Of a stretch of DNA of 64,000 nucleotides, positions 1 to 64,000 are shown piece after piece. Position 1 is the stretch's first letter. Each line of letters opens with the position of its first letter. The notes below the pieces were generated by a model, which saw nothing but the letters and a program-made list of their open reading frames with translations, had not been told where the DNA came from and made no database searches. The stretch is from sequence record NC_019517.1. One strand, written 5' to 3'. Position numbers and translations under genes: made by a program. Source of the stretch: Escherichia phage FV3.

Positions 1-1083
1 GCCTGATAAGGACTGGTAACAAAGCGATAATCTATATCAATTATCTTTCTTTCTCCGTCCTTCTCCACCCACTCAGGCACGAACACTGATGGGAAGTCTG
101 TTTCAGAATACCCTTTGGTTGGACTAGTGAATCTACCAGTTATTGTGTTCGATCTTTTGTCGAAGGAGGCTTCCGGATAGATCTTAACCTCACCGCAAAC
201 ACAGTCCTCACTCAGTGTCATTGTTGCTGGGCCATAGTATGCACCTACCAGCAGACCATACTTACCAGCTACATAGCTAAGATCTGCACCACAAGCTTTC
301 AGCATTTCTGCCATAATACTTGCTGGTGCTTCATCCGTGTCGAACTCACCATTAATGGTGTAACGACTCTCACTGGTTCCGTCTGCGTTTCTTACAGCCT
401 CGTCGCATATGTTGGCAGCCTCCTTGAAGGACTCCCAGTTGATGGTTTCGTCAGGACATTTAAGGTATGTTCTTAAATAGTCCAGAATCACCAAGGCAGC
501 GTTATTGGTATACACCTCTTTACTGGTGCGAGGATCATAGCATTTTTTACCAACCTTGATGAGTGTAACGTTTGGCAACCCAAAAGGGAACTTGTTAGGG
601 TCAAACCTGAAGCTAACACGCAGCCAGCTGATCCCTCTACCTATCATGTCCGGTGACCACGATGGGCAGTGTGTACCCATGAAAGGATCAGAGGTTTTTC
701 TGTCGTTATGTAGCTCCCACGATACCAAATCCCCATACGAGGAAATAGGATTACCGTCGATAAGTATATCTTCTATACCTTCCAGAGAGTGATTGGCAAG
801 AACAATAGCACAATGAAGGGTTCTGTCTCTATCCTGCTCCAAAAACGCAAGCAATCCAGATGTGCGTGTCTTACCATACACTACAGAACAAGGTGCAGCA
901 GAAGATCTAAGAAGCTTTTGCCTATCTTGCTGACTTCTGTAAGATTTGTTACCCTCGAAAATCTTATCCAGAGTTCTGGTGGTAACAGTGTTCAGGCTGT
1001 CAGCCAGAGCTGCCTTGGATGCGTTCCAGTCATAGCTTGAAGATCTTGCAGAAGCAACGATGTTATCAATCATTGCAATTGGC
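1..1083 (-). CDS. Distal tail / host-specificity-like protein, partial (N-terminal about 361 aa; 3' end beyond window start)
   Basis: Hand translation of the minus strand from ATG at 1083-1081 (GGAGG SD upstream, TAATG overlap with upstream gene stop) stays open to position 1; contains a KKCYDPRT-type segment reminiscent of lambda J-like central tail proteins. Absent from ORF track because no stop lies in the window. Confidence 0.45.
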
Positions 1084-1084
1084 A

Positions 1085-1522
1085 TTAATACCTCCAGACA
1101 TCAACAACGATAGAATCTTTCATATCGAACGTAAAGATCCCTTTATCACCTTTCGCCCAAATCTGGTTGTTCCAGAACACACCAGCGGTGAGGCCGTTCA
1201 GACCTTCGAAAATAACAATATCACCACGCTGAACCTGTTTAGGAGTATCCAGTCGAGTCAAAAAGAGATCAAAAACAGTAGGCAGGTGTGTGGTTTTGAA
1301 ACGGAGCATGCACCATCTCTTGCTTTCCAACTCTGTTTTATACGTTCCTTCAAAGTTAGAAAGAAAATCTGTCCCGTATTGGGCATCAACACACTTAGCC
1401 GCAAAAGTGCAACAATCGTGGAATCCCCATTCAAACGGGACGGTGGCTTCTTCGTCAAATACTTTCCACAATTTTTCTTGCCAGTCTACTAAACGAGGGT
1501 GTGTGCTCATTAAACCTCCCAA
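1085..1522 (-). CDS. Hypothetical tail-associated protein (145 aa)
   Basis: ORF in tail gene block, tightly packed with neighbours; contains HDCC motif; function not assignable by eye. Confidence 0.3.
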   Translation of the reverse strand: MGGLMSTHPRLVDWQEKLWKVFDEEATVPFEWGFHDCCTFAAKCVDAQYGTDFLSNFEGTYKTELESKRWCMLRFKTTHLPTVFDLFLTRLDTPKQVQRGDIVIFEGLNGLTAGVFWNNQIWAKGDKGIFTFDMKDSIVVDVWRY

Positions 1523-2076
1523 ATGATCGGGCGGCTCGCCACCTGATCCACATATTTAAAAAATCTGTCATTATCGTTTCTTGAGCTATGGCTTTCCTCT
1601 GTGTATCGGTAAGGAAAACCTCTTAACCAGCTGTTGAAGATGGAAGAGATGGATATGGACAAAGCACTATTCTCCCCTGTCTGAATAGCCATGTCCGTTA
1701 TAAGGCCGTCAAACAAGCCATTAGTTGTAACAGGCAAACCATTCTCCATAGCGGTGATATACAACGTGGCACGGCAACCAGAATACTCAGTCTTCAGAAG
1801 ATCACCTACATACTTGGGATCAAACCCGTTCAATGTTGCTACCACAGATCCGAAGTTGGTGGCATCTTTCTCAGACACAGCAGTCAATGTTGCTGATCCA
1901 CCTATCCCTATGAAATGTTGACCCTCAATCACTACAACACCAGTTCCTGAGCACACCCTGACAGTACCTGTTGGCAGCTCTAGCTTTGCAGCAATTAAGA
2001 TCTCAACACCATCAAGCTCTAGCTTTTCAAGAAATAAATTATCTAATGGCGCTCTTATCATCTTAGAAATCCTCAA
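1510..2076 (-). CDS. Hypothetical tail-associated protein (188 aa)
   Basis: ORF in the tail block, overlapping neighbours by a few codons (operon packing). Confidence 0.3.
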   Translation of the reverse strand: MRISKMIRAPLDNLFLEKLELDGVEILIAAKLELPTGTVRVCSGTGVVVIEGQHFIGIGGSATLTAVSEKDATNFGSVVATLNGFDPKYVGDLLKTEYSGCRATLYITAMENGLPVTTNGLFDGLITDMAIQTGENSALSISISSIFNSWLRGFPYRYTEESHSSRNDNDRFFKYVDQVASRPIIWEV

Positions 2077-2653
2077 AGAAGTTGATAACTATATTGTCAC
2101 CTTTCTGCATAGCATCAACCTTTTGCTTAATTTTATAAAGATCTCTGATATGAAATCTACCCTTCGGAGATTGAGTTATTATCTTCATGGTATCCCCTGC
2201 GGCAATAGGTTTCCTAAGTCTTGGAGATATGTTTATAACAGCAGCCCCAACACCATCGCTTCGTACTGAGGCTGTCACCACTTTCAACTCATCATTGACA
2301 GATATTTTATCCCCAGCTCTGGCTATATCCCTGTTAGGCTCCCAACCAACCGTCTTCAAAAAATCGTCGTTACCAGTCGGTCCGAGAGCGATTGGCTCGT
2401 TGGAGGTAACTGAATGCCCATAAGCCTTGATAAGAAAAATGTTCCCATCTTTGTAAACCTGATCAACAAAGCTTTTGAGCTCCAACAACTGAGACTCGCT
2501 GATATTGGAAACCGTCAAAGTGCCTTTCCAGTTAGGAGTGGCATAGGTGACTTTTTGCGTCTTACCTGTAAACGGGCTTTTAAATGTAACGATGTCTGCC
2601 AGTAACTCCAATCTAATATCTGGGAGGTATCTAGGCCTTTCCCATAAAAACAT
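2063..2653 (-). CDS. Hypothetical tail-associated protein (196 aa)
   Basis: ORF immediately downstream of the long fibre gene on the minus strand. Confidence 0.3.
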   Translation of the reverse strand: MFLWERPRYLPDIRLELLADIVTFKSPFTGKTQKVTYATPNWKGTLTVSNISESQLLELKSFVDQVYKDGNIFLIKAYGHSVTSNEPIALGPTGNDDFLKTVGWEPNRDIARAGDKISVNDELKVVTASVRSDGVGAAVINISPRLRKPIAAGDTMKIITQSPKGRFHIRDLYKIKQKVDAMQKGDNIVINFFEDF

Positions 2654-2705
2654 TGTGCCTCCAGGTTAAACAAATATGATAGTTATTTTACCAGATTTTA
2701 AGTTA

Positions 2706-2735
2706 ATACGCAATACAAACAAAAAGCCCCCGCCG
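2706..2735 (-). terminator. Intrinsic terminator downstream of long tail fibre gene
   Basis: Minus-strand RNA forms GC stem with UUCG tetraloop (plus 2716-2735 gcccccgccgaagcgagggc) followed by U-tract (plus A-run 2709-2715). Confidence 0.6.
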
Positions 2736-2752
2736 AAGCGAGGGCAAAACAG

Positions 2753-5700
2753 TTACTTCAATTTTCCTTGTAACTCGGTAACAACCTCTGTTAGTTTTTT
2801 AACCTGTTCCTCAAGGGAGGTTATTCTATCATCTTGTTCTCTGCAAACCTGAACAAGCAATCCTGTTACAGCCGCATAGTCAACATTATAGAATCTTTCC
2901 TCGGTCATCAGAGGAATACCATCTTGAGTAGGACCAGGAACCTCTTTCCTTTTCACGAAAGAACCAACAGCTTCAGGTAATGCTTCCATGACCTCTTGAG
3001 CAATTACCCCCGCGTGAGGCATACCATTCTCTTTTAGAGTGTAGGTATAGCCCTTCATCTTACGGATAGCTTCCAGCGCGTTAGGAATAACCTCTATGTT
3101 ATCCTTCAGGTCACGGTCAGAGCTCTGGCTGACAGCGGTGCACTCTACTACGCCGTTGACAGCAAGGTACCTTGACTTGGCCTCATCTGTCTTAGCACCA
3201 CAATGCCATACCCAACTGGCAGATGTAGCGTTGTCGTTTATCTGGAACTCAAGCACGTTCTTCCTGTCTGCGCCATTACCCCAGTAGTACATTCTGCCTG
3301 TATTAGAAGGCATGTTGGAAGTGTTGGTAACATCAGTCCCGCCACCTGTATGTATCATGAACTCCGGGTCAAGATTGGAGCCTGCGGTTTTAAGAGTAAT
3401 TCCCTTACCACCAAGCTGCTGCCAAGGTCCCCATGTGAAAACACTACCTATTGTTGTTCCATAACGCAGGAATTTTTCCCCAAGATATGATATATACTCC
3501 TGTACGCAACTCTCTGGAACATTGGCGTAGTTCCTATACACTATAAGCGTACCTGCTCGGGAGCATGGGTAGTTTCTATCAGGTGTGGCTTGAGCATTGG
3601 CCTCCTGATGATAAAAACCTTCCCTATCCCCTTTGTAGTCGTTAAGGTCATTAATCCCTAGACCTTGCCCTCTGTGTTGTATGACCTTGTTCCACGCTCT
3701 ATGGTTACCACCCTCGATAGATCTGGTGTATAACTGATCAAGGCGGCCAGCCATTTGGAAAGCATAGTTTCCAGAGAACGCCACAGACAGTCCACCAACA
3801 ACCATCGAGCCCTCTGGTCCGTTAACATTACCCGCCATTATTTTTGACGGGTTATTAGACCCAAACTGGTTGTTCCAGTCTCCACCAGTATGACATACAA
3901 AACCACCAGGGGCCGAGAAAGTACCGTCTTTGTTGAAATTGTAGAATCTGTGAGCTGTGCCCACAACATCGCGAACAATAACTTGACCAGCTTCTGGGGT
4001 AGATCTGAACTCTGCCTGACCTTTGAGGCCAGCACCATTACCGCATTTAGAGGTAAACGTACCGTTAGTTAGATCCTCTGTTCCATCTGATGCACACTGG
4101 AATCCTGCATTAGAGAATAACGCCTTTCTAGGGCTGCCATAGCACAAATAGTCAATACCGTCAGCCCATAGTTCGACTTTAGGCATGTTCATTTTGCTCA
4201 TCACCGCATAGCGTTCAGCAGTGCCTATATAGTGCCACTGTGTGCCGCCGCCAGTGTAGAACCCAGAGGTACCTTTGAAGTCAACAACAGGTCTGGTGTT
4301 GGTATTGTCATCTCCAAGAACAGCAAGATTCAAATCTGCTGACTGGAGAGGCGCAACAAACTTAACACCGTCCTGATTGTCTGTTACAGCTCCGACCTGG
4401 TAATCTTGCTCTCTGGTAAACACTTCTACAACATTTCTACTTGCGTATACGCTGATAGGGAAAGCACGAGCCTCTGCATAGAAAGCAACATACTCTTGTT
4501 TACCCCTTGTTGGAGCAACCATTCCAAGAAGTGCTTTTTCATTTTGATAGAAATTTACTACCCCGTAGAAAGAATCTCCTCTATCTGTCCAACCACCAGT
4601 TCTATAGTGACACTGCAAGGTGGCGCAGTTCATAGGGTCACCGCCGGATGACGATCTGGTAACTAGGGTAATATCAGTGCCAGTTGTTGGAGCATAGTAC
4701 GGATCTGTTCTAACGATGATTGGGTAGTATTTCCCATCTTCCATCCCTGCAGTTCTTGGCAGTGTTAAGAAATCTTTGACACCCGCAGCTATAGGAACTT
4801 TGAACAGATTCTGAGCATCTGCCAGGGTTGTAGCCCCAGTGCCACCTGCGGCTTGAGGTAAAGGTTCCCACTTGGCCTTCCGGTTGTTATAAACACCCCA
4901 TTCTAGAGTACCATTACCGGATTCATCCATACCGCCATCCCAGACGACCATCTTAGCGGCTTTCTTGGAACCCCAGAACCCTCTTTCTGCCCCTGAACTA
5001 CGAATCCATTCCCCAAGTCCCCAGTTTGTCAGCTGACCCGTGAGATCCCCGACCTGCATGTACTTAGGACAATCTAATACACCATCTTCACGGAATCCTA
5101 AATACCGATGAGTTTCAGATCCTTTTGCGCCTTTGTGCAGGTGGACTGTTAACCAAGTCTTATTGTCGTTTCTTACCTCGGAGTAGATCCTATACCCATG
5201 CTCAAGGACACCGTCAGCACTGTATTTGTCCCCGTTAACAATACCTGATGCCGACTTAACATCAGCAGAGCTTTGAGACAGGTAAAGGTGCCCGAAGGTA
5301 GGGGAATTTCTAGACCCAAGACCGATGTGCGATCTAAAAGTATCATCGTTACGAGGTCTGACCATTGGCTGCCATGCAGTCCACTGGTTTGTGTTGGCCT
5401 GATAGGTTCTTAAATACCAAACATCTACGTTAGAGAATGGATAGTATTCCTGACGACAGCCAGTGCCACCGTTAGCATTGTTCTGCCAAACAATCAAGTG
5501 ACCAGCACCAGAACCTGCAGGATAACCATTTGCCTCAGTTGCATTAGCTGTCATCGGCTGGTAGTATATGCCGTCCTGATTACCAGTCAAGTTATTGATA
5601 TTGAAATTTGCCTCAAGGGCTGCACGTTGCTTATAGAAAGCACCGATATTGATACGGACTCCAGCGGCATCTCTGGCTCCTGTACCGCCTTGCTCTATAG

Positions 5701-6553
5701 CAAGAGGTTGCCACGAGGCTGTTTGCTGGTTCCACATACCCCAACGGCCTGTTGCATCAAGCTGCAAGTACCCTGCCGTGTTTAAATCATCTCCAGCACG
5801 GATAACTGTTCTTGTTGGGTTGTTTGCCTCCAGGCGTTTAAATTCATCACGAAGTGCTATTCTTTTTGTTGTTGCTACACCGTTGGTTACTGCAATGGTA
5901 TACATGGCTCCAGAGGTAGCGCCACGGAAAATACCATCAACAGTCGTAGTATCACGACGAGATACCACACCGTTCAAAAATTTTTCACCAGCTGCTTCAG
6001 AAGGGTAGTTAGTAGTTCTTCCCTCTTCAATAACTGCAGGACCAACAAAGTTGACAAGGTGAATAACATCGCCTACAGTATGCACTGTACCAAAATCTAC
6101 CCGCTGTGCAAGTGCTTTAGCATCGTTGGCTGTCTGAACCGTAACATCCATTACATCCTGGACAGACTGCCCTTCGGCTGTCATGATCATAGATGCGCCA
6201 ATGGTAGACTCCAACTCCTCCCTTAAGGACGGGTCTGTATATACCATCCATGCAGCATCAGTAATCCCACCATCAGAGTACGGTGAAGACAGTGCAGGCA
6301 CAGTGTGTGGAAATTCGCCTTTCCAACGCAGGTAGAGGTCTTCCTCTTCGAAGTAGGCAAAATCCATTGGGCCGTTTAACTTACCACCTTCCTTAAAGGA
6401 GATTACATGAGAAACAGTCCCATCCACATGGACAACATCGCCAATTTTTACACGACGGGTCAGGTCTGGTTGTTGAACAACCAGGTAATCATCCTCTGTC
6501 ACTGCGGTAGTGGCAGGAAGAGATTCAATTCTGACAACTTTAATATCAGCCAT
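2753..6553 (-). CDS. Long tail fibre protein with C-terminal intramolecular chaperone (peptidase S74-like) domain
   Basis: 1266-aa ORF; C-terminal about 130 aa carry the auto-processing chaperone signature (DRDLKDNIEV...GYTYTLKENG...AQEV...) followed by a coiled coil, as in T5 pb1 and endosialidase tailspikes; N-terminal about 85 aa homologous to N-terminus of ORF 9188..9856. Confidence 0.75.
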   Translation of the reverse strand: MADIKVVRIESLPATTAVTEDDYLVVQQPDLTRRVKIGDVVHVDGTVSHVISFKEGGKLNGPMDFAYFEEEDLYLRWKGEFPHTVPALSSPYSDGGITDAAWMVYTDPSLREELESTIGASMIMTAEGQSVQDVMDVTVQTANDAKALAQRVDFGTVHTVGDVIHLVNFVGPAVIEEGRTTNYPSEAAGEKFLNGVVSRRDTTTVDGIFRGATSGAMYTIAVTNGVATTKRIALRDEFKRLEANNPTRTVIRAGDDLNTAGYLQLDATGRWGMWNQQTASWQPLAIEQGGTGARDAAGVRINIGAFYKQRAALEANFNINNLTGNQDGIYYQPMTANATEANGYPAGSGAGHLIVWQNNANGGTGCRQEYYPFSNVDVWYLRTYQANTNQWTAWQPMVRPRNDDTFRSHIGLGSRNSPTFGHLYLSQSSADVKSASGIVNGDKYSADGVLEHGYRIYSEVRNDNKTWLTVHLHKGAKGSETHRYLGFREDGVLDCPKYMQVGDLTGQLTNWGLGEWIRSSGAERGFWGSKKAAKMVVWDGGMDESGNGTLEWGVYNNRKAKWEPLPQAAGGTGATTLADAQNLFKVPIAAGVKDFLTLPRTAGMEDGKYYPIIVRTDPYYAPTTGTDITLVTRSSSGGDPMNCATLQCHYRTGGWTDRGDSFYGVVNFYQNEKALLGMVAPTRGKQEYVAFYAEARAFPISVYASRNVVEVFTREQDYQVGAVTDNQDGVKFVAPLQSADLNLAVLGDDNTNTRPVVDFKGTSGFYTGGGTQWHYIGTAERYAVMSKMNMPKVELWADGIDYLCYGSPRKALFSNAGFQCASDGTEDLTNGTFTSKCGNGAGLKGQAEFRSTPEAGQVIVRDVVGTAHRFYNFNKDGTFSAPGGFVCHTGGDWNNQFGSNNPSKIMAGNVNGPEGSMVVGGLSVAFSGNYAFQMAGRLDQLYTRSIEGGNHRAWNKVIQHRGQGLGINDLNDYKGDREGFYHQEANAQATPDRNYPCSRAGTLIVYRNYANVPESCVQEYISYLGEKFLRYGTTIGSVFTWGPWQQLGGKGITLKTAGSNLDPEFMIHTGGGTDVTNTSNMPSNTGRMYYWGNGADRKNVLEFQINDNATSASWVWHCGAKTDEAKSRYLAVNGVVECTAVSQSSDRDLKDNIEVIPNALEAIRKMKGYTYTLKENGMPHAGVIAQEVMEALPEAVGSFVKRKEVPGPTQDGIPLMTEERFYNVDYAAVTGLLVQVCREQDDRITSLEEQVKKLTEVVTELQGKLK

Positions 6554-6588
6554 TCTTTCTCCTGAAAGGGGGCAAACAGCCCCCTATG

Positions 6589-9186
6589 TTAAAGGTACAA
6601 TCCACGGTATTGAGCATAAAGTCCCAGACCGCGAAGGATTTCGCCAGAGTGATAGCCTACCGGATCAGAAACTGCCCAGCAGCCGTTTAAAACATTATCC
6701 CCGTTAATGAAGTGGTGCTTTTGCAGTAACTTCACACAGGCTTCTACAACAATATCTATTTGAGGTATTGTCTCTGAATACCCGCAAAGACCTAGCCAGC
6801 AGCAACCTGCAAGCCATTCACCTACCACCCACATCCTGTCACCTCTGTCTTGATAAGAATATCCTCCTGAGGTGTTAAAGTCTGTAGGGAGATTTCCGGA
6901 ATGAGATGACTGGAATCTGTTGAGGAACCATGCCCATTTCTGGCAGAACAGGAACAGTCTTTCGTCAACAGGTTCTTTATGTTTCTTAAGCTCATATAGT
7001 GTGCGGCACGCAGCAACAAAGGCTCTTGATTGGAGTTTAGAGTTATCTACCATCTCCCACCAACCAGTCAACCCTTCATTACCCCTCTGCCATACGTAGC
7101 GGGATGCAACTGGTCCTTCTGTTTTAAATGTGTTATTATACCAAACTTGGGAGTCGTACATAAATCCAATTGTATTTGCCAATCTTTGACGATCTATGTT
7201 TTCCGCACCCATACAGTAGACTACCGGATATTGCATTCCGGGATAGGGCCAATTTGGCCTTTCCTCTAGAAGATAATTTTCCTTATCTATCACCTTTCCG
7301 GCAGGGAACACACCTGGAGTGTGTCTGTATGCGCCTTGCTTGTAGTTTCTGACATAGCAATCACCAACCTTGGCGGTTGATTCTGTCTTGCTTGCCATCC
7401 ATACACTAAACCAGATCAGATAAGCATCTCTATCTGCAACATAAAATTGCGGCAGCGTGTTGACGCAATACAGATCGAACAAGCCATTGCCTATCTGCCT
7501 GTCGCTCAGACTGAAATCTACAGAGGTAATTCCTTTAGGGTTGGCAAAGAAAGGTTTAATCTCATCTTCTGTGTGATGAGGTTGTGTTGGATCTAGTTTA
7601 AAATCCCCTAGGGTAAGAGTTTCTGTTATCCATTGTCCGTTAGTGGCATATAGATCAGCATACCATAACCAACGGTCTTTGTCAAGAAATTTGACCCTTA
7701 CCATCTCATCATCTGATCGATAAGTTACTGAGTTTAAAGAAATCTCTCTTCCAAAATTGAAAGTTACTTTGCCTCTTACTATGTTGCAACGGGTGAAGTT
7801 GTCGGAGTGGTTGTAAATGTCGGTATCATACTGCATACTAACACTAGCGCCACCGCTTACGGCAATGTTTTCCTCTTTTGGCAAGAGATACGGGTTACCG
7901 TCTTTACCAACCACCTCTACGAAATCAGTAACTTTGGCAACTGTCTCTGTTACTTCTGACCCTCCAAAAGGGACCCCTATCCTATACTGTTTTTTGTTAT
8001 TGTTGCCATCATTAAGGATGAAATGTGGCTGGAACAGAACCCCCTCTCCTCCGAAATTCATAACAATTTCAGCATCTCTGCCTATCTTGTATGTAGTCCC
8101 TTTTTGGATTATTTCGCAAGGCTGGCGTGCGTTCATTCTAAAATTGATATACCCGTCGCTGTCCCTACTCATGACAGGAACTGTTCCTGCAACGAGACAA
8201 GTACCATCTGTGAACGGTGCCTTAATCAACGTGGTCTTTCTAAACAACTTGTCGTAGGCATTTATATCACTGAAATTAAGCAACTTGTTGTAAGACTGTT
8301 TAAACGCTGTGTAATACTTTTCCTCGCCTGTCAAAGTGTAGAGTTGATAACAAGCGTCACACCACATTTCTTCCCCGTCCAACTCTGGGGCTTGATTGTC
8401 TGCAACCACATTTATAGGGTTTACAATTACAGGGGATCCAGCAGGTATCACCGATCCACCCTGCTCTTGTGGCAATCTCACACAGTAGGTTACTTTGTGG
8501 CTGCCTGTAACACCCTTATCCTGCAGTTGGATTGTGCCGAACTCTGCAGACGTATGACCACTGTCGGCTATGCTACCGTTGGCCCAATAGCGGTTACCAT
8601 CCCATGCTATATACCACTCAACCCACCAACTCAATCCAGATGTTGTCCAATTTGGGTTAGCATCTGTGCCGCCGTAAACATCAGAGTCTACAGTGTTTCT
8701 TCCTAGCACACCGTTATACGCTTGGAATGCCTTGTCTAGGTATTCACCCCATGTCGGAGATCCAGCTGGGATTTTTCCTCTACCGTTGGTAAAAGACACC
8801 ACTACATCTTTAAACCCACCATGTGATGGAACCCCGTCTGTGGATAATGGGTAGTGGGACAATCTTTGCATTTTACTTTCTACTGCATATGCACCCAGAA
8901 GGTGACTGTTGTAGGCTTCCCAAGCTTCTTTGGCCCTATCTAGATAAAAATCGCTTTTCGATGCCCTGTATGCTTCAATGTATCCCAGAATCAACACAGC
9001 TTGAGCTTCATGCATTGCCCAATCATTATTTATCTTACTCCCTGACCAACCTGACGCTATAAGTCCATCCTGGTTTACCAGTTTGTTCTGCGTGGGGAGA
9101 TTGGTAATGCCTGTGTTATTATCGAGGCACTTCCTGTGCCCCTCAATCATCTGAAATACGTTATCAATATTGTGTTGAATACGCAT
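6589..9186 (-). CDS. Large tail fibre / tailspike-like protein (865 aa)
   Basis: Large ORF directly upstream of the long fibre gene in the tail block; Trp/Tyr/Gly-rich, consistent with a beta-rich receptor-binding or glycan-active protein; no motif confidently assigned. Confidence 0.45.
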   Translation of the reverse strand: MRIQHNIDNVFQMIEGHRKCLDNNTGITNLPTQNKLVNQDGLIASGWSGSKINNDWAMHEAQAVLILGYIEAYRASKSDFYLDRAKEAWEAYNSHLLGAYAVESKMQRLSHYPLSTDGVPSHGGFKDVVVSFTNGRGKIPAGSPTWGEYLDKAFQAYNGVLGRNTVDSDVYGGTDANPNWTTSGLSWWVEWYIAWDGNRYWANGSIADSGHTSAEFGTIQLQDKGVTGSHKVTYCVRLPQEQGGSVIPAGSPVIVNPINVVADNQAPELDGEEMWCDACYQLYTLTGEEKYYTAFKQSYNKLLNFSDINAYDKLFRKTTLIKAPFTDGTCLVAGTVPVMSRDSDGYINFRMNARQPCEIIQKGTTYKIGRDAEIVMNFGGEGVLFQPHFILNDGNNNKKQYRIGVPFGGSEVTETVAKVTDFVEVVGKDGNPYLLPKEENIAVSGGASVSMQYDTDIYNHSDNFTRCNIVRGKVTFNFGREISLNSVTYRSDDEMVRVKFLDKDRWLWYADLYATNGQWITETLTLGDFKLDPTQPHHTEDEIKPFFANPKGITSVDFSLSDRQIGNGLFDLYCVNTLPQFYVADRDAYLIWFSVWMASKTESTAKVGDCYVRNYKQGAYRHTPGVFPAGKVIDKENYLLEERPNWPYPGMQYPVVYCMGAENIDRQRLANTIGFMYDSQVWYNNTFKTEGPVASRYVWQRGNEGLTGWWEMVDNSKLQSRAFVAACRTLYELKKHKEPVDERLFLFCQKWAWFLNRFQSSHSGNLPTDFNTSGGYSYQDRGDRMWVVGEWLAGCCWLGLCGYSETIPQIDIVVEACVKLLQKHHFINGDNVLNGCWAVSDPVGYHSGEILRGLGLYAQYRGLYL

Positions 9187-9187
9187 C

Positions 9188-9856
9188 TTAGATAGCTCCT
9201 GCGATAATCAGTGCCCCGTACCAAGTTAACCCGTTGTCGTAGGTTTCTAACTTGAAAATATCTGTTGCACCAGCTGTAAATGTTAGGATAGGATCTCTTC
9301 CGTATGCCCATTTAACATTATCAGGCCAATAGACTTTGTTGCCGCCAGATGTCTGAGTAATGCATACGGTTATAGTTCTCGCCACCCCTTCAAGACCTTC
9401 TGTTTGATTCTCAAAAGAGATCGTGGTATTTGAAGTTAGTCGAACTTTAAAAGTGTCAGCAACTTCAAGATCCATATCAAGCTGACCACCAATAGACCCG
9501 TAATCAACTATTCTACCAGAAGAAGTTGCAGCAAGCTCTCCAAAAACAGACCAGGCTTTTGCAGACACACCCCCAGCACCCTCTACAGTAGAGTCTGGGA
9601 GGATTATTTTAGGATAATCCCCGTTCCACGTGTAGTAGCGCTTGGTCTCTGGGTCATAAGCAAAGTCCTTCTTGCTCTTAAGATAACCACCCTCTGTGAA
9701 ATAGACTATTTTAGTAATGCTGAGATCGTTGACAACATCGTCAATCTTAGCCTTTCTTGTCCCATCAGTCTGATTGACAACCAAGAAGTCATCACTCAGG
9801 ACTGTTTCTGCATCTTCAAGATCTGGAATTGGTATTGTAGGATAAGCTACAGCCAT
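9188..9856 (-). CDS. Short fibre-like protein sharing N-terminal anchor domain with the 1266-aa fibre
   Basis: 222-aa ORF; first about 85 aa align with N-terminus of ORF 2753..6553 (DDFLVVNQTDGTRKAKIDDVV / DDYLVVQQPDLTRRVKIGDVV; FTEGGYL..DFAY / FKEGGKL..DFAY). Confidence 0.45.
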   Translation of the reverse strand: MAVAYPTIPIPDLEDAETVLSDDFLVVNQTDGTRKAKIDDVVNDLSITKIVYFTEGGYLKSKKDFAYDPETKRYYTWNGDYPKIILPDSTVEGAGGVSAKAWSVFGELAATSSGRIVDYGSIGGQLDMDLEVADTFKVRLTSNTTISFENQTEGLEGVARTITVCITQTSGGNKVYWPDNVKWAYGRDPILTFTAGATDIFKLETYDNGLTWYGALIIAGAI

Positions 9857-9865
9857 GATTTCTCC

Positions 9866-10582
9866 TTAGTTAACATCAATAGCACGACCAGACTGGTTGG
9901 CAATAGCCTCATCATTAGAGGTGGCAATAACACCAGAGTATTCGCGCTCATCTGGAGCAAGCGTCCAGGTATTGCGGTTAATGGTTTGTTCTGCCTCGGT
10001 CATCAGCAGATCTTTATCCTGAGTCAACAGAGAGCCTACAGGGATCGGGTTTTCCATCTCAGGACCAGCATACTGGTTCCACCATGTGGCATCCCCGGTT
10101 CTAGGTAATCTAAAGTTGATCAGGTAGTACAGTTTATTAGCCCACTTAATCCAACCTTCATCATCACAGAGAGAGGTTGTCCCGGCATCAGGCTGTGGAT
10201 AGGTAAACTGATCAAGACCTACGAAAGCAAGTCTTACAATCTCGTTCTCCTTGGTAACAACCTCAAAGAACGCTTGATATGTTCTCGATCTTCGATCCAT
10301 AGTAGATTGGAAGTTTATGATGTTTAGCACATCCGGCTCTTGTCTTGCCACTTCCATAATCTTGTTATCAAGAACAGTCTTCATGACCTTCTTGCTAAGA
10401 AAGTCCATATAAGGGAAGCCAAACAACTCATCAAAGTACCAGCTCCCTTTCCAGGTATTAAACCTCATCCACAGGCGCTGGCGCAGACTTACTTGGTTTG
10501 AGTCTATCAACTTAAGACCTTTGTCTATCGCCAAATCACCTGTCTGTGGGTCCATCAATATATCACTATAAAGCGTAGCCAT
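9866..10582 (-). CDS. Putative baseplate protein (238 aa)
   Basis: Position between spike-like gene and fibre genes; no motif assigned. Confidence 0.3.
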   Translation of the reverse strand: MATLYSDILMDPQTGDLAIDKGLKLIDSNQVSLRQRLWMRFNTWKGSWYFDELFGFPYMDFLSKKVMKTVLDNKIMEVARQEPDVLNIINFQSTMDRRSRTYQAFFEVVTKENEIVRLAFVGLDQFTYPQPDAGTTSLCDDEGWIKWANKLYYLINFRLPRTGDATWWNQYAGPEMENPIPVGSLLTQDKDLLMTEAEQTINRNTWTLAPDEREYSGVIATSNDEAIANQSGRAIDVN

Positions 10583-10594
10583 GCAAGCCCTCTA

Positions 10595-11272
10595 TTAGTG
10601 CGGTCCACTTGTCTCACCATCAGGGCAAGAGTGGGTATGACCTTTATATTCTGCATAGAATGAGTCCAAATCCACACCAGCAGCAGTTATGATTCTACCC
10701 GATGGGTCTATTGTGGCACCATTCATTCTAATATTTCCGTCCACAGCAGCTCGTAAATTGGCAGCTCCGTTGGTGAAAGAAAACTCCCCGCTACTGTCGC
10801 ACCGTAATGTCCCACCAGGTGTTTGAAGCTCAAAATCACCAGAAGGTGTCAGCTTAAAATAAACCTTATCATTCCATAGCTCTACATTGTCAGGATCGAT
10901 CTGCAAAGCGTTAGAGTCTGAATGAACAGAGGTTATTGCCCACCCCGGAAACAGGCCGTGAGTTTGTTGATCATCATTATTGTTTTCATTTCTCTCTGAA
11001 AACTGCAATCCTACAACATCACCAGCCTTAATAGGAAGTGTTAACCTTGCCTTCCCACTGTTTGCAGACATCACCTGTATTGGCACATCATAGATAAGAG
11101 GGTATCTCTCAACATCCCCGTCATCAAACGTTGTTTCAGCTATTGGCTGCACTGCTGCGGAGGGGATACTGTAATCTACACTGACAACTCTGGCCCTGAT
11201 ACTGGTGTGGTAGTCCCTCATTATTTTTTCTATAAAGGATCTTACGGCAGCATCTTTCCTATTTATTGCCAT
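10595..11272 (-). CDS. Putative baseplate central spike (gpV-like)
   Basis: 225-aa ORF downstream of tape measure block; C-terminal His/Cys cluster (HTHSCPDGETSGPH) resembles metal-binding spike tips; assignment is by position and size. Confidence 0.35.
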   Translation of the reverse strand: MAINRKDAAVRSFIEKIMRDYHTSIRARVVSVDYSIPSAAVQPIAETTFDDGDVERYPLIYDVPIQVMSANSGKARLTLPIKAGDVVGLQFSERNENNNDDQQTHGLFPGWAITSVHSDSNALQIDPDNVELWNDKVYFKLTPSGDFELQTPGGTLRCDSSGEFSFTNGAANLRAAVDGNIRMNGATIDPSGRIITAAGVDLDSFYAEYKGHTHSCPDGETSGPH

Positions 11273-12270
11273 TATACCTCCTCAGTTTTGTCAACAACTC
11301 CACCTATTGTTTCCCCAAGGCCAAGCTCTGTAATGTAATCACCGCCTTCTATGGTGCCCTTATGGTGCACTGTGATCACCTTATAGAAGCCTGTGTATTG
11401 CCTGCTTTTAAGATAAATGGTGGACTCTGGGAGGATAGCTCCGTTAAGACATGTGGTTACAGTAAGACCAACATCCTCTCTCGGGTTTTTCTTTTTCTTA
11501 CTTGTGCCACCTTTCGCAGCAGCTTTAGCTTTTCGTTTTTTAGCGGGTTCTGGGTTTTTAGGGGTAGGTGATCCGTGCATCCCAGACTCTGCACTTATTT
11601 CAAACACAGAATCCTTGAACCTTTTTCCAACCTTGGTCCAATACAAAGCCCCATCCTGAACGCTAAACGTCGAGTTGGTCAGCCTTGCAAACCTGCGGAG
11701 GTTCTCTGCAGTGTTTCCAGAGAAAGCCATAGAGTATTGCAAAGTCTGGTTTCCAAAACCAACAACCCTGCCTTTTGGCAAGTTCATATCCTTCAGTAGG
11801 TCATTAAGCACAGAGTTCAGAGGTGTACCTTTCTGATAAGATCTTGTGCTTTGGCACTTAATGATGTTCTCAGTGCCATCCCCAAAGATGAACTTAGTTT
11901 TTCTGGTCGGGCCTTCCCATCTGTCCTCAACAAACTCTACAGTTCCAGAGAATATCAACTGGTTTTCATTATCATAGCCAGCCTCAAACATAACTGCAAG
12001 AGCATCAGCTTGATGCATATCTAGATAGTTAACTGTATCGTCAGACAGGTTGTAAACTGTCACATAGCCTTTGTTTGGCTCTTTGGTGTTGTCCTTTTGT
12101 ATGTCAAACTCTATATTGGCAGCACCAGTGTCCGAGCTAATCTCATAAACTCCGGAATCACTCTCTCCTTTCTTTTCAACAGATTTTGGGATATTGGTTT
12201 TTGATTTACCGCCATGCTCTACAGGACGACCAAACAACAGTCGCCATGTTCTACGTCTGTACTCTGCCAT
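11272..12270 (-). CDS. Putative baseplate hub / tail protein (332 aa)
   Basis: ORF in baseplate block; Lys-rich internal linker (KKRKAKAAAKGGTSKKKK). Confidence 0.3.
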   Translation of the reverse strand: MAEYRRRTWRLLFGRPVEHGGKSKTNIPKSVEKKGESDSGVYEISSDTGAANIEFDIQKDNTKEPNKGYVTVYNLSDDTVNYLDMHQADALAVMFEAGYDNENQLIFSGTVEFVEDRWEGPTRKTKFIFGDGTENIIKCQSTRSYQKGTPLNSVLNDLLKDMNLPKGRVVGFGNQTLQYSMAFSGNTAENLRRFARLTNSTFSVQDGALYWTKVGKRFKDSVFEISAESGMHGSPTPKNPEPAKKRKAKAAAKGGTSKKKKNPREDVGLTVTTCLNGAILPESTIYLKSRQYTGFYKVITVHHKGTIEGGDYITELGLGETIGGVVDKTEEV

Positions 12271-12650
12271 TATTCTAACCCTTGCTGTTCCTTGTAAAGA
12301 TCAACTGGGGTACCGTATACAAGTTGCAGCTCAGATCTTGCTCCAAGGTTGTATCTTCCAACCCGTCCCCAATATTGATCGTCTTTAAACGACAGCACCA
12401 TCAATCTACCTTTCGGTAAATCGTCTCTGTAATGCAGTCCGTCTAAAATATCTTGACAAGCTGTTACTTTTCTGGTTACTAAAGGACTGTCACCTACCGG
12501 ACCAAGAGATAACCACCAGGACTCATCCCTCTCATTCCATTGCATACGCATTTCATACGTCTCATTGTCTAAAACAACACGCATGGTTTGATCAGGAAAG
12601 CCGTCAATGTCCCACACAAAGGTGATTATGCACCAATCTTTAAGCTCCAT
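12270..12650 (-). CDS. Hypothetical tail protein (126 aa)
   Basis: ORF with ATGA-type overlap to the downstream gene in the tail block. Confidence 0.3.
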   Translation of the reverse strand: MELKDWCIITFVWDIDGFPDQTMRVVLDNETYEMRMQWNERDESWWLSLGPVGDSPLVTRKVTACQDILDGLHYRDDLPKGRLMVLSFKDDQYWGRVGRYNLGARSELQLVYGTPVDLYKEQQGLE

Positions 12651-12662
12651 TACACGCTCCCC

Positions 12663-13574
12663 TTATTTTCCGTTAACTTTGTTGTAGTTTCCCTGCTCAG
12701 ATGGGACTATGGTAGAAGGTCTTCCATATTCCTGATAATACCAATCCGCAGCAGATTGGGTAACACCGTTTTCATCCGTCCACATCATAGATTTGTATGG
12801 CTGCCACTCTTCTGCAGCATTTGTGGATGCAGTGTCTGCAAATGCCCCTGTGTCCCTCTTGTTACCTACGTTACTGCCATTCTTACAATCGTTGACAGCA
12901 CCTTTTTGCTGGGTCTTGCCTACTTTCTTAGGGTTGCTGTATACAGTTGCATTAACAACCTTGTTCAAGTAGAATGTGCGGAACTCTGTAAGTTCTACAT
13001 CAAACACCATCGCAGCGCCTTCACCAACAGACTTGTTGGCAGAAAGACTGGTTATGATGTAGTTCTCAAGGAGTCTCTCCTCGGTAACCAAAGAAACCAA
13101 TTGGCGCTTATTAATGATCTCAGTCAAAGCCTCCAGTGCAGCGCCCGGTCGCATAGATGCTGCAGGGTTTTTAGAGTCAGTATTCCTGTCAATGTAGTTT
13201 TGCTCATAGATTATATGTGGTGATGTATTTACCCTACCAGTAAAAGAAAATACACCATCTTTAATTACAGCGTGGTCTGACAGGGTAGATTTATCTTCCA
13301 CCGCAAAATCAGTCTTATCAACAGAATGTTTGAAAGAGTAATTCTCAACCTGATCGAAGATAATGGCAAGATCGTTAGTAAAGTTTTTACCCTTCATCTC
13401 CGTATTGCGACCACCATAGTTAAGACCGCTGACAAACATAGTGTATTTTACATCGCTTTCAGTTTGCTGCTCTGCCTTTTCAGCCTTTGGAGATTTAACC
13501 TCTTGAGGCTTGTACAGGTCTTTTTCATCAACTATATTGCTTGGCATAACCTCTCCAGGACACTCCGATACCAT
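12663..13574 (-). CDS. Hypothetical tail / distal tail protein (303 aa)
   Basis: First ORF after tape measure gene and its terminator. Confidence 0.3.
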   Translation of the reverse strand: MVSECPGEVMPSNIVDEKDLYKPQEVKSPKAEKAEQQTESDVKYTMFVSGLNYGGRNTEMKGKNFTNDLAIIFDQVENYSFKHSVDKTDFAVEDKSTLSDHAVIKDGVFSFTGRVNTSPHIIYEQNYIDRNTDSKNPAASMRPGAALEALTEIINKRQLVSLVTEERLLENYIITSLSANKSVGEGAAMVFDVELTEFRTFYLNKVVNATVYSNPKKVGKTQQKGAVNDCKNGSNVGNKRDTGAFADTASTNAAEEWQPYKSMMWTDENGVTQSAADWYYQEYGRPSTIVPSEQGNYNKVNGK

Positions 13575-13611
13575 CTAAATATTGTATCATAAAATAGCCG
13601 TTTTTACAACA

Positions 13612-13640
13612 CCGATAAAATAAAGGGGGCCAGAGCCCCC
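13612..13640 (-). terminator. Intrinsic terminator downstream of tape measure gene
   Basis: GC hairpin (plus 13625-13640 gggggccagagccccc) followed on the minus strand by a U-rich tract (plus A-rich 13613-13624). Confidence 0.5.
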
Positions 13641-13653
13641 TGTGTGCTGTTTA

Positions 13654-15993
13654 TTACCAAAGATCTGTTGACATAAAGTTAATATCTTTGTTATTCTCCC
13701 ACTCAAGTTTTGCATCGAGTATTTTGCTAAACTCACCCTCATCTATTGAAATCGTGATTTTGCCATCACTGATCTCTAAAGGTAGCATTTCCATAGTTCT
13801 TAATTGAGAAGCAAAACCAGGGCCACCTGGCAACGGAAGAGTACCGCCCGGTAAGGTATCCAAAGGATCAACAAACCCGTTACCTCCCGATATGATATCT
13901 TTGCGAATCATATCGCTGATAGTATCCAGTTGCTGATTTCTCTCACTCAGTGGGTTGAAACGGTCATTAAATAACTCCCCGGCACTTAATATTGTACCGA
14001 TAATACCAAGCTTACCAAGCAGGCCAACTTTACCACCAGGTGTCTTGAGGCCACCTCCCCCTTTTCCTGCTGCACCCCCACCAGATCCTTCTGTGGTAGC
14101 TGCACCCGCTGCTGCTGCTCCAGCTGCACCTCTTAGAGAGCTAAGGAATTTGAAGGTTTTTACAAGCATAGATGCCATGACAAAACCTTTTGTCAGGGCG
14201 TTCACTACCAGCATGATGGCAGCAGCAAACCCTGCCCATTTAGCATAGCTAAAGGTGTCATGAAGCTCTTCAGAATATTCCTTCGTCTTAGCTGTTATGA
14301 ATCCCCATTTAATCCCCCATTCAAGGAAAAACATGCGGATCTTGACTATGGTATTGTTTAGTTCACCAATTACCCAGTTGAGACCTCTCACAAACCCACT
14401 AACAAAATCACCAGAGGCATCCCACACAAATTGCAAAGTCTCACCAGTGCGAATCAGTGTATAATAGAACTCTGTTAGTTCATCAGCCCAACGGGTGAAT
14501 AGTTTCTGACGAGACAGTTCGATGAAGGTTTTCAGTCGGTTTTCTGCCAGTACGTTAGACTTCTGCATTCTTTCATAACCAGCTGCAGATGCCTCGTTCA
14601 TGTACTTAGCCACATACTTCATGATCTTGGCTGTCTTAACCTCACCTTTCTTCATCATGTCCATGAACTGATCCATGGATAGTTCAGAAAGACCAAAAGC
14701 CTCTTTGGTGGCCTTGATAAAAGGTTCGTATGCACCGGGCAATGCTTCAGCAAGTTGTTGCTTCAGTTCTTCGGACATTACCTGTCCTTTACCGAGCATT
14801 TGCTGGATTGCCATAATGCCGCGCTGGTATTTTACCTCATCGGCACCATAAGCAGCAGCATACTGTGAGTATGCAGAGAATAGCTCATGCACCTCTTGAT
14901 TTGTCATCTGGTTTTTGGCGTTTACCGCCATCTGGGCGTAACCTTGAAGACCAGATTTGAGATCAAAACCAAGACGCATAGCCTCTTGCTGGACAAACGC
15001 AACCTCACTGTTGGCCTTGTTTGGATCTCCAGTAACAGCAGTAAGAGCAGCACTTGCCCCCTCCATCATGTGACCAGATCTGTTCACAGCAGTAAATCCA
15101 GAGAAAGCCGTATACGCAGCTGTTGCATTAATAACAGATCTACGTAAGTCTCTCATGGCATCGCCTAGTGTAAGCGTTTGGCTTGTAGCGCTTTTAAATC
15201 CAGACTGCAGAGCTGACAGGTGGGCGTTAAAGGTTGACTTTTTCATCTCCCCGCGAGCAAACCTGGACTCTAACTCTGAGTATCCTGGCAAGCTTCCACG
15301 GAATCCGGCCCCATACTTGGCAGAAAGTCTTATCGCAGAGTTGTATAGGTGGGTTCTCCTTGCCTCACGATCAGACATAAGCTTATTATCCATACCAGCT
15401 TTACTGTCTCTTCTTAGCTGTCTATGATAACGATTCATAGCAGCTGTCTGAGCTTTCACAAGGTTAGGGTCGGAAGCCACACCACCCATATTAGAGTTAC
15501 CAGGGATATACTTGAAAGATTTGGCATTAGCCAAAACTCTTGCCTTAGGTGCCTTATAACCGCCGTAAGACACTGGTGCAGATTTGGTAGCCTTTTTGGC
15601 CTCTTTAGCTTGCTGCTGGTAGAACTTACGCATCCTAGCCATTTCTGGATTTTTAGCGGTAAGATTACCCACAGCTTGTTTACGTCTCGCGTTCTCCCTA
15701 CGTTCTATTGCAGCCCTTACTGCAGCCTCTTTCTTGGCCTGTGCTACGCTCTCCCTGTGCAGTTTAGCATTTGCCTGAGATTGCTGTCTGGCAACCCGCT
15801 GCATTGTTTGCTGGGTTTTAACAGCCACTGCCTGCCATCTACTCATTGGGTTGGCTGAGTTAAAATCCTCGCCCAGTTTCCTGAACTCCCTCCCAATACT
15901 GCGAATTTTCTCTACAGCTTTTTTGTAGGAGGAGTTCTCTATCTCAAAGCCAATCTTGTTGACTGTTGTGGCAACTATTTTGTTTGTAGCCAT
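13654..15993 (-). CDS. Tail tape measure protein
   Basis: 779-aa ORF immediately downstream of the chaperone frameshift pair; long alpha-helical/coiled-coil composition with a Gly/Ala-rich segment (GAAGAAAAGAATTEGSGGGAAGKGGGG). Confidence 0.75.
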   Translation of the reverse strand: MATNKIVATTVNKIGFEIENSSYKKAVEKIRSIGREFRKLGEDFNSANPMSRWQAVAVKTQQTMQRVARQQSQANAKLHRESVAQAKKEAAVRAAIERRENARRKQAVGNLTAKNPEMARMRKFYQQQAKEAKKATKSAPVSYGGYKAPKARVLANAKSFKYIPGNSNMGGVASDPNLVKAQTAAMNRYHRQLRRDSKAGMDNKLMSDREARRTHLYNSAIRLSAKYGAGFRGSLPGYSELESRFARGEMKKSTFNAHLSALQSGFKSATSQTLTLGDAMRDLRRSVINATAAYTAFSGFTAVNRSGHMMEGASAALTAVTGDPNKANSEVAFVQQEAMRLGFDLKSGLQGYAQMAVNAKNQMTNQEVHELFSAYSQYAAAYGADEVKYQRGIMAIQQMLGKGQVMSEELKQQLAEALPGAYEPFIKATKEAFGLSELSMDQFMDMMKKGEVKTAKIMKYVAKYMNEASAAGYERMQKSNVLAENRLKTFIELSRQKLFTRWADELTEFYYTLIRTGETLQFVWDASGDFVSGFVRGLNWVIGELNNTIVKIRMFFLEWGIKWGFITAKTKEYSEELHDTFSYAKWAGFAAAIMLVVNALTKGFVMASMLVKTFKFLSSLRGAAGAAAAGAATTEGSGGGAAGKGGGGLKTPGGKVGLLGKLGIIGTILSAGELFNDRFNPLSERNQQLDTISDMIRKDIISGGNGFVDPLDTLPGGTLPLPGGPGFASQLRTMEMLPLEISDGKITISIDEGEFSKILDAKLEWENNKDINFMSTDLW

Positions 15994-16047
15994 GCTTTCC
16001 TCATAATAAAAAGGGCCAGATCCCAGAAAAGGAATCCGGCCCTTAGA

Positions 16048-16412
16048 TTATCCTCTCCTGCGCTTAGCTTTCGCAGCAGCTGCGGCAGCCTTCTGCTCCC
16101 GCTCCATTTCCCTGTTTTGGACGGTATCTAGGAATTCTTCGATATCAAGATACTCACAGAGCTTCAGGAAATACGCCATATCTGCAAGATTTAGCGATTC
16201 AAAATTTTCCCCTTTGAAATTCTTGAGCACCCTGCACCAAAGAAAGTCGAACCAGTTGAGTGAACTGTTCTTGGCTGCCCACTCACTGGCCCTCACAACA
16301 ACCTTGCTTATTCCTGCTCTTCCGGAGTCTGATCCAGATTGTTCACCTGCTGAATCATACCCATCTGCTGTAACATCTCCAGAAGGCTTCCTAAACCGTC
16401 TTGTGTGAAAAA
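16048..16412 (-). CDS. Tail assembly chaperone -1 frameshift extension (T-like part of G-T fusion)
   Basis: The -1 frame is open from 16419 to the stop at 16048 and overlaps the 3' end of ORF 16308..16781; slippery heptamer T_TTT_TTC in the upstream frame. The ORF-track start at 16296 is a GTG, so an independent start is unlikely. Confidence 0.5.
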
Positions 16413-16781
16413 ACAGCCGTAGTTAACCTCCAGAACCTTACCTGCCAGCTTAATCATCTCCAGCAGATGCCCTGCAAACACAACATCAGGGTTAAGCTTA
16501 TCCACACCATCCACGGTAATATCTTCGAACAAGATTTTAAATAACTCTTCGATAGAGTTATCATCAAGTTCTTGGAACAGGTAAGCCAGGGCTGTAGGAA
16601 GGACCTCTGCCATATTCTGACCGCCTGAGAGAATAGATCCACCGATAGCACCTAGCGGGACAGCTACAATCTTACCGATTTTAGGCATGTTTTTCATTGC
16701 TTTCATCGGTCCCCAGTGGGTGATCACAAAGTTGTGCCCTGCTAAATCAATCTCTGTTGTAGGTCTAAAGTTTATAGCCAT
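16308..16781 (-). CDS. Tail assembly chaperone (gpG-like)
   Basis: 157-aa ORF between tube-like gene and tape measure gene; contains a -1 slippery site near its 3' end. Confidence 0.55.
   Translation of the reverse strand: MAINFRPTTEIDLAGHNFVITHWGPMKAMKNMPKIGKIVAVPLGAIGGSILSGGQNMAEVLPTALAYLFQELDDNSIEELFKILFEDITVDGVDKLNPDVVFAGHLLEMIKLAGKVLEVNYGCFFTQDGLGSLLEMLQQMGMIQQVNNLDQTPEEQE
16406..16413 (-). other. Programmed -1 ribosomal frameshift slippery site (T TTT TTC)
   Basis: Minus-strand sequence TGT TTT TTC ACA in the chaperone frame (plus gaaaaaa at 16407-16413); shifting -1 reads FFHTRRF... into the 16048 ORF. Confidence 0.55.
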
Positions 16782-16824
16782 TTTATAGCATCCTTATTAG
16801 TCATGTTGTGCACCATATTTGTGT

Positions 16825-16853
16825 ATTTTACCATGATTATGGTGCATTGTCAA
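16825..16853 (-). promoter_or_regulatory. Sigma70-type promoter for tail chaperone / tape measure operon, with inverted repeat overlapping it
   Basis: Minus strand TTGACA (16853-16848), 17-nt spacer, TAAAAT (16830-16825); 9-bp inverted repeat TGCACCATA (16809-16817) / TATGGTGCA (16838-16846) straddles the -10 region. Confidence 0.55.
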
Positions 16854-16892
16854 TTTAACCTTTCAAGCAATTCAAGAACGTGTGTCAAAACC

Positions 16893-16925
16893 ATAAAAGC
16901 AAAAAGCCCCACCCGAAGGTGAGGC
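16893..16925 (-). terminator. Intrinsic terminator downstream of tube-like gene
   Basis: Stem gccccacc-cgaa-ggtgaggc (plus 16906-16925) followed on the minus strand by a U-tract (plus A-run 16897-16905). Confidence 0.55.
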
Positions 16926-16943
16926 CTATGCTAAAGTGTGCCC

Positions 16944-17417
16944 TTAGATAATACCTGCAAGACCTGCGAGGCCAGTGAGAGCACCAGTGATGTTGTCACG
17001 GTTGAGCCATGCATCCAGAATACCAATATCCCAGTCCAGTTGACCTACTTCGGTTCCGTAAGTCAGGTCAGGCTGCTTCTGAATCCAACCGATTGTGGAA
17101 ATACCAGGACCCTGGCTGCCCTCCAGCAGAACTGGGAAGAATACCAGACCAGTAATCGATGCCTGTTTCTGCCAGTCAGAGAGGTAAGCGTTCCATACAG
17201 AAGTGTTCTGCAAAGACACAGTCATAACACCTGATTGGTTACGAGACAGTGCCGCAGACATTTCGCCATCCACACCAACATGAGGGTAGATGTTGTCTTC
17301 GTTTCTTGAAACAACGATCTTGGTGTCAGCAGCGAAGCCAGTGACACGCTGCTGCATCAGATACAGTTTGACCTTTTTAGGGTCATACGCATAAGGAGTT
17401 AAAATTTGAGTTTCCAT
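16944..17417 (-). CDS. Putative tail tube protein
   Basis: 157-aa ORF directly downstream of the sheath-like gene and upstream of chaperone and tape measure genes; followed by a terminator. Confidence 0.45.
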   Translation of the reverse strand: METQILTPYAYDPKKVKLYLMQQRVTGFAADTKIVVSRNEDNIYPHVGVDGEMSAALSRNQSGVMTVSLQNTSVWNAYLSDWQKQASITGLVFFPVLLEGSQGPGISTIGWIQKQPDLTYGTEVGQLDWDIGILDAWLNRDNITGALTGLAGLAGII

Positions 17418-17427
17418 CTAGTCTTCC

Positions 17428-18804
17428 TTATTCAGTCATTGCAACAGCATTGGTGGATTTAGAACCAACTTTGTCCAGAAGGACGTTGATCCGGATACGA
17501 ACGAAGTGCAGGGCGTTGTTATACACCAGTTCCACTTTCACACCTTCCAGAACACGAGCAGCCAACTGATTGGTTGGGATCTCTGCACGTTTAGGAACTG
17601 TGATGATCGGGTCGTAGAACACATTGTTGTCTTCGTCAAAACCTGTCAGGATCGCGCCATTCTTAATGCCAGTATTGATCGGGTTGTTCATCAGAACAGA
17701 CTTGATAACCGGAAGATCATCATCAGACATCTTCATGCTTAAACCCATATTGGAGCGGCGATGCATGTACCCGAACATGGATTCTTCAGATCTGAACTTG
17801 ATCCAGTGTGCAAAACGAATAGCGTCTGCATACTGACCTGAAGCACACTTACCTTCCCAGAAAGCGCCAACACCGTTAATCATTCTGTAGAAGTTAACGT
17901 GGTTTTCCCAAATCGCCATACGCTGAGTCAAAGTCAGAGATGGTGCAATCACACCAGGCATCTGTTTTAAGTGCAAACTGTCACCGTAAGACGGGTCGTT
18001 GGATGCCATAGCACCTATGATACCACCCTCCGGAAAATCTTTATCCGCACGAGGATCGTACATGCCGACGCTATCATATTGTGCAGCCATCAGTTTGGTG
18101 GCGATGTTACTATCTTTGCCAGTCACATCTTCTGCCGTAGAGTAGACGTGCAGCTTGTAGTTGGCCTGAGCCCACTTAGCACATGCTTCAATGTCGGTGT
18201 GGTCTTCATGGCACAGGAAGTACCAATTGTCACGCTCAGCATTGATCTTATCAACTACTGTAGAAGGTTTTTCAGCATTGGCGATATTTTTGATTGTATA
18301 GTTACCAGTATGATAACCAACAGTACAGTCACCCGTGATGGTGAGAACACCGTCTTCAGCCGCTACAGTGATATCGTTCAAGCTATCATCTGCTTCAATT
18401 TTAGTCTTCATTGACTCTGCAATCTGAGTTGCACCTGTTCCACCAGAGATAGGCACTATCAGAGAAGTATTGTAGCTACCTTTTGCAATAGTCATTACGA
18501 CATCAGTATCAGCTGCGGCAGCAATACCTTTAAAATCTACAGTGGTTTTTTCTTTTGCCTGTCTGCCGATCATAACATACTGCGGAGGGAATACACCGCC
18601 GAAAGCTTTTGCTGCAAACTCATAAGCTGCAGAGCCTTGTGCGAAACCGTCTTCCACCATCTGATCCAGCTCCGCATATACGCGAGCTCGCTCAGTGAAG
18701 TTGTTGTGGATAGCGATGAACAGCGGAGTTTCGAAACCTACAGTGTCAATAGGCTGGGTTCCGAGGTTAACTGTAACATCTACCACTTTATCTAAATATG
18801 GCAT
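17428..18804 (-). CDS. Putative tail sheath protein
   Basis: 458-aa ORF preceding a small tube-like ORF; sheath-tube-chaperone-tape measure order typical of contractile tails. A major tail protein of another type cannot be excluded. Confidence 0.45.
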   Translation of the reverse strand: MPYLDKVVDVTVNLGTQPIDTVGFETPLFIAIHNNFTERARVYAELDQMVEDGFAQGSAAYEFAAKAFGGVFPPQYVMIGRQAKEKTTVDFKGIAAAADTDVVMTIAKGSYNTSLIVPISGGTGATQIAESMKTKIEADDSLNDITVAAEDGVLTITGDCTVGYHTGNYTIKNIANAEKPSTVVDKINAERDNWYFLCHEDHTDIEACAKWAQANYKLHVYSTAEDVTGKDSNIATKLMAAQYDSVGMYDPRADKDFPEGGIIGAMASNDPSYGDSLHLKQMPGVIAPSLTLTQRMAIWENHVNFYRMINGVGAFWEGKCASGQYADAIRFAHWIKFRSEESMFGYMHRRSNMGLSMKMSDDDLPVIKSVLMNNPINTGIKNGAILTGFDEDNNVFYDPIITVPKRAEIPTNQLAARVLEGVKVELVYNNALHFVRIRINVLLDKVGSKSTNAVAMTE

Positions 18805-18876
18805 TTGTTTCCTCTTAATATCTGTGCACGGATATCAAACACGCAGTGTAATCATTACACTACACAATTATAACGA

Positions 18877-19428
18877 TTACTGACCACTGTCTGTAACCGA
18901 TTTATCAGAATTGGGTGAAGGGAAGTGTGTGGTTATTTCAGCCTTAATTCCCTGAAGATCCTCAAAAGCCCCAATGTCTGTCTCAACAAACCTTACGTTA
19001 AATGTCAGCATTACCGTGGCCCTATTTTCATACGTCTGCTTATTCAACGGCACTCTTTGAGGTGAGATTGTTGAATTGTTAGAGTAAGCAAAGCACGATC
19101 CCAGAGGGAAATACTTGTCATAAAACATTGGAAGATTTATTGCTTGCAATACTCTGCTAAGTGCAGCATGTGCCCTGCCACGATAAGCTGTTAACAGATA
19201 GGTAACAGTGTAACTGTGTGTTACGTAAGCATTACCCTCCGCATCTTGAAACTCATTATCTTCCCAAGTGGTGGGATTGATCGCCAAGGTTTGTAAAAGT
19301 ACAAACTCACCTTCCGGCTTCGGTATGGTAGAGCTTTCTGCCAGAACTACAGTTCTTCCTGTGGCAACCTTGACAAGCTTAGCAATGGTTGTTTCAAGAT
19401 CAGAAAAAACTTTTTCGAAAGCTTCCAT
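18877..19428 (-). CDS. Hypothetical neck / tail completion protein (183 aa)
   Basis: Position between capsid and sheath genes. Confidence 0.3.
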   Translation of the reverse strand: MEAFEKVFSDLETTIAKLVKVATGRTVVLAESSTIPKPEGEFVLLQTLAINPTTWEDNEFQDAEGNAYVTHSYTVTYLLTAYRGRAHAALSRVLQAINLPMFYDKYFPLGSCFAYSNNSTISPQRVPLNKQTYENRATVMLTFNVRFVETDIGAFEDLQGIKAEITTHFPSPNSDKSVTDSGQ

Positions 19429-19853
19429 TAGTTTTCTCCTTCAGGCTCTTCCACCACAAAAAATCTATATCTTCCACCGCCAGATGTGACATATGCATCG
19501 CATTTTAAAACGGTAAACCATTTCAAGTCACCACGGATGTCAGGCAGCTGAATTTGATCAGCCATTGCATATGTTCCTTCATCTGGACTGTACAACTTGG
19601 TTGAGGAGTAAACTGTAAAAGCCTCGTACTGTCTGTCACCTTCAGGATTTATTTGAGAGGAGTAATCTTTAGCTGCCCTTCCTGTCAACGGTTGCACAAC
19701 ACACTCTAAGACATCAAACTCTTCATACTCAAGTTCTAACCCCTCGTTAGCAAAAGGACCACCAACTGTTTTGTTATACACTCTGTGGCGACCTTTGAAT
19801 GTTTTACGAGGTATTAGCCTGTTCTTTCCTATCAGCCTATAACCTGCTGCCAC
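19428..19853 (-). CDS. Hypothetical head-tail joining protein (141 aa)
   Basis: Position; ATGA-type overlap with neighbour. Confidence 0.3.
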   Translation of the reverse strand: MAAGYRLIGKNRLIPRKTFKGRHRVYNKTVGGPFANEGLELEYEEFDVLECVVQPLTGRAAKDYSSQINPEGDRQYEAFTVYSSTKLYSPDEGTYAMADQIQLPDIRGDLKWFTVLKCDAYVTSGGGRYRFFVVEEPEGEN

Positions 19854-19862
19854 TCAACCCCC

Positions 19863-20339
19863 TTATTTTTGCTGTCCAATTTTAAAGGTTGCAGATTCCA
19901 GCAGCACATCGTAATGCCGCATAGCCTCGTTGAAGCCCTTCTCTTGTGCCCACTGCTCACTAACAGTAGGGTTACTAAACTGACCAGCCTCAATAACAAA
20001 CTGGATGGCTTTGGCCCCTGTGTCCCCCATCTGCCTAAGAACAGCCTCTGCACTTGATCCTCTAGCCATAGCTCTCAACAATTTTTCTGTCAAGGTTTGC
20101 AGTTGCGTGCTGTGAAATGCAAAGGCCGTCTCCATGAAATTGCGAACAGGCAGCCCGTTCCAACCGAAGTTGTGAATAGCTGCCAATGTTGCCATATTTA
20201 AGCCTGACGGGTGAGGTTCATCATAAAAGCCGTAGGTTATTGTTTTGCTTTCAAGTTTCACAAGGTCTTTATAAAGGCGATCTAAACGCTTTAAGTTGAA
20301 CCTTGTTTGACATTTAACCTTTAGCATTATATTCCTCAC
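19863..20339 (-). CDS. Hypothetical head-tail adaptor protein (158 aa)
   Basis: Position in neck module. Confidence 0.3.
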   Translation of the reverse strand: MRNIMLKVKCQTRFNLKRLDRLYKDLVKLESKTITYGFYDEPHPSGLNMATLAAIHNFGWNGLPVRNFMETAFAFHSTQLQTLTEKLLRAMARGSSAEAVLRQMGDTGAKAIQFVIEAGQFSNPTVSEQWAQEKGFNEAMRHYDVLLESATFKIGQQK

Positions 20340-20380
20340 TAATGTATTTTACCACAAAGATACATCAAAAGCAACAATTT

Positions 20381-21058
20381 TTAAAAACTGAGTTTGCGTC
20401 TTGGGTGGCGAGGAGGTTGATTATTTAGACCACTGATAGGTGTAATCCCCTGAACATCGAACGGGCCGTTACTGTTTTCATTAAATTTAACCCGAATTCC
20501 TTCGTCTACACGAACACCACCAATGATAATCATTCTGCTGTAAGCATCTAGCTCAGAGTCTACATAGTCTGGGTGTGCCAGCAGCCAATCAAGGAAATCT
20601 TTCCACTGGGCGTAGGAAGATCCACCACGAATCTCTATGGTCTCATCACCTATCTTTTCCAGACGAGAAGTTATACTTGCGTTACCACTGGACACTTCCT
20701 GCATCATCAGCCACCGCACAAGTTGCACAAGCACATTGTACTTAAGCAGAGGTAGCTTATCAGGATCTGCCGGATAATTTAGTTTCAGCTTCTCCATGTC
20801 AAGGAATGTTTTAATTACTCCGTCAGGGAGCGTTTCCTCATCAATATTGCCAAGCAATAACCTCATAATATCAATAAGAGGTTGGTCTGGATCAGGTTCC
20901 GGAGGTACAGGATCTTCTTTTGGTGGTTCTTCTGGGGTATCGACTACACCATCATGGTTAGGCGGGGACGGGATAACCTCTTCATCTTCATACCATGCCA
21001 TTTGAAAATACCTCGTAAAAATAAAGCCCCATTCCTGATTTGGAAGGGGCCTTAACAA
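20381..21058 (-). CDS. Hypothetical head completion protein (225 aa)
   Basis: Position in neck module; Pro/Glu-rich N-terminal region. Confidence 0.3.
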   Translation of the reverse strand: MLRPLPNQEWGFIFTRYFQMAWYEDEEVIPSPPNHDGVVDTPEEPPKEDPVPPEPDPDQPLIDIMRLLLGNIDEETLPDGVIKTFLDMEKLKLNYPADPDKLPLLKYNVLVQLVRWLMMQEVSSGNASITSRLEKIGDETIEIRGGSSYAQWKDFLDWLLAHPDYVDSELDAYSRMIIIGGVRVDEGIRVKFNENSNGPFDVQGITPISGLNNQPPRHPRRKLSF

Positions 21059-21060
21059 AA

Positions 21061-21876
21061 TTATGCCAGTGCAGCCTCAAAATCTTTCATCATATTTTGG
21101 AAAGTTTTTGCCTTACTTAAGGTAACACCGTACTCTTTAGCAAAGGTTTGGAGTGCATCTTTTGAACCACTTTTGTCATCTTCGTTGTTAAGAGCTGCGG
21201 CCTGTTTAAGGATTTCATCCTTATTCTCAACAGCTGCAGATGCGAAAGAGGCTACAGCCACATCTTGTGGATCTGCTACAGGACCTTCACTGTCACCCTC
21301 AAGAGGTGGTTCCGGAACTTCAGGTTCAGGCTCTGGGGCCACTGTAGAGGTCAGCCCAAGATTTACAACCTGAGAGCGTTTCTTAGGCCATTCAATGGTG
21401 AAAGTTTGGGTATCTTCTTCATAAACAATGCTGCATTGCTCATCGTTTATGGTCACTTTTTTAGGCATCCCTACAGGGTCCCACAGATGTCCCTCTGCCA
21501 CGGAAACTTTGAAAGCAGCATCTACCTCTTTAAACACTGACGGAGTGAGTGTGATATTGACATCCCCGCTTTGCAGTGTTAAAGTGCTTTCATCAAGGTT
21601 CTCTGTGAAGAACAGAAGAATAACACCCATACGGATAGTTGAAATACCAGTATCAATTGGCAGGCCTGTATGTTTTGCAATCTTCTCGAAGAAGTCTACA
21701 ATAGTTCTGCATGGATAGTGAACACTGCCAATAACGAATTCTGTTGGTGGCAGCAAGGCTGATAAACCAACATTGATTTCTGGGTTATATTGTGCTAAAA
21801 ATTGATAGAAACTTAACTGATTGTTGAAAACTCTTAATAGAGGATCATACTCAACTGGATATACGGCTCTCTTCAC
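21061..21876 (-). CDS. Hypothetical structural protein (271 aa)
   Basis: ORF downstream of capsid terminator; contains a Pro/Glu-rich linker (APEPEPEVPEPPLEG). Confidence 0.3.
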   Translation of the reverse strand: MKRAVYPVEYDPLLRVFNNQLSFYQFLAQYNPEINVGLSALLPPTEFVIGSVHYPCRTIVDFFEKIAKHTGLPIDTGISTIRMGVILLFFTENLDESTLTLQSGDVNITLTPSVFKEVDAAFKVSVAEGHLWDPVGMPKKVTINDEQCSIVYEEDTQTFTIEWPKKRSQVVNLGLTSTVAPEPEPEVPEPPLEGDSEGPVADPQDVAVASFASAAVENKDEILKQAAALNNEDDKSGSKDALQTFAKEYGVTLSKAKTFQNMMKDFEAALA

Positions 21877-21896
21877 GGGACACTCCTGTTAAACCC

Positions 21897-21933
21897 TAAT
21901 AAATAAAAAAGGGGAGGGGAGAACCCCCTCCCC
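21897..21933 (-). terminator. Strong intrinsic terminator downstream of capsid gene
   Basis: G/C-rich hairpin (plus 21911-21933 ggggaggggagaaccccctcccc) followed on the minus strand by a long U-tract (plus A-run 21901-21910). Confidence 0.65.
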
Positions 21934-21957
21934 ATATGGGATGAATCACCTTAGTGA

Positions 21958-22968
21958 TTAGCCACCGTTTTTCAGAGTTACTTTAACAACCAACTCTGGA
22001 CGGGTGTTAACTGCCAACATGGAAGTTTCAGATTCAATCTTCTCTTCACGCAGGTATGCAGAGTGTTTGTACCACATGTACAGTTCCTGTGCTGGAGTGT
22101 TTGCTTCGTTAACATCATCTGCCGGAGCAAAGTGCAGCTGGAACATCTGATCAATACCCATCGGCAGAATGCGAGCTTCTTTCTTAGGAATATTGCCAGA
22201 GATATCTTCGATAAAGGTGATACCTTTATGTTCAAACACACGGTATACGCTGTCTTGACCGCCAGCACCCAGACGGCGACGCAGAGGTTCCTGAGCAGAG
22301 CCGTAGTAGGTGTATGCCAGTTCTACCAGCGGGTGATGAGTAACAGCGCTGAAGAACTCCGGTGAGCACAGAGCTACAATGCGATAGCCAGCTGCGTTGT
22401 CACCAGCTTGCAGTGCGATGTGCAGACGAGCTTCTTCCAGAACCTCCATAGGATCCTGATCTGCTTTTGCAGGGTCAATCTCAACAGACTTCTGAGACAC
22501 ACCCCACAGAGTGTAGTAATCATACTGGCAGGTAGCGTCACCCGGTGCATAGGATTTACCCAGAATAGCCTGGAACAGCGCTTTCTCACGCAGTGCTTCA
22601 TGGGAAACACGGATACGGCGAACAACGCGGGTTACTACGTCCTGAACAGTTTTCGGAGCATCAGGAGTGAAGTAACGACGGAAGTTCTGGACATCTGCAG
22701 CAGTGATGCCTTTATCCAGAGGGAAGAACGGGATGTTCAGGTTTTTAACCTGAGCACGTTCATTACCAACGTAGTTACGCTCACCACCACGACGGCGTGC
22801 CGGAATGTCGGTTACAACTTCATCAACACGCTCAATCTGAGCAATTGTTGAGGTGCCAAGACGAGTTTCGAACAGATCCATGCCGGTAATCAGGCGAAAT
22901 TGACGCGGAACAAGGTCCAGAGTAGCACCTAAATCGACAATGCCAAATTCATCTTTACGAGTAATCAT
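21958..22968 (-). CDS. Putative major capsid protein
   Basis: 336-aa ORF downstream of scaffold-like and small decoration-like ORFs and immediately followed by the strongest terminator of the module; size consistent with E-type or HK97-fold capsid proteins. Assignment by context. Confidence 0.55.
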   Translation of the reverse strand: MITRKDEFGIVDLGATLDLVPRQFRLITGMDLFETRLGTSTIAQIERVDEVVTDIPARRRGGERNYVGNERAQVKNLNIPFFPLDKGITAADVQNFRRYFTPDAPKTVQDVVTRVVRRIRVSHEALREKALFQAILGKSYAPGDATCQYDYYTLWGVSQKSVEIDPAKADQDPMEVLEEARLHIALQAGDNAAGYRIVALCSPEFFSAVTHHPLVELAYTYYGSAQEPLRRRLGAGGQDSVYRVFEHKGITFIEDISGNIPKKEARILPMGIDQMFQLHFAPADDVNEANTPAQELYMWYKHSAYLREEKIESETSMLAVNTRPELVVKVTLKNGG

Positions 22969-23019
22969 TTATTTCTCCAAAGTAAAACTTAAATATTTTC
23001 CCGAACAATTTAGGGCTTA

Positions 23020-23406
23020 TTATTCACCAAGAGTCTGGACGTGAACTTTGTTACCTAAAGCTTCCAACTTATCCAGAATTCTTTGGTCTGCTTTAGCTCC
23101 ATCTGCACCTAACAGCATGTCTTTTGCAAAGGTAACACCATGGACGGCAACAACCAGGTTATAGGATTGTCCTACTTCTAACGGTTTTGCAAGATGGACC
23201 GTACCAGCATCTTTGACAAGAGCACGGTCAACAAGAACGCCGTACACATCAGAACCGTCTGCGTTAGCGATGGTACCAGTTTTTGTTACAACAGTGCCAG
23301 CGTGGTGATGCTCTGTCAGTGTTACCTTAATCTCTTTAAAATTGTAGCCAGCATCGCTAGAATCAACTTTGCCGAGCACGATATCAGAATATTGAGCGGT
23401 AATCAT
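23020..23406 (-). CDS. Putative head decoration / accessory capsid protein (128 aa)
   Basis: Small ORF immediately upstream of the capsid candidate; context-based. Confidence 0.3.
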   Translation of the reverse strand: MITAQYSDIVLGKVDSSDAGYNFKEIKVTLTEHHHAGTVVTKTGTIANADGSDVYGVLVDRALVKDAGTVHLAKPLEVGQSYNLVVAVHGVTFAKDMLLGADGAKADQRILDKLEALGNKVHVQTLGE

Positions 23407-23426
23407 TTATTTCCCCCGTTAATGTC

Positions 23427-24404
23427 TTATTTGGTAGATTCTGCACGTGCACGAGCAAGTGCTTTTGCAACGTTTTCAGCAAGAATTTCTTCTGCGGATT
23501 TCGCAATATCATCCACAACAGGTTCGCCATCATTACCATGTTCAGTGGTGGCAAACTCTTCTTTGGTTTTATGCACCTCTGCTTCCAGCTCTTCAATTTT
23601 GGCTTGAGCTTTCTCCAGCATAGCTACGATAGGTTCGTTAGCTTTTTCCAGCATGAAGTCAACCAGGGTTGCGTGATCTTCTTCACCAACAAAGCTTAAA
23701 GCTTGAGCCTTAGTCAGCATTTTAGCTTTTTCAACTTCAACCTGGGCCTTGATGATTTCTTCAGCTTTACTCTGGGTTGCTTTCAGCTCTTCTACTTGCT
23801 TCAGCAGATCCAGATACTCTTTAGTTTTGGTTACGTCCACCGGATTCTCCTCGGTATTTGCGGATTTTGCAACATCATCCACCTCGGTAGTTTTATCCAC
23901 CTCAGCAGGTTCCTGTACCGCCTTGATCAGGTTCCCTTCTTTATCGAAGAGATCAGCGGTTACTTGTTCAAAAATCTGTTGTGTTTTTAACAGGCTGTAC
24001 TGATCTGCCACACTAAGCTGCTTGCCTTCTTTTGCAGCTTTATGAATGGTCACGTTATCACAACGCTCTTCCAGCCATGCAATACAAGACTCTGCGTCAG
24101 CTTGCGCCCATTCCCAATCAGGATGCTCTTTAGCCCAAGCCTCCTCTTCAATCTCAAAACCAAGCATGTGTGCAAGTGCTTTAGCATCATCATACCACAT
24201 ATCGAAGAAACGACGCAGGTATTCTTCAAAACTAAGCTCCACAGTAACTTGGCGAAGTGCCTTAACAATATCGTCTGTTAACTGCTCAGGCTTAAGATCA
24301 CTCTTCATCAAAAGAGATACAGGCCTGTTGTTAGCGCTATAGCCTTGCGCCTTATGGCACAGGGCAATCCCCTTCTCTTTAATAGTAATCGTTTTTTCAG
24401 ACAT
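23427..24404 (-). CDS. Putative scaffolding protein
   Basis: 325-aa highly acidic, helix/coiled-coil-rich ORF (KIEELEAEVHKTKEEF) between portal and capsid genes. Confidence 0.45.
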   Translation of the reverse strand: MSEKTITIKEKGIALCHKAQGYSANNRPVSLLMKSDLKPEQLTDDIVKALRQVTVELSFEEYLRRFFDMWYDDAKALAHMLGFEIEEEAWAKEHPDWEWAQADAESCIAWLEERCDNVTIHKAAKEGKQLSVADQYSLLKTQQIFEQVTADLFDKEGNLIKAVQEPAEVDKTTEVDDVAKSANTEENPVDVTKTKEYLDLLKQVEELKATQSKAEEIIKAQVEVEKAKMLTKAQALSFVGEEDHATLVDFMLEKANEPIVAMLEKAQAKIEELEAEVHKTKEEFATTEHGNDGEPVVDDIAKSAEEILAENVAKALARARAESTK

Positions 24405-24835
24405 TATTCATTGCCCTCTTCTACAACACTGATCCCGAAGTTTACGTTGGTAATTTCACCAGTTTCTTCATCAACATTACCTGTTGCCTGAATGCTTAGG
24501 CCACCAACAATGCCAGCCTTCTTAGCTTCCCATAATTCAGGATTATTGTATTTAACTTTAGCAACCCAAGAGCCAGCCTTGATGACCTGCTCAGTGCCAA
24601 TTACTACAACATCAAACTCTTCTTGAATCCACGTCTTTTCAATAGTGAAAGCATCTGTAGAGGTCAAGTGAAAAAGGTTTTCAGAAACTAGGCCTGCGGC
24701 GTATGCTGCGTCCCAGTTATCTTTAGCCTTTTTGATGGTGTCTTTACTCATCCACTCGCCGTGAGCATCTTTAGTGTCAGGTTCGTAGATGATTTCGTAG
24801 GAAATCATTTCTTCCTGTGGCATCTTATTCCCCAT
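24404..24835 (-). CDS. Hypothetical head morphogenesis protein (possible prohead protease)
   Basis: ORF between portal and scaffold-like genes; ORF-track start at 24979 overlaps the portal 3' end by 88 nt, so an internal Met (24835 or 24823) is more plausible. Confidence 0.3.
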   Translation of the reverse strand: MGNKMPQEEMISYEIIYEPDTKDAHGEWMSKDTIKKAKDNWDAAYAAGLVSENLFHLTSTDAFTIEKTWIQEEFDVVVIGTEQVIKAGSWVAKVKYNNPELWEAKKAGIVGGLSIQATGNVDEETGEITNVNFGISVVEEGNE

Positions 24836-24890
24836 GTGGATTATTTTATCACGCCAAAGGAGGTTTTGCAACCCCCTGTGTTGATAATTT

Positions 24891-26447
24891 TTAATTTTCC
24901 ATGTTGGATATGGAATTATCTCTGGTTGATGACATCTTAGAAGTGCCGTTGCCAGTGGATCCTGCAGCCATTCCATCACCAGCCCTACTAATGTCCTGGC
25001 CCAAGAGCTTCATCAGCTCTTCCTGATCCATGTCCTCGTCAAATCTTTCATCAAACCCGCCTACTTCAAGAATCTTATTAATTACTGCAGGAGTTTTTGG
25101 CAAGTAACCTACAGCACCGATCCTCTGGACAAACTTGGAGAAGCTCTCCATATCCACTTCTTCAATCAGACCAGGTTTCAGTTTAGGCATATCATCATCT
25201 TCAAGGATGATACCATTCAATGCCAGAAGCTGCGGAATAAGATCTTTATTGAAGGCCTCAGTGATAATATCTATATCACGCTGAACAAAATGACCATGGA
25301 TAGACTGTTTTGACTCAGACAGAGAGAAGGATCCAACGTTATCGTTACCGAGGTTAATAAAGCCAGCACCGAAACGGTCAAGAATCGCCTTCTTACGGGC
25401 ATCAATCAAATCTTTAGTGGAATACTGCTTACCAATACCGTCAACCCCCTTCAGGGTCATGGAGTAAAGCTCTTTACCAGACTTATCTCTATCAGACGGA
25501 AGTATAAAGAAACTTTGCTCACCACTATGGGCGTTTGCTGCGTCAAGCATAAGGTCTGCAACCATTCTCCCTTCCATTGAATTAGGGTCAATGCTGGCCT
25601 TGTTTAAAATATTGGAAGGAATTTTCAGCTCAAGCACACCACCAAGGTCTTTAGAACAGCCAACAACCTCAAGGTTTTCAATCAGAACTTTCTCACGGAA
25701 AGATCTGTAGCAACCTATCATCGGTGACACACCTGCAGGGTTAGATTCTGTTCCTGACAGGGTCATGAGCATAAGCTTTTTAGCAGGGATGAAAATTTCA
25801 GGCTCATTAAAGCCTTTTGAAGGCATTGCAGCAAGAGGTCCAGCCCAGCGTGCATTCTGAGTGTTTAGAAATGCATTAGGTGATTGATAAATACCTGTCA
25901 GTGTTCTACTATTCTTGTCAAAGACAAACGGCTCTGATCTGGACAAACTGGCCTGAGGTCGGAATGCAATTTTATCAATAAGAAGCATCCCGGCATATTT
26001 ACCTTCTTTCTCTCTGCGGTATACTTTCTCAAACAGTGAAAAACCATACTCGTTAAAGGTAGCTGCGCTTCTTGCAATATCTCGAAGAGTTTGTTGGTTT
26101 GCCAAATTACGCAAAGAATACTCTATAAGCTCGGCAGCTTTCTTAGAGTCTTCACTTTTAACATTATAGAGGATCTTAAAATCATTGAATGCTTTCGTGA
26201 TGAAAACATATTTTGTATCTAAGGCAGTAGCAACTGTGGAATCACATTTCATAGTCTCCACGGTGGCAATCAGCTGAGGCCAACGCAATTCCTCAACCAT
26301 CATAGATTGCGATTCTGCCATAATTTGGGAAAGTGCGCCAGAACCGATCTCACTCATACGAACATTATGAGTTGGTGCGCCTGCGTTCCCAGATTTATTC
26401 ACAGTTTTGGCTGTGGCGTTGTGTTTCCTGCGGTTCTTTTTGGACAC
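24891..26447 (-). CDS. Putative portal protein
   Basis: 518-aa ORF immediately downstream of the large terminase gene; size and position typical of portal proteins. Confidence 0.55.
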   Translation of the reverse strand: MSKKNRRKHNATAKTVNKSGNAGAPTHNVRMSEIGSGALSQIMAESQSMMVEELRWPQLIATVETMKCDSTVATALDTKYVFITKAFNDFKILYNVKSEDSKKAAELIEYSLRNLANQQTLRDIARSAATFNEYGFSLFEKVYRREKEGKYAGMLLIDKIAFRPQASLSRSEPFVFDKNSRTLTGIYQSPNAFLNTQNARWAGPLAAMPSKGFNEPEIFIPAKKLMLMTLSGTESNPAGVSPMIGCYRSFREKVLIENLEVVGCSKDLGGVLELKIPSNILNKASIDPNSMEGRMVADLMLDAANAHSGEQSFFILPSDRDKSGKELYSMTLKGVDGIGKQYSTKDLIDARKKAILDRFGAGFINLGNDNVGSFSLSESKQSIHGHFVQRDIDIITEAFNKDLIPQLLALNGIILEDDDMPKLKPGLIEEVDMESFSKFVQRIGAVGYLPKTPAVINKILEVGGFDERFDEDMDQEELMKLLGQDISRAGDGMAAGSTGNGTSKMSSTRDNSISNMEN

Positions 26448-26549
26448 AAGCTTTACCCCTCAAAACAGTATAACAAAATAGCCCTCGTGTTAGAGGGCTA
26501 GTATCTCCGATTACTCTATTCTACCACATCTAATTAAGATTGGCAACAC

Positions 26550-28097
26550 TTAGATAAAACGCTTGAACATAGAAGGTGATGAGATTGATGGAATCACACA
26601 AGGAAGTGCTACCTCCTCTTTCTCCAGGAAATTAATCGCAGAAGCTACACAGTCGGCCCAATCGTCTTTTCTGTTAAATGTTGATCTTTCCCCGTTGAAT
26701 TTTTCAAGTTCAGTCAGAAATGCTTCCAGAGTATCAGGATGGAAACTGGATTTTACAATCCTCACCATTCCTTGTTGGGCAAGATTGGCAAAAGGTGAGA
26801 ACCTTGTCAGTTTAGATTTGTTGGAAGGCATTGGGTCTTCTTCAACCCTAAACCCTTCGGCAAGCAAGGATCTGGAGGAGGTTAAGAACTCACTCTTACC
26901 TGCCTGACCGGGGTCCACAGAGAATACGATTATACAATCATCACCATCAAACTGCGCCTGTTTCCTGATGATCACATCTCGTTCACCAGCCTTTTTACAG
27001 AACTTGCCTTCCAGACCTGTGGAATACCTCCCGTCATCCACGTTCTCAGGACAATAATCCCCGGACAGGTAATAAAAGCCGTCGCTATCTTTACTTACCT
27101 TAACACTGGCGGTAAAGTCAGGAAATTTATTACCGGAAGTTCTCTCGGTTCCTGCTTTATCCCATGCCCTGCAAGACACTGATCCAAGGGGCACTCTATC
27201 GGCATCACGAAGGAAAGATCTTTGAAAATAGTTTGCACCCTCAGGCTTTGCAAACCAGTTACCATGGAGAAGCTGAGCTTTTTCAAGCTCGGGCAGACCT
27301 TCAAGGAAAGCAAGGTATTCTGGGTTGTCTCTTAAGCAGACAGGATTATCGAAGATTGTTGCGCCTATAAACGAGAATGACAACGGTCTCGGCTTGATCT
27401 CTACACCCAGTCCGTTAACCGTGGTGTATTTCTCTATCAACTCTTCTTTAGAGTCTCCCCAGATAAATTCACCGTCGCGTCGGATAAAATATCTTTTCTT
27501 ACCGCATTTCTCCGGATCTGGATACCCTTCATCGTCCAACCACCACCTAACCAGTTTGGCAAGCATGTGTTCTGAATCGGGGTTACAGCTGATAACCATT
27601 CTTGATGGATACTTTGACTGAGATCTCAGACGAGACATCAGATAGTCTATCTGCTCCCATTCGAACTGCGTGCCCTCATCGAAGCAAACCATGGTATACT
27701 CAAGCCCTTGATGGTTAAGCTTATCTTGTACATACTCCATGTGGCAGTATTTTACAACAGCTCCCTTTTTGCTTCTATCCCACTTGCCAGTGTTCGGATC
27801 AAACCGTGGAAAAATGAACTTATGATCCTTCTCTCTGAACTTTGGCTTAATGTTTTCAGGCAGATCACTATAAATAGCTACTGCTTTAGGCCATAGTCCA
27901 CCCTCACCTTCCAACTGTGGGGTTGTTCTTCGGAACATAACCACAGAGCTGTGGGGGTCATCAATAATTTTAAGTGGCATCAGCTGCAAGAGGAACGACT
28001 TGCCAGACCCTGCGGCACCGCCGATTACCAAAATATCTGCATCGTTTTCGAGGATCATCTTCTGCTTTTCAGAACACGGTCCGTAAATCTTAGACAT
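26550..28097 (-). CDS. Terminase large subunit
   Basis: 515-aa ORF with N-terminal Walker A (ILVIGGAAGSGKSF) and acidic Walker B-like motifs; C-terminal half has nuclease-like acidic residues; precedes the portal-like gene. Confidence 0.8.
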   Translation of the reverse strand: MSKIYGPCSEKQKMILENDADILVIGGAAGSGKSFLLQLMPLKIIDDPHSSVVMFRRTTPQLEGEGGLWPKAVAIYSDLPENIKPKFREKDHKFIFPRFDPNTGKWDRSKKGAVVKYCHMEYVQDKLNHQGLEYTMVCFDEGTQFEWEQIDYLMSRLRSQSKYPSRMVISCNPDSEHMLAKLVRWWLDDEGYPDPEKCGKKRYFIRRDGEFIWGDSKEELIEKYTTVNGLGVEIKPRPLSFSFIGATIFDNPVCLRDNPEYLAFLEGLPELEKAQLLHGNWFAKPEGANYFQRSFLRDADRVPLGSVSCRAWDKAGTERTSGNKFPDFTASVKVSKDSDGFYYLSGDYCPENVDDGRYSTGLEGKFCKKAGERDVIIRKQAQFDGDDCIIVFSVDPGQAGKSEFLTSSRSLLAEGFRVEEDPMPSNKSKLTRFSPFANLAQQGMVRIVKSSFHPDTLEAFLTELEKFNGERSTFNRKDDWADCVASAINFLEKEEVALPCVIPSISSPSMFKRFI

Positions 28098-28384
28098 TAA
28101 CCTCTCTCCTTTGGAAACAGTGTTCTAATATAGTCTTGCAAAATGATCAATTTAGCTCTATCATTGCTACAAGACAGATTATTATCCCTCATAATGCCAG
28201 AATTCACTGCATCTGGCGCACCTTTCTTCAAAGGCATAGCTTTAGCAGGTGGTTTCATGGCACCTTCTGGGGGTTTAACAATCAACCTTCCTACATCAGG
28301 AGGGTCAATCTTGTATTCTCTCTCAACGCTGGTTGCACACCCACATAATAACAAGCACACAATAAACAGTGTAGCAACTCTCAT
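28097..28384 (-). CDS. Outer-membrane spanin (Rz1-like lipoprotein)
   Basis: 95-aa ORF with lipoprotein signal and lipobox (LLLCGC), Pro-rich mature region; 4-nt overlap with the i-spanin-like gene. Confidence 0.55.
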   Translation of the reverse strand: MRVATLFIVCLLLCGCATSVEREYKIDPPDVGRLIVKPPEGAMKPPAKAMPLKKGAPDAVNSGIMRDNNLSCSNDRAKLIILQDYIRTLFPKERG

Positions 28385-28779
28385 TGATCCTCCTGATTGA
28401 TACTCTCATTATAAATATCTATAAGCTGATCAGGAAGTGTTGACTTCTTGCCTTCAGGTGACTGGAGGTAGATAATCTGCTTTTCTTTACCTGCCTTCTC
28501 AGCCATATTTAATTTATCCTGCAGATCAGAAAGGGATTTTTCAAGGTTTTTAACCTCCTCTGCGTGGCCCATTTTAATTTTGTCGGCCTGCTTTTGTTGC
28601 TGATCAAGGATCCGTTCCCACTTTAACTCTGTTGCTGACACACCTTCTTGGTAGGCATCATTAAGCTTAGAGTTAAACCAATACACGGCCCCAAGATAAG
28701 CTGTACCTAGCGCAGCTGCAAAAACTAAACCTTTTATGATCCCTCTATACCTGCTCAGCCATGTTAAAACTGAAATCAT
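28381..28779 (-). CDS. Inner-membrane spanin (Rz-like)
   Basis: 132-aa ORF with N-terminal transmembrane helix followed by coiled-coil periplasmic domain; immediately followed by a lipoprotein gene. Confidence 0.55.
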   Translation of the reverse strand: MISVLTWLSRYRGIIKGLVFAAALGTAYLGAVYWFNSKLNDAYQEGVSATELKWERILDQQQKQADKIKMGHAEEVKNLEKSLSDLQDKLNMAEKAGKEKQIIYLQSPEGKKSTLPDQLIDIYNESINQEDQ

Positions 28780-28794
28780 TTTAAGGCTCCAGAA

Positions 28795-28830
28795 ACGAAA
28801 AAACCCCGCAGCTATACAGCTAACGGGGCG
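28795..28830 (-). terminator. Intrinsic terminator between early/tRNA region and lysis-structural block
   Basis: Minus-strand GC hairpin (plus 28804-28828) followed by U6 (plus A-run 28798-28803). Confidence 0.55.
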
Positions 28831-28884
28831 GGTTAAAATTGAGTAACCTAAATAGATCGAAACTAACTAAAAGGAGACTAATAC

Positions 28885-29154
28885 TTATCGAGGCACTCGG
28901 TGGATGATTCTAACAGTAACTGCATTTTCATTCATCAAGTATGCATCTACATCTCTGTAAATATAAAACTTCTGCTCACTATCAACAACACAAGCTACCG
29001 CCCCTTCAGAGTTGTCTTCAAAAAAGACCACCACTGCATCGCAGCTGAGTTCATGATATGACTCTCGAAGATTTACAGCCAGAGGATTGAAATCGTCACG
29101 AAAATCTACGGTATGGGTTGGATTTACACGCTCTACAATTTTAAGTGTATACAT
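28885..29154 (-). CDS. Hypothetical protein (89 aa)
   Basis: ORF between tRNA cluster and terminator; no motif. Confidence 0.3.
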   Translation of the reverse strand: MYTLKIVERVNPTHTVDFRDDFNPLAVNLRESYHELSCDAVVVFFEDNSEGAVACVVDSEQKFYIYRDVDAYLMNENAVTVRIIHRVPR

Positions 29155-29200
29155 TTTAAAGGTTCCTTTTGTTTGTATATGTTTAAAGTATAACTAAAGG

Positions 29201-29277
29201 TGGTCTCCACGGAGTGATTCGAACACTCGACCTCCTGATCCCAAATCAGGCGCTCTACCAAGCTGAGCTACGCGGAG
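29201..29277 (-). tRNA. tRNA-Pro: tRNA-Pro (anticodon UGG)
   Basis: Hand-folded cloverleaf: 7-bp acceptor stem, T-arm with TTCGAAT loop, anticodon loop UUUGGGA, encoded CCA. Confidence 0.7.
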
Positions 29278-29288
29278 TATTTATAATT

Positions 29289-29363
29289 TGGTGGCCCTGG
29301 GTGGAATTGAACCACCGTCTGGCGATTATGAGTCGCTTGCTTGAACCTTCCAGCTACAGGGCC
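29289..29363 (-). tRNA. tRNA-Met: tRNA-Met/Ile2-type (anticodon CAU)
   Basis: Cloverleaf with perfect acceptor stem GGCCCTG/CAGGGCC, anticodon loop CUCAUAA, encoded CCA. Met versus lysidine-Ile cannot be distinguished. Confidence 0.65.
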
Positions 29364-29364
29364 A

Positions 29365-29440
29365 TGGTGCTGATAGCAGGACTCGAACCTGCAACCTATT
29401 GATTACAAATCAATTGCACTACCAATTGTGCTACATCAGC
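29365..29440 (-). tRNA. tRNA-Thr: tRNA-Thr (anticodon UGU)
   Basis: Cloverleaf: acceptor GCTGATG/TATCAGC, D-arm GCAC/GTGC, anticodon stem ATTGA/TCAAT with loop UUUGUAA, T-loop TTCGAGT, encoded CCA. Confidence 0.7.
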
Positions 29441-29447
29441 AAAAAGG

Positions 29448-29544
29448 TGCTAGGTGATGGAATCGAACCACCTATGTATTCAACGACTACCTCGTCTATT
29501 TTCAGGATTAAAAATCCTCGCCCTTGCCAAAGGGCTTACCTAGC
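29448..29544 (-). tRNA. Atypical tRNA-like gene (97 nt; possible UUU/Lys anticodon, about 30-nt extra arm, no encoded CCA)
   Basis: Perfect 7-bp acceptor (GCTAGGT/ACCTAGC), canonical D-arm (GCCC-TTTGGCAA-GGGC) and T-arm (GGTGG-TTCGATT-CCATC), but anticodon stem is 4 bp plus a mismatch and an unusually long region lies between anticodon arm and T-arm. Confidence 0.4.
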
Positions 29545-29642
29545 TCAGTATGTTGACCATGTTGCTAGTCGGCGATGACGACTGTAACATTTGATAATCC
29601 GGTTCTGCTTCCGGCTTTCGCTTAATTACAAGGTCAACAATA

Positions 29643-29733
29643 TGGCTGAGGGTAATGGAATCGAACCATCATCGAGTCATCCTCAACGGGACGGTTTTCA
29701 AGACCGCTTGAGCACCATTGCTCCCTACCCTCA
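29643..29733 (-). tRNA. tRNA-Ser: tRNA-Ser (anticodon UGA), class II
   Basis: 91-nt cloverleaf with long variable arm; anticodon stem GCGGT/ACCGT, loop CUUGAAA; encoded CCA. Confidence 0.65.
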
Positions 29734-29847
29734 TTTATAAACAATACTGATAATGACACTGATTTTCGAGCAGTTAGTGACTAGTATAAACGACGATAAA
29801 TATCAATGCCATTATCTGTATGATTTATGCATTTAAAAATATAAATT

Positions 29848-29934
29848 TGGTGGGGAGTGGTGGAGTCGAACCACCCGAGTCGCAATGACAATAGATTTAC
29901 AGTCTACACCGCTACCTCTACGGGATAACTCCCC
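29848..29934 (-). tRNA. tRNA-Tyr: tRNA-Tyr (anticodon GUA), class II
   Basis: 87-nt cloverleaf; acceptor GGGGAGT/ACTCCCC, anticodon loop CUGUAAA, T-loop TTCGACT, encoded CCA. Confidence 0.65.
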
Positions 29935-29938
29935 AATT

Positions 29939-30013
29939 TGGCACCCCGTACTGGACTCGAACCAGTGTCAACGGCTTAGAAGGCCGCTGCTTTATCCACT
30001 AAGCTAACAGGGC
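29939..30013 (-). tRNA. tRNA-Arg: tRNA-Arg (anticodon UCU)
   Basis: 75-nt cloverleaf; anticodon stem GCGGC/GCCGT, loop CUUCUAA; T-loop TTCGAGT; encoded CCA. Confidence 0.65.
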
Positions 30014-30109
30014 ACTGGGTGGCTTTCTTTTACACCTTAGCCGCCAGAAAAGGTGGGAGACCATGTTTACAATATTACACTGTTAAGCAAAGTTTGTCAA
30101 GAAAATATT

Positions 30110-30451
30110 TTAACTATTGCCAACAGGTTGTATTTCTGTGGTAAACGGCATAAAAGGTGCTGGTTTTTCAGCCTCTTCCACTACCACCTCTTCTTCCTCT
30201 TCACCAAACATCTCATCATATTCTTCCTGCATTCGGTCTGCCTTATCAAGAACATACTCTGCAATGCTTTGACGAATATTTTGTTTGGTTTTCGGATCCA
30301 ACATCAGCTCTCTTAAAACTTTGTGAGCTTCTGGAACCATCGCTATAAAAGATTCCTTCATGTCAAGAATGTTCTTCTCTAGCTGAATGGCGTTGGACTC
30401 CTCTTTCAGAGGTCTGCCTCTACGGCGACGCTTTTTGGTTGTATCCGCCAT
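30110..30451 (-). CDS. Small AT-hook-like basic/acidic protein (113 aa)
   Basis: Likely start at ATG 30451 (MADTTKKRRRRGRPLK...) with GGAGG SD; ORF-track start at 30508 is a TTG inside the -35 hexamer. N-terminal RGRP motif with Arg/Lys run, Glu-rich C-terminal tail. Confidence 0.45.
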   Translation of the reverse strand: MADTTKKRRRRGRPLKEESNAIQLEKNILDMKESFIAMVPEAHKVLRELMLDPKTKQNIRQSIAEYVLDKADRMQEEYDEMFGEEEEEVVVEEAEKPAPFMPFTTEIQPVGNS

Positions 30452-30479
30452 GTTTCCTCCATTATCACGTGATAGGTGG

Positions 30480-30508
30480 ATTTTATCACGGCAAATACTG
30501 ATTGTCAA
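30480..30508 (-). promoter_or_regulatory. Sigma70-type promoter for AT-hook protein gene / tRNA transcription unit
   Basis: Minus strand TTGACA (30508-30503), 17 nt, TAAAAT (30485-30480), then SD and ATG at 30451; a GC hairpin (30511-30539) abuts the -35. Confidence 0.55.
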
Positions 30509-30796
30509 GTTCGCCGCAGGGTGGTATTCCCTGCGACTTGCCTAGCGTCCTAGACCAACAAGACCCAACAAGTGGGTTACCAGAGACCCATTACCGCGCT
30601 TTGGCTCGACCTTATTACAGGTTGGCTGGGGTCACATCGTCATGTGCTGGCTGCCCCTACCATTTTAAGTGTGGTGCACTATCAAGCCCTCTAAGGGGAA
30701 CTCAGACTTCTCCGAACCCTGTTTCAAAGCATCCGGAGATAAAGCCATCAAACTCATCTTTAAATTGGATATTCATCATGATACACGAAAACAACC

Positions 30797-31039
30797 TCAT
30801 TGTAAAGCACAAATAAATAAAACATACTTAATTTGTTTGTTATCGGGCTCAGGGTAGAAGTAGAAGATCTTGCTATCACCAATCTGAACACCACCATCCC
30901 AACAACATAAACCATAACCCGTATTCATACAAGCTAAGTCGTTGGCAAAATCTATTGCATCATCTAGTGCACGAAATTCACCTTCATCTTCTAAATAATC
31001 CTCATTCATGGAACGGAAAACGAGCTTAACCTTAAACAT
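30797..31039 (-). CDS. Hypothetical protein (80 aa)
   Basis: Small acidic ORF in early minus-strand region. Confidence 0.3.
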   Translation of the reverse strand: MFKVKLVFRSMNEDYLEDEGEFRALDDAIDFANDLACMNTGYGLCCWDGGVQIGDSKIFYFYPEPDNKQIKYVLFICALQ

Positions 31040-31115
31040 AGCATTACCTGTAGACCTCGTAAGTTAAAATTGTATCACATCATATTGCAGATCTTATCAG
31101 GTAACATTATTTTTG

Positions 31116-31304
31116 TCAACAGATTCCGGCCTTATCCCTCCTGTCTGCGTATTCTTTAATCGCAACCTCACCTGCATTGGTAACCAGATCTTCAAAGTAA
31201 TTCTCAAGCTCCTCGTCAATGTCCGGTGACCAGCTCTTTTTCCTGTCAGTGTGAATTGCAGACTTGTTGAACTTATTACAGTTCTTTGCTACCGGATTGT
31301 TCAT
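31116..31304 (-). CDS. Hypothetical protein (62 aa)
   Basis: Short ORF; no motif. Confidence 0.25.
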   Translation of the reverse strand: MNNPVAKNCNKFNKSAIHTDRKKSWSPDIDEELENYFEDLVTNAGEVAIKEYADRRDKAGIC

Positions 31305-31314
31305 TAAGCTCTCC

Positions 31315-31893
31315 TCAACGTTCGTAGTAAATCTTATTCAACATTACCTCATCGTTTGCAGAAAGGATATCAAGATATGCATCACCAAATCTGCCTGCAA
31401 CAACCTCTGCATGATACATCACTTCGTCAACATCGTCAAGAGTGATAACCGGATGACCATATCTTTCTGAATATTGCCTCAGGGTGCGATGTAACGAGTC
31501 GTCATCATATGCAGACTTTTTAATATCACAAACACGACGAATGGCCTTGATGTCGAAAAAGCCTGTGCGATACCATCCAAGAAAAAAGTTCCGTGTGGTG
31601 TCAACATCTACATCAATACCATCAAGAACCTTATCTACAAGATAGCTGTCATCCTTTGGACCAGCGTCCTTAGTGCGAATGTAGTTGCCATCTTTTCCAG
31701 GCGATAGCTCCTTCTCATCACCAACCTGCATGCCATCATTTGGCGGTGTTAGCCACTTATCCGGATGCTTACGATCACGAGCGTTAGAATGATTACGCTG
31801 GAAACCTGGCTTCCACTTGAAAGTTTTCTCCATCTGTTCTTCATTCTGATAACGTTTTGCAATCTTTTCGCGGTCATCTTTGCGTGAACTCAT
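31315..31893 (-). CDS. Hypothetical protein (192 aa)
   Basis: ORF downstream (minus sense) of the structured noncoding region; charged, no recognisable motif. Confidence 0.35.
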   Translation of the reverse strand: MSSRKDDREKIAKRYQNEEQMEKTFKWKPGFQRNHSNARDRKHPDKWLTPPNDGMQVGDEKELSPGKDGNYIRTKDAGPKDDSYLVDKVLDGIDVDVDTTRNFFLGWYRTGFFDIKAIRRVCDIKKSAYDDDSLHRTLRQYSERYGHPVITLDDVDEVMYHAEVVAGRFGDAYLDILSANDEVMLNKIYYER

Positions 31894-31989
31894 AGCTGCC
31901 TCCTCTTCAAGTTATAGAAAAACTCACTGTATCGCTTTGTAACGAGCTTTTCTATCAAACTGGTGCGATTGCCTTACTTGGTAGAGTTT

Positions 31990-32270
31990 ACACAGCTGTG
32001 GGGAGATTTAGGAGCCTTCTTGTCCGTTTCCACACATAAACTTTAACCAAACTCGCGCGGGAGTCTCTCAACCGACTCCTTACGGCGCTGGCAAGCTTTC
32101 GTCGGTGGTCCACATTAGTGCTCGGCCTTTGGCCTGCGCTATCGCTTCGCTCCCACACATGTTAACAGTCCTGCATGTATGCACTCCTGTTATTGTGTGC
32201 ACTATGGAGGCCCGGCATCTCGCCCCTCGTAGGCGAGTGCCAATGAGGGGCCGACACTACCCATAATAAG
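31990..32270. other. ORF-free GC-rich structured segment (candidate ncRNA or replication-associated structure)
   Basis: About 280 bp richer in GC than surroundings, with multiple nested inverted repeats (ggagtc-N8-gactcc, ctcgcc-N7-ggcgag, gcccctc...gaggggc, ggcctttggcc); no ORF of 60 aa or more on either strand. Confidence 0.3.
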
Positions 32271-32294
32271 TAATAAATTTAAAACATGGTACTT

Positions 32295-32396
32295 AGGATC
32301 TAGTATATTCTACATAAGTTAAGTATATGTACTTTAGTACCATAAGTACTAGATCTTTTATTTTTATTATTTAGTTATTTTAGTTATATTCTTTAT
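32295..32396. repeat. AT-rich tract with inverted repeats (GATCTAGTA / TACTAGATC) and short direct repeats
   Basis: Inverted 9-mers at about 32305-32313 and 32347-32357; then AT-rich run with ttagttat direct repeats (32357-32396); resembles a DNA-unwinding element. Confidence 0.4.
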
Positions 32397-32479
32397 GTGT
32401 CCGTATTGCGGACAGTTAGTGTCCGTATTACGGGCAGATGTGCCCGCGTGACGGACAGTAGTGTCCGTATCACGGACAG
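32397..32479. repeat. Four tandem palindromic 19-bp repeats (iteron / operator-like array)
   Basis: GTGTCCGTATTGCGGACAG (32397), GTGTCCGTATTACGGGCAG (32419), GTGCCCGCGTGACGGACAG (32440), GTGTCCGTATCACGGACAG (32461); each is a dyad GTCCG-N5-CGGAC; spacing 22/21/21 bp. Confidence 0.7.
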
Positions 32480-32553
32480 TTACTATCCTCTGCTCTTGGG
32501 TGGACATAAAACATACGAATCCTTATAGTACAGATATTTAAGTTTTTACTGGT

Positions 32554-32904
32554 CTAACCAGTTGTTGACATTAGAATAACCTCTTCTGGTGGCAAAACTT
32601 TGGAAAATGTGCATCTTTTACCTCTCCCTTGTGTGGATATTTCAACCACTCCTGCACATTCTAAAGTTTTAACGCACGCTGCTGCTTTTGTTTTCTTTAT
32701 CCCAACATCTGCTGCAATTTTCCTTGTGCTTGGTGTGAAGCGTGAATTTCCTCCAAGCTTATACCAGTTGTGCAGGTAGCAGTATACGATCTTGTCATAT
32801 AAGTCAAGAACAACAACCTCCCCGGTTGTGTCATTCAAAACTTTTGACATAGACAGTATTTCAAGGGGGACTTTAAGATATAGCAGCTTATCCCCATCTT
32901 TCAT
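32554..32904 (-). CDS. Putative winged-helix / HTH DNA-binding protein (116 aa)
   Basis: Helix-turn-helix-like segment (STRKIAADVGIKKTKAAACVKTLECAGVVEI); gene ends about 75 bp from the palindromic repeat array. Confidence 0.4.
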   Translation of the reverse strand: MKDGDKLLYLKVPLEILSMSKVLNDTTGEVVVLDLYDKIVYCYLHNWYKLGGNSRFTPSTRKIAADVGIKKTKAAACVKTLECAGVVEISTQGRGKRCTFSKVLPPEEVILMSTTG

Positions 32905-32951
32905 ATCTCCTGATTCTCCTTGTGTGGCAATTTTCTTTAAAATAGCAGGGA

Positions 32952-33506
32952 TTACTCCCCGCTGTCAATAGCAAGACTCATTGCAATACGGTATGCCTCT
33001 TCTAATGGTAAGAGTCTCCCCCACACATCCCAACCGACATCAAACTGCCTGCCAAACAACTGCTGTGTGGTTCCGTGAGCATGACCGAACAGTTGGACTG
33101 ATCCGTGAGGCTTTCTGTTCCACTTTGCAAACTGGTAATGGCTCATACAGATCAAATTCTTGTTGTGGCGAAGCTCGTAATAATCTACAACCTCATGACC
33201 GAACTCTTTCATAATTCTGACAGTCGTCCTTGTGTCATGGTTACCACGAACAAGAATAATATGTCCGTTCAACATATTTAGAACATCTGGGAGCAATTTG
33301 TTGATATTCTTATCCTTAGTGCATGCAATATCGCCCAAGTGAAACACAGTGTCTTCCGGTGACACAACAGAGTTCCACTCGGCGATGATTCCTGCATTCA
33401 TACTGTCAAGATTGCGATCATACTGAGATCTGTGTTTTTGACATGAATCAAACTCCATGACTCGCTGGTGGAGAAAGTGTGTATCGCTTGTTACAAAATA
33501 TTTCAT
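32952..33506 (-). CDS. Calcineurin-like metallophosphoesterase (candidate RNA 2',3'-phosphatase)
   Basis: 184-aa ORF with metallophosphoesterase motifs (SDTHF..., GDIA, GNHD, GHAH); adjacent to P-loop kinase gene. Confidence 0.55.
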   Translation of the reverse strand: MKYFVTSDTHFLHQRVMEFDSCQKHRSQYDRNLDSMNAGIIAEWNSVVSPEDTVFHLGDIACTKDKNINKLLPDVLNMLNGHIILVRGNHDTRTTVRIMKEFGHEVVDYYELRHNKNLICMSHYQFAKWNRKPHGSVQLFGHAHGTTQQLFGRQFDVGWDVWGRLLPLEEAYRIAMSLAIDSGE

Positions 33507-33513
33507 ACATCCC

Positions 33514-33924
33514 TCATTTTAGTTTAATGCAGTTTTTAAGCTCACGCTCCATACGGTCCACAACCCTATTTGGAACATCATGAATGCTCTTATTACCGTG
33601 GCGGTTTTCAACCACGATCACAGTATAACTATACCCATGACTGATTGCCATGTCAACATATTCTTGCACATGTTTTTCTTTTGTAAACGTATTACTTACC
33701 ACGACACGGTCGTATCCCATACGCATCATATCTTCTACGTTATCTTTGCACCATTTTGCTGCAAGTGTTACTTTACTTGCATCCCAGTTGTAATTTCCAT
33801 CGTCGTCGTACCAGAACATGTCGTTCTCAAAATGTGGGTACAGCCCCTCTAAAGATAGTGCATTTGCCAGTGTTGATTTGCCAGAACCTGGTAGACCACG
33901 CACGATATATAGCATTTTAGACAT
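33514..33924 (-). CDS. P-loop polynucleotide kinase-like protein
   Basis: 136-aa ORF with Walker A (GLPGSGKST) at N-terminus, resembling the kinase domain of polynucleotide kinase. Confidence 0.55.
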   Translation of the reverse strand: MSKMLYIVRGLPGSGKSTLANALSLEGLYPHFENDMFWYDDDGNYNWDASKVTLAAKWCKDNVEDMMRMGYDRVVVSNTFTKEKHVQEYVDMAISHGYSYTVIVVENRHGNKSIHDVPNRVVDRMERELKNCIKLK

Positions 33925-33952
33925 AGTATTCCTCCGTTTTAATTTTAATGGT

Positions 33953-33981
33953 AGTATACATAACTCTTTTGTTCATTTCAA
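33953..33981 (-). promoter_or_regulatory. Sigma70-type promoter for kinase / phosphoesterase operon
   Basis: Minus strand TTGAAA (33981-33976), 17 nt, TATACT (33958-33953), followed by GGAGG and ATG 33924; lies in the divergent region opposite the plus-strand early operon. Confidence 0.5.
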
Positions 33982-34024
33982 GTGTTGACACGAGTTTATT
34001 TGTGTGGCAAGATAGAGTGACAAA

Positions 34025-34960
34025 ATGGCAAACGAGGAATGTATGATGAAGTATTTTAATGCAGATGATTTGGTGGATAAAGGTCTTGTAACCAGTCGGT
34101 ATTATCCAGATCTTGGATTAAAGATCTATAAATATGCCAGAAAAGTATTCTACAACAATTTATGGCATTTGTCTCCGCGTTTACTAGAGTGCCGAGGAAT
34201 TGTTGTCGGTAATGAAGGAAATGTTGTGGCATGGCCCTTCACAAAAGTGTTTAACTTGGGAGAAAATTCCACCAACCTGCCTGACAATAAACTTGTGACG
34301 GCGGTAGAGAAAAAGAACGGATTCCTTGGTGTGGTATCATCTCACAAAGGTGAACTGTTGTTCTCAACAACCGGGTCTCTTGATTCTCCATATTGTAACC
34401 TTGCAAAGGAAACAATCCAGGAGCAATGTGGTAATTTAGATCTTATCAAGAAGGTTATGGGCCATGAAAACATGACATTCATGTTTGAAATTTGTCACCC
34501 TTCAGATCCGCATATTGTTCAGGAAGATCATGGCGCATATTTGATAGGTTTCAGATATAATGATTCTGGAATAATGCTACCAGAAGCAGCTTTAGATGGG
34601 ATTGCCAAATACCTTGGTGCAAAACGTCCTCACACTGTGCGTGAAATTCCGTTCAGCTATGCAAAAGAATTAGCTGCAGAAACAAGAGGTGAAGGGTATA
34701 TGATTCGTAAGCCTTACTACCCTTATGATCTGCAGCTGAAGATCAAGTCTCCATACTATTTGGCACGGAAGGCCGTAATGAGGGGTAAAGCTTGGAAGAT
34801 TTGGGATAATGATATCTTTAAACGTGTTGACGAAGAGTTTTACGGCATGGTAAACTTCATTCGTAGAAACTACACAGAAGATGTGTGGAATTGCCTCCTG
34901 GAGCAGGAACGCCGTGAGATACTTGACTGCTATTTCCACAACGAGGACTATATGCAATGA
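34025..34960 (+). CDS. Putative ATP-dependent RNA ligase-like nucleotidyltransferase
   Basis: 311-aa ORF with ligase-type motifs: motif I lysine (EKKNGFLG), motif IV (EGYMIRK), motif V (LKIKSP). True start may be ATG 34043 or 34046 after GAGGA SD. Confidence 0.45.
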   Translation: MANEECMMKYFNADDLVDKGLVTSRYYPDLGLKIYKYARKVFYNNLWHLSPRLLECRGIVVGNEGNVVAWPFTKVFNLGENSTNLPDNKLVTAVEKKNGFLGVVSSHKGELLFSTTGSLDSPYCNLAKETIQEQCGNLDLIKKVMGHENMTFMFEICHPSDPHIVQEDHGAYLIGFRYNDSGIMLPEAALDGIAKYLGAKRPHTVREIPFSYAKELAAETRGEGYMIRKPYYPYDLQLKIKSPYYLARKAVMRGKAWKIWDNDIFKRVDEEFYGMVNFIRRNYTEDVWNCLLEQERREILDCYFHNEDYMQ

Positions 34961-35307
34961 AGAAGTTGATTGTGTGGCTGGATGACTTGAGAGATCCGTC
35001 AAATTATGGGCTCCCAGATGCTCTTTGGCTAAAGAATTCCTCTGAGTTTATGGATTTTATTAACGATAAGGGAAAGCTCTACAGGCGCGTTTCTGAGTGG
35101 CACATGGACAACGACCTTGGAGAGGTATTTGAAGGGTACGATTGCCTATCTATGCTGGAAGAAAAATTTGTATTTGGTAAGCCTCCTGTAGTTGACAACG
35201 TGAAGATTTTCGTGCATACTTCTAACCCATCAGCCGCTCGTAAATTCATGCTTGCTGCTGACTCGTTTAAAAAGTTTGGAATAGAGATTAAACAAAACAT
35301 CTACTGA
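34957..35307 (+). CDS. Hypothetical protein (116 aa)
   Basis: ORF translationally coupled (ATGA overlap) to the ligase-like gene and immediately upstream of the Sir2-like gene. Confidence 0.3.
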   Translation: MKKLIVWLDDLRDPSNYGLPDALWLKNSSEFMDFINDKGKLYRRVSEWHMDNDLGEVFEGYDCLSMLEEKFVFGKPPVVDNVKIFVHTSNPSAARKFMLAADSFKKFGIEIKQNIY

Positions 35308-35315
35308 GGACACTT

Positions 35316-36077
35316 ATGCGACGACTGATCATTATCTCCGGTGCTGGTTTGAGCGCTGAATCTGGTATCCCAACTTTCCGATCTGGTGGCACTGCAATGT
35401 GGGAGAATTTCAGCATCGATGAGGTGTGTAACATCCACACCTTTGCCAAGAACTACTATAAGGTACATGACTTTTACAATGCACGGCGTGTAGCTTTGGG
35501 GAGTGTTGAGCCTAACCTTGCACATCTCCGGATCGCTGAGTGGTATTCCCGCTGGTCTGGTCGTGTGATCAACCTGACCACCAATGTAGATGATTTGCTG
35601 GAGCGTGCTGGTGTAAAACATGAAGATATTTTGCATGTCCACGGGTATTTGCCAGAAATAGTTTATGAGGATGATGAAGGGAATGACGTCATTAAAGACA
35701 TTGGATACTCTGAGGTAGATGCAAGCGAGTATACTTGGGTCAAGCCTAATGTAGTGTTCTTCGGAGAAGTAGCTCCAAAGTATGTAGACATGTATGACCT
35801 GTTGACTTCTCTGACGAGCAATGATATGGTTATCCTTGTAGGGTGCTCCAACACAGTTATCAATTTTAACTGGGAGCTATTCCCTGCCTGTAATAAGGGG
35901 ACTAAACTACTGATCGTTAACAAATACGACTCACAGCATTTAGGGGAGAATGGCATTTCACGTAGTGACATTTACCAGTATGAGGATCGCGGAATCCCAG
36001 TTTGGTTTAACGGGGCGGTTGACGCTTTCTCTGATAAAACATTCATTGACATCGTAGAAAACTTTATGGAACTGTAA
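35316..36077 (+). CDS. Sir2-family (sirtuin-like) NAD-binding protein lacking zinc ribbon
   Basis: 253-aa ORF with sirtuin Rossmann-fold motifs in order: GAGLSAESGIPTFRSGG, TTNVDDL, catalytic-His motif HVHG, VVFFGE, ILVGCS, LLIVN; no CxxC...CxxC zinc-binding pairs. Confidence 0.65.
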   Translation: MRRLIIISGAGLSAESGIPTFRSGGTAMWENFSIDEVCNIHTFAKNYYKVHDFYNARRVALGSVEPNLAHLRIAEWYSRWSGRVINLTTNVDDLLERAGVKHEDILHVHGYLPEIVYEDDEGNDVIKDIGYSEVDASEYTWVKPNVVFFGEVAPKYVDMYDLLTSLTSNDMVILVGCSNTVINFNWELFPACNKGTKLLIVNKYDSQHLGENGISRSDIYQYEDRGIPVWFNGAVDAFSDKTFIDIVENFMEL

Positions 36078-36091
36078 GCGGAGGCCTTTTA

Positions 36092-36805
36092 ATGCTGAAT
36101 ACTAAACTGATCGACAACCTGGAAAAACTGTCTCAGCCTGAAAACTACCTTTGGTCTGCCAACTGGGTGGAAAATTGGAACCGTGTAGCAGCTAAAGTGA
36201 AAAAATCATACACACCATTCGAACTTCAGCTGAGTTTCATTGAGGAAGAGTTCAATGAAGTTTTGGAAGAGTTGGAGAAAGGTGATGGTGGGGATCATCT
36301 CCTAAAAGAGGCCTGCGATCTTCACGTTGTCACAAGTTATGCCGCTTATCTTGTTAACGATAACCATGAAAAGTGGTCAAACCTGTTTGATAATCCGCGA
36401 GGTCTTAAGTTTAAGATCGGTGAATTTTATGATACACTGATCGCTGCGAAAAATACCTCTAAGCAAAGAGCGTCTGCTTACCGCTTAGCAGAGTTGTCAA
36501 CAGCTTTGCTGTTCCAGCTTCGCGGTGATGTGTGCGGGATGATGCGGAAGGTTCTAAAATCTAATGACAGCAAGTTTGCACGCGTCAACCATCTGCGGTA
36601 TTCACACGGTGCCAGTGCAGATATGCCTGCTGAACAACTCATCGAGTTGGAGATTAAAGATCTTGAGCGACGCTTTGATGGTCGCTATGAAGGTTTTGTT
36701 GCTAAAGAAGAATTCTACAACGGAAATAAAGTTATCATATTCCTCGACAGTAAAGGTAAGATTATGAAGCCTTCGAGCTTCAAGGATGTAACAGAATATA
36801 TTTAA
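36092..36805 (+). CDS. MazG-like nucleotide pyrophosphohydrolase domain protein
   Basis: 237-aa ORF; N-terminal region has the all-alpha NTP-PPase acidic motif (IEEEFNEVLEELEKGD...EACDL). Confidence 0.45.
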   Translation: MLNTKLIDNLEKLSQPENYLWSANWVENWNRVAAKVKKSYTPFELQLSFIEEEFNEVLEELEKGDGGDHLLKEACDLHVVTSYAAYLVNDNHEKWSNLFDNPRGLKFKIGEFYDTLIAAKNTSKQRASAYRLAELSTALLFQLRGDVCGMMRKVLKSNDSKFARVNHLRYSHGASADMPAEQLIELEIKDLERRFDGRYEGFVAKEEFYNGNKVIIFLDSKGKIMKPSSFKDVTEYI

Positions 36806-36811
36806 TAACAT

Positions 36812-36840
36812 AGCCGGGGTGATCCCGGCTTTACTTGTTT
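36812..36840 (+). terminator. Intrinsic terminator after MazG-like gene
   Basis: agccggg-gtgat-cccggct stem-loop followed by T-rich tract. Confidence 0.5.
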
Positions 36841-36869
36841 CGGAAAGTATGCAAGTGAGGTAGAAAGTT

Positions 36870-37178
36870 ATGTACAAGCACTCTAGAGATCTTGAAAACG
36901 ATGCTGTGTTTGGTGATCAGATGAAAGAATTGGTTAAACTTATAGGTAGGATAGAGGATAAGTTTGACACTAAGATCTACATCGACAGCAAAGTATTCAA
37001 CCACAAAATATGGACAAATTTGTGTGTTGGACTACATGGGGATAAAGATGTGGTAAATTTAGTTGTAATTAAGTTCATAGTGTGGCAGAATAAGACTATA
37101 AGTTATTACGATCCGCACCTGCTTGTTTACCCGATAAAAGACCTATTAGAGAAGGAGGACTGCAATGCCGTTATTTAA
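36870..37178 (+). CDS. Hypothetical protein (102 aa)
   Basis: ORF with plausible SD; no motif. Confidence 0.3.
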   Translation: MYKHSRDLENDAVFGDQMKELVKLIGRIEDKFDTKIYIDSKVFNHKIWTNLCVGLHGDKDVVNLVVIKFIVWQNKTISYYDPHLLVYPIKDLLEKEDCNAVI

Positions 37179-37434
37179 TCTTGCTAAACCTGTAGAAGCA
37201 CACCAGTTTGACGGAAGCTCTTCATCAGTATCTGATCTGCAACGGTGGATTGATACAGGTGTGTTTACATCGTCACCTGTTCGAACCAGAGATATTCTTC
37301 GCATGTGTGAGCTTGTCGAGCCGTTTGGTAACCTGGTCTTGTACCAAGGGGATTGGTTAGTTGACTTTATGGGAGACTGGTTGGTAATGAGCAAAGAAGA
37401 GATGTTTAAAATTTTTAAGGAAGAGGCTGAGTAA
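37165..37434 (+). CDS. Hypothetical protein (89 aa)
   Basis: ORF coupled (TAATG) to DNA ligase gene. Confidence 0.3.
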   Translation: MPLFNLAKPVEAHQFDGSSSSVSDLQRWIDTGVFTSSPVRTRDILRMCELVEPFGNLVLYQGDWLVDFMGDWLVMSKEEMFKIFKEEAE

Positions 37435-46731: not shown

Positions 46732-47333
46732 TGGATATTATTGTTCTTAATGCTCCACCAAGTTCTGGAAAAGACCATATCGCAGATCTTTTGTTGGAAG
46801 CCATTCCAAACTCGCATCACCGCGAGGTAAAGGAAATGCTATTCAGTGTGGCAATTAAGGCAGCTGGTATTTCACCACAGTTGTGGAATGCACTCTATGA
46901 TCGCCGCTACAAAGAAGAACCGTGCCCGTTCTTAATGATAGACGGCAAGCATGTTTCTCCGCGAGAATGGATGATCCATTGTAGTGAAAATCTGATCAAA
47001 CCTATCTTTGGTGAAGATGCTTTCGGTAAGGCCGCAGTCGCATCCTTGAAGAAAGATTTCCCTGAAGGTAAAGGGGTTGTTGTTTACTCCGATGGTGGCT
47101 TCAAAGAGGAGCTGGCATGCCTTGGCGAGTACGCATCCATCACAGGTGGCGATCTTCTACTGTTCCGTATCCACCGTGAAGGATATGATTGGGGAAATGA
47201 TTCCAGAACTTACCTTAGCCTAGAGAAGAACGGGATAAAAGGTATTGAGTTTGATGTTGTTAACCCAGAGGGAGCTCCTTGGGAGTGCGCATCTGAGATT
47301 GTGTGCAAGTATATTGATGCTAAAGAGGGCTGA
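46731..47333 (+). CDS. Putative deoxynucleoside monophosphate kinase
   Basis: N-terminal P-loop (NAPPSSGKD) resembling T4 gp1-type dNMP kinases; located among nucleotide metabolism genes. Confidence 0.45.
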   Translation: MDIIVLNAPPSSGKDHIADLLLEAIPNSHHREVKEMLFSVAIKAAGISPQLWNALYDRRYKEEPCPFLMIDGKHVSPREWMIHCSENLIKPIFGEDAFGKAAVASLKKDFPEGKGVVVYSDGGFKEELACLGEYASITGGDLLLFRIHREGYDWGNDSRTYLSLEKNGIKGIEFDVVNPEGAPWECASEIVCKYIDAKEG

Positions 47334-47338
47334 GAACA

Positions 47339-47932
47339 ATGCTGATCGGAATTGATGTAGATTTAACACTGGTAGACTCAGGAACAGCATGGTGGGAGTG
47401 GCTAGAGCGTTTATATGGTCCAGCCAGCAAGACAGTCGCTAAACCTTCTAACGGACTGATGTATTACGATCTGTCAAAGTATTGGCCTGATCGCCCCAAA
47501 GAAAACATCATAGGGCCTTTTGATTTCTGGAGTGACCCGTTCCTCTACGACTTTCTTAAGCCTGAAGAGGGGGCTATTGAGGTTATGAAAGATTTGGTGG
47601 CTCGTGGTCACAAGCTTGCATTTATCTCTGTATGCAAGAAAGGTCACCTTGCATCTAAATCAAGGTTCTTAAAGCGTTGGACCAGCGATTTTATGGATCT
47701 TGACGATCACACCCAGGGTCACGGCTTCTACGCCACACATTTCAAAGGTAATGTGGCTGTAGATGTTATAATTGACGACAGGCATGAATACCTGAACCAA
47801 TTCGCTTCACGCCCTGAAGTTATTAAAATCTTAAAAGACACTCCTTATGAGCAATTCGAGGAGTTGAAGGTTAGTGTTGACTATACCGCTAACAGCTGGT
47901 ATAAAATAGGGAAGTTTTTAGAAGGTATTTGA
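47339..47932 (+). CDS. HAD-family 5'(3')-nucleotidase-like protein
   Basis: HAD motif I (IGIDVDLTL, DxDxT) at N-terminus and distal acidic motif (IIDDR). Confidence 0.45.
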   Translation: MLIGIDVDLTLVDSGTAWWEWLERLYGPASKTVAKPSNGLMYYDLSKYWPDRPKENIIGPFDFWSDPFLYDFLKPEEGAIEVMKDLVARGHKLAFISVCKKGHLASKSRFLKRWTSDFMDLDDHTQGHGFYATHFKGNVAVDVIIDDRHEYLNQFASRPEVIKILKDTPYEQFEELKVSVDYTANSWYKIGKFLEGI

Positions 47933-47933
47933 A

Positions 47934-48134
47934 ATGGGCAGATGTTCTAAAGGTGGCGATCCTGTAGTCAGATACGGTGACTGGCTAGAGGTGTATGATC
48001 TGGGTGGTAAGCTGGTGTACGCCTCTAGGATCACCCAAGATATGTGCTCCGATATGTTTAACAGATACCTTGCATTTAAGGCCAACATAAACCCAGACGA
48101 AATTTCCAAAATTAAAACAAGGAGAGCTAAATAA
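47934..48134 (+). CDS. Hypothetical protein (66 aa)
   Basis: Short ORF coupled to thyX (TAATG). Confidence 0.25.
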   Translation: MGRCSKGGDPVVRYGDWLEVYDLGGKLVYASRITQDMCSDMFNRYLAFKANINPDEISKIKTRRAK

Positions 48135-49117
48135 TGCTAAAACTGTGCACTGCAAAGATTATTGCCGACAGCATTTCCGAGAAAGGTAAGCGTATCACTA
48201 CTTTTGAGCTAGAATATCCTCGAATTATTCACTCAGAGCTTATGACACATCGAATGTTCAGCCGAAACGCTATGTCTTCTCGTGCAGTACCTGTCAGCAA
48301 GATGCTGCAGCAAATTGTGGAGAATCCGGCAATGCCAGTTCGCTTCGGTGTAAATAAGCGAGGAATGGAAGATGGAGGGGAACACGATCAAAAGATCCGT
48401 GTAGAATACACTGACATGGAGATGACCCCTGAAGAGTTTTGGAAAGAAGCTGCAAAAAACGCCGCTTGGCATGCAGAGAAGTTCGCCCTTGCTGGTTACC
48501 ATAAGCAAGTATGTAACCGCTTAGTAGAGCCGTTTCAGCGCATGAAAACAGTTGTAACAAGCACCGAGTGGAATAATTTTTTCCACCTGCGTTGCTGGCA
48601 CGATGCGGATCCTACGATTCAGATGTTGGCTAATTGCATGCAGGATGCTATTATGAATAGCACTCCTGAAATCCTTAAACCGGGTCAATGGCACACCCCA
48701 TATGTAGAGCATGTTTATTTGGACGGAGAGTTTAACTACGCTGTACGTGACACAGAAGGAAAGCTCTGCATTCTCGATACTAAAGAAGCTCTGTCTATTA
48801 GTGCTAGTTGCTGTGCACAAGTATCTTATCGAAATATTGACAGCACGTTTGAAAAGGCAGACAGTGTTGCTAAAAAATTGATTGGTGGGGATCGTATTCA
48901 TGCAAGCCCTTACGAGCATCAGGCAACACCTATGGATCACGATAACGCAATGGAACGTTTAAACTACTACCTGTCTTCATGTGAAATCACACAGGACAGC
49001 TGTGTTTGGCAGGAAGGTGTAACCCATCAAGACCGCGACGGTAAATTCTGGTCTGCCAACTTTTGTGGGTGGGTTCAGCACAGACAGCTGCTTAATAACC
49101 ACTTCATGAAAGGTTAA
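48134..49117 (+). CDS. thyX: Flavin-dependent thymidylate synthase (ThyX-like)
   Basis: ThyX-like signature (T)HR-X7-SSR (THRMFSRNAMSSRAV). Confidence 0.6.
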   Translation: MLKLCTAKIIADSISEKGKRITTFELEYPRIIHSELMTHRMFSRNAMSSRAVPVSKMLQQIVENPAMPVRFGVNKRGMEDGGEHDQKIRVEYTDMEMTPEEFWKEAAKNAAWHAEKFALAGYHKQVCNRLVEPFQRMKTVVTSTEWNNFFHLRCWHDADPTIQMLANCMQDAIMNSTPEILKPGQWHTPYVEHVYLDGEFNYAVRDTEGKLCILDTKEALSISASCCAQVSYRNIDSTFEKADSVAKKLIGGDRIHASPYEHQATPMDHDNAMERLNYYLSSCEITQDSCVWQEGVTHQDRDGKFWSANFCGWVQHRQLLNNHFMKG

Positions 49118-49118
49118 T

Positions 49119-49146
49119 CCTATCGCAGCGATAGGTAACTTTTGTG
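49119..49146 (+). terminator. Possible terminator / palindrome after thyX
   Basis: Perfect palindrome cctatcgc-a-gcgatagg followed by T-rich sequence. Confidence 0.35.
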
Positions 49147-49175
49147 TTGACTAATAGTATTAGATAATCTATAAT
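49147..49175 (+). promoter_or_regulatory. Near-consensus sigma70 promoter upstream of nrd operon
   Basis: TTGACT (49147-49152), 17-nt spacer, TATAAT (49170-49175). Confidence 0.65.
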
Positions 49176-49203
49176 AATGGCTCACTTTGTTGGTGAGCCA
49201 GAA

Positions 49204-49677
49204 ATGGAGACAGATATGAGTAATGTTATGATTCCTAAAAAGACATTTATTTCAGTTACTTTAGATTTCCTATCTACTGTTCCCGGGTTTAACGTTCGCA
49301 CACGAAACGGTCTCCGAGCTGCACTCTTTGCTGTAGGGTTTGATTTAAAAAATATTGATGTTCTTCGTGGAAAAAACGTTAGATGCAAAAATAAGCCAAC
49401 CCATTATCGAAAGGCAGATGTATTTGCTGGTGTCATGCGTGCAGACTTTAGATACCCGCAGATGTATAACGGTGTAGATATTTTAGATGTAGATAAAGCA
49501 CCCGGTGAGGCAATGCTTGTTCAAGATCTTCCGTATGATATCCCCGTAGAAGATCGTGTTAATGTGAGAAAGTATACAAAACAATCTGAAAAGGCTGAAG
49601 ATATTCATATTGTTGATGAACCTTTCAATTTTGAAGATCTGCATCGCCTGGAAAAATTATTCGGTATTGAAAGCTAA
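49204..49677 (+). CDS. Hypothetical protein (about 157 aa)
   Basis: ORF-track start 49177 abuts the -10 hexamer; ATG 49204 (METDMSNV...) after GGTGAG SD is more plausible. Confidence 0.3.
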   Translation: METDMSNVMIPKKTFISVTLDFLSTVPGFNVRTRNGLRAALFAVGFDLKNIDVLRGKNVRCKNKPTHYRKADVFAGVMRADFRYPQMYNGVDILDVDKAPGEAMLVQDLPYDIPVEDRVNVRKYTKQSEKAEDIHIVDEPFNFEDLHRLEKLFGIES

Positions 49678-49688
49678 GGTGGTGAAGA

Positions 49689-49918
49689 TGAGTCATAACT
49701 CCAAGTGGAAGGATCTTGGTTTTGCAAGTCGGGCAGAGTATGTTGGTTGGCTTTGGTTCAACGGTCTGACAAACGATATTAAAATGTATGATGATGTTTA
49801 TTATGATGAATATACAGGTAAAATTATAAATATCTCTGTAGAAGAGGATACTTTTATCCAACAAGACACTGATACCTGCCTTGATAAATACGTTGATGAA
49901 GTGGAGGAAGCAAATTGA
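49689..49918 (+). CDS. Hypothetical protein (about 76 aa)
   Basis: ATG 49689 (MSHNSKWK...) after AGGTGG SD; coupled to nrdA (ATTGATC overlap). Confidence 0.3.
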
Positions 49919-52230
49919 TCACCAAGGTAATTAAAAGCAACGGATGTGAAGTGGCATTCGATCCAGAACGTTTAAATAAGGCAGCTATTTTCGGTGACGA
50001 CGGTAACGGCAATTGGTCACATATTGCACTTGATGCATACAAACGGCTGTATGATGGGTGTACAACCAAAGAAGTTAACCAAGCTATCATAGACTCCTGT
50101 GTTAGCCGTAAAGACGAAGCTCATTCTCGTATGGCTGGTCGTGTTCTTATCGGTCAGATTTATAAAGAGGCTTTTGGAGGATTTACAAAGATCCCTTCCT
50201 TACCCTCATTTTACAATACCATGGTTGATAAAGGGTATTGGGAGGATATGGGTTATAGCTTTACCGAGTTAAACACTTTAGACGCTGTTATTGATCACAG
50301 TAAAGATCTCGGTTATGGCTATGCAGTCCTTAAACAGTTTCGCGACAAATATGGGATCAAGGATACTCTTAAAGACACCCTGTTTGAATCTCCCCAGATG
50401 ATGTTTATGGGGATAGCAATGGCTGTCATGAAGAATATGCCGAAAGAACGTCGTATCAACGATGTTGTAAAATTATACACTTATCTGTCGGACTTGAAGA
50501 TTAATGCCCCGACACCGTACTTAAACGGTCTACGCACAGGTAAGACAGGGTATGCATCTTGTTGCGTAATAAAAGCTGACGATACAGCAAAATCTATTGG
50601 TGTGGCACGTGAAGTTGCGTACACAATGACGGTTAACCAAGCAGGTATTGGCTACTATCTATCATCAAGATCTGCAGGTGATGGTGTTCGTGGTAACACT
50701 ATTAAACATATGGGCAAGCTTCCATATTATCGAGGCATTGATGCTGGGGTTAAGGAGAATAGACAACAATCACGCGGAGGTTCGGCAACGGTATCATTCC
50801 TTGCGCTAGATCCCCAGATTGATGAACTGATCCGTTTGAGAAACCCTATGACTGTTGCTTCAAAAAGAATCAACACTATGGACTACTCTATAGGTATTAA
50901 TAGATCATTTATCAACCGTGTGGCTAAGAATTTAGATTGGATGCTTGTTTCTTATAAGCACGCACCTCAACTGCACGAGGGTATCTTCACCATGTCTATG
51001 GATGAGTTTGATGCAGAGGTTGATCGTATCGCTAAAGATGACAGCATTCCTAAAACATGGATCCGTGCTAGAGACCTTGCTGTTGAACTGATCACGCAGC
51101 GTACCGAGGTAGGCAGGCTGTATGTGTACTGGACAGATGAGATGAATAGGCATACACCTTTTAAAGATGTAATCTATTCAAGTAATCTGTGTGCAGAGAT
51201 AGCCCTTCCGACAAAAGGCTATTCAGATATGCGTAATATCTTCAAGTACGATGCTGATGATGGTGAGGTTGCATTGTGCTTCCTATCATCCCTTGTAGCT
51301 GGAAGGGTTACCCCAGAGGAGTATGAGGATGTTGCATACTACACTGTGCTTATGATTGACAATGTTATGGAAATCATGACATATCCGTATGAAAATATGG
51401 AGAGCACTGTTAAAAAACGCAGATCCATCGGGGTTGGCCTTACCAATATTGCACATTTTATTGCCAGCCACAAGGTTGCTTACGGGTCTCCTGAAAGTAA
51501 ACAGCTTGTTCACGATCTTGCAGAGCTTCACAGCTACAGCTTGCATAAGGCAAGTTTACGATTGGCAAAAGAGCGTGGTGTCTGCGAGTGGATGCATAAA
51601 ACAAAATACCCAGAGGGTTGGTTACCAATCGACACTTATAACAAAGAGGTCGATAGTGTGGTGAAAGATCCTTCTCTTAAGCAGGATTGGGAAGGGTTAC
51701 GTAAAGAAATTATTGAAAACGGTGGACTACGTAATAGCGTTCTTGAAGCATATATGCCTAATGAAAGCTCCTCGTTGGCAACAAACACAACTAACGGGGT
51801 TTATCCTGTCCGTGAGCACATTATCTTTAAAAAGTCGCCACAAGGACAGGTGCTGTTTATCGTTCCTGAATATGATGAACTGAAAGAGTATTATACCTCG
51901 GCTTGGGACGTTGATACTAACGACATGATTGATATGTATGCTGTGATTCAAAAATTCACAGGACAGGCAATCAGTGCTGACCTATATATTGATTACACCA
52001 AGTTGAAAGATGGTAAAATTTCAATGAAGGAGCAGCTTGGGTATCTTATCCGTGCTACTAAATTCGGGATGAAGACATGGTATTACTTAAACTCTCGGGT
52101 TGGTGCTGGTGACTCTTTGACAGAGGAGCTTCACGCGAAGAAACAGGCTGAAGATGAAACCAGAAAGAACTATCCTTTGATTGCAGATAGTTCAGTTGAA
52201 GATCCGTATTGCGAAAGTTGTGCACTGTAA
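49915..52230 (+). CDS. nrdA: Ribonucleotide reductase class Ia large subunit
   Basis: 771-aa ORF with N-terminal ATP-cone (VIKSNGCEVAFDPERLNKA) and C-terminal redox Cys pair (PYCESCAL). Confidence 0.85.
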   Translation: MITKVIKSNGCEVAFDPERLNKAAIFGDDGNGNWSHIALDAYKRLYDGCTTKEVNQAIIDSCVSRKDEAHSRMAGRVLIGQIYKEAFGGFTKIPSLPSFYNTMVDKGYWEDMGYSFTELNTLDAVIDHSKDLGYGYAVLKQFRDKYGIKDTLKDTLFESPQMMFMGIAMAVMKNMPKERRINDVVKLYTYLSDLKINAPTPYLNGLRTGKTGYASCCVIKADDTAKSIGVAREVAYTMTVNQAGIGYYLSSRSAGDGVRGNTIKHMGKLPYYRGIDAGVKENRQQSRGGSATVSFLALDPQIDELIRLRNPMTVASKRINTMDYSIGINRSFINRVAKNLDWMLVSYKHAPQLHEGIFTMSMDEFDAEVDRIAKDDSIPKTWIRARDLAVELITQRTEVGRLYVYWTDEMNRHTPFKDVIYSSNLCAEIALPTKGYSDMRNIFKYDADDGEVALCFLSSLVAGRVTPEEYEDVAYYTVLMIDNVMEIMTYPYENMESTVKKRRSIGVGLTNIAHFIASHKVAYGSPESKQLVHDLAELHSYSLHKASLRLAKERGVCEWMHKTKYPEGWLPIDTYNKEVDSVVKDPSLKQDWEGLRKEIIENGGLRNSVLEAYMPNESSSLATNTTNGVYPVREHIIFKKSPQGQVLFIVPEYDELKEYYTSAWDVDTNDMIDMYAVIQKFTGQAISADLYIDYTKLKDGKISMKEQLGYLIRATKFGMKTWYYLNSRVGAGDSLTEELHAKKQAEDETRKNYPLIADSSVEDPYCESCAL

Positions 52231-52233
52231 TTT

Positions 52234-52257
52234 AAAAGGGGCTTCGGCCCCATTTTA
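52234..52257 (+). terminator. Intrinsic terminator / attenuator after nrdA
   Basis: ggggc-ttcg-gcccc tetraloop hairpin followed by ATTTTA. Confidence 0.5.
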
Positions 52258-52268
52258 GAGGTAGAATA

Positions 52269-53357
52269 ATGTCCGTATTTAATACTGAGAACACTGCTCA
52301 TAAAACTGGTGATTATCCGCTGTTTCTAGGACAGCAGATGGGGATGTACGACTCTATTAACAAAAAGTATCCACAGCTGTTTGAACTATACAAAAAACAA
52401 AAAGAACAAGATTGGGCAGAGGACGAAGTAGATTTGTCACAGTCTATTTCTGATTTCGTAACATGCTCAAAGTCAACTTACGATGTGATGGTGCAGACAC
52501 TGATGTGGCAATGGGAGGCAGACAGTGTTGCAGCAAGATCTATCATTTGTCTGTTTTCACCATTTATCACCAACAGTGAGCTTTTCACCTTGTTGATGAA
52601 GCAGTCTGAGATTGAGGTTCTTCATGCACTAACTTACTCAGAGATTGTTAGACAATGCCTTCCTAATGCTCGCGAGATTATAGAAGAGATTCAGGAAAAC
52701 CAGAACGTGCTGAGCAGATCTGGAATTATTGTCAAATATATGCAAGAGCTTGAGGTTATTGGTGCAAAATACCGACTGGATCCTTCCAGTGTTGAAGAAG
52801 ATGTTGTACGGAAATGTATCCTTAGAGCACTTTTTGCACTTTTAGCGCTAGAAAGTATTGAGTTTATTGCAAGTTTTGCATGTACGTTCGCAGTAGCTGA
52901 GCAAGGTATTTTTGTTCAAGTGGCACAACTTGTTCAAAAAATTATGCTTGATGAAATGCTGCATTCGAAAGGTGATTTTGCTATCATCGATATCCTGCTT
53001 GATGATCCTGCATGGGAGCAAAGCTTCCTTGAGATTAAGGGTGAGTTAAAAGAAATTCTTGACGAAGTGCGGACCAAGGAGTACGGTTGGAGTGACTATA
53101 TTTTCAGCGAAGGAAGAGCAATTATAGGTCTTAACTCACCATTACTTAAAGAATGGGTTGACTATAACTGCTCACCGATTTATGATTACTACAACATCGA
53201 CAAAGACTTTGTGCCGCCAACAAAAGACCCGCTACCGTTTATGCAGGTGTGGATGAAACCTTCACTGCAACAGACGGCTAACCAGGAAATGTCTAACACT
53301 GACTACCGCGTCAACACAACTGTTAACGACGCTGAAGAAGAAATTTGGGAGTTTTAA
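52269..53357 (+). CDS. nrdB: Ribonucleotide reductase class Ia small subunit
   Basis: 362-aa ORF following nrdA with ferritin-like helices and E..H iron-ligand spacing. Confidence 0.8.
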   Translation: MSVFNTENTAHKTGDYPLFLGQQMGMYDSINKKYPQLFELYKKQKEQDWAEDEVDLSQSISDFVTCSKSTYDVMVQTLMWQWEADSVAARSIICLFSPFITNSELFTLLMKQSEIEVLHALTYSEIVRQCLPNAREIIEEIQENQNVLSRSGIIVKYMQELEVIGAKYRLDPSSVEEDVVRKCILRALFALLALESIEFIASFACTFAVAEQGIFVQVAQLVQKIMLDEMLHSKGDFAIIDILLDDPAWEQSFLEIKGELKEILDEVRTKEYGWSDYIFSEGRAIIGLNSPLLKEWVDYNCSPIYDYYNIDKDFVPPTKDPLPFMQVWMKPSLQQTANQEMSNTDYRVNTTVNDAEEEIWEF

Positions 53358-53360
53358 TAT

Positions 53361-53639
53361 ATGAGCTGCGAAAAATCTTTTTTCATCATCATTTACGGTA
53401 AGGATAACTGCCCACATTGTGTAAGAGCAAAAGAATTTGCAGTCAGTAAAGGCATACCTTTCGTATACAAGACGCTAGGTGAAGGATACACAAAAGAAGA
53501 GCTTATCGAGAAGTGTAGCCCATTTGTTCCCAGAACGTTGCCTCAGATCTTCTTGGAAAGCAACCTTGACAGTATCCACATAGGTGGTGCTGACGATTTC
53601 ATCTCTTTTGTTAAGAATGGTTTTGGAGAGAAAAAGTGA
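53361..53639 (+). CDS. Glutaredoxin-like protein (NrdH/Grx-type)
   Basis: 92-aa ORF with CPHC active-site motif (GKDNCPHCVRAKEF). Confidence 0.6.
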   Translation: MSCEKSFFIIIYGKDNCPHCVRAKEFAVSKGIPFVYKTLGEGYTKEELIEKCSPFVPRTLPQIFLESNLDSIHIGGADDFISFVKNGFGEKK

Positions 53640-54487
53640 AAGTTGTAAAACGGGACGGTAGAGAAGAGTTTTATAACGGAATTAAGGTGATCAAGGCGGC
53701 AGAGTCCGCCTTACTTGAGTCTGGACATACTGAAGAAGAAGCTTACCGGATTGCCTGTGCGGTTAATGAAGTTGTTGCCAACAATCTGCCAACTGACCAG
53801 TGCACGATCTCTGTAAAAAATATCCATATCCTTGTTGAAGATGCTCTTATGGATATGGGTTTAAAATGTGCAGCCAGAGAATACATCCAGTATAGACAGA
53901 CAAGAGATAATAACAGAGAGGCAGGTGGAAAACTGCTTGCCGATATTAGTGGCTTCTTGGATCGTACTTGTGATGAATTTACAAAAGAAAACGCAAATAA
54001 GCCTACTAATCATGTACACACTCATCGTGACCTGCTTGCAGGAATCCTTAGCAAACATCTTGCATCAACACAGATCCTGCCAGACCGTGTCTCAGAAGAG
54101 CACAACAAAGGCTTCATCCATGTGCATGATCTTGACTACCTGATCAGTCCGTTAACAAACTGTTGTTTGGTGAATTATCCGGATATGCTGGAAAACGGAT
54201 TCAACATTGGCAACGCCCATGTCAGTAAGCCGAAGTCAATAGGGGTTGCAACAACAATCCTTAGCCAAATCTCTAGTGCAGTAGCTAGTGCTCAATATGG
54301 CGGTCAGACCATGAGTCATATTGATCATTATTTGGCACAGTATGCTGAAGCAACTTATGAGAAGAACCTTAAATTTTGTCAGGAACATTGGTTGCCAGAT
54401 GCTGAGACTGTTGCAATGCAAATGACAGATAAAGACGTGTTTGATAGTATGCAAACTTTGCTCTACCAAATCAATACGTTAACTTCT
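53636..54487 (+). CDS. nrdD: Anaerobic ribonucleotide reductase NrdD, exon 1
   Basis: GTG start overlapping the glutaredoxin stop; N-terminal ATP-cone (KVVKRDGREEF); frame closes at VNG* shortly after a conserved ...NTLTS segment, while the remainder of NrdD resumes at 55283. Exon boundary approximate. Confidence 0.65.
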
Positions 54488-55282
54488 GTCAACGGTTAAC
54501 AAACTGGCCGTTGTAAAACTCTCCTAACCTCATAAGAGGGGTCGGTAAATCCGGCTAACGGGGAACGCTAAGGCGAAAGCTATGCCAATCCCGTGACTAG
54601 TTCTTACAGGAGTTGGAACGGTTGTAACGACTAACGAAAGGCAGAGATGCTTGACAAACATTTCTGAACCGAGTAGTGTAGGGGTTAGTTGAAATACTAA
54701 CTTCGAAAGGGAGAGACTCTATGAAAAAGATCATTCTTAATGGTGAAGAATCGAACTACGTGATTGATGAGGTGGGAAACGTATACGGAAAACGTGGAAT
54801 GCTGCACCCCATATTGTGGGGAGGTTATGGAAAAGGTAACAAGCATGTTAAACGCCGCTATATGTATTCTTTCAACCACAAAGGTAAGAAGATTCGAATC
54901 CAAACTTCAAGGGTTGTTGCCTTGTATTGTTTGCCAGATGTCCCAGAAGACCCTGAAAACTGGGAAGTGAATCATAAAGATGGCAATACATTGAATGATC
55001 ATCCGTCTAACCTAGAGTGGGTTTTGCCGGAAGATAATAAGAGACATGCTTTCCGAACAGGGCTTTGTCCAGGCAAGTGCTACAGGAAAGTGCAGGCATA
55101 CCAAGGGAAAACCTTGGTGGGTGAATATCCTTCACTCTATGCCTGTGCAAAAGCCTTAAATTTGAACGTAGGGAACGTCCATAGGGCTATCGAAGGAAAT
55201 GCCGAAGGTAAGCATCTCACAATAAAGGGTTATTATCTTATTGAAGTAGAGTAAGAGATAGTCTGGCCCTGTGGAAACACAG
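54488..55282 (+). mobile_element. Putative group I intron in nrdD carrying an HNH homing endonuclease ORF
   Basis: About 795 nt between two halves of one NrdD reading frame (length divisible by 3, both halves same frame); 5' about 230 nt are structured and noncoding, then HNH ORF 54721..55254. Exon 1 ends in U; intron ends in G. Confidence 0.5.
54721..55254 (+). CDS. Intron-encoded HNH homing endonuclease
   Basis: 177-aa ORF with HNH motif (EVNHKDGNTLNDHPSNLEWVLPEDNKRH) inside the nrdD interruption; own SD (GGGAGAG). Confidence 0.65.
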   Translation: MKKIILNGEESNYVIDEVGNVYGKRGMLHPILWGGYGKGNKHVKRRYMYSFNHKGKKIRIQTSRVVALYCLPDVPEDPENWEVNHKDGNTLNDHPSNLEWVLPEDNKRHAFRTGLCPGKCYRKVQAYQGKTLVGEYPSLYACAKALNLNVGNVHRAIEGNAEGKHLTIKGYYLIEVE

Positions 55283-56554
55283 GGGTGGAGACAGCAGACT
55301 CCATTCATCACATTAAGTTTAGGGCTGGATACTTCGGTCTTTGGTAGAATGATTACCAAAAACTACTTGAAAGTTCACAAAATGGGTCTTGGTGAAGAAC
55401 GGATCACACCTGTGTTCCCTAAAGTGCTGTTCTTCTTAGAGGAGGGTGTCAACATGAACCCTGGGGATCCTAACTACAATTTGAAACGATTGGCCCTAGA
55501 ATGCTCTGCAGAGCGGATTTATCCTGACTTTGTTTCTGTTCCGCTAAATCGTAAAGTGACAGGTTCAACAGACGGCAAAGTAACAAGCATGGGATGTAGG
55601 TCGTTCCTTGGCAAATACGTTACCCCGGAGGGTGATGAAAAATACCTTGGCAGATTCAACTTGGGTGTTGTTAGCCTTAACCTACCAATGATTGCGGCAA
55701 AAGCTAAGACGGAAGGTATTGATTTCTTTGCAGTTCTTGACGAATACTTGGATCTTGCATACGAGGCTCACCTTGTAAGGGTTAACCGTCTAAAAGGAAC
55801 AAAGGCAGGGCAGAACCCTATCATGTGGTGTGAAGGAGCTCTTGCTCGCCTGGATCCTGAAGAGAGTATCGATAAACTCTTCTATGACGGGTACGCTTCC
55901 ATCAGTATTGGGTATATTGGTGTGTATGAAACCTGTCAGATTTTGGGCAGAGAGGGTGACAAGGCTTTAGCTCTTGGAATCCTTCAGCACATGAAAGATG
56001 CTTGTGATCGATATAAGAAGGAAAGTGGACTAGCATTTAGCTTGTACGGCACACCTTCTGAGAGTTTATGCTATAAAGCTGCAACCTGTCTGGATCGTGA
56101 ATACCCAGAAGTGTTGAAGCACGAGCATGAATACCTCACCAACAGTTTCCATCAGCCGGTATGGATCAATAGCTCGCCTTTTGATAAGTGGAAGTATGAG
56201 GAAGGTTTTGCTATGATCTCCTCTGGTGGCAACATTGGGGACATAGAGACACCGAATCTGAAAAACAACTTAGATGCTTTAGAAGCTCTTGTTGATTTCG
56301 GATATAAACATATTATGTATTTTGGTATTAACCAGCCTGTGGATAAATGTCTTAAGTGTGGATTCTCTGGCGAGTTCAGTGCAACAGCTAAAGGCTTTGT
56401 ATGCCCAGAGTGTGGAAACCATGAAGAAGGAACGATCAGTGTGATCAGACGCGTATCCGGGTATCTGTCCAGTCCAAACTCCCGCCCTTACAATAAGGGT
56501 AAGCAAGCTGAGGTTATAGAACGGGTTAAGCACTACGGAAGTTGTGGTTGCTGA
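55283..56554 (+). CDS. nrdD: Anaerobic ribonucleotide reductase NrdD, exon 2
   Basis: Conserved NrdD core (MGCRSFL, FNLGVVSLNLP), C-terminal zinc site (CLKCG...CPECG) and glycyl-radical motif (RVSGYLS). Confidence 0.7.
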   Translation, partial: GWRQQTPFITLSLGLDTSVFGRMITKNYLKVHKMGLGEERITPVFPKVLFFLEEGVNMNPGDPNYNLKRLALECSAERIYPDFVSVPLNRKVTGSTDGKVTSMGCRSFLGKYVTPEGDEKYLGRFNLGVVSLNLPMIAAKAKTEGIDFFAVLDEYLDLAYEAHLVRVNRLKGTKAGQNPIMWCEGALARLDPEESIDKLFYDGYASISIGYIGVYETCQILGREGDKALALGILQHMKDACDRYKKESGLAFSLYGTPSESLCYKAATCLDREYPEVLKHEHEYLTNSFHQPVWINSSPFDKWKYEEGFAMISSGGNIGDIETPNLKNNLDALEALVDFGYKHIMYFGINQPVDKCLKCGFSGEFSATAKGFVCPECGNHEEGTISVIRRVSGYLSSPNSRPYNKGKQAEVIERVKHYGSCGC

Positions 56555-56557
56555 TAC

Positions 56558-56587
56558 TTGACAAAAGCCACAAGGATGTGGCATATT
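56558..56587 (+). promoter_or_regulatory. Promoter with palindromic operator-like element upstream of nrdG unit
   Basis: TTGACA (56558-56563), spacer containing palindrome GCCACA-AGGA-TGTGGC (56566-56581), -10-like CATATT (56582-56587). Confidence 0.5.
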
Positions 56588-56617
56588 GTTGTCACACAGT
56601 AAACTAGGAGGTGCAGT

Positions 56618-56734
56618 ATGTCTACAGGTATTTATAAAATTTGCAAGTGTGGTTGTCATTGCAATCTTCGTTGGTGTAAGGCACTGGACGATTTTATTTG
56701 GCATTGTCCTAAATGCGACGCGGAGTATGTATGA
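56618..56734 (+). CDS. Small Cys-rich protein (38 aa), translationally coupled to nrdG
   Basis: AGGAGG SD then ATG 56618; MSTGIYKICKCGCHCNLRWCKALDDFIWHCPKCDAEYV; stop overlaps the nrdG start (ATGA). Below the ORF-track size cutoff. Confidence 0.4.
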   Translation: MSTGIYKICKCGCHCNLRWCKALDDFIWHCPKCDAEYV

Positions 56735-57204
56735 ATATTGCCGGGTATACAGAGATATCTTACACCGAGGGACCAGGTATTAGGACAGCTTTGTGGGTAT
56801 CTGGGTGCCCACACGCTTGTCCTGGTTGCTTTAATCAAGCATTTTGGTCAAAAGATAAAGGAAGAGTGTTCACCGAAGAAGATTTGCAGAAAATTTTGTC
56901 GGATTTAGACAATGAATCTGTATGCGGTATTTCTTTACTAGGTGGAGAGCCTTTGGCTACTTATAATGAGCCAGGTATTATTGACCTTATGAGGAGAATT
57001 AAGGAAAAGTTTGGTGACAAGAAAACTATTCTTGTGTATACTGGGTTCACATTTGAGCATATCTCTAGTGATGTTCTTAAACTGGCTGATATCGTCATTG
57101 ATGGAAAGTATGTAAAAGATTTACCAACCAAGAAACCATTCCGAGGCAGCGATAACCAAAGAATGTTTAAAAAGGTAGCAGGAGGTTGGGTTCAGGTTGA
57201 CTAA
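56731..57204 (+). CDS. nrdG: Anaerobic ribonucleotide reductase activating protein
   Basis: Radical-SAM-type cluster motif CPHACPGC near N-terminus; N-terminus MNIAGY... fits NrdG-like starts; ORF-track start 56713 probably too early. Confidence 0.7.
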   Translation: MNIAGYTEISYTEGPGIRTALWVSGCPHACPGCFNQAFWSKDKGRVFTEEDLQKILSDLDNESVCGISLLGGEPLATYNEPGIIDLMRRIKEKFGDKKTILVYTGFTFEHISSDVLKLADIVIDGKYVKDLPTKKPFRGSDNQRMFKKVAGGWVQVD

Positions 57205-57207
57205 TTG

Positions 57208-57237
57208 TTGACAAAGTCTTGTTAAGTTGGTTATAAT
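57208..57237 (+). promoter_or_regulatory. Sigma70-type promoter
   Basis: TTGACA (57208-57213), 18 nt, TATAAT (57232-57237); a second -35-like TTGACT at 57196. Confidence 0.6.
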
Positions 57238-57266
57238 TAGCGTAATGAAAGCAGAGGAGGTGCCAA

Positions 57267-57380
57267 ATGGCTAAAAAGGCCTTGAAGAAGGCGTACAAAA
57301 AAGAGATTGCGCTTGAGCTTAAGAAAAAACACAAGCGTGAAAAGAAACATCATGAGGATGAAGAGGGGGTGCAACAGTGA
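57267..57380 (+). CDS. Small lysine-rich basic protein (37 aa)
   Basis: GAGGAGG SD then ATG 57267; MAKKALKKAYKKEIALELKKKHKREKKHHEDEEGVQQ; stop overlaps the GTG start of the next ORF. Below ORF-track cutoff. Confidence 0.35.
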   Translation: MAKKALKKAYKKEIALELKKKHKREKKHHEDEEGVQQ

Positions 57381-57727
57381 CACAAGAACGTATCGATTTG
57401 GCTAATAAGTTTGTAGATCTCATTTTGCCACGGTTAGTTACTCAACATGCGGACGCTATTTCTACTAATCTTGATGGCTTACGCCTGATGCTAAATCGCA
57501 CAGATGACCCTCGTATCCGGGCTGATTTAGAAGCCTCTGCCAACAAACTGGAAAAGTTCTTGCAAGTAGACACGCAAGAAGCCTTACACAAGATTATGGT
57601 GGAAGGTTTCTCTAAAGAATTTACCATTAAAGAGCTTAAGGAGCTGATCCACCAAGAAGAGATGAATATCCGAGTTCAGGCTGTTGCAAGCAGCATGGAA
57701 GCGGCTATTGAAAAACTATTGCAGTAA
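57377..57727 (+). CDS. Hypothetical protein (116 aa)
   Basis: Alpha-helical ORF; no motif. Confidence 0.3.
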   Translation: MTQERIDLANKFVDLILPRLVTQHADAISTNLDGLRLMLNRTDDPRIRADLEASANKLEKFLQVDTQEALHKIMVEGFSKEFTIKELKELIHQEEMNIRVQAVASSMEAAIEKLLQ

Positions 57728-57765
57728 AAGTACTTGGCACATCTCAATCTGAAAGGAGTCCCAAC

Positions 57766-58554
57766 ATGGGTCGAGCTAAAGAAACAAAACGCATGCGTGA
57801 TGAAGCTAGAGAGGCTCGCAAATCTGATCGCCTGCGTAAGGCTGCTGAAAAATTTGCTGACGAACGAGAGCACACCGCTCCAGCTCTCCGACCAATGAAT
57901 AAAAAGCAGCAAAAGTATCTTGATTATCTAGGGTCGCGTAAGATTATCATTGTAAACGGTGTGTTTGGATCCGGTAAGACATTCATGGCATCTGCATATG
58001 CAGGTGATCTTCTGCGCAAGAACGAGATTGATAAGATCATTGTTGCACGTCCTTACGTTCAGACAGGAAAGACTTCAGGATTTAAACCTGGAAATGCAAT
58101 GCAGAAACTGTGGCCCTATCTTCGAAGCATGATGGACACTATTTGTCGTCGTGTTGGCAAAGGTGCTTTTGCAGCAATGCTTGGGGACGGTCAGAACAGC
58201 CGTATCGAGATTTGTGAGGTTGAAAGCATTCGTGGTCGTAGTTTTGATGAACGATGCTTTGTCCTTATTGATGAAGCACAGCAAACTAACCCTGAAGAAA
58301 TGTTGTCAATTATCACAAGGATCTCTGATCAGGCCACCCTTGTAATTATGGGCGATAACAGCCAACGTGACATCCCTGGTAAATCTGGCCTTGCATGGGT
58401 GACAGATTTCTTTACTCGTCATCCAGATCCTGAGGTTGGAATGATTAGCTTTGATAGTCCAGACGATGTCGTTCGTTCCGGGCTGGGTCGTCAGATTGCA
58501 CTCAATCTTATTGAGGATCGTGCAAATCATATTTGGACTCCTGTTTCCGAGTAA
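57766..58554 (+). CDS. phoH: PhoH-like ATPase
   Basis: 262-aa ORF with Walker A (VNGVFGSGKTF) and Walker B-like (CFVLIDEAQ) motifs. Confidence 0.75.
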   Translation: MGRAKETKRMRDEAREARKSDRLRKAAEKFADEREHTAPALRPMNKKQQKYLDYLGSRKIIIVNGVFGSGKTFMASAYAGDLLRKNEIDKIIVARPYVQTGKTSGFKPGNAMQKLWPYLRSMMDTICRRVGKGAFAAMLGDGQNSRIEICEVESIRGRSFDERCFVLIDEAQQTNPEEMLSIITRISDQATLVIMGDNSQRDIPGKSGLAWVTDFFTRHPDPEVGMISFDSPDDVVRSGLGRQIALNLIEDRANHIWTPVSE

Positions 58555-58598
58555 TACAGAAGGGTGGTTATTCCACCCTTAAATATCTAAAACAGTTG

Positions 58599-58627
58599 TT
58601 GACAAACAGGTGAGCTTTAGATATTAT
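58599..58627 (+). promoter_or_regulatory. Sigma70-type promoter
   Basis: TTGACA (58599-58604), 17 nt, TATTAT (58622-58627); preceded by a weak hairpin terminator (58561-58586). Confidence 0.55.
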
Positions 58628-58657
58628 TATTGGACAAAACAAGGAGAAGGACACAGT

Positions 58658-58969
58658 ATGGCTACAATACAAGAGAGACTGAATAAAATATACTGCCTGT
58701 TTGTCTATAACGGTGAGACAATTTTGGCAAATAAGGGATCCAAGAGTGTGTGGACCAAGGACAGTGGTGGTAACATAATCAACTTAGCGTTGCTACGTGA
58801 GCGCAGACACAGATTCTTTATCGAGTCTCGGATTATTGAAAGCAGCACCTGCTACAGAACAGGCGATAAAGTAATTGTTGACAATGATACGTGGTATGTG
58901 GTAGACTGGCAATCATTGAGCTGTGATGCTTCTGACAATCGTAAGTATTCTATAGTGATTGCTAAATAA
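58658..58969 (+). CDS. Hypothetical protein (about 103 aa)
   Basis: ATG 58658 (MATIQERL...) after AAGGAGAAGG SD; ORF-track start 58610 overlaps the promoter. Confidence 0.3.
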   Translation: MATIQERLNKIYCLFVYNGETILANKGSKSVWTKDSGGNIINLALLRERRHRFFIESRIIESSTCYRTGDKVIVDNDTWYVVDWQSLSCDASDNRKYSIVIAK

Positions 58970-59029
58970 AGGTAAATGTGAATCAGGTTTAAATAAATAG
59001 CTTTCAACTTCCAATATTAAGGATTTCTC

Positions 59030-60079
59030 ATGAATTTAACACCTCGCAGCACCATGGTACACGGCATGAAAGAAAAACAGAACGGTTTCGAACCTATGAG
59101 TAACAAAATGTTTGGTATGCCTGGTGGTATTATGGAAACATACAGCTACCCAACACCTGTTGTTGACCACGTTCTTTATATCGACGATTTGGACGACCTA
59201 CAAGATCATATGTCTCGTCTACAGACGATCCGTATGGCTCAGCCAGAAGAAAGTATCCGTGTAATCATTAACAGCCCTGGTGGTTGCGTTCACATTGCTA
59301 TGGCGTATTTGCAGGCATTCCGCGAGTCTCAGGCAAGCGTTGTTGTACACGCTGAAGGGATGTGCTGTTCAGCAGGAACAATCTTATGGCTAGGTTGCAA
59401 AGAACGAACTGTGGCTCCGGACACAGAATTTATGTTCCACTATTATCAAGGTGGCACTTATGGTAACGGCGTGAACATGAATACCCAGGTCAACTACTGG
59501 AAGAAACGTTTTGAACGCCTGATCGAAAAATACTACGGTGGGGTGTTAACAGAAGATGAGATCGCATCCATCACAGCTGGCGGTGAAGTGTGGTTAGATG
59601 GAGAAGAGCTGGCATCTAGAACTGGTGCTATCATTCTGGACGATGAAAACATTCAGCGCATTCAGAATGGACAGAAACCGAAAAAGCTTTTGGCAAAAAG
59701 TGATGAAGAAGGTGTGCTAGGCGAAGCAGGCCTGCCAGAGATTCACCAATGCACATCTTTGGACGAGCTGGTTCATGCTGTTGAGTCTGCAAAAGAAAAT
59801 GGTATGAAAGGTGATGTTCACACTGTGTTCCTGAATCTGCAGATGGAGAGTGGTGAGACCGTTAAGATTGCACTGGGTGAGATTACCTCGGAAGATCTGC
59901 AGCGATTCTCTGTGGTAGAGCTTCAGGACATTTTGTCCCAATTGAAAACTACCCTGAACGGAGGTGAAGAAGTTCAGGTGAAAGATAAGACTCGCAAGCG
60001 TCTGGTGGACAATATTATTAAAACAGCAAAAGAGCTCAATGAAAAAATCCTGGGCGCAGGAATTGTCGAAGAAGCTTAA
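59030..60079 (+). CDS. ClpP-like serine protease domain protein with C-terminal extension
   Basis: ClpP/S14-type motifs (IINSPGG, Ser in GMCCSAGT, His in FMFHYY) within the first about 200 aa, followed by an about 140-aa acidic/helical extension. Confidence 0.5.
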   Translation: MNLTPRSTMVHGMKEKQNGFEPMSNKMFGMPGGIMETYSYPTPVVDHVLYIDDLDDLQDHMSRLQTIRMAQPEESIRVIINSPGGCVHIAMAYLQAFRESQASVVVHAEGMCCSAGTILWLGCKERTVAPDTEFMFHYYQGGTYGNGVNMNTQVNYWKKRFERLIEKYYGGVLTEDEIASITAGGEVWLDGEELASRTGAIILDDENIQRIQNGQKPKKLLAKSDEEGVLGEAGLPEIHQCTSLDELVHAVESAKENGMKGDVHTVFLNLQMESGETVKIALGEITSEDLQRFSVVELQDILSQLKTTLNGGEEVQVKDKTRKRLVDNIIKTAKELNEKILGAGIVEEA

Positions 60080-60091
60080 ACATTAATTCTA

Positions 60092-60114
60092 AAGCCCTCT
60101 TCGGAGGGCTTTTA
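60092..60114 (+). terminator. Intrinsic terminator
   Basis: agccctc-ttcg-gagggct tetraloop hairpin followed by TTTTAT. Confidence 0.55.
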
Positions 60115-60130
60115 TGATCTGGAGATTTGC

Positions 60131-60664
60131 ATGACTTGTGCTAGAAAACCTGATGAACAACGTAACGCTTACGACGAGTATGTGACACCGGAGTGGTGTG
60201 CAGAAGGGCTGTATGACCTTATTCCGTTCCCAGAAGACTGGACCTACTTAGAGCCTTGCAGGAATAGCGCTTCAGGTGTGTTCTACTCCCGTATGCCGTT
60301 AGGATCTGCATGGGGAGAAATTCAAGAAGGTGTTGACTATCTGAATACAGAATACAACCATGTTGACTGTATTATCACCAACCCGCCGTACAGCCTGGCT
60401 CGTGAGTTTGTGGACAAGGCGTTGAAAGATGCCGACGTAGTTATTATGCTTTTGCGTCTTAATTTTCTGGAAAGCAAGACCAGATTTGAATGGTGGCTTG
60501 ATAATGCACCTACCACTGTGATCACAATATCTAAGCGTCCGTCATTCCAATCCAATGGTAGAACGGATGGGCAGGCATATGCCTATTTTGTATGGGACAA
60601 GAAAAACCGTCTAGGCTTGCCGCCATTTATGTGGTTGGCACCACCAGAGGCAGACTTGAAATGA
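60131..60664 (+). CDS. Small N6-adenine DNA methyltransferase
   Basis: 177-aa ORF with catalytic NPPY motif (DCIITNPPYSLA) and N-terminal YVTPEW motif. Confidence 0.5.
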   Translation: MTCARKPDEQRNAYDEYVTPEWCAEGLYDLIPFPEDWTYLEPCRNSASGVFYSRMPLGSAWGEIQEGVDYLNTEYNHVDCIITNPPYSLAREFVDKALKDADVVIMLLRLNFLESKTRFEWWLDNAPTTVITISKRPSFQSNGRTDGQAYAYFVWDKKNRLGLPPFMWLAPPEADLK

Positions 60665-60945
60665 AAATAAGTGCTAAGGACAAGTTGCACCAGTTAGCGC
60701 TAAAACGTCCTGTAACGCTTCCTGACGAGCTTAACTCTATTTATGATGCGATTGTAGGGGAGATACAAAATAAAGCGTTAGCAGGCTTTCTGGGATGCGG
60801 ATTTTCGATAAATCTTCCATCGCACCTCTCAGACTACTTCCCACACATCGTTGGGGATTTGAGGGCAGGAGGTCTGCAGGTGGATGTTGTTGGCATCTCT
60901 CCGGAGAAAAATAACACGGTTGCCTACTTGACAGTAACCTGGTAG
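60661..60945 (+). CDS. Hypothetical protein (about 94 aa)
   Basis: ATG 60661 (MKISAKDK...) overlapping the methyltransferase stop (ATGA); ORF-track start 60592 is internal to the previous gene. Confidence 0.3.
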   Translation: MKISAKDKLHQLALKRPVTLPDELNSIYDAIVGEIQNKALAGFLGCGFSINLPSHLSDYFPHIVGDLRAGGLQVDVVGISPEKNNTVAYLTVTW

Positions 60946-60973
60946 TGGTGTATTTTGTTTTCAACAAGAGGGG

Positions 60974-61222
60974 GTGTCATCTATGTACAAGTCATTTTCA
61001 ATCTACTCAAGACAGGCAAAACACTACACGGAGATTCTGATCACTCAGAAAAAGTCTGTAGAAGGTGAGTGGGAATATCATCATAAAATGTTGCGTCCAG
61101 ACTGGGTTTTTGATAGACTTATTGCTATGATTCCTCTTGGAGAAGTATACCCTCTGACAGGTCATAGGGATGCTTGGGATTTAATTGATTACATAGATTC
61201 ATTTAAGGAGCCTGGTGTATGA
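60974..61222 (+). CDS. Hypothetical protein (82 aa)
   Basis: ORF with SD; coupled to the next ORF. Confidence 0.3.
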   Translation: MSSMYKSFSIYSRQAKHYTEILITQKKSVEGEWEYHHKMLRPDWVFDRLIAMIPLGEVYPLTGHRDAWDLIDYIDSFKEPGV

Positions 61223-61617
61223 AGATTGAGATCACTAAAGAAGGTAAGAAAGTGTCTGGCGATTATGCAACAGTAATTCGGGATGTAATGTTTGAAGTAA
61301 CCCAGATTGGTACGTCTAAGGTTGGTCAAACGGTAAGTGTGCAAGGTAATATTGCCACAGGTGAAAAGATAATCATTGTGATCAAAGGACAAGACCCTGT
61401 GGAAGGAACAGTGGGCCGAGGAGGCTACCTGTGCATTTCTGAAGAACCGCGTATGCTGGTTGCTGATGACTCCACAGGTAAAAAGCGGGTATGTAACACG
61501 GACGAGGTGATGATTATCTATCCAGTCAACCCAGATGATCCGGCAACATGGATTGTGGGAAATGAAATCTTCTCTTTAGAAGAGTTATCCTTCCCAGCTC
61601 CGCGCTCTGTTCAGTAA
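61219..61617 (+). CDS. Hypothetical protein (132 aa)
   Basis: ORF with ATGA overlap to the previous gene. Confidence 0.3.
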   Translation: MKIEITKEGKKVSGDYATVIRDVMFEVTQIGTSKVGQTVSVQGNIATGEKIIIVIKGQDPVEGTVGRGGYLCISEEPRMLVADDSTGKKRVCNTDEVMIIYPVNPDDPATWIVGNEIFSLEELSFPAPRSVQ

Positions 61618-61656
61618 TAATTTATCTTACCAGGGACGGTAGAAGTAGGAGGTAGC

Positions 61657-61890
61657 ATGAAAGTTAAATTTCTTACAGATTTAGGGTACCCTTCCTTGGT
61701 TGACTGCGTTGGTAAAATTGTGGAAGCAAAACGACTATCTGCAAACGATAATGTTGTCATGGTTAAGGGAAAAGATTTACTATCTGCAGGTGCAGAGTCT
61801 GGCAGGATCTCTCCTGACTATACGTATTACCTGTCTTTAAGTAATCTACCAGAACGAGGCGGCAAAGGCCTTGAAGTTGTGGAGGAGTGA
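61657..61890 (+). CDS. Hypothetical protein (77 aa)
   Basis: ORF with GGAGG SD. Confidence 0.3.
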   Translation: MKVKFLTDLGYPSLVDCVGKIVEAKRLSANDNVVMVKGKDLLSAGAESGRISPDYTYYLSLSNLPERGGKGLEVVEE

Positions 61891-62414
61891 CAGGTATGCT
61901 GCTAGTTGATTGGAAAGATTTTTATGGCGATAAAGACCCGAAAGCCTTTATATATAAACCTTGGAGATACTCAGAGAGTCAAATTGCTGCAATAAACCTT
62001 ACAGCAAAGCGCCGAAAAATTATCGAAAGTAAATACAGGTACGCTCAGCTAGTGGCTGGTGTTTCTCCACAGGTAGAGAGTTTTGTGCTTAAACTGTACG
62101 AAAAGTTTATGAGTTACGATCTGTCATTCGTGAAGGTGGGTGAGGATTTATCCCCTGGTAACAACGTAACACGTTGGAAAGTTTCATGCGACAAAAAACT
62201 TCCGGTAAGTATTGAGGTGTGTCGATACTGGGGGTATCATGAGTGTGGCTTTTATGACTACCATGATGTAGAAATAAAGCCACGCAATCATCTAAGCGAC
62301 CCAGAAAAAGATTACTTGAAGCATGTGATTCTTTCCATGTTTGGAGGGTATATCACAGAGAAAAATAGCGAAGACAGAATATCCTTTCTTAACAGTTTGA
62401 ACCGGGAGATGTAG
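61887..62414 (+). CDS. Hypothetical protein (175 aa)
   Basis: ORF coupled to neighbours. Confidence 0.3.
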   Translation: MTGMLLVDWKDFYGDKDPKAFIYKPWRYSESQIAAINLTAKRRKIIESKYRYAQLVAGVSPQVESFVLKLYEKFMSYDLSFVKVGEDLSPGNNVTRWKVSCDKKLPVSIEVCRYWGYHECGFYDYHDVEIKPRNHLSDPEKDYLKHVILSMFGGYITEKNSEDRISFLNSLNREM

Positions 62415-62415
62415 T

Positions 62416-62652
62416 ATGACTATAGACACTGTGCTGGTTTGGTATTGCGCATTGACCTTTCTGACAATGGTTGTTTTAGCAACTCTTTGCATCATATCTT
62501 GTAGAAAAATTAAGTTTGACGACTTTATAACTATAATCACTGCCGCACCTTTTTGGCCTGTTGTTCTCTTCATTGCGGTTATGTGCTTGGTGGATCACTG
62601 TAAAACCGTCAGGAAAATGAAGGAGGCAGATAAGAATGGTAACAGTGACTGA
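62416..62652 (+). CDS. Small membrane protein (78 aa, two predicted transmembrane helices)
   Basis: Two hydrophobic stretches (VLVWYCALTFLTMVVLATLCIIS; ITAAPFWPVVLFIAVMCLV). Confidence 0.35.
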   Translation: MTIDTVLVWYCALTFLTMVVLATLCIISCRKIKFDDFITIITAAPFWPVVLFIAVMCLVDHCKTVRKMKEADKNGNSD

Positions 62653-62854
62653 AACTGTTTATACTGTTCTTAGGGAGATTGCATTCTATACAGACCTTAG
62701 TTCAGTATCTTCATGGGAAAAGAGTGTGTATTTAAAATGGTGCGTGAAATTAGAGGGGACCTTCTAATGTTTCAAGCCATGTTTATTGAAATGCTCTCCG
62801 GAGTATTACTGCTGGTAGCCATTTTGGGTGGTGCGGCGCTAATGTATAATTATC

Positions 62855-63058
62855 TTGAAAAAGGGGACAGTAATGACAAAAAATAAATCCTTAGAACAGG
62901 CTGAAAACCTTCTCCACGAGCTGGTAAAGGAGTGGAAAGTTGAATACTCAGATTTTAATGCAAGAGAGGGGGAAGATTATTGGCCTACGGAGCGCTCAGA
63001 GGGAGAGTGGTATCAAGATTTCATAGAATGGTTATATCAGACGTGCGATGAGGGGTGA
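62855..63058 (+). CDS. Hypothetical protein (67 aa)
   Basis: Short acidic ORF; coupled to the next gene. Confidence 0.25.
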   Translation: MKKGTVMTKNKSLEQAENLLHELVKEWKVEYSDFNAREGEDYWPTERSEGEWYQDFIEWLYQTCDEG

Positions 63059-63516
63059 CGATGTTTGTTAAATATGTAAAAACGTGCCTCAACAACCTTG
63101 GTAGAGAGCATTGGTACACCTTGCTTGAAAAAGGAGAAATTTTAACAAAATCTGGAAAGATAACTCTGATACCTTTGGATGATAAAGACCCGTCACTACT
63201 TGTCATAGATGATTACGTTACAGGTGTGTCGTACGAGGTCTCTGTGGAGAGGTTAATACGCAGATCTGGAGGGCCTTATGACCGAAGAGAGTATGTTTTC
63301 GATTCTGTTACAGAGAAGGAGGATCCGTCTCTAATGTTTAGGATGGTAATCAGGGATATGAAATCATCTATAAATAGGATTGTAAAGGACATTAAGGAGC
63401 CTTTTAGGGTAAAAGTTAAGAAGTTTTTTGATTCTAAGATTAACATACTCGCCGTTGTGCTAGGCGTAATTCAACTTCTGTTAATTTTGCACTATCTTGA
63501 ACTGTTGTTCAAGTAG
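63055..63516 (+). CDS. Hypothetical protein with C-terminal membrane anchor (153 aa)
   Basis: Hydrophobic C-terminus (ILAVVLGVIQLLLILHYL). Confidence 0.3.
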   Translation: MTMFVKYVKTCLNNLGREHWYTLLEKGEILTKSGKITLIPLDDKDPSLLVIDDYVTGVSYEVSVERLIRRSGGPYDRREYVFDSVTEKEDPSLMFRMVIRDMKSSINRIVKDIKEPFRVKVKKFFDSKINILAVVLGVIQLLLILHYLELLFK

Positions 63517-63549
63517 TGTGCAACAAGGCACAAAGGATGTGCCATGATT
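63517..63549 (+). promoter_or_regulatory. Promoter-like element with palindromic operator (third copy of shared motif)
   Basis: TGTGCAACA-AG-GGCACA-AAGGA-TGTGCC-ATGATT, same architecture as 56558-56587 and 38798-38828; upstream of ORF 63577. Confidence 0.45.
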
Positions 63550-63576
63550 AAATAAACTAAGAAAGAGGTAGAGAGA

Positions 63577-63924
63577 ATGCCAAAGATTAAGTCGATATTA
63601 ATGTGGGCAGCTGTTGTGGCTTTTGTAGGATACTGGACTTGGGAAACTGAATTAAAAGATATCGGGTATACCAGTCTTGAGAGCAAGGCATGCATTGGCA
63701 TAACCGATGCATTCAGGCAAAATGCTATGGATCACGAATGTGTCGATGCAGATATAGATGAGAAACTGTCTAAGGACAAGGATTTTTACCATGGTCATGC
63801 CTTGCTTGATAGTGGTGACACTGTAGAATTCTGGTCGTGGTTCCGTGAAGATGGAACAATAAAGACAGCAGTAAAGATTTCCAACAAAGAGTTAATGCTG
63901 TTGCAGCAGAAGGAGGTGCAATGA
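63577..63924 (+). CDS. Hypothetical protein with N-terminal transmembrane/signal segment (115 aa)
   Basis: GAGG SD; N-terminal hydrophobic helix (ILMWAAVVAFVGYWTW). Confidence 0.3.
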   Translation: MPKIKSILMWAAVVAFVGYWTWETELKDIGYTSLESKACIGITDAFRQNAMDHECVDADIDEKLSKDKDFYHGHALLDSGDTVEFWSWFREDGTIKTAVKISNKELMLLQQKEVQ

Positions 63925-64000
63925 TCTGGATATCCTACACTGATGGCACCATGCTGTATACTGCAGGTACTAGGTATGAAGTTCAGGAGGACGATAAAAA

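What the first reader, a model, noticed from the sequence alone, without database searches (positions are those of the whole stretch)
31894..32553. 660-bp ORF-free region with four tandem palindromic repeats, an AT-rich unwinding-like tract and a GC-rich structured segment
Coding density elsewhere is very high, yet this stretch has no ORF of 60 aa or more on either strand. It holds four tandem copies of a 19-bp dyad-symmetric site (GTGTCCGTATyrCGGrCAG, core GTCCG-N5-CGGAC) at 21-22 bp spacing (32397-32479), which would place bound dimers on one face of the helix. Next to them lie an AT-rich tract with inverted 9-mers (32295-32396) and a GC-rich segment with nested hairpins (31990-32270). Iterons plus an AT-rich element is the classic replication-origin layout; alternatively this is an operator array controlling early transcription, with the GC-rich part as a structured ncRNA. 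A winged-helix-like protein gene (32554..32904) ends 75 bp away and is a candidate binder.
Basis: partly seen in the sequence, partly recalled or inferred. Interest (0 to 1): 0.8.

Follow-up and report, generated by a model that had tools for sequence, protein, structure and literature searches.

The report
Likely replication origin of rV5-like phages
This gene-free stretch of an rV5-like E. coli phage looks like a lambda-type replication origin (four binding sites for the small DNA-binding protein encoded next door, then the most easily melted DNA in the genome), joined to a conserved folded GC-rich element that small phage-like E. coli plasmids also carry next to their own origins.

Summary
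The window is a Vequintavirus (rV5-like) genome. 31894-32553 is its largest ORF-free stretch.

- **Repeats:** four TGTCCG-N5-CGGACA dyads lie 21-22 bp apart. In the complete rV5 genome this site occurs nowhere else.
- **Composition:** the adjacent AT tract is the lowest-GC 100 bp of that genome. The GC-rich part is the second highest.
- **Constraint:** array, AT tract and GC part change 3-4 times more slowly than third codon positions.
- **Comparative evidence:** the same dyad array occurs in nine unrelated viral contigs. Each time it sits inside a lambda-O-like initiator gene, in the order winged helix, array, AT-richer stretch. The window has the same polarity.
- **Reading:** a lambda-type origin cassette. 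Its initiator is reduced to a 116-aa DNA-binding protein, and the array lies outside the gene.
- **GC-rich segment:** non-coding, with no Rfam match. It is homologous to an element in 13-kb phage-like E. coli plasmids, placed in the same order (element, AT-rich, iterons), and one helix shows compensatory changes. Its role is unresolved.

Nothing here shows binding or replication initiation. rV5 also has a second origin-like region outside the window.

The parts
32554..32904 (-). Gene for a 116-aa stand-alone winged-helix protein (rV5 gp075/ORF79 homologue), the candidate iteron binder. It has the DNA-binding domain only.
   Evidence: PHROG 12838 'replication initiation protein' at E = 1e-79. 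Weaker hits to initiator PHROGs 8102, 428 and 270. Pfam DUF6945 26.9 bits (cut-off 28) and HTH_36 24.6 bits (cut-off 25). PDB 4ro3 at E = 1.5e-6. Found only in the genus Vequintavirus.
32501..32529 (+). Sigma-70 promoter-like site (TGGACA, 17 nt, TATAGT) 21 bp from the array, pointing antisense into the winged-helix gene.
   Evidence: The -10 hexamer is kept in all relatives and reads TATAAT in the divergent L008 group. The -35 hexamer varies. The count of such sites in the region is no higher than chance, so this is a lead only.
32481..32503 (.). Variable spacer between the array and the conserved end of the gene region.
   Evidence: The whole stop-to-array interval (32481-32553, alignment columns 1-73) diverges 0.205 between the window and the L008 group, the same as third codon positions at 0.20-0.28. 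Most of that variation lies in columns 51-75, i.e. this spacer.
32397..32480 (.). Iteron array: four dyad sites TGTCCG-N5-CGGACA (32398-32414, 32420-32436, 32441-32457, 32462-32478), spaced 21-22 bp, i.e. two helical turns.
   Evidence: Unique in the rV5 genome. Relatives carry 4, 3 or 2 copies. Half-sites are conserved while the central 5 nt vary. Divergence 0.059 against 0.20-0.28 at third codon positions. The same dyad array lies inside O-like initiator genes in 9 IMG/VR contigs.
32276..32396 (.). AT-rich tract, the candidate DNA-unwinding element. It holds two GATC sites, inverted 9-mers (32297-32305 / 32347-32355) and one perfect oriC-type 13-mer GATCTTTTATTTT (32352-32364, + strand).
   Evidence: Lowest-GC 100 bp of the window and of the rV5 genome. 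Nearly invariant in relatives: 0 of 125 positions differ from rV5, divergence 0.056 from the L008 group. The only perfect 13-mer in the window; 25 of 20,000 shuffles of the tract produce one. No sigma-70 promoter found.
31960..32275 (+). GC-rich structured non-coding element. Module A is 32049-32159, with helix 32071-32076 / 32101-32106 around an invariant 24-nt loop. A terminal hairpin is 32209-32252. CCACACA motifs lie at 32030-32036 and 32152-32159.
   Evidence: Not coding: no frame has an excess of synonymous changes, and the annotated ORF78 has a stop codon in phage naam. Constrained: divergence 0.081. No Rfam family. Homologue in 13-kb E. coli plasmids. 3 of 6 helix pairs carry compensatory changes, and 2 more lie in the terminal hairpin (read). 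One copy per genome. The strand given is the likelier folding strand, not a shown transcript.
31894..31959 (-). Leader of the downstream 192-aa gene, with a 12-bp-arm hairpin (31914-31925 / 31944-31955) and a GAGGAGG ribosome-binding site.
   Evidence: Inverted repeat I8. Almost invariant in relatives.
31315..31893 (-). 192-aa protein of unknown function, directly downstream. Like the rest of the module it is restricted to the genus.
   Evidence: PHROG 12226, unknown function. No Pfam or PDB match. tblastn finds it only in Vequintavirus. The AlphaFold model is unusable, pLDDT 38.

Best explanation
The stretch is a lambda-type origin-of-replication cassette.

Proposed mechanism:
1. Dimers of the 116-aa winged-helix protein encoded just upstream (in the - strand direction) bind the four phased dyad iterons.
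2. The resulting nucleoprotein complex destabilises the adjacent AT tract, which is the least stable DNA of the genome and carries an oriC-type 13-mer.
3. The phage's T7-like primase-helicase and polymerase then enter at the melted DNA.

It differs from lambda in two ways. The initiator is reduced to its DNA-binding domain, and the iterons and AT tract lie just outside the reading frame instead of inside it.

The GC-rich element on the far side of the AT tract is a conserved, folded, single-copy cis element belonging to the same cassette. Its most likely role is origin-associated: a priming or helicase-entry signal in the unwound strand, or a structured transcript that runs into the origin.

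Shown here: the anatomy, uniqueness in the genome, purifying selection, the recurrent association of this dyad array with O-like initiator genes, and conserved pairing in the GC element. Inferred: protein binding, melting, helicase entry, and every role given to the GC element.
For: 1. The dyad with up to 1 mismatch occurs only in this array in the 137,947-bp rV5 genome. The flanking 100 bp are the genome's lowest in GC (0.18).
2. Array (0.059), AT tract (0.056) and GC element (0.081) diverge far less than third codon positions (0.20-0.28) or the neighbouring spacer (0.205).
3. Half-sites are kept while the central 5 nt and the copy number (2-4) vary, as expected for a dimer-binding site.
4. 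A pattern scan of IMG/VR found 9 unrelated contigs with 3-7 copies of the same dyad at 20-25 bp spacing. Every array lies inside a 340-430 aa ORF, after an N-terminal winged helix and before an AT-richer stretch. These ORFs fall into 5 protein families. Several hit PHROG 'replication initiation protein' or 'O-like' families, including phrog_270, which the window protein also hits weakly. One of these phages has a RusA-like resolvase gene and another a DNA methyltransferase gene near the initiator, as in lambdoid replication regions.
5. The polarity winged helix, array, AT tract is the same in the window.
6. The array of contig L021 shares even its spacer variants (GTATT / GCGTG) with the window. 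Used as a query, it finds only Vequintavirus arrays among 50,697 phage records.
7. The only perfect GATCTnTTnTTTT in the window is in the AT tract.
8. The GC element has homologues in 13-kb E. coli plasmids and metagenome contigs. The order is always element, AT-rich stretch with GATCTATT, then iterons, although the iterons differ. Compensatory changes support its folding.
9. The published rV5 analysis could not locate an origin (PMC3606486).
Against: - No binding, unwinding or replication data exist.
- The protein is only 116 aa and lacks the C-terminal domain that lambda O uses to recruit the helicase loader.
- Its similarity to the initiators that contain arrays is weak: phmmer E > 0.9, hhalign probability 12%.
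- Other Vequintavirinae genera lack the whole module, so it cannot be the ancestral origin of the subfamily.
- rV5 has a second origin-like non-coding region at 104-106.6 kb, with about 11 CTGTT(T/C)AC repeats.
- Natural isolates do with 2 or 3 sites.
- No DnaA box lies in the locus.
- GC-skew changes in rV5 follow transcription direction only.
Confidence: 0.6

Rival explanations
1. Operator array. The winged-helix protein is a repressor or activator that binds the four sites to control transcription. Possible targets are read-through from its own operon into the downstream small genes and tRNA cluster, or the + strand promoter-like site beside the array, which would make an antisense RNA against its own gene. 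Replication starts elsewhere.
For: GenBank records call the protein 'putative transcriptional regulator'. It has a generic winged helix with weak hits to CodY, LexA and TrmB families. A promoter-like site TGGACA-17-TATAGT lies 21 bp from the array with a conserved -10. Initiators commonly autoregulate, so this role can coexist with an origin.
Against: The site occurs nowhere else in the genome, so there is no regulon. No sigma-70 promoter overlaps the array or AT tract, and promoter-like sites in the region are no more frequent than chance. The reading does not explain why the genome's most AT-rich DNA, with a 13-mer, sits beside the array. It also does not explain why the same array lies inside O-like initiator genes elsewhere.
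Confidence: 0.17
2. Helper-satellite cis signal. The conserved part, above all the GC-rich element, is a site read by phage-encoded machinery other than the initiator. An example is the pac site of this headful-packaging phage, which the 13-kb plasmid-like elements copy in order to be packaged or otherwise exploit the phage.
For: The GC element is about 84% identical between phage and plasmids, whereas their shared structural proteins are about 50% identical. It is single-copy in each replicon. Vequintaviruses package by headful from an unmapped pac site (PMC13211470; PMC3606486). The locus lies about 4 kb upstream of the terminase gene in the same transcription direction.
Against: Module content varies among the plasmids. 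One (CP134895.1) lacks the conserved loop of module A. The element always lies next to iterons and an AT-rich stretch, which fits an origin better than a pac site. No end-of-genome data point here. This reading does not account for the iterons.
Confidence: 0.12
3. Inactive relic. The module is the remnant of an O-like initiator gene with its internal origin, acquired from another phage and then broken by a frameshift or stop. It no longer has a role.
For: The array read in one - strand frame gives VRDTD/VRHAG/ARNTD, the same peptide repeat (VRNTD/VRHAD) as in the intact L021 initiator. The winged-helix ORF is out of frame with the array by 1 nt (coordinates). The module is absent from sister genera.
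Against: Array, AT tract and GC element are under purifying selection while the spacer between gene and array is not. The winged-helix gene is intact in all 117 genomes at 85-100% identity. No trace of a C-terminal initiator domain is found by tblastn in the GC-rich part.
Confidence: 0.06

Closest known systems
Phage lambda ori with O protein (lambdoid replication module)
   Same: Four tandem ~19-bp iterons, each with internal dyad symmetry, followed on one side by an AT-rich region. The initiator has an N-terminal winged helix and is encoded at the same place. The order DNA-binding domain, iterons, AT-rich region is the same. Transcription runs through the region. (The lambda features are from established knowledge; the window features.)
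   Different: The iteron sequence is unrelated (TGTCCG-N5-CGGACA). Array and AT tract lie outside the ORF. The protein is 116 aa with no C-terminal domain for a P-like loader. The AT tract is about three times longer. The replisome is T7-like, and no P or DnaB-loader gene is nearby.
O-like initiator genes with internal TGTCCG-N5-CGGACA arrays in uncultured viral contigs (IMG/VR loci L019-L027)
   Same: Identical half-sites, 20-25 bp phasing and 3-7 copies. A winged helix lies upstream and an AT-richer stretch downstream. L021 shares the spacer variants GTATT and GCGTG.
   Different: There the array is translated as the linker of a 340-430 aa protein. GC content is 49-70%. Protein sequence similarity to the window protein is not significant. 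None has the GC-rich element.
Iteron-type theta plasmid origins (RK2 oriV, pSC101, R6K, RSF1010)
   Same: Iterons, an AT-rich region with oriC-like 13-mers, and an adjacent GC-rich segment. RSF1010 additionally has hairpin single-strand initiation signals beside the origin (established knowledge).
   Different: No DnaA box in the locus. The binder is not a two-domain Rep protein. The GC-rich part here is about 300 nt, is built of several hairpins, and is shared with phage-like plasmids.
Non-coding region of 13-kb phage-like E. coli plasmids (NZ_CP020521.1 and relatives)
   Same: Module A and the terminal hairpin of the GC element are about 84% identical. The order is the same: element, AT-rich stretch with GATCT, iterons. 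An O-like HTH protein is encoded nearby.
   Different: Their iterons are different and vary from plasmid to plasmid (for example CGGTAATATTTACCG). The number and kind of hairpin modules vary. They are small circular replicons that also carry capsid and tail genes.

Membership tests
Lambda-type (O protein / iteron) phage origin | Tandem iterons with internal dyad symmetry, phased on one face of the helix | tested here: met
   Four 17-nt dyads at 22, 21 and 21 bp spacing.
Lambda-type (O protein / iteron) phage origin | AT-rich unwinding region directly flanking the iterons on one side | tested here: met
   32276-32396 has GC 0.19-0.20, the lowest in the window and in the rV5 genome.
Lambda-type (O protein / iteron) phage origin | Origin embedded in the initiator gene, between its two domains | tested here: not met
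   The array starts 75 bp after the stop codon and is in a different frame. It is embedded in all 9 IMG/VR relatives of the array.
Lambda-type (O protein / iteron) phage origin | Initiator with an N-terminal winged helix plus a C-terminal helicase-loader-binding domain | tested here: not met
   The protein is 116 aa, winged helix only. No P-like or DnaC-like gene is adjacent.
Lambda-type (O protein / iteron) phage origin | Initiator binds the iterons and replication starts there | not testable with these tools
   Needs EMSA or footprinting and origin mapping.
Iteron-type theta plasmid origin | DnaA box(es) in the origin | tested here: not met
   TTATNCACA occurs 4 times in the window, none within 31894-32553.
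Iteron-type theta plasmid origin | oriC-like 13-mer(s) in the AT-rich region | tested here: met
   One perfect GATCTTTTATTTT at 32352-32364, the only one in the window.
Transcription-factor operator array | Sites overlap or adjoin a promoter that they control; further sites usually occur elsewhere | tested here: inconclusive
   No promoter in the array or AT tract; one promoter-like site 21 bp away on the + strand. No other site in the genome.
Pfam HTH_36 / DUF6945 winged helix | Score at or above the curated gathering threshold | tested here: inconclusive
   DUF6945 26.9 bits against 28; HTH_36 24.6 against 25. The precomputed table lists PF13730 for cluster representatives.
Any described RNA family (Rfam 15) | Covariance-model match at the gathering score | tested here: not met
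   No match in 31800-32700. The best below-threshold hit is rli43, 20.7 bits against 100.
Structured RNA or single-strand element in general | Base pairs kept through compensatory changes | tested here: met
   Helix 32071-32076 / 32101-32106: 3 of 6 pairs changed on both sides between phage and plasmids; 97.5% of cells paired against 7-67% when the partner is slid. Within the genus alone the covariation term is about 0.
Phage pac site | Packaging series starts here (read-start pile-up, terminase binding) | not testable with these tools
   No virion-end data are available. The literature gives only 'headful, circularly permuted'.

The most novel reading that the evidence does not exclude
The GC-rich hairpin element is a cis-acting signal read by Vequintavirus-encoded replication or packaging machinery. 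The 13-kb circular E. coli elements carry capsid, tail and O-like initiator genes and place a copy of this element beside their own, diverse iterons. On this reading they are a previously undescribed family of satellites, or satellite-like phage-plasmids, of strictly lytic rV5-like myoviruses. The window locus would then be the helper-side original of the signal they hijack, attached to an origin whose initiator has been cut down to a bare DNA-binding domain.
Probability: 0.3. Interest if true: 0.8.

Novelty: new variant of a known kind. Interest (0 to 1): 0.62.

Why it matters
rV5-like phages are widely used in E. coli phage therapy and biocontrol collections, yet their origin of replication has never been located; the published skew analysis failed (PMC3606486). 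This locus gives a concrete candidate that is cheap to test.

It also suggests that one dyad iteron is used by at least six sequence-dissimilar winged-helix initiator families, in phages ranging from 44% to 70% GC. That is unusual for iterons, which normally change together with their Rep protein.

Finally, the structured element shared with 13-kb capsid-encoding plasmids points to a possible helper-satellite relationship for a large virulent myovirus. It offers a defined DNA signal with which to test that relationship.

Tried and rejected
- **Rfam:** a gathering-threshold scan of the whole window and permissive scans of 31800-32700 and 30450-30850 gave only tRNAs and chance-level hits.
- **Protein coding in the GC-rich part:** rejected. 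No frame has an excess of synonymous changes, and the annotated ORF78 has a stop codon in phage naam.
- **GC part as a decayed C-terminal initiator domain:** tblastn of nine array-containing initiators matches only the array itself.
- **Covariation within the genus:** too little divergence. The RNAalifold covariation term is 0.17 kcal/mol, and wobble-compatible and pair-breaking changes are about equal.
- **Distant homologues of the 116-aa protein:** a word-index search gave 5 hits, and a full HMMER scan of 1.84 billion representatives gave 10 with E up to 0.001. The informative ones are generic HTH_36/DUF6945 proteins.
- **AlphaFold:** the 116-aa and 192-aa proteins, run without alignments, gave pLDDT 38-39, so no fold search was made.
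- **Exact 28-mer from the AT tract in IMG/VR:** no hit.
- **19-mer of the module A loop in 100,044 species genomes:** 8 hits, all chance matches by covariance-model check.
- **DnaA boxes:** none in the locus.
- **Sigma-70 promoter for the GC element in the AT tract:** none found by scan or by eye.
- **Synteny in sister genera:** the module is simply absent.
- **Similarity between the second GC-rich region (30509-30796) and module A:** none by covariance model.

Full report
**What the window is.** The stretch 31800-32950 is 88-98% identical to 117 phage records, all of the genus Vequintavirus (rV5-like E. coli myoviruses). Both flanking genes are on the - strand. One is a 116-aa protein (32554..32904), annotated variously as 'putative transcriptional regulator', 'replication initiation protein' or 'DsrC like protein'. 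The other is a 192-aa protein of unknown function (31315..31893). In the - strand direction a tRNA cluster lies further downstream (29201-30013). Upstream lie genes resembling a tRNA-repair set, and then the divergence point of two large transcription units.

**Checking the observation.**
- The region is the largest stretch of the window without an ORF of 60 aa or more.
- The four repeats are real. The dyad TGTCCG-N5-CGGACA occurs nowhere else in the window with up to 2 mismatches.
- I assembled the complete rV5 genome from three fetches. With up to 1 mismatch the dyad occurs only in this array. This is also the only place in the genome with three or more half-sites within 200 bp.
- The adjacent 100 bp are the lowest in GC of the whole genome (0.18). 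The GC-rich part is the second highest (0.64). The window gives the same ranks.

**Conservation.** Alignments of twelve relatives show that the spacer between the gene's stop codon and the array is as variable as third codon positions: 0.205 against 0.20-0.28 between the window and the most divergent group. The array (0.059), AT tract (0.056), GC-rich part (0.081) and leader (0.095) change three to four times more slowly. All three non-coding elements are therefore under purifying selection. Copy number is 4 in most genomes, 3 in FFH2, A135 and one metagenome contig, and 2 in YN3. Half-sites are kept while the central five bases vary. That is the pattern expected for a site read by a symmetric dimer.

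**The decisive comparison.**
- A pattern search of IMG/VR for two adjacent dyads found nine contigs unrelated to rV5, with GC content 49-70%. Each has 3-7 perfect copies of TGTCCG-N5-CGGACA at 20-25 bp spacing.
- In every one the array lies inside a long ORF of 340-430 aa. The order is an N-terminal winged-helix segment, the array (translated as a peptide repeat), a short AT-richer stretch, then a C-terminal domain.
- These ORFs fall into five families with no detectable similarity to each other outside the array.
- Several match PHROG families named 'replication initiation protein' or 'replication initiation O-like'. One of these is phrog_270, which the window protein also hits weakly. One of these phages has a RusA-like resolvase gene and another a DNA methyltransferase gene near the initiator, as in lambdoid replication regions.
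- This is the lambda arrangement, in which ori lies in the linker of gene O. The polarity winged helix, array, AT-rich stretch is the same in the window.
- One contig (L021, 70% GC) alternates TGTCCGTATTGCGGACA with TGTCCGCGTGGCGGACA, the same spacer variants as the window. Used as a query, its array finds only Vequintavirus arrays among 50,697 phage records.
- In the window the array, read in one - strand frame, encodes VRDTD/VRHAG/ARNTD, like the VRNTD/VRHAD of L021. That frame is offset by one base from the winged-helix ORF and is separated from it by the neutral spacer.

The simplest history is that an O-like initiator gene with its internal origin was acquired and then split.

**The protein.**
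- It is an orphan outside the genus.
- It scores just under the Pfam thresholds for DUF6945 and HTH_36.
- It matches PDB 4ro3 at E = 1.5e-6, with a very weak match to the RepA N-terminal domain.
- Profile comparison with the array-containing initiators aligns the helix-turn-helix and wing in register but without significance (probability 12%).
- It has no room for a second domain. How a helicase would be recruited is therefore open. The phage's replisome genes (T7-like polymerase and primase-helicase) lie about 60 kb away.

**The AT tract.** It has no sigma-70 promoter. It holds the only perfect match in the window to the E. coli oriC 13-mer consensus GATCTnTTnTTTT, 33 bp from the first iteron. 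Only 25 of 20,000 shuffles of the tract produce one. It also has two GATC sites and nested inverted repeats. No DnaA box lies in the locus.

**The GC-rich part within the genus.** It is not coding and matches no Rfam family. Within the genus there is too little variation to test structure. An 18-nt deletion in rV5 and A135 removes the tip of one hairpin but keeps its CACACA/TGTGTG stem.

**The GC-rich part in plasmids.**
- A BLAST search of E. coli genomes and plasmids found homologues of two blocks, about 84% identical. They lie in the unannotated region of small circular plasmids of 13.2-13.7 kb, plus a 39.6-kb probable trimer. A metagenome scan added two more such elements.
- Between phage and plasmids, the helix 32071-32076 / 32101-32106 has three of its six pairs changed on both sides, while the 24-nt loop it encloses is invariant. 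The terminal hairpin 32214-32241 has two more compensatory pairs (read). The element is therefore a folded nucleic acid.
- The + strand is favoured as the folding strand. A T-G pair is conserved in all 12 sequences, and the RNA folding z-score is better on + (-3.97 against -2.10). As DNA the two strands fold equally well.
- A covariance model finds exactly one copy per rV5 genome and per plasmid.
- In every plasmid the order on that strand is hairpin modules, an AT-rich stretch containing GATCTATT, then iterons. This is the order in the window. The plasmid iterons are different and vary from plasmid to plasmid, and each plasmid encodes its own O-like HTH protein.

The element thus travels with origins but is independent of initiator specificity.

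**How it most likely works.**
1. The winged-helix protein binds the four phased dyads.
2. The complex opens the AT tract.
3. The phage helicase-primase enters.
4. The GC-rich element, on the other flank of the melted region, provides a fixed folded signal in the displaced strand or in a transcript. This could serve for priming or helicase entry, or to limit melting.

Only the anatomy, selection and comparative associations are shown. All the biochemistry is inferred.

**Rivals.**
- A pure operator function fits the annotation and the nearby + strand promoter-like site. It does not explain the uniqueness of the site, the AT tract, or the O-like context elsewhere.
- A packaging or other helper-satellite signal is a real possibility for the GC element. 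It is far better conserved between phage and plasmids than their shared structural proteins, which are about 50% identical, and the pac site of these headful phages is unmapped. It does not explain the iterons.
- A dead relic is contradicted by the purifying selection.

**Caveats.**
- The module is absent from sister genera.
- rV5 has another non-coding region (104.0-106.6 kb, outside this window) with similar hairpin modules and about eleven CTGTT(T/C)AC repeats. That region could be the main or a second origin.
- The published rV5 analysis found no origin by skew.

**Novelty.** Iterons plus an AT-rich tract is a known kind of origin, and databases already label the neighbouring gene 'replication initiation protein' by family transfer. 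What appears to be new:
- the identification of the array, AT tract and structured element as one cassette;
- the initiator reduced to its DNA-binding domain, with the origin outside the gene;
- the sharing of one dyad by several dissimilar initiator families;
- the link to 13-kb phage-like plasmids.

Noticed in passing
window 30509-30796: A second ORF-free, GC-rich stretch (GC 0.50-0.59) between two small - strand genes upstream of the tRNA cluster. It has no Rfam match, its folding is no better than shuffled sequence, and it is unrelated to module A by covariance model.
   Followed up: partly
window 29446-29544 (-): A 99-nt tRNA-like gene that ARAGORN reports with a four-base anticodon 'atcc' and no amino-acid assignment. 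Rfam scores it 35.5 bits as tRNA, and one GenBank record calls it tRNA-Lys. It could be an intron-containing or otherwise unusual tRNA.
   Followed up: no
window 32952-36077: A cluster resembling a tRNA-repair or anti-defence set: metallophosphoesterase and PNK-like kinase (- strand), then RNA ligase 1, a cREC receiver-like protein and a SIR2 protein (+ strand), around a divergent transcription point at about 33925-34025.
   Followed up: partly
L030 (NZ_CP020521.1, 13,689 bp); also L031-L034, L045, L046: Small circular E. coli 'plasmids' of 13.2-13.9 kb carry major capsid, baseplate and tape-measure genes and an O-like HTH protein. Two proteins are about 50% identical to rV5 ORF48 and ORF56. 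Their iterons are diverse, and they share the GC-rich element with Vequintavirus. They look like an undescribed satellite or phage-plasmid family tied to rV5-like phages. The 39.6-kb NZ_CP043822.1 is probably a trimer.
   Followed up: partly
L017 4013-6618 (rV5 104,013-106,618; outside the window): A 2.6-kb unannotated region of rV5 contains CCCACACA-flanked hairpin modules like those of the plasmids, and about eleven CTGTT(T/C)AC repeats at 105,480-105,640. It is a second origin-like or partition/packaging-like candidate. CCCACACA is over-represented genome-wide: 21 copies against about 4 expected.
   Followed up: partly
L019-L027 (IMG/VR contigs): At least five sequence-dissimilar O-like initiator families, in phages of 49-70% GC, carry arrays with the identical half-sites TGTCCG/CGGACA inside their genes. 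Iterons normally differ between initiator families, so this shared specificity is unexplained.
   Followed up: partly
L013, L014, L015; record MG065672.1: Several metagenome contigs and one GenBank record end or start within about 150 bp of the iteron array. This is probably an assembly break caused by the tandem repeat rather than a physical genome end.
   Followed up: no
phage records MG0656xx: Eighteen records named 'Campylobacter phage', flagged UNVERIFIED, are ordinary Vequintavirus genomes about 96% identical to this E. coli phage. The host label is doubtful.
   Followed up: no
window 31960-31990 and L030 12290-12310: A near-palindromic site (window GGTGCGATTGCCTTACC-like; plasmids GGTAATGCAATTGCACC) lies at the outer edge of the GC element in both phage and plasmids, in opposite orientation relative to the rest. 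It may be a protein-binding site.
   Followed up: no

What the first reader, a model, noticed from the sequence alone, without database searches (positions are those of the whole stretch)
32952..34960. Split RNA-repair gene set (kinase, metallophosphoesterase, ligase-like) divergently arranged beside the tRNA cluster
A P-loop kinase (33514..33924) and a calcineurin-like phosphoesterase (32952..33506) on the minus strand face, across a divergent promoter region, a plus-strand protein with ligase-type motifs (KxNG, EGYMIRK, LKIK). Together these are the three activities of a Pnkp/Rnl RNA-healing-and-sealing pathway, here as separate polypeptides, with the phosphatase of metallophosphoesterase type as in bacterial Pnkp rather than the HAD type of T4 Pnk. 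Such pathways are known to reverse anticodon-nuclease damage to tRNAs, so the placement about 3 kb from the phage tRNA cluster suggests a counter-defence module.
Basis: partly seen in the sequence, partly recalled or inferred. Interest (0 to 1): 0.7.

Follow-up and report, generated by a model that had tools for sequence, protein, structure and literature searches.

The report
Phage RNA-repair gene cluster, already described
This stretch of an rV5-like E. coli phage carries a kinase, a metallophosphoesterase and a T4 Rnl1-like RNA ligase that very probably mend cut RNA, but the cluster is already annotated and was published as a predicted repair system in 2022.

Summary
The three ORFs exist at the stated coordinates. 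All three carry intact catalytic motifs and match the expected families.

- **Kinase:** its predicted fold is closest to the T4 and C. thermocellum polynucleotide kinases.
- **Phosphoesterase:** a complete binuclear metallophosphoesterase.

Across 82 phage loci the three genes travel together. They usually abut on one strand, and in 11 loci the kinase is fused to the ligase. The RNA heal-and-seal reading is therefore well supported in silico.

It is not new. The window is a Vequintavirus, 95-98% identical to GenBank phages that already annotate these genes. Iyer et al. 2022 described this exact "phage V5" neighbourhood.

The ligase is co-transcribed with a cREC protein, a sirtuin and a MazG-like pyrophosphatase.

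Two sub-claims are weak:
- The phosphoesterase belongs to the aq_1665 clade, not the Pnkp/lambda-phosphatase clade.
- Closeness to tRNA genes is not conserved in relatives.

Transposon data on the near-identical phage Bas54 show the genes are dispensable on E. coli K-12. No biochemical evidence exists.

The parts
32952..33506 (-). Calcineurin-like binuclear metallophosphoesterase, 184 aa. Predicted healer of 2',3'-cyclic-phosphate or 3'-phosphate ends.
   Evidence: Pfam Metallophos_2/Metallophos and phrog_547 at 1e-51. D8, H10, G58-D59, G88-N89-H90, H123 and G141-H142-x-H144 are invariant in 30 homologues. The family profile matches aq_1665 (1XM7) at 3.9e-28 over its full length. A member of this family lies within 6 kb of the ligase in 64 of 82 loci.
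33514..33924 (-). Small P-loop kinase, 136 aa. Predicted polynucleotide 5'-OH kinase.
   Evidence: Pfam AAA_33; phrog_2071 and phrog_505 'polynucleotide kinase'. The Walker A motif, D35, S77-N78-T79 and E106-N-R-H-G110 are conserved. Foldseek gives TM-scores (query-normalised, TMq) of 0.77-0.78 to T4 Pnk and 0.73-0.75 to the C. thermocellum kinase. In 11 related loci the kinase is fused N-terminally to the ligase.
33925..34042 (.). Divergent intergenic control region.
   Evidence: Minus-strand TTGAAA-17-TATACT at 33981-33953. Plus-strand TTGACA at 33986-33991, and a GAGGA Shine-Dalgarno sequence at 34034-34038. The Gotham record places a predicted promoter at the equivalent minus-strand position.
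34043..34960 (+). Rnl1-family ATP-dependent RNA ligase, 305 aa. The ORF opens at 34025; the likely start is 34043 or 34046.
34957..35307 (+). cREC (cyclic-phosphate-processing receiver-like) protein, 116 aa. Its start codon overlaps the ligase stop codon.
   Evidence: Pfam cREC_REC (PF20274) at 4.5e-14; phrog_1479. Annotated as such in phage HMD-6.
35316..36077 (+). Sirtuin (Sir2 family, CobB/Sirt5-like core), 253 aa.
   Evidence: Pfam SIR2 at 8e-27; phrog_2162 at 8e-109. The PDB alignment keeps GAGxSxxSGIPxFR, TxNxD and the HG histidine, but breaks across residues 112-142, where canonical sirtuins carry the Zn module.
36092..36805 (+). MazG-like nucleotide pyrophosphohydrolase, 237 aa.
   Evidence: phrog_671 at 5e-22. 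No Pfam or NCBIfam hit. Iyer et al. 2022 list it as MazG in this neighbourhood.
36812..36830 (.). GC-rich hairpin; terminator-like site that closes the plus-strand operon.
   Evidence: 8 pairs, 6 of them GC, followed by a T-rich tail. The Gotham record annotates a terminator at the same place.

Best explanation
This is an accessory RNA end-healing and end-sealing cassette of an rV5-like (Vequintavirus) phage, arranged as two divergent operons.

The inferred mechanism runs as follows. [quoted passage not shown] The metallophosphoesterase, possibly helped by the cREC protein, removes the cyclic or 3'-phosphate to give a 3'-OH. The small P-loop kinase phosphorylates the 5'-OH. The Rnl1-type ligase is adenylylated on K96 and joins the two ends.

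Kinase, phosphoesterase and ligase form the conserved core, found in many phage lineages. In Vequintavirinae-type phages the ligase operon also carries cREC, a sirtuin and a MazG-like pyrophosphatase. Iyer et al. propose these as an NAD-dependent branch for 2'-phosphate ends.

What is shown here: family membership, intact active-site motifs, predicted folds, gene linkage and gene fusion. What is inferred: the substrates, the order of steps and the counter-defence role.
For: **Ligase**
- Pfam RNA_lig_T4_1 scores above its cutoff.
- The family profile hits T4 Rnl1 at 1.1e-12, with K96, E223-G224 and K239/K241 aligned to the T4 motifs.

**Kinase**
- The full-length PDB profile hits are Pnkp1, T4 Pnk, PSTK and the C. 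thermocellum Pnkp kinase domain.
- Foldseek TMq is 0.73-0.78 to polynucleotide kinases, against 0.43-0.60 to nucleotide and sugar kinases.
- D35 aligns with the catalytic Asp of the RDD motif.
- The phage has a separate dNMP kinase elsewhere in its genome.

**Phosphoesterase**
- All metal-binding motifs are invariant.

**Genomic context**
- In 82 loci with ligase relatives at 36-88% identity, the kinase is present in 72 (11 as kinase-ligase fusions) and the phosphoesterase in 64.
- Of 41 ligase clusters at 70% identity, 30 have both partners within 6 kb.
- 58 of 61 separate kinase genes and 61 of 64 phosphoesterase genes are on the ligase strand, with median gaps of 1 and 154 bp.
- Gene order varies (MPE-LIG-KIN, KIN-LIG-MPE, LIG-MPE-KIN). 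This argues for selection on linkage rather than inherited synteny.
- Elsewhere the kinase pairs with the same phosphoesterase family, or lies near a HAD_PNKP phosphatase.

**Operon and literature**
- cREC, Sir2 and MazG-like genes are co-directional with the ligase up to a terminator.
- Iyer et al. 2022 made the same prediction for this neighbourhood.
- In Bas54, whose six proteins are 96-98% identical to these, the genes tolerate transposon insertions. That is expected of a conditional accessory function.
Against: - No enzyme of this cassette has been assayed.
- The ligase has only about 65 C-terminal residues where T4 Rnl1 has its tRNA-specificity domain. It scores 39 bits against a 242-bit cutoff for the T4 RnlA equivalog model. 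tRNA as the substrate is therefore unproven.
- The kinase lacks the equivalent of T4 Pnk R38 (T4 numbering is from my own knowledge).
- The phosphoesterase family is very large: 8321 cluster representatives at E <= 1e-30. Its only solved close relative, aq_1665, has no known function. A 3'-end-healing activity therefore rests on context alone.
- Bas54 mutants showed no significant fitness change in the host-comparison table I could read (log2FC 0.1-0.4, adjusted p >= 0.75). No cognate host nuclease is known.
- tRNA adjacency is not conserved in relatives.
Confidence: 0.65

Rival explanations
1. The components are the same but the chemistry is yeast-like (Trl1/Tpt1 type). cREC or the phosphoesterase opens the cyclic phosphate to a 2'-phosphate with a 3'-OH. 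The ligase seals a junction that carries the 2'-phosphate. The sirtuin then removes the 2'-phosphate with NAD+, in place of Tpt1/KptA, and the MazG-like enzyme clears the nucleotide by-product. This is the proposal of Iyer et al. 2022.
For: - cREC, Sir2 and MazG-like genes sit in the ligase operon, and the cREC start overlaps the ligase stop.
- The sirtuin keeps its NAD-binding motifs and the catalytic His, but is atypical where canonical sirtuins carry the Zn module.
- The literature proposes exactly this.
Against: - Only 13-14 of 82 ligase loci carry cREC, Sir2 or MazG, and those three genes are not strictly coupled to one another. The ligase family evidently works without them.
- No sirtuin has been shown to act as an RNA 2'-phosphotransferase (one search says these roles are uncharacterised).
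- The presence of a full phosphoesterase suggests direct removal of the phosphate.
Confidence: 0.15
2. The kinase and phosphoesterase heal DNA ends (5'-OH, 3'-phosphate) for the phage ATP-dependent DNA ligase. The cassette would then be a DNA nick and break repair unit rather than an RNA repair unit.
For: - An ATP-dependent DNA ligase lies 2.5 kb downstream (37434-38717) and within 6 kb of the RNA ligase in 44 of 82 loci.
- The cassette borders the replication and nucleotide-metabolism block.
- T4 Pnkp acts on DNA as well as RNA (own knowledge).
Against: - The kinase is fused to the RNA ligase, never to the DNA ligase.
- The median kinase-to-RNA-ligase gap is 1 bp.
- The ligase adjoining the healing enzymes is of the Rnl1/Trl1 clade.
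Confidence: 0.07
3. The genes have unrelated functions that merely sit together. The phosphoesterase, cREC, sirtuin and MazG-like proteins would degrade host immune signalling nucleotides or manipulate NAD+. The kinase would act on nucleotides. The ligase would have another role, such as the tail-fibre attachment that is carried over in its annotation from T4 gp63.
For: - The phosphoesterase family is huge and mostly not ligase-linked.
- Phage calcineurin-like, cREC and Nudix/MazG enzymes are also proposed to attack cyclic-nucleotide and ADPr signals.
- Several public records label the ligase 'tail attachment'.
Against: - The three-gene linkage persists with shuffled gene order across 30 of 41 ligase clusters, and kinase-ligase fusions exist.
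- The Bas54 ligase tolerates insertions at 56 of 60 TA sites, unlike T4 rnlA, whose N-terminal domain does not tolerate them. An essential virion-assembly role is therefore unlikely.
Confidence: 0.08

Closest known systems
Sirtuin-centred predicted RNA-repair neighbourhood, type 2, of 'Escherichia phage V5 and Proteus phage Mydo' (Iyer, Burroughs, Anantharaman and Aravind 2022, Viruses 14:1977, section 3.7.3)
   Same: It is the same locus in the same phage group: T4-like tRNA ligase, cREC, nucleotide kinase, MazG, sirtuin and a calcineurin-like phosphoesterase.
   Different: Nothing essential differs. That paper centres on the sirtuin and calls the phosphoesterase 'occasional'. Seen from the ligase, the kinase and phosphoesterase are the common partners (72 and 64 of 82 loci) and the sirtuin, cREC and MazG are the minority (13-14 of 82).
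Phage T4 Pnkp (PseT) plus Rnl1 (RnlA), the tRNA-Lys repair pathway that counters PrrC
   Different: - The healing enzyme is split into two proteins.
- The phosphatase is a binuclear metallophosphoesterase, not a HAD/DxDxT domain.
- The ligase is about 70 aa shorter, lacks a T4-like C-terminal domain, and fails the RnlA equivalog model.
- Extra cREC, Sir2 and MazG-like genes are present.
Bacterial Pnkp-Hen1 (Clostridium thermocellum) and Pnkp1-Rnl-Hen1 RNA repair systems
   Same: The combination is the same: a P-loop 5'-kinase, a metallophosphoesterase-superfamily end-healing enzyme and an adenylyltransferase ligase. The kinase resembles the C. thermocellum Pnkp and Pnkp1 kinases.
   Different: - The phosphoesterase profile does not detect the Pnkp or lambda-phosphatase clade at E <= 1.
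- I saw no Hen1 methyltransferase in the annotated 45 kb around the cassette, and the proteins are separate.
Fungal and plant tRNA ligase Trl1 (LIG-KIN-CPD) with Tpt1
   Different: - Domain order in the phage fusions is KIN-LIG, whereas Trl1 is LIG-KIN-CPD.
- There is no 2H CPD domain.
- A sirtuin replaces the Tpt1/KptA fold.
- A requirement for a 2'-phosphate is untested.

Membership tests
Rnl1 family of ATP-dependent RNA ligases (Pfam PF09511, T4 RnlA-like) | Covalent nucleotidyltransferase motifs with a lysine nucleophile: I KxxG, III, IV EGxx, V xKxK | tested here: met
   K96-K-N-G99, E155, E223-G224 and K239/K241 are invariant in 22 homologues and aligned to the T4 Rnl1 motifs.
Rnl1 family of ATP-dependent RNA ligases (Pfam PF09511, T4 RnlA-like) | Significant match to the family model, with the closest fold among ligases | tested here: met
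Rnl1 family of ATP-dependent RNA ligases (Pfam PF09511, T4 RnlA-like) | T4 RnlA orthology, including the C-terminal tRNA-specificity domain | tested here: not met
   NCBIfam equivalog TIGR02308 scores 39 bits against a cutoff of 242. Only about 65 helical residues follow motif V. The profile match to T4 Rnl1 stops at T4 residue 250.
Rnl1 family of ATP-dependent RNA ligases (Pfam PF09511, T4 RnlA-like) | ATP-dependent sealing of 3'-OH/5'-PO4 RNA ends | not testable with these tools
   Requires an enzyme assay.
Polynucleotide 5'-OH kinases (T4 Pnk, C. thermocellum Pnkp and Pnkp1 kinase clade of P-loop kinases) | Walker A P-loop plus a catalytic Asp that activates the 5'-OH | tested here: met
   G10-x4-G15-K16-S/T is invariant, as is D35, which aligns to the first Asp of the RDD motif of Pnkp1.
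Polynucleotide 5'-OH kinases (T4 Pnk, C. thermocellum Pnkp and Pnkp1 kinase clade of P-loop kinases) | Closer to polynucleotide kinases than to nucleotide or sugar kinases | tested here: met
   Foldseek TMq is 0.77-0.78 to T4 Pnk and 0.73-0.75 to the C. thermocellum kinase, against 0.43-0.60 to NMP, shikimate and gluconate kinases. Sequence E-values are weak, from 1.7e-4 to 1e-2.
Polynucleotide 5'-OH kinases (T4 Pnk, C. thermocellum Pnkp and Pnkp1 kinase clade of P-loop kinases) | Polynucleotide-binding arginine (T4 R38 equivalent) | tested here: not met
   The aligned position is W38, and F/Y/H in the rest of the family. T4 numbering is from my own knowledge. The invariant R108-H109 might substitute, but this is untested.
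Polynucleotide 5'-OH kinases (T4 Pnk, C. thermocellum Pnkp and Pnkp1 kinase clade of P-loop kinases) | Functional coupling to an RNA ligase | tested here: met
   There are 11 loci with KIN-LIG fusion proteins of 421-432 aa. The median kinase-to-ligase gap is 1 bp in the other loci.
Bacterial Pnkp-type phosphatase (lambda-phosphatase-like clade of metallophosphoesterases) | Binuclear metal-site motifs DxH, GD, GNH(D/E), H, GHxH | tested here: met
   D8-x-H10, G58-D59, G88-N89-H90-D91, H123 and G141-H142-x-H144 are invariant.
Bacterial Pnkp-type phosphatase (lambda-phosphatase-like clade of metallophosphoesterases) | Sequence membership of the Pnkp/lambda-phosphatase clade | tested here: not met
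   The family profile run against all PDB sequences at E <= 1 finds aq_1665 (3.9e-28), GpdQ, P. putida MPE nuclease, YfcE and Rv0805. It finds no Pnkp phosphatase or lambda phosphatase.
Bacterial Pnkp-type phosphatase (lambda-phosphatase-like clade of metallophosphoesterases) | 2',3'-cyclic phosphodiesterase and 3'-phosphomonoesterase activity on RNA ends | not testable with these tools
   Requires an enzyme assay.
Sirtuin-centred phage RNA-repair neighbourhood, type 2 (Iyer et al. 2022) | Sirtuin linked to a T4-like ligase, cREC, a nucleotide kinase and MazG, with or without a calcineurin-like phosphoesterase | tested here: met
   All six genes lie between 32952 and 36805. The paper names phage V5 as the prototype. 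The window is a Vequintavirus.

The most novel reading that the evidence does not exclude
The short (about 300 aa) Rnl1-like ligase, its 130-aa kinase and the aq_1665-type metallophosphoesterase form a distinct, widespread phage RNA-repair cassette. In Vequintavirinae it has recruited a Zn-module-less sirtuin as an NAD-dependent RNA 2'-phosphotransferase. That would be a bacterial-virus analogue of the eukaryal Trl1/Tpt1 pathway, built from an unrelated fold, and the first RNA-directed catalytic role for a sirtuin.
Probability: 0.15. Interest if true: 0.65.

Novelty: already known. Interest (0 to 1): 0.25.

Why it matters
If the prediction is right, rV5-like phages, which are under study for therapy and biocontrol of E. 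coli, carry a repair kit that can undo RNA-cutting host defences. It would be built from different parts than the T4 paradigm.

The value lies in experimental follow-up, not in discovery. None of these enzymes has been assayed. The aq_1665-type phosphoesterase family has no known function. The proposed sirtuin role is untested.

As a scan finding, it rediscovers a published and annotated gene neighbourhood.

Tried and rejected
- **Single-sequence PDB searches.** Searching the ligase and the kinase alone found nothing meaningful. Family profiles were needed.
- **tRNA proximity as a conserved feature.** Rejected. About 12 of 58 related loci have a tRNA within 6 kb, and none of the non-Vequintavirus close relatives do.
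- **Phosphoesterase fusions.** I looked for fusions to a ligase or a kinase among the best 150 of more than 25,000 family members and found none. The long members are a tandem duplication and two intein-like insertions.
- **A phosphatase next to the kinase-ligase fusions.** Pfam found none in L037 or L044.
- **Relation of the phosphoesterase to the Pnkp phosphatase.** No hit.
- **Small kinase as the phage dNMP kinase.** Unlikely, because a separate dNMP kinase is annotated elsewhere in the genome.
- **'Tail fibre attachment' label on the ligase.** Unlikely to reflect an essential role, because the Bas54 orthologue is non-essential.
- **Burroughs and Aravind 2016 (NAR).** The paper is not held in the library.
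- **Rfam.** It found only the tRNAs in 28.5-38 kb.
Full report
**What the window is.** The region 32000-37000 is 95-98% identical at nucleotide level to Escherichia phages of the genus Vequintavirus (rV5-like). It is 90% or more identical to 120 phage records in all (taxonomy). The finding sits at a major divergence point of the genome. To its left, on the minus strand, lie small ORFs, a tRNA cluster and then the lysis, terminase and structural genes. To its right, on the plus strand, lie the DNA ligase, exonucleases, RNase H, a dNMP kinase, thymidylate synthase and ribonucleotide reductase.

**Observation.** The three ORFs exist exactly as described.

- The 184-aa protein matches Metallophos_2 and Metallophos. 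The 136-aa protein matches AAA_33. The 311-aa protein matches RNA_lig_T4_1. All three score above Pfam's cutoffs.
- PHROGs gives 'phosphoesterase', 'ATPase / polynucleotide kinase' and 'RNA ligase'.
- The quoted ligase motifs fall on invariant columns of a 22-member family alignment: K96-x-N98-G99, E155, E223-G224 and K239/K241.
- The 100-bp spacer carries a minus-strand TTGAAA-17-TATACT site and a plus-strand TTGACA.
- The ligase probably starts at 34043 or 34046, behind a GAGGA Shine-Dalgarno sequence. This agrees with public annotation and with where the homologues start.
- The tRNA cluster at 29201-30013 is 2.9 kb away.

**The ligase.**

- A profile of the family finds T4 Rnl1 (2C5U and 9DO4) at about 1e-12 over the nucleotidyltransferase domain and finds no other ligase.
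- It is therefore an Rnl1/Trl1-clade RNA ligase.
- It is not a T4 RnlA orthologue. It scores 39 bits against a cutoff of 242 for the RnlA equivalog model. Only about 65 helical residues follow motif V, where T4 Rnl1 carries its tRNA-specificity domain (own knowledge). Substrate specificity is therefore open.

**The kinase.**

- The family has more than 8000 members, most of them 127-143 aa.
- It conserves the Walker A motif, D35, an SNT motif and an ENRHG motif.
- The only PDB profile hits that extend beyond the P-loop are Pnkp1, T4 Pnk, the tRNA kinase PSTK and the C. thermocellum Pnkp kinase domain, at E 1.7e-4 to 1e-2.
- The model has pLDDT 83. It superposes best on T4 Pnk (Foldseek TMq 0.77-0.78) and the C. 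thermocellum kinase (0.73-0.75). Nucleotide and sugar kinases give 0.43-0.60.
- The equivalent of T4 R38 is not conserved.

**The phosphoesterase.**

- All binuclear-site motifs are invariant.
- Its family profile matches Aquifex aq_1665 (1XM7, function unknown) at 3.9e-28. More distant hits are GpdQ, the P. putida MPE nuclease, YfcE and Rv0805. It does not match the Pnkp phosphatase domain or lambda phosphatase.
- The family is very large and mostly standalone.
- 'As in bacterial Pnkp' is thus true only at superfamily level. An end-healing role rests on genomic context.

**Context, which is the strongest evidence.** A scan of IMG/VR returned 80 loci encoding ligase relatives at 36-88% identity. 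HMM searches of their ORFs gave the following:

- The kinase is present in 72 of 82 loci and the phosphoesterase in 64 of 82.
- After clustering the ligases at 70% identity, 30 of 41 clusters have both partners within 6 kb.
- 58 of 61 separate kinase genes and 61 of 64 phosphoesterase genes are on the ligase strand, with median gaps of 1 and 154 bp.
- Gene order varies: MPE-LIG-KIN, KIN-LIG-MPE and LIG-MPE-KIN.
- In 11 loci the kinase is fused to the N-terminus of the ligase, giving proteins of 421-432 aa.
- Only the rV5-like loci have the divergent layout.

Elsewhere, the kinase is found directly upstream of the same phosphoesterase family in a 283-kb phage contig. In other phage contigs it lies near a HAD_PNKP-type phosphatase. 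Together this makes a shared pathway for the three proteins very likely.

The ligase is the first gene of a four-gene operon:

- a cREC 'cyclic-phosphate processing receiver' protein, whose start overlaps the ligase stop;
- a sirtuin;
- a MazG-like pyrophosphatase;
- a terminator hairpin at 36812-36830.

The sirtuin keeps its NAD-binding motifs and the catalytic HG. Its alignment to solved sirtuins breaks where the Zn module should be. These three genes accompany the ligase in only 13-14 of 82 loci, so they are a lineage-specific addition to a three-gene core.

**tRNA proximity.** Only about 12 of 58 related loci have any tRNA within 6 kb. None of the nearer non-Vequintavirus relatives do. The adjacency here is not evidence of function.

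**Prior knowledge.**

[quoted passage not shown] They propose NAD-dependent clean-up of cyclic-phosphate ends.
- Their 2021 jumbo-phage paper states the general logic of a ligase with a polynucleotide kinase and a phosphoesterase.
- GenBank records already label the genes 'polynucleotide kinase', 'phosphoesterase', 'RNA ligase' and 'cyclic-phosphate processing receiver domain-containing protein'.
- I found no biochemical study.

**Experimental data.** The only data I found are from the HIDEN-SEQ preprint. In phage Bas54, the six proteins are 95.6-97.7% identical to those of the window. The ligase, kinase, phosphoesterase, sirtuin and MazG-like genes are classed non-essential on E. coli K-12, and cREC is classed intermediate. 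None shows a significant change in the host comparison I could read. This fits a conditional accessory function. It argues against an essential tail-fibre role for the ligase. It leaves the cognate host nuclease unknown.

**Verdict.** The RNA heal-and-seal interpretation is well supported computationally but is not demonstrated. The finding is already known, both as annotation and as a published prediction. The incremental points from this analysis are:

- the conserved three-gene core and the kinase-ligase fusions;
- the non-Pnkp clade of the phosphoesterase;
- the truncated C-terminus of the ligase;
- the true six-gene extent of the unit.

Noticed in passing
window 29448-29544 (-): A 97-nt tRNA with anticodon loop UUUUUAA (UUU, Lys) and a variable arm of about 26 nt that has its own 5-bp stem. 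ARAGORN miscalls it '???', Rfam tRNA gives 35.5 bits, and public records call it tRNA-Lys-TTT. A class-II-like tRNA-Lys is unusual. tRNA-Lys(UUU) is the classical target of PrrC-type nucleases (own knowledge), so this could be a cleavage-resistant substitute.
   Followed up: partly
window 32395-32480: Four tandem 21-22-bp repeats, each containing the palindrome GTCCGTAT..CGGAC. They lie just downstream of the minus-strand winged-helix gene 32554-32904 (phrog_12838 'replication initiation protein'). The array looks like iterons or operators.
   Followed up: no
proteins P0453 and P0466 (relatives of the phosphoesterase): Two 494-498-aa members of the phosphoesterase family carry an insertion of about 300 aa that looks intein-like by eye. 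It sits exactly inside the GHxH metal-binding motif.
   Followed up: no
L037 5560-6825, L044 5527-6825 and 9 other loci: Kinase-ligase fusion proteins of 421-432 aa with no recognisable phosphatase nearby. L037 also has an Rnl2-like ligase (PF09414 plus the PHA02142 OB domain) 1.7 kb away.
   Followed up: partly
L083 5001-6055; L084 2709-5390: The same small kinase sits directly upstream of the same phosphoesterase family in a 283-kb phage contig, with no ligase of this family within 5 kb. In other phage contigs it lies about 1.8 kb downstream of a HAD_PNKP-type phosphatase.
   Followed up: partly
window 35316-36077 (+): The sirtuin has no cysteines in the segment where sirtuins normally carry the Zn-binding module, and its alignment to Sirt5/CobB breaks at residues 112-142.
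   Followed up: no
L047 10399-10801 and L052 11208-11604: ARAGORN predicts phage-encoded tmRNA genes a few kb from the kinase-ligase fusion gene.
   Followed up: no

Follow-up and report, generated by a model that had tools for sequence, protein, structure and literature searches.

We propose, with a probability of roughly 45%, that three adjacent genes of Escherichia phage FV3, encoding a cREC protein, a sirtuin (Sir2) and a MazG-like protein, form the central part of a larger phage module that heals and seals broken nucleic-acid ends and would most likely repair host or phage tRNAs cut by host anticodon nucleases, with Sir2 removing a 2'-phosphate. The window, the whole 64,000-nt stretch of record NC_019517.1 that was analysed, comes from an rV5-like Vequintavirus (98.7% identity to EPFV3-03/2025 and 94% to rV5-derived records). 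Both the neighbourhood and the predicted role of its sirtuin have already been described by Iyer, Burroughs, Anantharaman and Aravind (2022; Viruses 14:1977, PMC9503650, section 3.7.3), with phage V5 as the prototype and with the prediction that the sirtuin removes RNA 2'-phosphates using NAD+, like KptA/Tpt1. The gene set found here is identical to that of their type 2 neighbourhood, represented by phage V5 and Proteus phage Mydo (sirtuin, T4-like RNA ligase, cREC, nucleotide kinase, MazG-family pyrophosphatase and, optionally, a calcineurin-like phosphoesterase), and differs from it in nothing substantive. To that description the present analysis adds the class III ancestry of Sir2 together with its Y..R pair, the residue-level loss of zinc ligands with retention of a beta hairpin, the acidic charge of its clade, the restriction of MazG adjacency to Vequintavirus, the constancy of DNA ligase as a neighbour and the separation of Sir2 from the cluster in a phi92-like phage. 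The value of the finding lies in the well-defined, cheap biochemical test that it allows rather than in discovery.

All six members of this set lie within 32952-36805. On the leftward (-) strand, divergent from the sirtuin unit, a calcineurin-like metallophosphoesterase of 184 aa (32952..33506; Pfam Metallophos_2/Metallophos E 3e-7 to 5e-7, phrog_547 'phosphoesterase' E 1e-51, PDB 1xm7 E 2e-10) could serve end healing as a 2',3'-cyclic phosphodiesterase or a 3'-phosphatase. Beside it, a P-loop kinase of the AAA_33 type (136 aa, 33514..33924; Pfam AAA_33 E 6.5e-11, phrog_2071 E 6.5e-58, phrog_505 'polynucleotide kinase' E 3.9e-10) is a candidate polynucleotide 5'-OH kinase. The rightward (+) strand carries a four-gene unit that begins with a T4 Rnl1-family RNA ligase of 311 aa (34025..34960), which matched the full Pfam RNA_lig_T4_1 profile (E 5.1e-15) and phrog_562 (E 1.6e-65), scored 39 against a cut-off of 242 for the NCBIfam T4 RnlA equivalog, and has the motifs KKNG, EGYMIR and LKIKS in its translation. 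There follow, on the same strand, cREC (116 aa, 34957..35307), Sir2 (253 aa, 35316..36077) and the MazG-like gene (237 aa, 36092..36805), at the positions given for these three ORFs in an earlier note on this DNA. The unit is packed like an operon: the cREC start overlaps the RNA ligase stop (ATGA), so that cREC is translationally coupled to the ligase, and a separate ribosome-binding site (GAGGA or GGAGG) precedes Sir2 and the MazG-like gene in turn, 5–7 nt upstream. A GC-rich, terminator-like hairpin followed by a T-rich run (36812..36830, +; 8-bp stem with 6 GC pairs), picked out by a consensus scan, probably marks the 3' end of the transcription unit. Beyond it lie two small overlapping ORFs of 102 and 89 aa (36870..37434, +; phrog_7684 and phrog_14585, of no known function), whose homologs sit in the same cluster in Mydovirus-like loci, and an ATP-dependent DNA ligase of 427 aa (37434..38717, +; Pfam DNA_ligase_A_M and OB_2, phrog_114 E 1e-82). 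The earlier note made no mention of the RNA ligase to which cREC is coupled, and overlooked the kinase, phosphoesterase and DNA ligase as well; of these, the RNA ligase, kinase and phosphoesterase point to RNA end repair as the most likely meaning of the module. The locus stands at the head of the nucleotide-metabolism/replication arm of the genome, which is non-structural and presumably early or middle, a position that is the sole support for the early operon supposed in the earlier note. ARAGORN called seven tRNA genes ~4 kb away, six of them confirmed by Rfam, which are possible nearby substrates of a repair module.

The 116-aa protein, previously left as an unknown, is a member of the Pfam family cREC_REC (PF20274; 53.3 bits against a cut-off of 27, E 4.5e-14; phrog_1479 E 9e-35), a receiver-like domain predicted to process cyclic phosphates; PMC7824862 introduced the domain and connected it with RNA ligases. 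Its residues D9, D10, D51, D53, S89 and K96 were invariant among nine homologous sequences. For the gene on the other side of Sir2, the label 'MazG-like' holds no further than the superfamily level (phrog_671 'nucleotide pyrophosphohydrolase', E 5.4e-22), and the Pfam PRA-PH match fell below threshold (13.7 bits against 21.3, E 0.084). NCBIfam and PDB sequence searches with this protein returned no matches. Its motif E52-E53-x-x-E56 ... E73-x-x-D76, of the EExxE...ExxD metal-binding type, was invariant or nearly so across 17 sequences, and in an AlphaFold2 model (pLDDT 74) the fold is all-alpha up to residue 194 and a beta hairpin extends it at the C terminus. The best Foldseek matches were phage dimeric dUTPases (5mil and 5myd; probability 0.99, though with E values of 0.2–1), consistent with an all-alpha NTP pyrophosphohydrolase-like protein of the MazG/dimeric-dUTPase superfamily.

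Sir2 matched almost the whole Pfam SIR2 profile (PF02146; positions 1–178 of 180, 94.7 bits against a cut-off of 24, E 8.3e-27) and phrog_2162 (E 7.9e-109), well outside what chance would give. All five sirtuin motifs that had been read from the sequence are present in its translation: GAGLSAESGIPTFR at 9–22, TNVDDL at 89–94, HVHG at 107–110, VVFFGE at 146–151 and ILVGCS at 173–178. G9-A-G11, S16-G17, F21-R22, N90, D92 and H109 were invariant across the 33–35 members of the clade, and 149 of 150 representative relatives retained the catalytic N and H; F21, R22, N90, D92 and H109 constitute the set needed for ADP-ribosyl transfer and 2'-OH activation. The absence of a zinc ribbon was borne out by realignment. 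Sir2 has only three cysteines (C38, C177 and C192), of which none falls in the stretch from H109 to E151, and it lacks CxxC altogether, as is also true across 33 clade members. The four cysteine ligands of Sir2-Af1 and Sir2Tm align to Y116, D119, V134 and S137 or fall in deletions, and of the two zinc knuckles the second is missing. In an AlphaFold2 model (pLDDT 85.5, pTM 0.86), three beta strands (110–118, 124–128 and 142–146) replace the zinc module, which, as modelled, is thus not fully deleted and persists as a metal-free beta remnant.

The closest relatives of this protein are class III deacylase sirtuins, from which it derives. In phmmer searches of the PDB, SIRT5, CobB and Sir2-Af1 were closest (E 1e-21 to 1e-19), and Foldseek placed CobB first (E 6e-18; TM 0.82–0.84, to CobB peptide complexes), followed by SIRT5 and Sir2-Af1. 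Relatives at ~50% identity that keep the four zinc-ligand cysteines share the same hairpin motif. Sir2 is not a CobB orthologue, as it scored below cut-off with all seven NCBIfam equivalog models (best 120.9 bits against 243, NF001753), and its C-terminal 70 residues diverge from class III sirtuins. Residues Y54 and R57 align with Y102 and R105 of SIRT5, were invariant in the clade and were retained in 110 of 150 representative relatives. In SIRT5 this Y-x-x-R pair holds succinyl- or malonyl-lysine by its acidic end. Since the anion-binding pair is invariant, a negatively charged group is to be expected in the substrate pocket. The earlier note had reasoned from the missing zinc ribbon to a possible NADase or ADP-ribosyltransferase, a step that fails. 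SIR2_2 (PF13289) did not match even at E<=10; PADLOC at E<=0.01 returned no ThsA, DSR or SIR2-HerA model, its sole match being a spurious one to PDC-S65 (E 0.008); and no NADase-type sirtuin was found in the top 50 fold matches. A ThsA, DSR or SIR2-HerA type was rejected, the best matches in sequence and fold all being to class III deacylases. A macrodomain partner is the hallmark of SirTM sirtuins. This type was likewise rejected, with no Macro domain in the nine flanking proteins and none annotated over 20 kb in either direction in phage HMD-6, which is nearly identical; the absence of a macrodomain is also noted in PMC9503650. The zinc-less NADase sirtuins ThsA, DSR and FAM118 form the separate SIR2_2 family (PMC12700824). 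ThsA, DSR1/2 and SIR2-HerA share with the phage protein the sirtuin superfamily and the lack of a zinc-binding module; by contrast, phage Sir2 has the canonical six-stranded class III fold, lies outside a host defence island and, as a single-domain protein with the RNA ligase, cREC and MazG-like genes as neighbours, has no fused or partnered sensor or regulator (SLOG, HerA or a solenoid C-terminal domain). Nor is it a KptA/Tpt1 homologue, SIR2 being the only Pfam family above threshold.

Comparison of related loci shows that Sir2 is linked to RNA-end-healing genes in several phage lineages, though not universally. The same gene set occurs in loci L001 and L019 and is rearranged in Mydovirus-like loci, where the order is phosphoesterase-Rnl1-cREC-kinase-Sir2-DNA ligase, so that the kinase immediately precedes Sir2, and the MazG-like gene is found 2–3 kb further on; the linkage thus outlasts rearrangement at ~56% Sir2 identity. 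The expectation of a conserved three-gene set did not hold, as cREC-Sir2-MazG adjacency is restricted to rV5-like phages (Vequintavirus). The metallophosphoesterase accompanies the cluster in 16 related loci, and DNA ligase follows Sir2 after 0–190 nt in several related lineages. In 28 T5-like loci, Sir2 is followed by HAD_SAK_2 (E 2e-20), the phosphatase known as 'Swiss Army Knife RNA repair', which is an independent association with a different RNA-end enzyme. Conversely, in the phi92-like Justusliebigvirus PD06 the cREC..PE-Rnl-kinase..DNA ligase cluster is intact and Sir2 lies ~30 kb off, beside a DNA methyltransferase, and at least 12 further loci had none of the tested partner genes within 10 kb of Sir2.

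The analysis shows which domains are present, that the catalytic residues are intact and the zinc ligands lost, and that the genes are linked; the substrate and every catalytic step of the module are inferred, as follows. The module has two arms, one leftward with the kinase and metallophosphoesterase, the other the rightward Rnl1-cREC-Sir2-MazG-like unit that ends at the hairpin, with the DNA ligase after it. First, cREC would open 2',3'-cyclic phosphate ends to give 2'-phosphate and 3'-OH; the kinase would then phosphorylate the 5'-OH, Rnl1 would seal the break, and the sirtuin, with NAD+, would remove the 2'-phosphate that remains, which is the task of KptA/Tpt1 when tRNA is ligated in the yeast manner. 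Trl1-type ligation requires the 2'-PO4 that Tpt1 later removes (PMC10946426). In the sirtuin, a phosphate oxygen would attack C1'' of NAD+, after which the ribose 2''-OH, activated by His109, would free ADP-ribose 1'',2''-cyclic phosphate, a course that would parallel sirtuin deacylation step for step. The metallophosphoesterase may provide a parallel, T4-style route in which the phosphate is removed outright, and the MazG-like enzyme may clear nucleotide by-products or simply belong to the adjoining nucleotide-metabolism genes. As the earlier note suggested, the sirtuin is probably part of an anti-defence, NAD-linked module. A literature search found no biochemical or genetic evidence for any of the proposed steps. 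Because the kinase, metallophosphoesterase and Rnl1 make up a complete T4-type pathway, Sir2 is dispensable on paper. The clade is also uniformly acidic (pI 4.6–5.8; the present protein has 37 acidic and 21 basic residues), whereas KptA of E. coli and of phages is neutral to basic (pI 7.1–9.4). The acidity of the clade is unfavourable for gripping RNA, and we regard it as mild counter-evidence. The gene surroundings of genuine phage KptA gave no information by which non-orthologous displacement could be shown. Sir2 is accompanied by DNA ligase no less constantly than by RNA ligase, which leaves room for DNA ends, or another kind of molecule, as the substrate. The proposition that a sirtuin shed of its zinc ligands acts on nucleic-acid phosphate ends and not on protein lysines, through either NAD+-driven removal of RNA 2'-phosphates or ADP-ribosylation of RNA or DNA terminal phosphates, is one we advance tentatively.

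The resemblance of the sirtuin reaction to that of KptA/Tpt1 would be one of chemistry (NAD+, an ADP-ribosylated intermediate and 2''-OH attack) and of association with RNA ligation and healing enzymes; the fold and family of KptA/Tpt1 are unrelated to Sir2, so this is an analogy and not membership. T4 Pnkp and Rnl1 repair tRNA and so counter the PrrC anticodon nuclease. Like T4, the present phage is a lytic coliphage with its own tRNA genes, an Rnl1-family ligase, a 5'-kinase and a phosphate-removing enzyme, but it encodes its kinase and phosphatase as two proteins, the latter being calcineurin-like where T4 has a HAD type, and cREC, Sir2 and the MazG-like gene are extra. If the repair reading is true, RNA phosphate ends would be a new class of sirtuin substrate and Sir2 the first demonstrated nucleic-acid-directed sirtuin in repair. 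Phages would then have a second, NAD+-dependent form of tRNA repair beside the classic T4 pathway, and a coliphage would perform yeast-style 2'-phosphate tRNA ligation with non-homologous parts, cREC standing in for the 2H phosphodiesterase and Sir2 for Tpt1. It would also bear on the means by which lytic phages employed for therapy and biocontrol evade host defences that cut tRNA.

The Y..R pair and all the catalytic residues fit an ordinary protein deacylase of the desuccinylase type equally well. In such a case, which we consider rather unlikely, Sir2 would be an ordinary NAD+-dependent CobB/SIRT5-type enzyme, probably for acidic acyl groups (succinyl, malonyl), stripping such groups from host or phage proteins in the course of infection, and its place in the repair cluster would be incidental or regulatory; speculatively, it might protect host metabolic enzymes, or the RNA and DNA ligases encoded beside it at their catalytic lysines, from modification. 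Its nearest relatives of solved structure (E ~1e-21), its top folds, its intact deacylase residues and its four-cysteine relatives are all consistent with this, as are the DNA ligase immediately after Sir2 in several lineages and the acidic protein surface, better suited to basic protein substrates than to RNA. The beta remnant of the zinc module means that a peptide cleft may still form. However, canonical sirtuins reportedly require the zinc-binding module for deacetylation (PMC12700824), and its four ligands are gone throughout the clade. CobB and SIRT5 share with the phage protein the GAGxS..SGIPxFR, NxD, HG and Y-x-x-R motifs; unlike them, Sir2 is phage-encoded, lacks the four zinc-ligand cysteines and is found in an RNA-end-repair context. 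Deacylation also sits poorly with scores so far below every CobB equivalog cut-off and with a host that already has CobB, and it leaves the recurrent association with RNA-end enzymes in unrelated phage families unexplained.

It is improbable that Sir2 acts instead on small molecules derived from NAD+ or ADP-ribose, consuming or remodelling NAD+, or making or destroying an ADP-ribose-based signal, and thereby countering NAD+-centred immunity, with cREC and the MazG-like enzyme processing the soluble products. Cyclic ADP-ribose phosphates are further predicted substrates of cREC (PMC7824862, PMC9503650), and an acidic surface is no obstacle to small substrates. Six jumbo-phage or large-contig loci have NADAR genes at a distance of 0.5–3.5 kb from Sir2, and in Mydovirus-like loci the distance is ~5 kb. 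A NAMPT gene immediately precedes Sir2 in locus L076, and in phage PD06 one adjoins the repair cluster. In the window, by contrast, no NADAR, Macro-like or NAD-salvage gene stands beside Sir2, and the MazG-like gene is an unstable neighbour. The lack of matches to NADase-type sirtuins in sequence and fold weighs against this role as well, and a lytic phage that needs NAD+ would gain little by burning it. Least probable is a host-takeover protein ADP-ribosyltransferase acting early in infection in the manner of T4 Alt/ModA/ModB or SirTM, which would agree with the ability of sirtuins to ADP-ribosylate proteins (literature cited in PMC9503650) and with the genome arm in which the gene lies, but has against it the absence of a nearby macrodomain eraser gene, an intact catalytic His and class III acyl pocket typical of deacylase-type chemistry, and a gene context that points to nucleic-acid ends.

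The Sir2 family was found in ~1,000 of 50,697 phage records, and its carriers include phages of the rV5-like, T5-like and phi92-like groups. The gene is routinely annotated 'Sir2 deacetylase'.

The three open reading frames picked out in the earlier note, which encode a 116-aa protein (34957-35307, +), a sirtuin of 253 aa (35316-36077, +; hereafter Sir2) and a 237-aa protein (36092-36805, +), lie exactly where it had placed them and are already annotated in GenBank records. The 253-aa product matched Pfam SIR2 (E 8.3e-27) and phrog_2162 (E 7.9e-109), and contained all five of the sirtuin motifs that had been quoted. As reported, the zinc ribbon is missing: the protein has only three cysteines, the stretch from His109 to the FGE motif is free of them and CxxC does not occur, a pattern common to all 33 aligned clade members. 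When the middle segment was realigned, the zinc ligands of Sir2-Af1 and Sir2Tm fell on Y116, D119, V134, S137 or deletions, with no ligand cysteine at any of these positions. In a confident AlphaFold2 model (pLDDT 85.5, pTM 0.86), beta strands 110-118, 124-128 and 142-146 occupy the position of the zinc module, so that the ligands have gone but a metal-free remnant of the module has been kept. Searched exhaustively, 1.84 billion cluster representatives yielded 74 relatives at E<=1e-30. The best 16 of these 74 are all without zinc-ligand cysteines; from rank 17 (~50% identity), relatives with four cysteines and two CxxC motifs interleave. These carry the '...I/LGY...' hairpin of the clade, with one CxxC opposite the phage 'YEDDEGN' and the second opposite a phage deletion. 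Such interleaving of four-cysteine relatives with the same hairpin indicates, at the level of sequence, that the phage zinc ligands were lost secondarily from a class III ancestor. A preprint on Sir2La, examined for a precedent of a zinc-less deacylase, held nothing relevant.

The earlier note had reasoned from the loss of zinc to an NADase, SirTM or ThsA-like class. By sequence, the nearest solved structures were SIRT5, E. coli CobB and Sir2-Af1 (E 1e-21 to 1e-19), and fold matches were headed by CobB-peptide complexes (E 6e-18, TM 0.82-0.84), with SIRT5 and Sir2-Af1 next, so that all of the best relatives by either measure are class III deacylases. The SIR2_2 profile did not match Sir2 even at E<=10, and PADLOC gave no defence-sirtuin match. 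Since zinc-less NADase sirtuins form the separate SIR2_2 family (PMC12700824), that inference fails, and an identity of the ThsA, DSR or SirTM type was rejected. Sir2 also fell far under every cut-off of the NCBIfam CobB equivalogs (121 vs 243 bits). In SIRT5, Y102 and R105 bind succinyl- or malonyl-lysine at its acidic end; the aligned residues of the phage protein, Y54 and R57, are invariant across the phage clade.

The 116-aa protein had been called unknown, the one fault in an otherwise accurate description of the feature. It matches Pfam cREC_REC (E 4.5e-14), the predicted cyclic-phosphate-processing receiver domain, with D9, D10, D51, D53, S89 and K96 invariant, and its ATG shares bases with the stop codon of the gene before it, which encodes an Rnl1-family RNA ligase (34025-34960, +; PF09511, E 5e-15). 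Two genes face the opposite way to this Rnl1-Sir2 unit: one for a calcineurin-like phosphoesterase (32952-33506, -) and one for a kinase (33514-33924, -; P-loop AAA_33; phrog 'polynucleotide kinase', E 4e-10). The earlier classification, wrong in part, had overlooked this key RNA-end context. The 237-aa protein has an invariant EExxE...ExxD motif, and among PHROGs it falls in the 'nucleotide pyrophosphohydrolase' family phrog_671 (E 5e-22); its match to Pfam PRA-PH was sub-threshold and its fold matches, consistently phage dimeric dUTPases, were weak (E 0.2 or worse), so the description 'MazG-like' holds at the superfamily level and not beyond it. Single-sequence PDB searches with the RNA ligase, kinase, cREC and MazG-like proteins returned nothing usable (no matches, or a spurious CD58 for cREC); the partner identities are thus based on profile matches in Pfam and PHROG. 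A terminator-like hairpin (36812-36830) after the MazG-like gene probably marks the end of the unit. Downstream of it lie two overlapping small ORFs of 102 and 89 aa (36870-37434, +; phrog_7684 and phrog_14585, no assigned function) and then an ATP-dependent DNA ligase gene (37434-38717, +). Even where lineages have rearranged the repair cluster, the two small ORFs stay with it, and they may be uncharacterised components.

To assess linkage, iterated HMMs of the neighbour families were run against 71 loci of the Sir2 clade, drawn from viral contigs and spanning 34-93% identity. Vequintavirus loci have the same gene order as the window. Mydovirus-like phages and three other lineages (~145-153 kb) have the order phosphoesterase-Rnl1-(cREC)-kinase-Sir2-DNA ligase, with the MazG-like gene following at 2-3 kb, and Sir2 accompanies the phosphoesterase and DNA ligase in phage 7-11-like loci and in one further locus, L069. 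The cREC..phosphoesterase-RNA ligase-kinase..DNA ligase cluster is intact in the phi92-like phage PD06, where Sir2 lies ~30 kb off, adjoining a DNA methyltransferase gene; phi92-like phages have no tested partner families within 10 kb of Sir2. At the 28 T5-like loci, Sir2 is followed in order by a small ORF, HAD_SAK_2 (a 'Swiss Army Knife RNA repair' phosphatase, E 2e-20) and two DUF7415 genes. In jumbo or large contigs (L079, L083-L086, L088), a NADAR gene lies 0.5-3.5 kb upstream of a more divergent Sir2 (34-37% identical). From this comparison, the conserved unit is the end-healing/sealing cluster rather than the trio first proposed, and membership of Sir2 in it is frequent and lineage-dependent. 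Among 50,697 phage records, 1,005 have a member of the Sir2 family and 342 have cREC.

Other neighbours recur beside Sir2. The tandem DUF7415 pair always comes after Sir2 and HAD_SAK_2 (6494-7323 in locus L016, and 27 other T5-like loci). Mydovirus-like phages (loci L040-L047 and L074) also have a NADAR gene, here ~5 kb downstream of Sir2; the window has none. NADAR and Sir2 may form a writer/eraser-type pairing. NAMPT and PRPP synthetase genes sit divergently beside the cREC/RNA-ligase cluster of PD06 (L017, NC_052653.1 98686-101384), and NAMPT is directly upstream of Sir2 in a 120-kb viral contig (L076, 8057-9490), which hints that the phages make provision for using NAD+ or for its depletion in the host. 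In several lineages, the phi92-like one included (L009 4793-5404; L071 9017-9733; L068 8839-9498; L057 9062-9733), the gene before Sir2 encodes a conserved protein of ~200-240 aa, with no Pfam match and the motif '..VVVF(A/D)THGL.ARR.G..'; it usually follows a C5 DNA methyltransferase-like gene and is an alternative, unexplained partner of the sirtuin.

The feature is real, and both the system and a mechanistic hypothesis for it are already in print (Iyer et al. 2022, PMC9503650). That work also covers the T5/SP15-type HAD association and the jumbo-phage type of sirtuin neighbourhood, and cREC was named and tied to RNA ligases in a 2021 jumbo-phage paper of the same authors (PMC7824862). A literature search for an experimental test of a phage sirtuin or cREC found none. 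The best-supported reading, taken from the published model and assigned a probability of about 0.45, is that Sir2 strips a 2'-phosphate from RNA. In this scheme, cREC would open a cyclic phosphate to leave a 2'-phosphate, the kinase would add a phosphate to the 5' end, Rnl1 would close the break and Sir2 would take off the 2'-phosphate using NAD+. Sirtuin deacylation and the Tpt1 reaction both begin with an oxygen nucleophile on C1'' of NAD+ and both end with attack by the ribose 2''-OH, which the conserved His activates in sirtuins; these common steps make the proposed chemistry plausible. The retained Y..R pair, judged from the alignment, fits a negatively charged substrate, and the fungal Trl1/Tpt1 pathway is a precedent for ligation that leaves a 2'-phosphate (PMC10946426).

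The counter-evidence is real, and set the weights given to this reading and its rivals. The kinase, phosphoesterase and Rnl1 already suffice for T4-type repair, and some lineages lack the linkage to Sir2. Throughout the Sir2 clade the proteins are acidic (pI 4.6-5.8), as against pI 7.1-9.4 for E. coli and phage KptA proteins. Homologs of E. coli KptA occur in 98 phage records; in the three neighbourhoods of genuine phage KptA genes inspected, flanking genes matched no families and so gave no indication that Sir2 has displaced KptA from an equivalent slot. Finally, the whole active site is compatible with a desuccinylase-type enzyme and fits a protein deacylase just as well as removal of a 2'-phosphate. 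Protein deacylation is the strongest rival, though a less likely one. That Sir2 processes small-molecule NAD or ADP-ribose seems improbable, and ADP-ribosylation of host proteins more doubtful still.

The region is shared at 94-99% identity by over 100 E. coli myophages of the rV5/FV3-like group (Vequintavirus), with EPFV3-03/2025 the top match (98.7%). GC skew and coding strand both switch at ~position 34000; in the annotation of the near-identical phage HMD-6, the left side carries structural, lysis and tRNA genes on the minus strand, and the right side replication and nucleotide-metabolism genes on the plus strand. No convincing sigma-70 promoter was seen in the 100 nt (33925-34024) that separate the divergent kinase and RNA ligase genes; a perfect TTGACA at 33985-33990 is without an acceptable -10 hexamer at normal spacing. 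Antisense ORFs overlapping the trio had no family support, and tRNAs were the only RNA families detected in 28500-39500. The tRNA genes (29201-30013), ~4 kb away on the left, number seven by ARAGORN, with six confirmed by Rfam; only three are annotated there in HMD-6. Within them, ARAGORN called a tRNA-like gene of 99 nt (29446-29544, -), whose anticodon has four bases ('atcc'); the Rfam tRNA model matches it weakly (35.5 bits), and it could be a degenerate tRNA, a frameshift-suppressor-like one or one that contains an intron. 'Campylobacter phage' records (MG065655.1, MG065652.1 and ~20 others), labelled as Campylobacter jejuni phages, are ~94% identical to this E. coli Vequintavirus region; the records carry no annotation, some are fragments (59 kb), and mislabelling or contamination looks likelier than a true host jump.

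What the first reader, a model, noticed from the sequence alone, without database searches (positions are those of the whole stretch)
53636..56554. nrdD interrupted by a roughly 0.8-kb intron-like element carrying an HNH endonuclease
The NrdD reading frame stops at VNG* just after a conserved ...NTLTS segment and resumes in the same frame at about 55283 with the rest of the conserved core (…QTPFITLSLGLDTS…, MGCRSFL, FNLGVVSLNLP, zinc site, glycyl-radical motif). The intervening 795 nt (a multiple of 3) start with about 230 nt of structured noncoding sequence and then a free-standing HNH ORF with its own SD. This matches a self-splicing group I intron with a homing endonuclease, as known in nrd genes of T-even phages, although exact splice sites cannot be fixed by eye.
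Basis: partly seen in the sequence, partly recalled or inferred. Interest (0 to 1): 0.55.

Follow-up and report, generated by a model that had tools for sequence, protein, structure and literature searches.

The report
Group I intron in phage nrdD
The anaerobic ribonucleotide reductase gene of this rV5-like coliphage is interrupted by a 798-base group I intron that carries its own homing-endonuclease gene; this is a classic kind of phage mobile element, and database curators have already annotated it as an intron in near-identical phages.

Summary
The window comes from a Vequintavirus (rV5/FFH2-like, about 95% identical). Intron-less relatives read ...VNG|QTPF..., which fixes the intron at 54497-55294 (798 nt), with the 5' splice site after U54496 and a terminal G at 55294. 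The spliced 706-aa NrdD aligns without a gap to T4 NrdD. The same junction, applied to two BASEL phages, reproduces their GenBank joined proteins exactly. The RNA has a group IA core: P1 with a U.G pair, P3/P7 pseudoknot, P4-P6, P7.1/P7.2, P8 and P9. Five helices show compensatory changes between two lineages. The 177-aa ORF sits in the P8 loop and resembles the nicking HNH endonuclease I-HmuI. Of 119 close relatives, 26 carry intron plus ORF, 14 carry a 257-nt ORF-less intron, and about 79 appear to carry neither. This is not the T4 nrdD intron, which sits about 11 codons upstream and encodes a GIY-YIG enzyme. The one unusual point is that the intron scores only 25-30 bits on Rfam RF00028 (threshold 50; T4 control 105), probably because it has two extra hairpins between P3 and P4. 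Other phage introns share that layout. Splicing itself has not been tested. Interest is low to moderate.

The parts
53636..54496 (+). nrdD exon 1 (287 codons; ATP-cone plus the N-terminal part of the NrdD core). It starts at a GTG that overlaps the glutaredoxin stop codon.
   Evidence: ORF. Pfam ATP-cone 4.4e-14 and NRDD profile positions 1-154. End fixed by intron-less alleles. 38 nt differences but 0 aa differences versus AlexBoehm.
54497..55294 (+). Group I (IA-type) intron, 798 nt. Its first three bases, UAA, stop the exon-1 reading frame.
   Evidence: Boundaries from intron-less YP-6 and JeffSchatz. RF00028 E = 5e-4 here and 2e-4 for the ORF-less homologue. The spliced products of two relatives are identical to GenBank joined CDSs.
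54490..54513 (+). P1: exon CAACGGU (54490-54496) pairs with the internal guide GCCGUUG (54507-54513). U54496.G54507 is the wobble pair at the 5' splice site.
   Evidence: A compensatory change occurs in the ORF-less lineage (AAACGGU/GCCGUUU).
54504..54506 (+). Possible P10: CUG next to the guide sequence pairs with the first three exon-2 bases, CAG (55295-55297).
   Evidence: Read from the sequence. Only 2 of 3 pairs are kept in the ORF-less lineage, so this is tentative.
54519..54524 (+). P3 5' strand, CUCUCC. It pairs with 54710-54715.
   Evidence: Compensatory change CUCUGC/GCAGAG in L004 and L011. P3 covaries across the wider family.
54528..54554 (+). Two extra hairpins between P3 and P4, here called P3.1 (54528-54539) and P3.2 (54542-54554).
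   Evidence: P3.2 has a compensatory G-C to A-U change. The same two-hairpin layout is seen in Bacillus phage S4-2 and the IMG/VR introns.
54558..54594 (+). P4 (ACGGGG/UCCCGU) enclosing P5/P5a with a GAAA loop.
   Evidence: Matches the T4 nrdD intron motif ACGGG..CAAUCCGU.
54600..54619 (+). P6 hairpin.
   Evidence: One mismatch here; compensatory changes in the ORF-less lineage.
54629..54633 (+). P7 5' strand, GACUA, preceded by GUUGUAAC. It pairs with 55259-55263.
   Evidence: Same sequence as in the T4 nrdD intron.
54634..54704 (+). P7.1 (extended; core helix 54642-54649 / 54659-54666) and P7.2 (54681-54704), the peripheral pair typical of subgroup IA.
   Evidence: The ORF-less lineage has a short P7.1 (ACC-UUUU-GGU) at the same place.
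54710..54715 (+). P3 3' strand, GGAGAG. It also serves as the Shine-Dalgarno sequence (GGAG) of the HNH ORF.
54716..54721 (+). P8 5' strand, ACUCUA (its last A is the A of the HNH AUG). It pairs with UAGAGU at 55247-55252.
   Evidence: A-U becomes G.U in MaxBurger.
54721..55254 (+). HNH homing-endonuclease ORF (177 aa, I-HmuI-like), located in the P8 loop.
   Evidence: Pfam HNH_3 29.4 bits against a cutoff of 24.8. PDB 1U3E I-HmuI E = 5e-4, colinear over residues 8-160. PHROG 59 2e-26. Absent from 14 intron-bearing relatives.
55247..55263 (+). P8 3' strand (55247-55252, overlapping the ORF stop codon), J8/7 AAGAGA, and P7 3' strand UAGUC (55259-55263).
   Evidence: Matches the consensus AAGAUAUAGUC.
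55267..55294 (+). P9 hairpin (CCCUGUG-GAAA-CACAGGG, 55267-55284) and a 10-nt tail ending in the terminal G55294.
   Evidence: Compensatory C-G to U-A change in P9. A 1-nt indel at 55285-55286 in relatives shows the tail is non-coding.
55295..56554 (+). nrdD exon 2 (QTPF..., catalytic Cys motif MGCRSFL, zinc site, glycyl-radical domain).
   Evidence: Pfam NRDD profile 156-562 and Gly_radical. Gapless alignment to T4 NrdD 1H78.

Best explanation
This is a mobile group I (subgroup IA-like) self-splicing intron of 798 nt (54497-55294). It lies in phase 0 between the Gly and Gln codons of the conserved NGQTPF motif of the phage's class III ribonucleotide reductase gene nrdD. Inferred mechanism: the pre-mRNA folds into the ribozyme core. 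An external guanosine attacks after U54496, which sits in the U.G pair of P1. The freed exon-1 3' OH then attacks after the terminal G55294. This joins ...GUC AAC GGU to CAG ACU CCA... and yields one 706-aa NrdD. The P8 loop carries a 177-aa I-HmuI-like HNH endonuclease gene. By analogy with I-HmuI, that enzyme would nick the intron-less nrdD allele of a co-infecting relative, and repair would copy the intron in (homing). The endonuclease's ribosome-binding site is the 3' strand of P3, and its AUG and stop codon lie in the two strands of P8. Translation of the endonuclease and folding of the ribozyme should therefore be mutually exclusive. What the sequence shows directly: the boundaries, the fold, covariation, the optional presence of intron and ORF, and purifying selection on both exons. 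What is inferred: catalysis, nicking, homing, and the coupling between translation and splicing.
For: Presence/absence: of 119 close nrdD relatives, 40 carry the intron, 26 with the ORF and 14 as a 257-nt ORF-less form. Sampled records without an intron match cross the junction in a single uninterrupted piece. The two intron-less alleles I read, YP-6 and JeffSchatz, give GTC AAC GGG CAA ACC CCA TTC = VNGQTPF. Junction: the spliced protein aligns without a gap to T4 NrdD 1H78 (5e-165) and from residue 1 to 9D3X. Pfam profile positions 154 and 156 abut at the junction. The same junction applied to MaxBurger and AlexBoehm gives proteins identical to GenBank QXV82698.1 and QXV75731.1. RNA: all helices occur in canonical order, with 78 of 79 pairs standard in the window and 73 of 73 in the ORF-less form. 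Double-sided compensatory changes between the two lineages occur in P1, P3, P3.2, P6 and P9, and single-sided G.U changes occur in P3.1, P7.1, P7.2 and P8. The motif order matches the proven T4 nrdD intron. RF00028 gives E = 5e-4 here, and E = 2e-4 end to end on the ORF-less copy. The ORF-less copy folds better than shuffled sequence, z = -3.8. ORF: HNH_3 scores above the Pfam cutoff, and the protein is colinear with I-HmuI. Need for splicing: relatives have no in-frame start codon upstream of exon 2. Exon 1 shows 38 nt and 0 aa differences, and exon 2 shows 99 nt and 11 aa differences, between intron-bearing lineages. The base before the intron is T in all 6 intron-bearing alleles examined and G in the two intact intron-less alleles.
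Against: The RF00028 score is 25.1 bits here and 29.8 bits for the ORF-less copy. Both are below the curated threshold of 50, whereas the T4 nrdD intron scores 105 bits in the same test. The two hairpins between P3 and P4 are non-canonical, and P6 has one mismatch. P10 is only 3 bp here and 2 bp in the other lineage. Only two sequence lineages of this intron exist in the collections, so covariation rests on few independent events. No RNA or biochemical data are available. A related subfamily paper reports one HNH-associated 'intron' that did not splice in RT-PCR (PMC7344957). The similarity to I-HmuI is weak (E = 5e-4), and its C-terminal NUMOD-like domain scores below the Pfam cutoff.
Confidence: 0.9

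Rival explanations
1. It is a decayed or splicing-incompetent intron. The element was once a group I intron but no longer splices efficiently, so nrdD in this phage is non-functional or depends on a host or phage factor.
For: The Rfam score is well below threshold while the T4 control scores high. The insertion between P3 and P4 is non-canonical. A non-splicing HNH-associated insertion has been reported in a related subfamily (PMC7344957). nrdD may be dispensable in aerobic culture, since V18 appears to carry a frameshifted nrdD.
Against: Both exons are under strong purifying selection in the intron-bearing lineages. All core helices are intact and are maintained by compensatory changes. The same non-canonical layout is conserved in unrelated phage introns in essential genes, which argues that it is functional.
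Confidence: 0.06
2. It is a gene split by a free-standing homing endonuclease without splicing, as with Aeromonas phage Aeh1 nrdA-a/nrdA-b and mobE. The two halves would be translated separately and assemble after translation.
For: In this window the second half happens to be an ORF with a GTG start at 55271. Precedent is described in PMC3653736 and PMC7344957.
Against: In relatives with a 797-nt or 257-nt intron there is no in-frame start codon upstream of exon 2. The first downstream start would remove QTPFITLSLGLDTSVFGR. The GTG lies in the P9 stem. About 260 nt of conserved, structured non-coding RNA persist even where the endonuclease gene is absent, which a free-standing endonuclease gene would not explain.
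Confidence: 0.02
3. It is another kind of intervening element, such as an intein, a group II intron or translational bypassing.
For: None beyond the fact that the gene is interrupted.
Against: The insertion begins with a stop codon and is not one in-frame ORF, so it is not an intein. It encodes no reverse transcriptase and has no group II match, whereas it does give a group I match. At 798 nt it is far beyond any known bypass.
Confidence: 0.01

Closest known systems
Bacillus phage SPO1 DNA-polymerase group I intron encoding I-HmuI (PDB 1U3E), and related introns encoding nicking HNH enzymes (I-BasI, I-TwoI, I-PfoP3I)
   Same: Both are phage group IA introns in a nucleotide-metabolism or replication gene that carry an HNH endonuclease of about 175 aa. 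The ORF here aligns colinearly with I-HmuI over residues 8-160 and has the same HNH_3 motif. Reviews describe nick-initiated homing for this class (PMC3984707).
   Different: The host gene (nrdD) and the host (a coliphage) differ. Protein similarity is weak (E = 5e-4). Nicking activity and the target site are unknown here. From memory, the SPO1 ORF also lies in a peripheral loop of the intron; I did not test this.
T4 nrdD (sunY) group IA intron encoding I-TevII
   Same: The host gene is the same and so is the conserved protein segment. The core motifs and their order are the same: the intron starts UAAC, then UAAAA-P3, no P2, ACGGG...CAAUCCGU, AACGACUA, P7.1/P7.2, GAAAC-P3', AAGAUAUAGUC and P9.
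   Different: The T4 intron sits about 11 codons upstream, at AYE(Y)|EVNTLFSSNGQTPF, in a different codon phase. Its ORF is GIY-YIG and lies downstream of P9, not HNH in P8. T4 has no hairpins between P3 and P4 and scores 105 bits on RF00028, against 25-30 bits here.
The same intron as annotated in BASEL Vequintavirus genomes (MaxBurger, EmilHeitz and WalterGehring with ORF; AlexBoehm, HeinrichReichert and RudolfGeigy without)
   Same: DNA identity is 92-95%. The CDS is annotated as a two-piece join plus a 'putative homing endonuclease'. My junction reproduces their proteins exactly. The paper states that intron boundaries were set by comparative genomics (PMC8594841).
   Different: Those records start NrdD at an internal ATG (636 aa) and so omit the ATP-cone. 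I found no published description of the RNA structure and no splicing test.
Aeromonas phage Aeh1 nrdA split by mobE (no splicing)
   Same: A ribonucleotide reductase gene interrupted by an HNH endonuclease gene.
   Different: Here a ribozyme core flanks the ORF and persists without it, and exon 2 has no translation start of its own.

Membership tests
Group I self-splicing intron | The 5' splice site follows a U that forms a U.G wobble pair in P1 with an internal guide sequence just inside the intron. | tested here: met
   CAACGGU (54490-54496) pairs with GCCGUUG (54507-54513), giving U54496.G54507. A compensatory C-G to A-U change occurs in the ORF-less lineage.
Group I self-splicing intron | The intron ends in a G (omega G), and its removal restores the uninterrupted gene. 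| tested here: met
   G55294. Intron-less alleles read VNG|QTPF. The alignment to T4 NrdD has no gap. The spliced proteins are identical to GenBank joined CDSs.
Group I self-splicing intron | Conserved core P3-P9 in canonical order, with the P3/P7 pseudoknot and the conserved P4, P7 and J8/7 sequences. | tested here: met
   All helices were found in order, with 78 of 79 standard pairs. The motifs match the T4 nrdD intron and the RF00028 consensus AAGAUAUAGUC.
Group I self-splicing intron | Base pairs are maintained by compensatory substitutions. | tested here: met
   Double-sided changes occur in P1, P3, P3.2, P6 and P9 between the two Vequintavirus lineages. P3 covaries across the wider family. 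Only two lineages exist, so the number of independent events is small.
Group I self-splicing intron | Reaches the curated Rfam RF00028 gathering score of 50 bits. | tested here: not met
   25.1 bits (E = 5e-4) in the window and 29.8 bits (E = 2e-4, model positions 1-253) for the ORF-less copy. The T4 nrdD control scores 105.3 bits. Other introns with the same layout also fall below the threshold.
Group I self-splicing intron | Guanosine-dependent autocatalytic splicing. | not testable with these tools
   Needs an in vitro transcription and GTP-labelling assay, or RT-PCR.
Subgroup IA (IA2-like) | P7.1 and P7.2 lie between P7 and the 3' strand of P3. | tested here: met
   54634-54704. Same position as in T4 nrdD.
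Subgroup IA (IA2-like) | P3 is followed directly by a short J3/4 and then P4. | tested here: not met
   Two hairpins (54528-54554) lie between P3 and P4. An insertion at this position is called 'noncanonical' for yeast aI5beta (PMC2396411).
I-HmuI-like HNH homing endonuclease | An HNH (HNH_3) catalytic motif. | tested here: met
   PF13392 scores 29.4 bits against a cutoff of 24.8. The motif aligns with VDHKDGN...NLRWV of I-HmuI.
I-HmuI-like HNH homing endonuclease | Overall architecture colinear with I-HmuI, including the C-terminal NUMOD-like DNA-binding domain. | tested here: inconclusive
   1U3E gives E = 5e-4 over residues 8-160 against 8-159. PF22083 scores 18.4 bits against a cutoff of 27.
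I-HmuI-like HNH homing endonuclease | Site-specific nicking or cleavage of the intron-less allele, and homing in mixed infection. | not testable with these tools
   Only indirect support: both the intron and the ORF are optional among close relatives.
T4 nrdD (sunY) intron / I-TevII | Same insertion site and a GIY-YIG ORF. | tested here: not met
   The site is about 11 codons upstream in T4, and the ORF there is GIY-YIG I-TevII.
Non-spliced split gene (Aeh1 nrdA/mobE type) | The downstream half has its own start codon and ribosome-binding site, and no ribozyme is present. | tested here: not met
   Relatives have no in-frame start upstream of exon 2, and a ribozyme core is present.

The most novel reading that the evidence does not exclude
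This intron may belong to a structurally distinct, so far un-modelled set of phage group IA introns. Its members have two conserved-position hairpins inserted between P3 and P4, with or without P2. They occur in different essential genes of coliphages, Bacillus phages and uncultured phages, and the standard Rfam group I model systematically scores them below threshold. Many such introns would then go unannotated, and the interrupted genes would be read as 'split' or as pseudogenes. In the coliphage version the endonuclease's ribosome-binding site and start codon form part of P3 and P8, which would make endonuclease translation and splicing mutually exclusive.
Probability: 0.3. Interest if true: 0.4.

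Novelty: new member of a known kind. Interest (0 to 1): 0.25.

Why it matters
Practically, it means nrdD in this phage should be annotated as one spliced gene of 706 aa. Many relatives' records list it as two or three 'nrdD' fragments, or as a protein truncated at its N-terminus. Biologically, Vequintavirus nrdD offers a natural series of alleles at two intron sites: no intron, intron with ORF, and intron without ORF. All of them occur in otherwise 90-98% identical genomes that grow on E. coli K-12. That makes a convenient system for studying homing by nicking HNH enzymes, co-conversion and intron loss. The sub-threshold Rfam score shows that covariance-model scans miss this intron layout.

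Tried and rejected
(1) My first 3' splice-site guess was G55288, giving VNG|RQQTPF. It was based on frame and on the 1-nt indel. I rejected it because intron-less alleles match the predicted junction over 394 nt, not 400, and read VNGQTPF. (2) The Rfam gathering-threshold scan of the whole window found only tRNAs. A permissive whole-window scan at E <= 0.01 also listed no intron match, neither this intron nor any other. (3) My first core pattern had the wrong spacing and found nothing in viral contigs. The corrected pattern found nothing in genome contigs, so I found no bacterial chromosomal copies. (4) An automated search for the best P3 helix recovered the P3 assigned by hand cleanly in only 4 of the 10 sequences, because P7.1 and other complementary segments compete and, in the window, the search region falls inside the ORF. 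The P3 assignments therefore rest mainly on reading the sequences. (5) Literature searches for a name for the helices between P3 and P4, or for a description of this intron in rV5-like phages, found neither. The rV5 paper reports only terminase introns. (6) I considered and rejected an intein, a group II intron, translational bypassing and a free-standing endonuclease split.
Full report
WHAT IS THERE. The region holds three same-strand ORFs. The first (53636..54499) ends ...YQINTLTSVNG*. The second (54721..55254) is 177 aa. The third (55271..56554) runs to the glycyl-radical C-terminus. Pfam places the first at positions 1-154 of the NRDD profile, preceded by an ATP-cone, and the third at positions 156-562 plus the Gly_radical domain. 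The middle ORF is an HNH_3 endonuclease. The neighbours are nrdB, glutaredoxin and nrdG. The window is a Vequintavirus (rV5/FFH2-like): 119 phage records match this stretch at 90-99% identity.

BOUNDARIES. Relatives differ in a way that fixes the element. MaxBurger and phita32 have the same insertion but with a 1-nt deletion at window 55285-55286, so the 'same frame, multiple of three' property is accidental. AlexBoehm and 241Ecol014PP keep the flanking non-coding RNA but lack the ORF. A query made of my first predicted exon junction matched sampled relatives in a single uninterrupted piece, but over 394 nt, not 400. Of these, YP-6 and JeffSchatz read GTC AAC GGG CAA ACC CCA TTC = V-N-G-Q-T-P-F. 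The intron is therefore 54497-55294 (798 nt). Exon 1 ends at U54496, the intron ends at G55294, and exon 2 starts with CAG ACT CCA TTC. The spliced 706-aa protein aligns without a gap across the junction to T4 NrdD (1H78, 5e-165) and from residue 1 to a 734-aa NrdD (9D3X). Applying the same junction to MaxBurger and AlexBoehm gives proteins that are letter-for-letter GenBank QXV82698.1 and QXV75731.1. Those records annotate nrdD as a two-piece join. The BASEL paper says intron boundaries were set by comparative genomics (PMC8594841).

THE RNA. Read from the sequence and checked by script:
- P1 is CAACGGU (exon) paired with GCCGUUG, with a U.G pair at the splice site.
- There is no P2.
- P3 is CUCUCC (54519-54524) paired with GGAGAG (54710-54715).
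- Two hairpins follow at 54528-54554.
- P4/P5/P5a lie at 54558-54594, with a GAAA loop.
- P6 lies at 54600-54619.
- P7 is GACUA (54629-54633) paired with UAGUC (55259-55263).
- P7.1 and P7.2 lie at 54634-54704.
- P8 is ACUCUA (54716-54721) paired with UAGAGU (55247-55252) and encloses the ORF.
- J8/7 is AAGAGA.
- P9 lies at 55267-55284, followed by a 10-nt tail ending in G55294.

In the window, 78 of 79 proposed pairs are standard; in the 257-nt ORF-less form, 73 of 73 are. Between the two lineages there are double-sided compensatory changes in P1 (an exon change matched by a guide-sequence change), P3, P3.2, P6 and P9. Single-sided changes to G.U occur in P3.1, P7.1, P7.2 and P8. The ORF-less copy folds better than shuffled sequence (z = -3.8). 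The order and wording of the motifs match the experimentally established T4 nrdD intron, which I extracted for comparison.

RFAM. No group I match reaches the gathering score in the window. In a permissive scan RF00028 gives 25.1 bits (E = 5e-4) over the 3' core. On the ORF-less homologue it gives 29.8 bits (E = 2e-4) over the whole model. As a positive control, the T4 nrdD intron scores 105.3 bits. The shortfall is therefore specific to this intron's layout.

The two hairpins between P3 and P4 are the main departure. They are not a mis-assignment, for three reasons. A Bacillus phage S4-2 intron shares the P4-P5 core, as do the other IMG/VR phage loci found with a core pattern. The members I read have the same layout, P3 5' strand, hairpin, hairpin, GCUA, P4, with P3 covarying. 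One member (L016) also has a normal P2 upstream. These relatives sit in other genes and also fall below the Rfam threshold. An insertion at this position is called 'noncanonical' for yeast aI5beta (PMC2396411). I found no name for it in phage introns.

THE ORF. The 177-aa protein matches HNH_3 above the Pfam cutoff and PHROG 59 at 2e-26. It aligns colinearly (8-160 against 8-159) with I-HmuI, the nicking homing endonuclease of the SPO1 polymerase intron (1U3E, E = 5e-4). The I-HmuI NUMOD-like domain gives a sub-threshold hit. The nearest homologues outside Vequintavirus are HNH genes of Bacillus, Enterococcus, Vibrio and T5-like phages at 30-37% identity. Its GGAG ribosome-binding site is part of the P3 3' strand. 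Its AUG and its stop codon overlap the two strands of P8. I therefore infer that translating the ORF and folding the ribozyme exclude each other.

EVIDENCE FOR MOBILITY AND FOR THE NEED TO SPLICE. Of 119 close relatives, 26 have intron plus ORF, 14 have the ORF-less intron, and about 79 appear to have neither; that last number comes from subtracting the counts, and sampled records confirm it. The base before the intron is T in all 6 intron-bearing alleles examined, as the U.G pair requires, and G in the two intact intron-less alleles. YP-6 differs from the window's exons at only 5 of 400 positions, and 3 of those lie within 6 nt of the insertion site. Between intron-bearing lineages, exon 1 has 38 nucleotide differences and no amino-acid difference, and exon 2 has 99 and 11. 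Relatives have no in-frame start codon upstream of exon 2, and the window's GTG at 55271 lies in the P9 stem. These points argue against a gene split into two separately translated halves, as in Aeh1 nrdA (PMC3653736, PMC7344957), and against a dead gene.

COMPARISON WITH WHAT IS KNOWN. This is not the T-even nrdD intron. T4's sits at AYE(Y)|EVNTLFSSNGQTPF, about 11 codons upstream and in a different codon phase, and carries the GIY-YIG enzyme I-TevII after P9. The closest working analogues are the Bacillus phage introns that encode HNH nicking enzymes. The rV5 genome paper reports introns only in the terminase gene (PMC3606486). I found no paper describing this nrdD intron, but GenBank records of near-identical phages annotate it. 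It is therefore a new, uncharacterised member of a very well-known kind, with a somewhat unusual core layout.

VERDICT. The finding is correct and ordinary. Confidence that this is a group I intron that must splice to give functional NrdD is about 0.9. Splicing, nicking and homing remain untested.

Noticed in passing
window 55594/55595 (between GGA and TGT of ...TSMG|CRSFL); relatives L003 2468-3217, L004, L005: Some relatives (YP-6, phita32, 241Ecol014PP) carry a second group I intron of about 750-760 nt with its own 169-aa HNH ORF, inserted directly before the catalytic Cys codon. The site is empty in the window. Its core resembles the T4 td and nrdD introns (RF00028 35 bits). Every combination of the two introns is seen among relatives except intron 2 without its ORF.
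   Followed up: partly
L010 (Bacillus phage S4-2), L012-L021 (IMG/VR contigs): A family of phage group I introns shares the core ACGGGGAA-N8-CGAAAG-N6-CAATCCCGTG and two hairpins between P3 and P4. From translated flanks they appear to sit in different genes (a DNA polymerase III alpha-like, a ThyX-like and a clamp-loader-like gene). Most give no RF00028 match at E <= 0.01.
   Followed up: partly
L007 (Escherichia phage V18, NC_041937) around locus 1720-1735: V18 has the exon sequence of the ORF-less intron lineage, including the T before the splice site, but no intron. It also lacks 2 nt (CA) at the junction, so nrdD is frameshifted and is not annotated there. This could be an imprecise intron deletion or a sequencing error.
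   Followed up: partly
window 53636-53851: NrdD most likely starts at the GTG at 53636, which overlaps the glutaredoxin stop codon and adds an ATP-cone domain (Pfam 4e-14; 707-aa versions exist in relatives). Many relatives' records, including the BASEL ones, start it at the internal ATG at 53849 (636 aa).
   Followed up: partly
window 56618-56734 (+): A conserved 38-aa Cys-rich ORF (MSTGIYKICKCGCHCNLRWCKALDDFIWHCPKCDAEYV) lies between nrdD and nrdG. Relatives annotate it as hypothetical, and V18 labels it 'ribonucleotide reductase'.
   Followed up: no
window 29204-30013 (-): A cluster of at least six tRNA genes on the minus strand, plus two weak tRNA-Sec-model hits that are probably long-arm tRNAs.
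   Followed up: no
window 57208-57237 (+) and 56567-56582: A perfect 12/12 sigma-70 consensus (TTGACA-18-TATAAT) lies just after nrdG, and a GC-rich hairpin lies just after the nrdD stop codon.
   Followed up: no
L019 13592-13660: A type II hammerhead ribozyme hit just above the Rfam gathering score (38.7 bits against 37), on an IMG/VR phage contig fetched for another reason.
   Followed up: no
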